Below, piece by piece: positions 1 to 11,565 of a DNA stretch of 11,565 nucleotides. Each line of letters starts with the position of its first letter. Within the stretch, counting starts at the first letter, position 1. Origin of the DNA: Candidatus Woesearchaeota archaeon (lineage in GTDB: Archaea; Nanobdellota; Nanobdellia; Pacearchaeales; GW2011-AR1); NCBI GenBank assembly GCA_964363345.1, contig CAYIHY010000021.1, forward strand, positions 1 to 11,565, read 5' to 3'. Both the position numbers and the translations under genes were made by a program. The notes under the pieces are model-generated. The model made no database searches. It was not told the origin of the DNA and worked only from the letters and a program-made list of their open reading frames with translations.

Positions 1-124
1 TTTGATATTTGTGTAAGGAGGGCGGTTTAGTGCGGATTTGTACTAATCACCTAATCTTAAAGATAAAATTGGCCGGGTAAGTAACGAGGAGACAAGAGGA
101 ATTTCTCTTGATGCGGGATTTGAA

Positions 125-574
125 GTGGGAGCGAGTTATGTAAGTGGGAGAGATAGTTTTAATATGAGGTTATATGAAGAAATGGGAGGAACAAACCCCC
201 TTTCTTGTGCTACTGGTTTAATAGGGGGAATATTATATGCTTCAAATAATCTTCCCTGGATTGTGCCGATTATTCCTAGTGTTTCTCTTTCAATGGAGTC
301 GAAAATAGGAGAATTTTCTTCTCGTGAGAAAGACACTTTTCCTTTGAGGATGTTTGCTGAATATGCTGGAGGATTAAGATATCTTTTGGACAGGAAGGAA
401 TTATCTTTTAACCATGAAGGAAGAATAGGATTTAGAGTAGGAAGTGCTCTTGGGAACCAATTGGAATTTTATGCAGGGATGGGAATTAATCAACATTTTG
501 GTAATTCTCATACTTCTGGGAAAGATGTTTATCTAACTTTTATGGGGGGGAGACGTATTTCCCTTCTACCCTAA
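125..574 (+). CDS. Hypothetical Gly/aromatic-rich protein with beta-strand-like alternation; possibly a truncated or decayed paralogue of the beta-barrel-like ORF at 1299..1874
   Basis: GTG-started 149-aa ORF from the track. The frame stays open back to TAA 44..46 but has no ATG/GTG/TTG there, and there is no TATA-like box at the usual 24-28 nt, so the true start is unclear. 'RIGFRVGSALGNQLEFYAGMGINQHFG' resembles the C-terminal strands of the 1299..1874 product ('VDLDLNYGINLNPFEG'). Antisense ORF 136..336 is treated as a shadow. Confidence 0.35.
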   Translation: MGASYVSGRDSFNMRLYEEMGGTNPLSCATGLIGGILYASNNLPWIVPIIPSVSLSMESKIGEFSSREKDTFPLRMFAEYAGGLRYLLDRKELSFNHEGRIGFRVGSALGNQLEFYAGMGINQHFGNSHTSGKDVYLTFMGGRRISLLP

Positions 575-582
575 ACTAAGTT

Positions 583-1248
583 TTAAAATTTATATCTTCC
601 CCTCTTTTCTACTACAGTTAATCTTTCAAGAACTTTTTTAGATTCTTTGTAATTCTCATAACCCTTTTTTATTTCACTAAATAAAATTTCCCAATTTTTG
701 AAATGCTTTGCTTCCAAAGCTTGTTTCAGCAAATGCAAATCAACTGCTTTGTCTTCTATTTTTGGAGAGATATATCCCAGCCCGAAATCGATAAAGAATA
801 TTTTAAAATTTTTAATCTTCTCTCCCCTGCCCACCCGCCCCCGAGGAAATTTTTTGTAAAAATTATCTTCATTTAAAATCATATTGCTTGTTGTTAAATC
901 GCCGTGAATTATATCTGCATTGTGAAGTTTTGAAATTTCTTCTCCGACTATCTTGCAGATTTCTTTTTGTTTTTTTAATGGAAGAGAATCTAACATTTGA
1001 GAAAGTTTTTCCCCTTCAATGAAAGGCATTTTTATTTTATCAAATTCTTCAAGTGGAAATGGATTTGGGGCGTTGATTATTTTGCAGGCTTTTTCAAGAA
1101 GTTTTTTTTCTGATTTTGTTCTTTGCTTTCTTATTTTTTCATCAATTTCTTTTAAACGGTAAGATTTCGAAATGCGGTCTTTTATGATAATATTATCTGA
1201 TAAAGTTATTTTTGCTTCTGCGCCTTGCGCAATAATCTTATTCGACAT
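583..1248 (-). CDS. bud32: Bud32 / Kae1-associated kinase (KEOPS subunit), with a ~20-aa insertion before the DFG motif
   Basis: 221-aa ORF. It has 'GAEA' near the N-terminus, catalytic loop 'IIHGDLTTSN', 'IDFGL', 'EDKAVDL' and a C-terminal 'RGRY' tail, which together are the archaeal/eukaryotic Bud32 signature set. ATG 1248 lies 25-26 nt from the TATA-like box 1270..1277. Confidence 0.9.
   Translation of the reverse strand: MSNKIIAQGAEAKITLSDNIIIKDRISKSYRLKEIDEKIRKQRTKSEKKLLEKACKIINAPNPFPLEEFDKIKMPFIEGEKLSQMLDSLPLKKQKEICKIVGEEISKLHNADIIHGDLTTSNMILNEDNFYKKFPRGRVGRGEKIKNFKIFFIDFGLGYISPKIEDKAVDLHLLKQALEAKHFKNWEILFSEIKKGYENYKESKKVLERLTVVEKRGRYKF
818..852. repeat. GC-rich ~33-nt repeat element, copy A, inside the bud32 CDS; the C-tracts on + form a G-quadruplex motif on the - (sense) strand
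   Basis: 'ttctctcccctgcccacccgcccccgaggaaattt' shares the blocks 'ccacccgccc' and 'gaggaaattt' at identical spacing with 6661..6693. The minus strand reads GGGGG-C-GGG-T-GGG-CA-GGGG (824..842). Confidence 0.6.
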
Positions 1249-1269
1249 ATTTATTCTTAAGCAATAATC

Positions 1270-1277
1270 TTTATATA
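1270..1277. promoter_or_regulatory. Shared TATA-like box of a bidirectional promoter (bud32 and the beta-barrel-like ORF)
   Basis: 'TTTATATA' is centred at 1273.5, the exact midpoint of the 50-nt intergenic region 1249..1298. It is 25-26 nt from both ATG 1248 (-) and ATG 1299 (+), and is flanked by the inverted pentamers 'TAATC'/'GATTA' (1265..1269 and 1278..1282). Confidence 0.5.
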
Positions 1278-1298
1278 GATTAAGATGGATTTTATTTT

Positions 1299-1874
1299 AT
1301 GCATCTGGGAAAATTAATTGCTCCACTAGCACTTGGACTTTCTTTATTAGTTCATCCAATTAAAGCAGAGGACCCCAAATATTTTATAGGGGCTCAATTT
1401 TGCAGTTATTCCTGGTCTTCAACTAATCTGGCAAAATATATCATAGATAGTCCAATGATAAAGGTTGGATTTGGGACAAATTTTAATTCTAATCTTGAAG
1501 GTAAATTTTCTGCAGGATATATGTTAAGCAAAAAGACTTTTTCAATTGGCGGAGGAGTGTCAGAAACAATAGATCTCAAAGCATTTTATTTAGAGGCAAT
1601 TGCGGATTATTCCATTCCTATTTTTAAAGGAGGAAAAGCTTATTTTGGTGCGGGCATTTCTGCTTTGACTGTGGATAATAAAATAACTGCAAGCAACGGA
1701 CAAGAAGCGAGCGAGAAAGATTCGTCTTTTGGAATCCCATTAAATATTGGATATACTGTTTCCCTAAATAATAAAGTAGATTTAGATTTGAACTATGGGA
1801 TTAATTTAAATCCTTTTGAAGGGCCTGATTTTTCAGGGTCTTTTGTTAACCTTGGAATTAGGTTCAATTTTTAA
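1299..1874 (+). CDS. Secreted small beta-barrel-like protein (resembles bacterial OmpA/OmpW/OMP_b-brl 8-strand porin-like proteins)
   Basis: 191-aa ORF. It has a Sec-type signal peptide 'MHLGKLIAPLALGLSLLVHPIKA|ED'. The mature part has repeated amphipathic strand patterns rich in Gly/Tyr/Phe/Asn ('KAYFGAGISALTV', 'FGIPLNIGYTVSL', 'VDLDLNYGINL') and ends with 'FVNLGIRFNF' (terminal Phe, beta-signal-like). Confidence 0.75.
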   Translation: MHLGKLIAPLALGLSLLVHPIKAEDPKYFIGAQFCSYSWSSTNLAKYIIDSPMIKVGFGTNFNSNLEGKFSAGYMLSKKTFSIGGGVSETIDLKAFYLEAIADYSIPIFKGGKAYFGAGISALTVDNKITASNGQEASEKDSSFGIPLNIGYTVSLNNKVDLDLNYGINLNPFEGPDFSGSFVNLGIRFNF

Positions 1875-2380
1875 GATTTTTTAAGTTCTTTTTTCATTTC
1901 AAAAAGAATATCGCTTCCTCTTTTTTCCAAAATCATCAACATTCTTTTTAATTGTCCCACCAAAACTTCTTTCTCTTTTTCATTTATTTTTTCCAAAGAA
2001 GAAAGTCTATTAAAAATATCTTTTTCAATTTTTACAAAATTAATTATTCTTCTTGATATTTTTGTTACATCAAAATAAAGCGGGCTTGACATCATAAGAA
2101 AATTTTTTCTTTCTTTTTTCATTTCCTCAACAACTTTTTTAATCATTTTATTATCTTCTGAAGATTCCAGTTTTCTAATCTGCTGTTTATACAACTTTGA
2201 ATTTTTTTCAATAGTATCAAGAATTTTTTCAAAGTAATCAAGTTTTCTTTTGAAGATTAAATCTTTTTTGCTGTATCTTGTTGTAAGCTGGTGATTTATC
2301 AATGGACCGATAGAGGCTCCAATAAGAACTCCGACTATCCCTGAAAGTGTTGGGATTAATTGTGAAAGTGTTTCTGTCAT
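1871..2380 (-). CDS. Hypothetical protein with an N-terminal transmembrane helix and a Lys/Glu-rich helical (coiled-coil-like) domain
   Basis: 169-aa ORF. The TM segment is 'LIPTLSGIVGVLIGASIGPLI', followed by a charged helical sequence. The TATA-like 'atttttaag' at 2401..2409 is 25 nt upstream of ATG 2380. Its stop overlaps the stop of 1299..1874 in 'TTAA' (1871..1874). Confidence 0.7.
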   Translation of the reverse strand: MTETLSQLIPTLSGIVGVLIGASIGPLINHQLTTRYSKKDLIFKRKLDYFEKILDTIEKNSKLYKQQIRKLESSEDNKMIKKVVEEMKKERKNFLMMSSPLYFDVTKISRRIINFVKIEKDIFNRLSSLEKINEKEKEVLVGQLKRMLMILEKRGSDILFEMKKELKKS

Positions 2381-2400
2381 AAAAGAATTTGAGGAAGAGG

Positions 2401-2409
2401 ATTTTTAAG
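2401..2409 (-). promoter_or_regulatory. TATA-like box for ORF 1871..2380
   Basis: A/T-rich box centred ~25 nt upstream of ATG 2380, the same spacing seen for most genes in the window. Confidence 0.4.
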
Positions 2410-2429
2410 AGTTGCGGAGGGGGAAAATG

Positions 2430-2452
2430 CAAAAATTTCTCCGAAATTTTTG
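2430..2452. repeat. Perfect 10-bp inverted repeat with a 3-nt loop (candidate operator or hairpin)
   Basis: 'CAAAAATTTC' (2430..2439) - 'tcc' - 'GAAATTTTTG' (2443..2452); the arms are exact reverse complements. Confidence 0.6.
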
Positions 2453-2461
2453 ATATGGATG

Positions 2462-2495
2462 AAAATTTTACCAGACTTCGTTAAGGTAAAATTTT
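2462..2495 (-). terminator. Perfect 11-bp stem / 12-nt loop hairpin 14 nt downstream of the TIR reading-frame stop; candidate terminator or RNA element
   Basis: 'AAAATTTTACC' (2462..2472) - 'agacttcgttaa' - 'GGTAAAATTTT' (2485..2495); exact reverse complements. The stem contains T4/A4 tracts, and archaeal termination uses oligo-T. Confidence 0.3.
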
Positions 2496-2508
2496 AGGGG
2501 GGAAGAAG

Positions 2509-3239
2509 TTATAAAGATAATTTCCCCAATTTTCTTATTAATTTTTCAACTATTTCTTTTAACTGTTCTTCTAAATCTTTTGTCTTGTCTAATTCTATTC
2601 CCCCGTACTTCTTTGTTTCATCAAACATTCCCAAAGGGGCGTCAGAAAACCAAATTGGAATTACTGCTTTTTCACCAAATCTTTCTTTAAATTGTTCGGA
2701 TTCAAATTTAGTCCATATTTTTTTGGGATAATCTTTACTTAATAAAACAATTACAAATTCTGCCTCTGATTTATAAATTGGTCCAAGATACTCTTCAACA
2801 TCTTCCGCGAGAATTTCAATTTCTTCATTTTTATCATAAAATACCTAAACTTCTTCTTCTTGAAATAATTCAAATAACCTCTTAGCAATACCTCCTCTTC
2901 TCCTGCAAAGGAAAGCGCGAAATCATATTTTGATTTGAATTCGTTTCTTATAAATCCAATTTGGTCTGAAAATTTTTTCCATAATAAATTTTTTAAATAA
3001 AATAAAAATTTTGGATCTTCAATCGCCAAAATCTTTGAATTTTCTTCATAATGTATAACCTTTGCTATTTCATTATTCTCTTTAATTAATCTCGATAAGA
3101 ACCCTTTTTCAGTTACTTGAATTATACTCCCCTTATATTCGGGGTGTTTAGATATGGCATCTTCTATCTGAATGGACCAATCATTATTTTGAGAAAGCCA
3201 ATATAATAGATGAAGATATGGGGCTTCTTCCCCCTCTTT
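2509..3239 (-). pseudogene. Downstream two-thirds of a disrupted AAA+ NTPase-TIR gene: winged-helix-like linker plus TIR domain, interrupted by a -1 frameshift (~2896..2901) and an in-frame TAG (2845..2847)
   Basis: Hand translation of the minus strand. The phase open over 3239..2754 gives '..EEAPYLHLLYWLSQNNDWSIQIEDAISKHPEYKGSIIQVTEKGFLSRLIKENNEIAKVIHYEENSKILAIEDPKFLFYLKNLLWKKFSDQIGFIRNEFKSKYDFALSFAGE'. The neighbouring phase from 2898 gives 'RGGIAKRLFELFQEEEV*VFYDKNEEIEILAEDVEEYLGPIYKSEAEFVIVLLSKDYPKKIWTKFESEQFKERFGEKAVIPIWFSDAPLGMFDETKKYGGIELDKTKDLEEQLKEIVEKLIRKLGKLSL', ending at TAA 2509..2511. This matches a TIR layout: 'YDFALSFAGE', 'VFYD', 'VIVLLSKDY..W...E'. The track ORF 2751..3029 is only the middle-phase fragment, and its tail after 'SFAGEEE' is out-of-frame read-through. 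Confidence 0.75.
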
Positions 3240-4005
3240 TCATTTTTGTGCCTATCGCAAATGCCCTAGCAGTGGAATAAAATGCTCTACTTAATTCCTC
3301 AGTAACTCTTTGTTTTATTACCTCTATCCCCGTAGAAATTATTTTTTTCTCTTCTTGCTCTTCAGTTACTTCACTGTACACGCATGCTTTATGACATAAT
3401 AGTTGAGCAAGATGGAAACTTCCTTGAGATAATTCAATTATCTCGTTTTTTGATTTTATAGATATATTCAGAGCTTGTTCTCCCAATTTAATTAATTCTT
3501 CTATTTTTTCTGGAGGATTTTTTTCAAATCTTATTGTGTCTATTCTATTGTTTAAATCTTGAGCAAATTTTACTAACGAATCTCCCGCCTTATTTATTCC
3601 AACAATTATTAATTTACTATTCTTTTCTTCATTATCTGCTAAAACTTTCATCAAATCGGCTAATTTCTTTTTAATTGACTCTTCTAAAATATGAAAGTCA
3701 TCTACTATAATTATTCCTATTTGAGTTTTCTTTTCAGATAACTCTTTTATCTTTTCAACTTCTTCTGCCTTTCGAGCAGATAAAATCTGATATCCAGTTA
3801 TTTTTAATTCTTCTATAACTTTTTTTATTCCTACTGTTTTGCCGATTCCCGAGGGGCCTTCAACTACTATCCCTCTCCCCGGAGTTCGTAATGCGACCAA
3901 TAATTCTGTGAATTGGATAGGTTTTACAAAAGTATAAGTTGGCATGCCCGATGTTTTGAAAACGTCTTCCACTTCTTTTTTATTATCTCTCATACTCTTT
4001 TTCAC
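3184..4005 (-). CDS. AAA+ P-loop NTPase (ExeA/TniB/ORC-like pattern); N-terminal module of the disrupted NTPase-TIR gene
   Basis: 273-aa ORF. It has Walker A 'GPSGIGKT' (3835..3858), Walker B 'IIIVDDFH', 'LIIVGINK' and 'SQGSFHLAQLLCH'. The last ~17 aa ('GRSPISSSIILAFSK') look like out-of-frame read-through after the G5 run at 3230..3234. The track start is GTG 4005, but ATG 3993 (MRDNKK..) fits the TATA spacing better. Confidence 0.85.
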   Translation of the reverse strand: MKKSMRDNKKEVEDVFKTSGMPTYTFVKPIQFTELLVALRTPGRGIVVEGPSGIGKTVGIKKVIEELKITGYQILSARKAEEVEKIKELSEKKTQIGIIIVDDFHILEESIKKKLADLMKVLADNEEKNSKLIIVGINKAGDSLVKFAQDLNNRIDTIRFEKNPPEKIEELIKLGEQALNISIKSKNEIIELSQGSFHLAQLLCHKACVYSEVTEEQEEKKIISTGIEVIKQRVTEELSRAFYSTARAFAIGTKMKRGGRSPISSSIILAFSK

Positions 4006-4010
4006 TTAAC

Positions 4011-4023
4011 TTTTATTTAAAAG
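4011..4023 (-). promoter_or_regulatory. TATA-like box for the AAA+ NTPase-TIR gene
   Basis: 'ttttatttaaaag' lies in the 28-nt gap between the SRP54 stop and the NTPase start. It is centred ~24 nt upstream of ATG 3993. Confidence 0.4.
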
Positions 4024-4033
4024 AATTATGGTT

Positions 4034-5404
4034 CTAAAATCTCATCTTTTTTCCGAACTTCTTTGCAAACTTCATCATTTGCTTTTGACTCATACCTTGC
4101 GACATATCCATTCCTGCTCCGCCAGATTTGACGACGTCATTTAGCAATTTATATTGCTTAAGCAAAGAACGAACATCACTCGTCGGAACTCCTGCACCTT
4201 TCGCTATTCTCGCCATTCTTGAAGTTTGTTTTTCCAGCAACTCTGGATTTTCTTTTTCTTCTTTTGTCATTGACTTAACAATATGTTCCCATCTCGCAAC
4301 TTTTGCTTCTTGATTTTCCAAAACTCCTTCTGGAATCTTCGCATCAATATTTGAAAGCCCAGGAATCATTGATTTTATTTTTTCAAATCCTCCTAATTGG
4401 GACATTGATTTAACCTGCTCAATAACATCATCAAGAGTTAATTTCCCCTCTTCAAGATTTTTCTGAATTTTCTTTTGATTTTTTTCTTCTGTAACTGATT
4501 TTATTTTTTCCATCAACGTTTCCAAATCGCCCATTCCTAAAAGTCTAGATAAGAAAGATTTTGGATTGAATTCTTCGATATCATTTATTTTTTCTCCTGT
4601 TGTAATAAAATAAACTGGCGCTTTTGTTTCTGCGCAGGCAGTAAGTGCTCCTCCTCCTTTCGCTGTTGAATCCATTCTTGTAATTATAACTCCTGAAACA
4701 TCAACTGCATCTTTGAACTGACTCGCCTGAGTTTTTGCTGCCTGTCCGATATCTGCAGGAATAATTAAAATAGAATTTGTCGGCTTTGCTTCTTTGGTAA
4801 TAGCTTTTATTTCTTTAATCAATTCATCATCTAATGTGTGCCTTCCTGCTGTGTCAATCAAAACCAAATCATAATCTTTCAACTGCTTTTCATATTTTTT
4901 CCAAAGTTTAACCGCATTTTTTTCAGAAGGGTCAACGAAATAATTTAATTTATTTTTTTCCGCGAGCTGCTGCAATTGTTCTGACGCTGCGGGACGATGA
5001 ACATCCAGCCCAATCATTGCAACTTTGAAACCGCGCTTTGCATAATAATTTCCGAGCTTTGCAGTTGTAGTTGTTTTTCCGCTACCATACAAACCAAGAA
5101 GTAAAATAACATTATGCTTTTCTGTTAATTTTAACTGCTTATATTCCCCGAGAATTCCTAAAAGCTCATCATGCAGGAGTTTGATTAAATGCTCTTTTTT
5201 TTCTATTCCTTTAACTCTTTTATCAAGCGCTGATTTTTTTATTTTGTCTGATAATTCTTTTACCAATGCAACATTAACATCGGCTTCAATTAATGCCCTC
5301 TGCAAATCGCGAACTATTGAATCGACTAAATCCTTGTCAAGAAAAATAGCATTCGCTATCTTGTCTGTTGCTTTTCTGATAACTTCGCCTAGTTTTTCAA
5401 GCAT
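4034..5404 (-). CDS. srp54: Signal recognition particle protein SRP54 (archaeal pattern)
   Basis: 456-aa ORF. It has N-terminal 'MLEKLGE', 'GLYGSGKTTT', 'DTAGR', 'TRMD', the 'LLGMGDLETL' hinge and an M domain with 'SMTKEEKENPELL'. By recall it resembles methanogen SRP54. It ends with TAG 4034..4036. Confidence 0.95.
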   Translation of the reverse strand: MLEKLGEVIRKATDKIANAIFLDKDLVDSIVRDLQRALIEADVNVALVKELSDKIKKSALDKRVKGIEKKEHLIKLLHDELLGILGEYKQLKLTEKHNVILLLGLYGSGKTTTTAKLGNYYAKRGFKVAMIGLDVHRPAASEQLQQLAEKNKLNYFVDPSEKNAVKLWKKYEKQLKDYDLVLIDTAGRHTLDDELIKEIKAITKEAKPTNSILIIPADIGQAAKTQASQFKDAVDVSGVIITRMDSTAKGGGALTACAETKAPVYFITTGEKINDIEEFNPKSFLSRLLGMGDLETLMEKIKSVTEEKNQKKIQKNLEEGKLTLDDVIEQVKSMSQLGGFEKIKSMIPGLSNIDAKIPEGVLENQEAKVARWEHIVKSMTKEEKENPELLEKQTSRMARIAKGAGVPTSDVRSLLKQYKLLNDVVKSGGAGMDMSQGMSQKQMMKFAKKFGKKMRF

Positions 5405-5426
5405 GTTTTATGAAGGAAAGAATGAG

Positions 5427-5437
5427 TTAATAAATTT
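5427..5437 (-). promoter_or_regulatory. TATA-like box for srp54
   Basis: 'ttaataaattt' is centred ~28 nt upstream of ATG 5404, within the 43-nt gap after the tgt stop. Confidence 0.4.
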
Positions 5438-5447
5438 GCGGTTTTAG

Positions 5448-6578
5448 TCATTTGTATTTTTCTTCAACTTCTTCAATAAATTCGTTTAATGTTCCATCAC
5501 GGATTTTTTCTTTTGCTTTTTCTATAAGTTTTGTCAGGAAATATAGATTATGATATGTTGCAAGATTTTTTCCTGTTGGTTCTTCATTAATTAACTGATA
5601 TCTTAAAAATGCTTTTGAATAATTTTTGCAAACAAAACAATCGCAGTTTTCATCTATTGGAGATTTGTCAAATTTGTATTTTTCATTTGTTATTTTTAAA
5701 TTTCCGTTTGAAGTAAAAAGAGTTCCGTGCCTCGCACTTTGAGTTGGCATTCTTGAATCAAATATATCTACCCCGAGAGCAATTCCTCTTAAGATTTCAA
5801 CAGGAGTTCCTATCCCCATTAAATAAATTGGCTTGGTTTCAGGAATGATTTTTTTTGCTAATTTTACTATATTAAATTCTTCTTCTATTGTTTCTCCTAA
5901 CCCAAAACCTCCTATAGAATATCCATCGAAATCTAATTCCAATGTATCACGAACTGATTTTTCTCTTAGTTCTTCAAAAATTCCCCCCTGATTTATTCCA
6001 AATAACAATTGTCTTTTTCCTTTCGGAACATTTTTCCATAATTTATCATGGTGAATCTTGCATCTTTTTGCCCACAAGGAAGTTTTTTCAACTGCTTCTT
6101 CAATTTCTTTTTTTGAATGTTCATACATAGGCATTGAATCCAAACACATTGCAACGTCGCTGTTTATGTCTGCTTGGATTTCCATATCTTTTTCCGGGGT
6201 TATGAATAATTTTTCCCCGTTGATTGGATTTCTGAAATGAATTCCTTCGTTTGTTGATTTTATGTAAATTCTTTTTGAATACATTTGGAATCCTCCGCAA
6301 TCAGTGAAGTTAATCCCCTTGAAATTCATGAACTTTCCAATTCCCCCAAATTTTTTTATTATTTCAGAGCCATCTCTTAAGTAAAGAATAAATGCATTTG
6401 AGATAACTGCCTGAGCTTTCATTTTTTCTATTTCTTGGGTTGTAAGTCCTTTTGTAACCCCTCGTGTTGCAACAGGCATGAAGAATGGAGTTTCAGCTTT
6501 TCCGCTTTTTGTTTTTAGAATTCCAATTCTTGCATTTGTATTTTTATCTTTGTGGGAAATTGTGAAACAGGATGACAT
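5448..6578 (-). CDS. tgt: tRNA-guanine transglycosylase, short bacterial/eukaryotic-type (Tgt-like) catalytic domain without arcTGT C-terminal domains
   Basis: 376-aa ORF. It has '[16 protein letters not shown]', 'FTDCGGFQ' (Asp102-equivalent), '[24 protein letters not shown]', 'YLMGIGTP', '[11 protein letters not shown]' (nucleophile Asp retained) and the zinc site 'CDCFVC...YHNL'. By recall these blocks align almost residue-for-residue with E. coli Tgt. Confidence 0.9.
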   Translation of the reverse strand: [376 protein letters not shown]

Positions 6579-6600
6579 ATAGAAAAATGGCGAAATGAGG

Positions 6601-6610
6601 ATATTTAAAT
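6601..6610 (-). promoter_or_regulatory. TATA-like box for tgt
   Basis: 'atatttaaat' is centred ~27 nt upstream of ATG 6578. Confidence 0.4.
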
Positions 6611-6660
6611 TATTCCCGCCACATTAAAAAGAGAAATAAATATTGTTCTGGCAAATTATT

Positions 6661-6693
6661 TTCTTTCCCGTCCACCCGCCCGAGAGGAAATTT
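6661..6693. repeat. GC-rich ~33-nt repeat element, copy B (intergenic, between the divergent tgt and ORF 6749)
   Basis: 'ttctttcccgtccacccgcccgagaggaaattt' shares 'ccacccgccc' and 'gaggaaattt' at the same spacing with 818..852. Translating its minus-strand frames found only a ~25-codon GTG ORF with no usable ribosome-binding spacing. Confidence 0.6.
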
Positions 6694-6717
6694 GGTATCA
6701 CCTCTTTTTTGTAATAA

Positions 6718-6726
6718 TATTTAAAA
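6718..6726 (+). promoter_or_regulatory. TATA-like box for ORF 6749..7309
   Basis: 'tatttaaaa' is centred ~27 nt upstream of ATG 6749. Confidence 0.4.
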
Positions 6727-6748
6727 GAAAAAGAATTCTTTATTTGTT

Positions 6749-7309
6749 ATGAATAAAAAAGGGAAATCTGGATTGAACACTATTTATTTAATCGTAGGGA
6801 TAATTGTGGGGATTATAGCAATTATAACTTTTTTTCTTGTTTGGGTTCTTCCTAATCTCGGTAAAGTTGTTAGTAATTCCAATGACCCATTTCAAATTTT
6901 AGTTTCTCCAACTTCTATTAATGAAGGACAATATGATAAGATTCCATTTACTATCACAATAATTCCCGATTCTAATTTAAATATAACCTCTTTTGAACTT
7001 CAGAGAAAAAATTTAATTGTAGAAAGATTAAATAAAAATTCTCAAACTTCTGTTTCTCAAGGGTTCTGTTTAACTACCAAATATTATTCTAGTTTAGAAT
7101 GTGGTTATGAGTCTCTTTTTAATTGTCCTCCTTCTAGTTGGGATAATGATTGTAATAAAAGATATGAAGCTTCTGTCGCTTTAGCAGGATGCCCCAATTG
7201 TTTTTATGGAAGTTCTTTTCCATACCAAATAACATTTAATATAATTTATTCAGAAGGCGGAATGAAAAAGACATTTACTAAACAAATACAAATCCCTATT
7301 ATTGATTAG
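6749..7309 (+). CDS. Membrane-anchored or pilin-like-signal protein with a Cys-rich extracytoplasmic domain (hypothetical)
   Basis: 186-aa ORF. The N-terminus 'MNKKGKSG|LNTIYLIVGIIVGIIAIITFFLV' has basic residues, then Gly, then a long hydrophobic stretch, which resembles a class III (type IV pilin-like) signal. Seven Cys fall within ~50 aa ('CLTT..ECGY..NCPP..DCNK..GCPNC'). It ends with TAG 7307..7309. Confidence 0.75.
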   Translation: MNKKGKSGLNTIYLIVGIIVGIIAIITFFLVWVLPNLGKVVSNSNDPFQILVSPTSINEGQYDKIPFTITIIPDSNLNITSFELQRKNLIVERLNKNSQTSVSQGFCLTTKYYSSLECGYESLFNCPPSSWDNDCNKRYEASVALAGCPNCFYGSSFPYQITFNIIYSEGGMKKTFTKQIQIPIID

Positions 7310-8428
7310 TTATAATCCCAATTTCTCAATGAACTTTTCTTTGCTAAATGGTTCTATCTTTTCATATTCCTGTCCTGTGCCGAGATAGAAAATCGGTTTT
7401 TTTGTTACATAGCCGACACTGAGTGCTGTTCCGCCTTTTTCATCAATATCTGCTTTTGTCAAGACAATTCCATCAATTCCAATTGCTTCATCAAAACTTC
7501 TTACTTGTTCAATTGCATCGTTTCCAGTTATGCTTTCTCCGACAAAAATCTTTTTATCTGGCTTGCAGACTTTCACAATTTTTTCCATTTCTCTTAAAAG
7601 ATTTTTTTGTGTGTGCATTCTTCCTGCTGTGTCAATTAAAACGCAGTTAATTGAATTCTTTTTTGCATATTGCACTGCATCAAATCCTACTGCTGCGGGG
7701 TCTGCTCCGTAATCATGAGCAATTACTTTAACGCCGATTTTTTCTCCGTGAGTTTTTATCTGTTCAATTGATGCTGCTCTGAAAGTATCTCCTGCTGCGA
7801 TGACACAAGAAATTTTTTTACTTTTCAAATGCTCTGCAATTTTTGCGATTGTTGTTGTCTTTCCGCTCCCATTTATTCCGCAGAATAAAATAATATAAGG
7901 CTCCTTTTTTTCTCCAAGCAAATTTTTTTCTTTAATTTCTTCAATCAAGTCAGGCGGTGAAATTAAAATTTCCCTAATAATATCTCCGAAAGAAGATTTA
8001 ATCTCTGATTCTATTTCTTTTTTCAAAAGTTCTTTCCCCACTATTTTTTCTTTTAATTCTTTAACCATTTTTTCAGCAACTTCTAATGCAACATTATTCT
8101 CAAGAAGCAGAGTTTCCAATTCCTCACTATAAACATCAAATTCTTTTTCAGAAATCTTTACCTTGGAAATCTTCTCACCAAACTTCTGGAAAATATTTTT
8201 TACTTCCTCTTCAGGCTCTTCCTCTTCAACTACCTTGATTTTCTCTTTATCTTTTTTCTTTTCTTCTTTTTTCTGTTTTGTTTCTTCTTTCTTTTTAGTT
8301 TTCTTTTCTGCTTTCAGCTCTTTTTTTACTTTTTTTTCAATTTCCTTTTCTTCTTTTTCAGTTTCTTCTGAACCTTTAACTAAATTTTTTGTCCAATCTT
8401 TTAGTTTTTCCCTTAATTTTCCAAACAT
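7310..8428 (-). CDS. ftsY: Signal recognition particle receptor FtsY
   Basis: 372-aa ORF. It has a Lys/Glu-rich N-terminal A domain and an NG domain with 'GINGSGKTTT', 'DTAGR' and 'TKADIDEKGG'. The stop codon abuts the stop of 6749..7309 with zero intergenic bases. Confidence 0.95.
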   Translation of the reverse strand: MFGKLREKLKDWTKNLVKGSEETEKEEKEIEKKVKKELKAEKKTKKKEETKQKKEEKKKDKEKIKVVEEEEPEEEVKNIFQKFGEKISKVKISEKEFDVYSEELETLLLENNVALEVAEKMVKELKEKIVGKELLKKEIESEIKSSFGDIIREILISPPDLIEEIKEKNLLGEKKEPYIILFCGINGSGKTTTIAKIAEHLKSKKISCVIAAGDTFRAASIEQIKTHGEKIGVKVIAHDYGADPAAVGFDAVQYAKKNSINCVLIDTAGRMHTQKNLLREMEKIVKVCKPDKKIFVGESITGNDAIEQVRSFDEAIGIDGIVLTKADIDEKGGTALSVGYVTKKPIFYLGTGQEYEKIEPFSKEKFIEKLGL

Positions 8429-8447
8429 AAATATGGAAGATAAGGAG

Positions 8448-8456
8448 AATTTATAT
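8448..8456 (-). promoter_or_regulatory. TATA-like box for ftsY
   Basis: 'aatttatat' is centred ~24 nt upstream of ATG 8428. Confidence 0.4.
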
Positions 8457-8528
8457 GGTTTTCTGGGGAGATATAAATTTTTATAAAGAAGTTTATCCTT
8501 TGAAAAATATGAAAAGAGGACTATTAGA

Positions 8529-9773
8529 ATGAAGGGGATTTTGGTAATTGTTGATGGAATGGGGGATTTGCCTAACTCTCAACTTAGAGAAAAGACGCCT
8601 CTTGAGGTTGCTCACATGCCCAATGCGAATTTTTTGGCCAGCAGGGGAGAATTGGGATATATGTATCCTGTGAAACCGGGTTTTATTCCCGAATCTGACG
8701 AGTCTATTGTTTCTATTTTTGGCAATGAATTAATTTCCAGCACAAGAGGACAGCTTGAGGCAAGAGGAACAGACGTTAAATTAGTAAGAGGAGATTTAGC
8801 TTGGAGAGCTAATTTTGCAACTATTGATTCTTTGAAGGGTGGAAATATTATAGACAGACGGGCAGGAAGAACCTTGAGCACTTCTGAAGCAGAGGCACTG
8901 GCTAAAGCACTGAATAAAAATATAAAACTTTCAGCCCCATTTATTTTCAAACCTACAATCGGGCATAGGGGGGCTTTGGTTTTTAAGGGGGGATTTTCAG
9001 ATAATATTTCGGGAAATGATAATGTTTATTCAATGGGGAAGACAACTATCTCGGGGAAAATAAATTTGTGCAGGCCCCTTGATGAAGAGGATAATTCACA
9101 ATACACTGCAAATGTTGTTAACGAATTTTTGGAAAAATCTTTTGAAGTTTTAAATCATCATCCAATAAATGAGGAGAGGAGAAGAAAGGGATTACTTCCT
9201 GCAAATTATATTTTGGTTCGGGGCGGTGGAATTGAATCTCCTAAATTAAAGCAATATAAAAAATGGGTTTCTGCAGCTTACATGCCTTTGGAAATTGGTT
9301 TTTCGAGAACTGCGGGAATGAAAACTTTTTCTTTTGATTATCCTAAATTGAAAAAAATTGATGTTTATGCCAATCTCTATGAAGGACTTGCGAAAGCGTG
9401 CAAATTTTCTATTTGGGTTTTGAGAAAGAACAGAAAAAAAGCAGATTACGCTTACATTCATATTAAAGAAACAGATTTGCCTGGCCACGACGGGAAACCC
9501 TTTGAAAAAAAAGAAATGCTCGAGTATATTGATAAGACTCTTTTTAATTTTCTTAGAAAATTTTGTCCCCCCAACAAAATAAAAGTTGTAATAACTGCTG
9601 ATCATGCGACTCCGTGCAAACTTAAATCTCATTCAGCTGATCCGGTTCCTGTTCTTTTTTATAATGGTTCAATTCCAAAAGAGAGAAAGTTCAATGAAAT
9701 TGAAGCAAGAAAAGGAACTCTTGGAAGAATTAATGGAAAGGAACTTTTGGTCAAAGTTGGATTTAATAAATAA
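8529..9773 (+). CDS. apgM: 2,3-bisphosphoglycerate-independent phosphoglycerate mutase, archaeal type (ApgM)
   Basis: 414-aa ORF. It has 'ILVIVDGMGD' at the N-terminus, 'IKETDLPGHDG' and 'ITADHATP', the metal/phospho-Ser superfamily motifs typical of ApgM. 'AAGAGGA' at 8514..8520 lies 8 nt before the ATG. Confidence 0.9.
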   Translation: MKGILVIVDGMGDLPNSQLREKTPLEVAHMPNANFLASRGELGYMYPVKPGFIPESDESIVSIFGNELISSTRGQLEARGTDVKLVRGDLAWRANFATIDSLKGGNIIDRRAGRTLSTSEAEALAKALNKNIKLSAPFIFKPTIGHRGALVFKGGFSDNISGNDNVYSMGKTTISGKINLCRPLDEEDNSQYTANVVNEFLEKSFEVLNHHPINEERRRKGLLPANYILVRGGGIESPKLKQYKKWVSAAYMPLEIGFSRTAGMKTFSFDYPKLKKIDVYANLYEGLAKACKFSIWVLRKNRKKADYAYIHIKETDLPGHDGKPFEKKEMLEYIDKTLFNFLRKFCPPNKIKVVITADHATPCKLKSHSADPVPVLFYNGSIPKERKFNEIEARKGTLGRINGKELLVKVGFNK

Positions 9774-9808
9774 AAATAAAAAAATAAAATTAAATAAGTA
9801 TTTTATTA

Positions 9809-10228
9809 TTAATCCTGATTATATTTTTCAAATACTCTGGTTAAATCTTTAACAGAAACCTCTTCTCCACTTTGATATTCTACTCTCGGAAAATTTTTGA
9901 TATGTACATTAAGATGTGAGGGTTCATCTGGTCTTATTATCATATCATTCTCTTTTAATATTTCATATGTTAAATCTTCCTGTTCTCTACTGGAGATAAC
10001 TCTATCTCTATTCTGATCTGCATATTTATGCACTACCTCATTATGGGTTCTTTCAAATTTCTGCTCCTCCACTTTGGAACTCATGCCCCAAATTCCAATT
10101 CCTATCATAGCCGCAACAAGAGACCATCCAACAATTCCAAACCCTATCATAGCTCTGTTAGAGACTTCAGCTTCTGGGGGGGCTGAAACTATTTCGTTAT
10201 ATCGTCTGTCGAATTCTTCTTTACTCAT
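9809..10228 (-). CDS. Hypothetical single-pass membrane protein with an EF-hand-like loop
   Basis: The track ORF starts at ATG 10249 (MKGGYCK..). The second ATG at 10228 (MSKEEF..) is preceded by 'AAGGAGGA' with a 9-nt spacer, and an A/T box at 10253..10264 sits ~25-30 nt upstream, so 10228 is preferred. The TM segment is 'MIGFGIVGWSLVAAMIGIGIWGM'. The loop 'DQNRDRVISSRE' is at 9983..10018. Confidence 0.7.
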   Translation of the reverse strand: MSKEEFDRRYNEIVSAPPEAEVSNRAMIGFGIVGWSLVAAMIGIGIWGMSSKVEEQKFERTHNEVVHKYADQNRDRVISSREQEDLTYEILKENDMIIRPDEPSHLNVHIKNFPRVEYQSGEEVSVKDLTRVFEKYNQD

Positions 10229-10383
10229 TTTACAATATCCTCCTTTCATTTCTATAATTATTATTGAACTTTTTCATTATTTTGCCAAGCACCCCCCCCT
10301 TAAAAATCTTACTAAGTGTAACTACTATAAAATTAATCTGACTTTGAATCTTTAATAAATGATATTTTATCATACGGAAATTG

Positions 10384-10390
10384 TTAAAAA
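10384..10390 (+). promoter_or_regulatory. TATA-like box for the GINS gene
   Basis: 'ttaaaaa' is centred ~25 nt upstream of ATG 10412. Confidence 0.4.
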
Positions 10391-10411
10391 TGGACAATAT
10401 GTTTTATTTTA

Positions 10412-10969
10412 ATGATAACTTACAATGATATCTATGAAGCGTCGCGAAAAGAAAGATATGCTGAACAATTGCAGCCTCTGCCGAAAAATTTTGTGAGCGA
10501 AGTTGCTTCTTATCTTAAAGAGAAAAGAGAAATTGCTTCAAAAGATAATGATGTTTTTTCTGATGTTATTGTCAAGACAAAGAAACAACTTGAGAATGCG
10601 ATAACTCTTTTTAAGGAATTAATTTTAAGAAGAAAAAAGAAAATTCTGAATTTAGTCTTGGTTGCATCTGAGACCGGGATTTCAAAACAGGATTTTGAGA
10701 ATATGCTTTCTTTTGAGAAAACTTTATTTGAAGAGTTTATGAAATCAATTGATGCTTCTGAAAAAATTTTAAATGATTCTCTTAATGGGAATAAAGAAGA
10801 AGAACAGAAAAATGAACTTGTTGTTTTTAGAGAAAATGCCGACGAGTTTATAGGATTGGATGGCGGGAAAATGGGGCCGTATGAAAAAGGACAGATTGCT
10901 AATCTTCCAAAAGAGATTACAAAAATTTTAATTGAATCTGGAAAATGCGAGTTAGTAGAAGGAGATTAG
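10412..10969 (+). CDS. gins51: DNA replication complex GINS subunit, Gins51 (Gins15)-like
   Basis: 185-aa ORF. The helical A domain follows the archaeal Gins51 pattern ('LQPLPKNFVSEVASYL', 'ELILRRKKKILNLVLVA', 'MLSFEKTLFEEF'). The C-terminal B domain is 'VVFRENADEFIGLDGGKMGPYEKGQIANLPKEITKILIESGKCELVE'. Confidence 0.8.
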   Translation: MITYNDIYEASRKERYAEQLQPLPKNFVSEVASYLKEKREIASKDNDVFSDVIVKTKKQLENAITLFKELILRRKKKILNLVLVASETGISKQDFENMLSFEKTLFEEFMKSIDASEKILNDSLNGNKEEEQKNELVVFRENADEFIGLDGGKMGPYEKGQIANLPKEITKILIESGKCELVEGD

Positions 10970-10990
10970 TTATTTTGAAAGACAATATTC

Positions 10991-11000
10991 TTTAAAAATA
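10991..11000 (+). promoter_or_regulatory. TATA-like box for ORF 11020..11286
   Basis: 'tttaaaaata' is centred ~25 nt upstream of ATG 11020. Confidence 0.4.
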
Positions 11001-11019
11001 GTAATTTGATTAAATTTTT

Positions 11020-11286
11020 ATGGTATTAAGATATGGAATAAAAGATTGTGATCATCAATTGAGATATAGAAGTGATGGTTGGGAAGAAGAATGTGTTCCT
11101 GCTATTTGTATTAAATGTGGGGCTTTCGGTTGTGGCTGTGATGCTGAAAAAGCAGGAGTTTCAAAAGAAGTTTTTTTCAAAGAGGATTATACTTCTGTTT
11201 CAAATCCTAACGGAAAATGGGAAAATCCTTATGTTCGAGCAAAAAAAGAAGTTGAAGCAAAAGGACTTGCAAAACTAGTTCAATAA
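11020..11286 (+). CDS. Small Cys-rich hypothetical protein (possible zinc-binding)
   Basis: 88-aa ORF with correctly spaced TATA-like box. It has six Cys in the first 40 aa (C10, C25, C30, C33, C38, C40; 'CIKCGAFGCGC'). The overlapping ORF 11072..11278 is treated as an alternative-frame shadow. Confidence 0.6.
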   Translation: MVLRYGIKDCDHQLRYRSDGWEEECVPAICIKCGAFGCGCDAEKAGVSKEVFFKEDYTSVSNPNGKWENPYVRAKKEVEAKGLAKLVQ

Positions 11287-11313
11287 ATTTATTTCTTATA
11301 ATAAGATTCTATA

Positions 11314-11565
11314 TTATTTTTTATATTTTATCGACTGAATAAAAAGGATTAGCCAAAAAGTTCCGCCGATAAGTCCTGTTATTGCTATAAGATAAAGATG
11401 AAGATTAAAATAAATAAATGCACTGATATATATTCCGATAAAAGTAATTAGAGAAGTAGAACAAGCAACTGTTTTTCTTTTTGCTTTAAATCCGTAAATT
11501 ATCTGCGCGACTAACGCGATATTAAGTATTACCGAGATAATTGCTATTGTTATATCCTGCCACAT
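11314..11565 (-). CDS. Small three-TM membrane protein, possibly PQ-loop/SemiSWEET-like; the start coincides with the window edge and may be partial
   Basis: 83-aa ORF with three hydrophobic segments. 'LVAQIIYGFKAKRKTVACS' loosely matches the PQ-loop pattern (P replaced by A). The ATG is the last three bases of the window, so the true N-terminus cannot be confirmed. Confidence 0.55.
   Translation of the reverse strand: MWQDITIAIISVILNIALVAQIIYGFKAKRKTVACSTSLITFIGIYISAFIYFNLHLYLIAITGLIGGTFWLILFIQSIKYKK

Follow-up and report, generated by a model that had tools for sequence, protein, structure and literature searches.

The window (the whole 11,565-nt stretch of DNA analyzed here, from a small groundwater archaeon) very probably holds, on the minus strand at 3993..2509, a recently disabled copy of a horizontally acquired gene that joins an AAA+ ATPase, a winged helix and a TIR domain, and whose intact members are probably NTP-switched TIR NADases. 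The initial annotation had treated the gene as "hidden," implying that it still functions. The window copy is dead, as its TAG is a true stop, its out-of-frame segment cannot be read through, and an independent assembly shows the same lesions. As a contig assembled separately has the three of them, the pseudogene is taken as real and recent and not as a concealed working gene.

Six-frame translation of 3993..2509 (minus strand) gives a single protein of ~494 aa that is split over three frame segments. One coherent protein in three segments had been proposed at ~497 aa; the single protein stands, on six-frame translation and full-length homologues, and the length is amended. The lesions were placed by DNA alignment of the window with an intact orthologue in a related archaeal contig (L001), and two further contigs (L112 and L119) share some or all of them. 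The features, in the order of translation, are as follows:

4014..4022, minus strand: TATA-like box TTTTAAATA, with the ATG at 3993 about 25 nt downstream
3991..3993, minus strand: probable start codon ATG, near the start of the orthologue (MGRELQDVF) in the alignment
3230..3993, minus strand: segment 1, AAA+ ATPase core and lid, original frame (six-frame translation; Pfam AAA and nSTAND3)
3835..3858, minus strand: Walker A, GPSGIGKT, residues invariant in 37 homologues
3691..3708, minus strand: Walker B, IVDDFH (within IIIVDDFH), with D96, D97, F98, and H99 invariant in 37 homologues
3225..3229, minus strand: lesion 1, frameshift by insertion of one base, an extra A (L001 alignment; also in L112 and L119)
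2898..3224, minus strand: segment 2, linker and winged-helix region, not in the frame of the start codon (six-frame translation)
2893..2897, minus strand: lesion 2, one-base deletion that puts the reading back in the original frame (L001 alignment; in L112)
2509..2892, minus strand: segment 3, TIR domain, with stop TAA 2509..2511 (Pfam TIR_2 over residues 362-483)
2845..2847, minus strand: lesion 3, in-frame nonsense TAG (CAA, Gln, in the orthologue)
2701..2703, minus strand: GAA codon whose Glu corresponds in position to the catalytic residue of TIR NADases, within WTKFE, aligned with WTNYE of AbTir

The frame of segment 1 stays open, out of register, down to a TAA at 3184. Segment 2 reads "APYLHLLYWLSQNNDW ... 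KYDFALSFAGE" in a frame other than that of segment 1, and segment 3 reads "GIAKRLFELFQEEEV*VFYDKNEE ... IWTKFESEQF ...". The chance of a 110-codon open stretch, given this base composition, is p ~9e-5, and homologues match the repaired protein over its full length with E-values as low as 1e-252. Both Walker motifs assigned to segment 1 in the initial annotation are seen on the six-frame translation, and the Glu that it had pointed to after the Trp is encoded by GAA and aligns with the catalytic Glu of AbTir. The ORF lister had picked an alternative start, GTG 4003..4005 (273 aa); orthologue alignment favors ATG 3993..3991 as the likely start, and gene callers give the 269-aa product from this ATG on independent contigs. 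This shortened product is recorded on five contigs, and a look-up of the 273-aa GTG-start product gave no match.

According to Pfam, the repaired protein scores above the cut-offs of TIR_2 (PF13676; 29.0 bits vs. 28) and AAA (28.5 vs. 21.2), while a match to nSTAND3 (28.2 vs. 27.2) is borderline and takes in only profile positions 19-107 of 155. PF13676 is also precomputed for most homologues. The intact orthologue, modeled with AF2 (pLDDT 85.6), has its best Foldseek matches in ORC1/Cdc6, RFC, and RuvB (E 7e-9 to 1e-6), and residues 256-342 of the model form helices and a beta-hairpin wing. The Walker A and B motifs, the AAA profile and these folds together place the ATPase in the AAA+ class. 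The TIR Glu is invariant in 37 homologues (E429 of P0001, the archaeal orthologue) and is assigned to the NADase position by alignment; the enzyme activity is predicted. From these profiles and the model, the family architecture is read as (i) an ORC/Cdc6-like AAA+ domain, (ii) a lid, (iii) a winged helix, and (iv) a C-terminal TIR domain with a putative catalytic Glu. The proposal of a single gene for an NTPase, winged helix, and TIR is borne out by the Pfam scores, the AF2 and Foldseek results and the Glu aligned with AbTir. The checks suggested along with it, Pfam and PADLOC on the repaired protein and structure prediction, returned TIR_2 and AAA matches, no named system, and initiator and clamp-loader type folds for the intact orthologue.

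The site of lesion 1 (GGGGGAAGAAGCC vs. GGGGGAAGAGCC in the orthologue alignment) had been described as an extra G at 3230..3234; the alignment shows an extra A within 3225..3229, and its removal brings back a family-invariant Gly-Arg (KRGGRAPYLH). At lesion 2, the missing base was correctly called and has been moved from after 2899 to 2893..2897, where repair as GAG-(A)GA regains the invariant Arg of SFAGEER. Lesion 3 is a change of CAG/CAA to TAG, and the earlier suggestion to read this codon as Lys gives way to Gln (CAA) in the orthologue. The TIR_2 profile match spans lesions 2 and 3. TAG as a sense codon is ruled out, as three genes of the window, srp54 among them, end in TAG. The +1 and -1 shifts cancel and put the TIR segment again in the original frame, a pattern in keeping with production of the whole protein by programmed recoding (both shifts made in translation and the TAG read through). 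Such recoding would require three separate events, the use of TAG as a stop by the three genes above speaks against it, the orthologue and >2,000 homologues are each encoded by one unbroken ORF, and the shift sites were not seen to be conserved in other genomes; its probability is vanishingly small.

The disabling lesions, judged against the intact orthologue, recur in independent data, which identifies the window copy as a pseudogene. All three are present in L112, a contig from a different ENA sample assembly that is 100% identical to the window over 9,502 bp; L112 has a coverage of only about 5x and comes from the same aquifer well as the source of the window. A Logan contig from a third assembly (L119) has lesion 1 and ends exactly at lesion 2, a site that could be polymorphic in the population. 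In JGI metagenomes, no near-identical or intact alleles were found, only two distant TIR-only matches. The dN/dS against the orthologue is 0.118 overall and 0.115, 0.066, and 0.193 in segments 1, 2, and 3, at a dS of about 1, compared with 0.068 for SRP54 and 0.162 for TGT, and the repaired window protein keeps 102 of the 105 family-invariant residues. The low dN/dS in all segments and the residues kept point to a recent inactivation. A low dN/dS fits an intact gene with sequence errors equally well.

A gene that is intact in the organism, with both indels and the TAG introduced by sequencing or assembly, would indeed resemble the neighboring essential genes in dN/dS and retain nearly all invariant residues, and the low coverage of the confirming contig and the end of the Logan contig at lesion 2 lean the same way. 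At a dS of about 1, however, dN/dS would not reveal a neutral drift of about 1% since inactivation, and the three lesions are all found in a contig from another sample, with lesion 1 in a third assembly as well. None of the lesions lies in a long homopolymer, and SRP54, TGT, FtsY, ApgM, GINS, a RIO-type kinase, and a 169-aa gene are all of orthologue length. An intact gene is for these reasons improbable, and a sequencing artifact is largely ruled out by the identical independent contigs. It is more improbable still that the left-over 269-aa ATPase-only ORF (3993..3184) has a function of its own without winged helix and TIR. Its promoter-like box, start codon, and Walker A and B motifs are all kept, and ATPase-only relatives of 200-300 aa exist, many of them perhaps fragments. 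On the other hand, its last 14 residues are out-of-frame junk, the downstream segments are conserved as well as segment 1, which fits a break too recent for a new role to have been selected, and no old, independently conserved ATPase-only orthologues were seen in the searched parts of 85 related loci.

An intact, contiguous orthologue in related archaea, for which the initial annotation had suggested a search, was found in L001: it encodes 490 aa and lies at the same syntenic place (TGT-SRP54-gene), in a region that is colinear with the window at 79% nucleotide identity. The srp54 flanks were searched in 85 related archaeal loci in all, over 6-10 kb from srp54, or less where contigs end. In 80 of these, tblastn found no relatives of the gene, and it is absent from the genes called in five closer contigs; the slot after srp54 holds other cargo in relatives, or is empty. 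The absence of a relative near srp54 across the 85 loci agrees with the earlier view of an insertion among housekeeping genes that is unusual for the lineage. About 20 nt around the TATA-like box are conserved in L001 and in a further locus (L007), where a different gene occupies the slot after srp54 and has its ATG at the same distance from the box. The box, first attributed to the gene itself, is therefore better read as a resident element of a variable slot downstream of srp54, promoter-like by its sequence and position. A search around the insertion for a mobile-element signature found no flanking repeats above chance-level short matches and no terminator-like sites.

The combination of NTPase and TIR, regarded at first as unusual in a reduced DPANN-like archaeon, is not rare. 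The repaired protein matches >2,000 full-length proteins of ~495 aa, mostly bacterial, with 97% coverage and identities of 54-81%. Between members from Bacteroidota, Paenibacillus, Elusimicrobium, P2-like prophages of E. coli, and a DPANN archaeon, identity is 46-61%; the family is patchy across phyla, yet highly conserved. It is found as a single gene, and the 25 bacterial and viral loci compared have no partner or neighbor gene in common. Among the P2-like prophages inspected (IMG/VR locus L095; E. coli), the gene lies between tail-completion/virion-morphogenesis genes and the baseplate V gene, which is a moron slot. An alignment-based scan of viral contigs gave 23 loci with the family, P0001 by itself as the query matched nothing in a scan of viral contigs, and the GenBank phage collection yielded no full-length member. 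The Paenibacillus member adjoins clustered TIR genes of the ThsB type. In relatives of the ATPase module, the TIR is retained and joined by a caspase, extra TIRs, or NB-ARC plus TPR, and a representative search also returned short ATPase-only relatives (200-300 aa), many of which may be fragments.

The gene would have been acquired by horizontal transfer, most likely from bacteria, in an ancestor common to the Pacearchaeota-like and L001 lineages, and would there have entered the variable cargo slot that directly follows srp54. Purifying selection presumably acted on it through nearly all of the divergence of both lineages, before two indels (+1 and -1) and a nonsense change from Gln to TAG disabled it in the population of the window; the remaining product would be at most a 269-aa ATPase fragment with no TIR. 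In intact members, the AAA+/winged-helix module is proposed to serve as an NTP-dependent sensor and switch. Upon a virus-derived cue, the module could oligomerize and bring the TIR domains together, and the paired TIRs may then make active sites that cleave NAD+, leading either to NAD+ depletion (abortive infection) or to a cyclic ADP-ribose-type signal. Literature searches found no experiment on any family member, and the defense role and NADase activity are for this reason argued from homology and context.

The best structural matches, ORC1/Cdc6 initiators and clamp loaders, and the phage-borne state of some copies would also suit a DNA-replication or regulatory factor, or an anti-host phage tool, that happens to have a TIR, in place of an immune effector. 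This is unlikely, given that the NCBIfam orc1/cdc6 model reaches 8.6 bits (cut-off 181), all 37 homologues keep the catalytic Glu, and the family combines patchy phylum distribution and high conservation with a moron position in P2-like prophages, ThsB-type TIR genes as neighbors, and fusions to caspase, NB-ARC/TPR, and extra TIRs. There is perhaps an even chance that the ~495-aa family is an unrecognized, very widespread single-gene antiviral system that moves among prophages, several bacterial phyla, and even DPANN archaea, of which the window would record capture by a Pacearchaeota-like lineage and recent loss. If this is true, TIR-based immunity belongs to the flexible gene pool of ultra-small archaea. 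For the DPANN archaea, the window copy is a dated case of a bacterial-type immune gene gained and then lost in a variable slot beside srp54. For annotation, the decayed gene accounts for the "empty" stretches that were beyond the reach of the ORF track. A large, strongly conserved family pairs an initiator-type AAA+ switch with a predicted TIR NADase, without a repeat sensor; as a defense system, it would provide a compact new model for TIR activation by ATPase-driven assembly. The copy in an E. coli prophage (WP_047644722.1; NZ_CP134805, 2033512..2035038) makes the family idea directly testable.

The lack of a named system for this combination, as first noted, is upheld by PADLOC, NCBIfam, Pfam, and literature searches, none of which gave a named defense system for the family. 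PADLOC gave only partial matches to two "phage defence candidates," PDC-S59 and PDC-S66, each profile of which covers only one half of the family protein. PDC-S59 matches residues 98-338 of the repaired protein (ATPase, lid, and winged helix; E 4.9e-19), and PDC-S66 matches its TIR (E 9.5e-9); intact homologues show the same pattern. The PDC-S59 matches (E 4.9e-19 to 2e-21) take in profile positions ~136-401 of 428 only, the first ~150 positions of the profile are unmatched by the family, and the profile is without a TIR. By sequence, PDC-S59 appears to be a related module and not the same architecture; a paper mentioning it was not found in the literature. For Thoeris, ThsB1 matches the repaired protein weakly in PADLOC (E 9e-5; E 3e-7 for P0001). 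In Thoeris, ThsB consists of a TIR alone and passes its signal to a separate ThsA effector; a ThsA-like gene is absent from the window and the 25 loci show no conserved partner, which sets the family outside Thoeris.

TIR-NLR/Avs-type STAND proteins share with the family a single polypeptide that joins an oligomerizing NTPase to a TIR effector. A bacterial TIR-NLR (Rst_TIR-NLR) is carried by prophages and satellites (Rousset, 2022; PMC9122126); both that TIR-NLR and the P2 hotspots of the same study differ from those described here. In contrast to TIR-NLR/Avs proteins, the family has the reversed order, with the TIR at the C-terminus, lacks TPR or other repeat sensors, and measures only ~495 aa. 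PADLOC gave no TIR-NLR or Avs match at E <= 1 for the repaired protein or at E <= 0.01 for intact homologues, and in comparison with STAND proteins the fold is nearer to ORC/Cdc6 and RFC, the best folds not being Apaf-1 or NLR. The solved TIRs closest by sequence are the AbTir/BtTir-type NADases (7uwg, 8g83, and 7uxr; E 1e-6 to 2e-5), whose YDxFISxA, VWYD, and W..YE motifs and catalytic Glu all align with the family TIR; identity is low, and these proteins are without an AAA+/winged-helix module. The choice between NAD+ depletion and cyclic ADP-ribose isomers is not predictable from the sequence of the family TIR. Archaeal Orc1/Cdc6 proteins have an AAA+ base, lid, and winged helix in the same order as the family, with 1fnn, 1w5t, and 2v1u among the best Foldseek matches. 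The likeness is at the level of the fold only, with 8.6 bits vs. a cut-off of 181.3 for TIGR02928 and 10.5 vs. 417 for PRK00411. At what we take to be the sensor-2 position, the family has GSFH, vs. GDAR in Orc1/Cdc6. Unlike Orc1/Cdc6, the family gene is accessory and its product carries a fused TIR.

Only two ORFs are listed for the minus strand in this region: one of 273 aa (3184..4005) and a TTG-initiated one of 92 aa (2751..3029). Six-frame translation reproduced the reading of the initial annotation, in which a single gene is spread over three segments:

Segment 1, minus strand: ATPase, with GPSGIGKT and IIIVDDFH.
Segment 2, minus strand, different frame: APYLHLLYWLSQNNDW ... KYDFALSFAGE.
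Segment 3, minus strand, back in the first frame and ending at TAA 2509..2511: an in-frame TAG, and WTKFE, with its Glu encoded at 2701..2703.

The probability that 110 codons stay open by chance is ~9e-5 at the local base composition, but the support from homology is much stronger than that from open-frame statistics. The repaired protein used as a query returned >2,200 protein matches, the best 120 of which are ~490–520 aa long and 53–81% identical, with 94–99% query coverage; most homologues carry Pfam TIR_2. The top match, P0001, is an intact archaeal orthologue of 490 aa (81% identity), whose gene follows TGT and SRP54 immediately on ENA contig L001, in the same order as in the window, and the two regions are colinear with 79% nucleotide identity. 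ATG 3993 is the probable start codon, as it aligns near the orthologue start and is chosen by gene callers on independent contigs. DNA alignment with this orthologue locates three lesions:

Lesion 1, 3225..3229: one extra A, GGGGGAAGAAGCC vs. GGGGGAAGAGCC.
Lesion 2, 2893..2897: one base missing.
Lesion 3, 2845..2847: TAG vs. CAA (Gln) in the orthologue.

Repair guided by the orthologue brings back the family-invariant KRGGRAPYLH and SFAGEER, whose invariant residues the scheme first proposed would not regain, and the repaired protein keeps 102–103 of 105 invariant positions.

The window copy is a pseudogene, and neither an assembly artefact nor a case of recoding. Contig L112 (Hain_H52_01um_R2, 9,502 bp), which was assembled from a separate ENA sample, matches window 765..10266 with 100% identity and carries all three lesions; L119, assembled by Logan from run ERR3858111, is identical across 2896..5104 and has lesion 1. 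TAG terminates srp54, ORF 6749..7309 and the GINS gene; since it is the stop codon of these three other window genes, and since the lesions are repeated in L112, the proposal of a hidden functional gene is wrong. The remaining window genes have the lengths of their orthologues. The window copy can yield nothing larger than a 269-aa ATPase stump, and this truncated product is recorded on five contigs. The dN/dS ratio against L001 is 0.118 (0.115, 0.066, and 0.193 by segment), the values for SRP54 and TGT being 0.068 and 0.162, and dS is ~1. Inactivation is recent; by our own estimate, one further indel and one nonsense mutation would accompany only ~1% neutral change, which would be invisible at this divergence. 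L119 terminates precisely at lesion 2, the second frameshift site. Contig breaks of this kind can mark variant sites, so the population may be polymorphic at lesion 2.

The gene's identity as an NTPase–TIR protein was correctly recognized at the outset, as its full-length homologues and the Pfam scores of the repaired protein attest: TIR_2 at 29.0 (cut-off 28) and AAA at 28.5 (cut-off 21.2), with a partial nSTAND3 match at 28.2 (cut-off 27.2). Among PADLOC models, PDC-S59 matches across the ATPase and winged helix (E 4.9e-19), PDC-S66 across the TIR (E 9.5e-9), and ThsB weakly. An AF2 model of P0001 (37 homologues; pLDDT 85.6, pTM 0.75) has as its best PDB matches ORC1 (5zr1_A, 7tjf_A), archaeal Cdc6/Orc (1fnn, 1w5t, 2v1u), RFC subunits and RuvB; the predicted fold indicates an AAA+ of initiator or clamp-loader type with lid and winged helix. 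The closest TIRs by sequence are 7uxr and AbTir (7uwg, 8g83), with the catalytic Glu aligned. Catalytic motifs are intact in the family: Walker A, DDFH, N132 and R148 (P0001 numbering) are invariant, the latter two being, from their position, probably sensor 1 and the arginine finger, as are GSF-H of the lid and YDFALSFA, FYD and W..FE of the TIR.

Between srp54 and a 169-aa gene that is conserved lies a variable slot (window 2381..4033), with different cargo in each related archaeon:

L009: ~170 bp, empty.
L007: 159-aa ORF.
L010: 147-aa membrane ORF.
L008: 156-aa and 452-aa ORFs.
L114: 47-aa and 151-aa genes.
L116: 129-aa gene.
L117 and L118: 227-aa gene and UDG-like gene.

An SRP54 query returned 80 loci (71–88% SRP54 identity), nearly all labelled Pacearchaeota, Nanoarchaeota or Woesearchaeota, and a tblastn search of their flanks (up to 6 kb per side) detected no relative of the gene, which bears out the suggestion of an insertion among housekeeping genes. 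The slot behaves as a small accessory-gene hotspot. A TATA-like sequence right after srp54, at first ascribed to the gene as its own, is conserved in the window, L001 and L007; because the unrelated cargo gene of L007 begins at an equal distance from it, the box belongs to the slot and not to the gene. The gene (30.5% G+C) has the same G+C and GC3 as the genome, and no flanking repeats were found around it. Two contigs deposited as "Bacillota bacterium" and "Candidatus Omnitrophota bacterium" MAGs (DATKUW010000047.1 and DATJPO010000003.1) encode SRP54 73–75% identical to the archaeal SRP54 of the window and are probably mis-binned archaeal contigs.

Elsewhere in the window, a 191-aa ORF (1299..1874, plus strand), with a signal-peptide-like N-terminus and a C-terminal ...GIRFNF, matches Pfam OMP_b-brl, a bacterial outer-membrane beta-barrel family, at 45 bits (cut-off 28.7), and sits inside an archaeal syntenic block. 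At 81–85% identity it occupies the same place, between a RIO-type kinase and the 168/169-aa gene, on at least 4 related archaeal contigs; more distant relatives, L007 among them, lack it. The 149-aa ORF 125..574 (plus strand) has no Pfam match; its 205-aa orthologue P0276 starts with a signal peptide. Homology extends upstream to nt 47, ending at an in-frame stop codon, and signal-peptide-like residues (KEGGLVRICT) lie in another frame near nt 9–40. Contig L113 shares its first base with the window. Two readings fit window 1..574: another decayed gene, or a contig-edge artefact.

The family is mobile and prophage-borne. Members occur on 23 IMG/VR contigs, and in the P2-like prophages examined (L094–L106; E. 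coli L111) the gene lies between tail-completion/virion-morphogenesis genes and the baseplate V gene, where phage P2 carries its non-essential orf30. Among complete E. coli genomes, only 2 of 5,426 have it. The copy of strain E7-1N7, WP_047644722.1 (NZ_CP134805; L111 6983..8509), aligns end to end with the archaeal orthologue at 46% identity and is named just "AAA family ATPase" in RefSeq. Among 25 loci from bacteria and viruses no neighbour is conserved, and hence the gene travels by itself. In Paenibacillus (L003, CAAFUF010000003.1), a TIR-rich island (L003 7795..12936) lies directly downstream of a member and holds three ThsB_TIR genes, a 671-aa protein with TIR_2 and LD_cluster2 (SLOG-like), and one further TIR_2 protein. 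An exhaustive ATPase-ORF search gave 1,236 clusters, in many of which the module lies inside proteins of 600–2,000 aa. All 10 sampled clusters have TIR, some with extra TIRs, caspase, a receiver domain, LacI-type HTH, or an NB-ARC and TPR block; fusions among P0165, P0169, P0146, and P0144 include TIR–NB-ARC–TPR (1,577 aa), caspase–TIR (1,004 aa), receiver (666 aa), and LacI-type HTH (564 aa) proteins. Such a context is the hallmark of a biological-conflict module.

TIR NADases such as SARM1, plant TNLs, TIR-SAVED and SPARTA require self-association for activity. In the family, the AAA+/winged-helix module would oligomerise in a nucleotide-dependent way and bring the TIR domains together, and the outcome could be NAD+ depletion or a cyclic ADP-ribose-type signal. 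The winged helix suggests that the trigger is a nucleic acid or a phage protein.

No description of the AAA+/winged helix/TIR architecture was found in the literature searched. The family gene is not a replication Orc1/Cdc6 (no NCBIfam model scored above cut-off), and Thoeris is ruled out, as there is no ThsA. TIR-NLR and Avs are alike in logic, as NTPase–TIR immune proteins, whereas the family differs in domain order and lacks both a repeat sensor and a profile match. A pseudogene is ordinary in itself, but the family to which this dead copy belongs is a good candidate for defence that would be easy to test, and that a DPANN archaeon has had the gene and lost it makes a neat record of evolution. 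The catalogue entries nearest to the family are PDC-S59 and PDC-S66, untested PADLOC candidates that each match one half of the protein.
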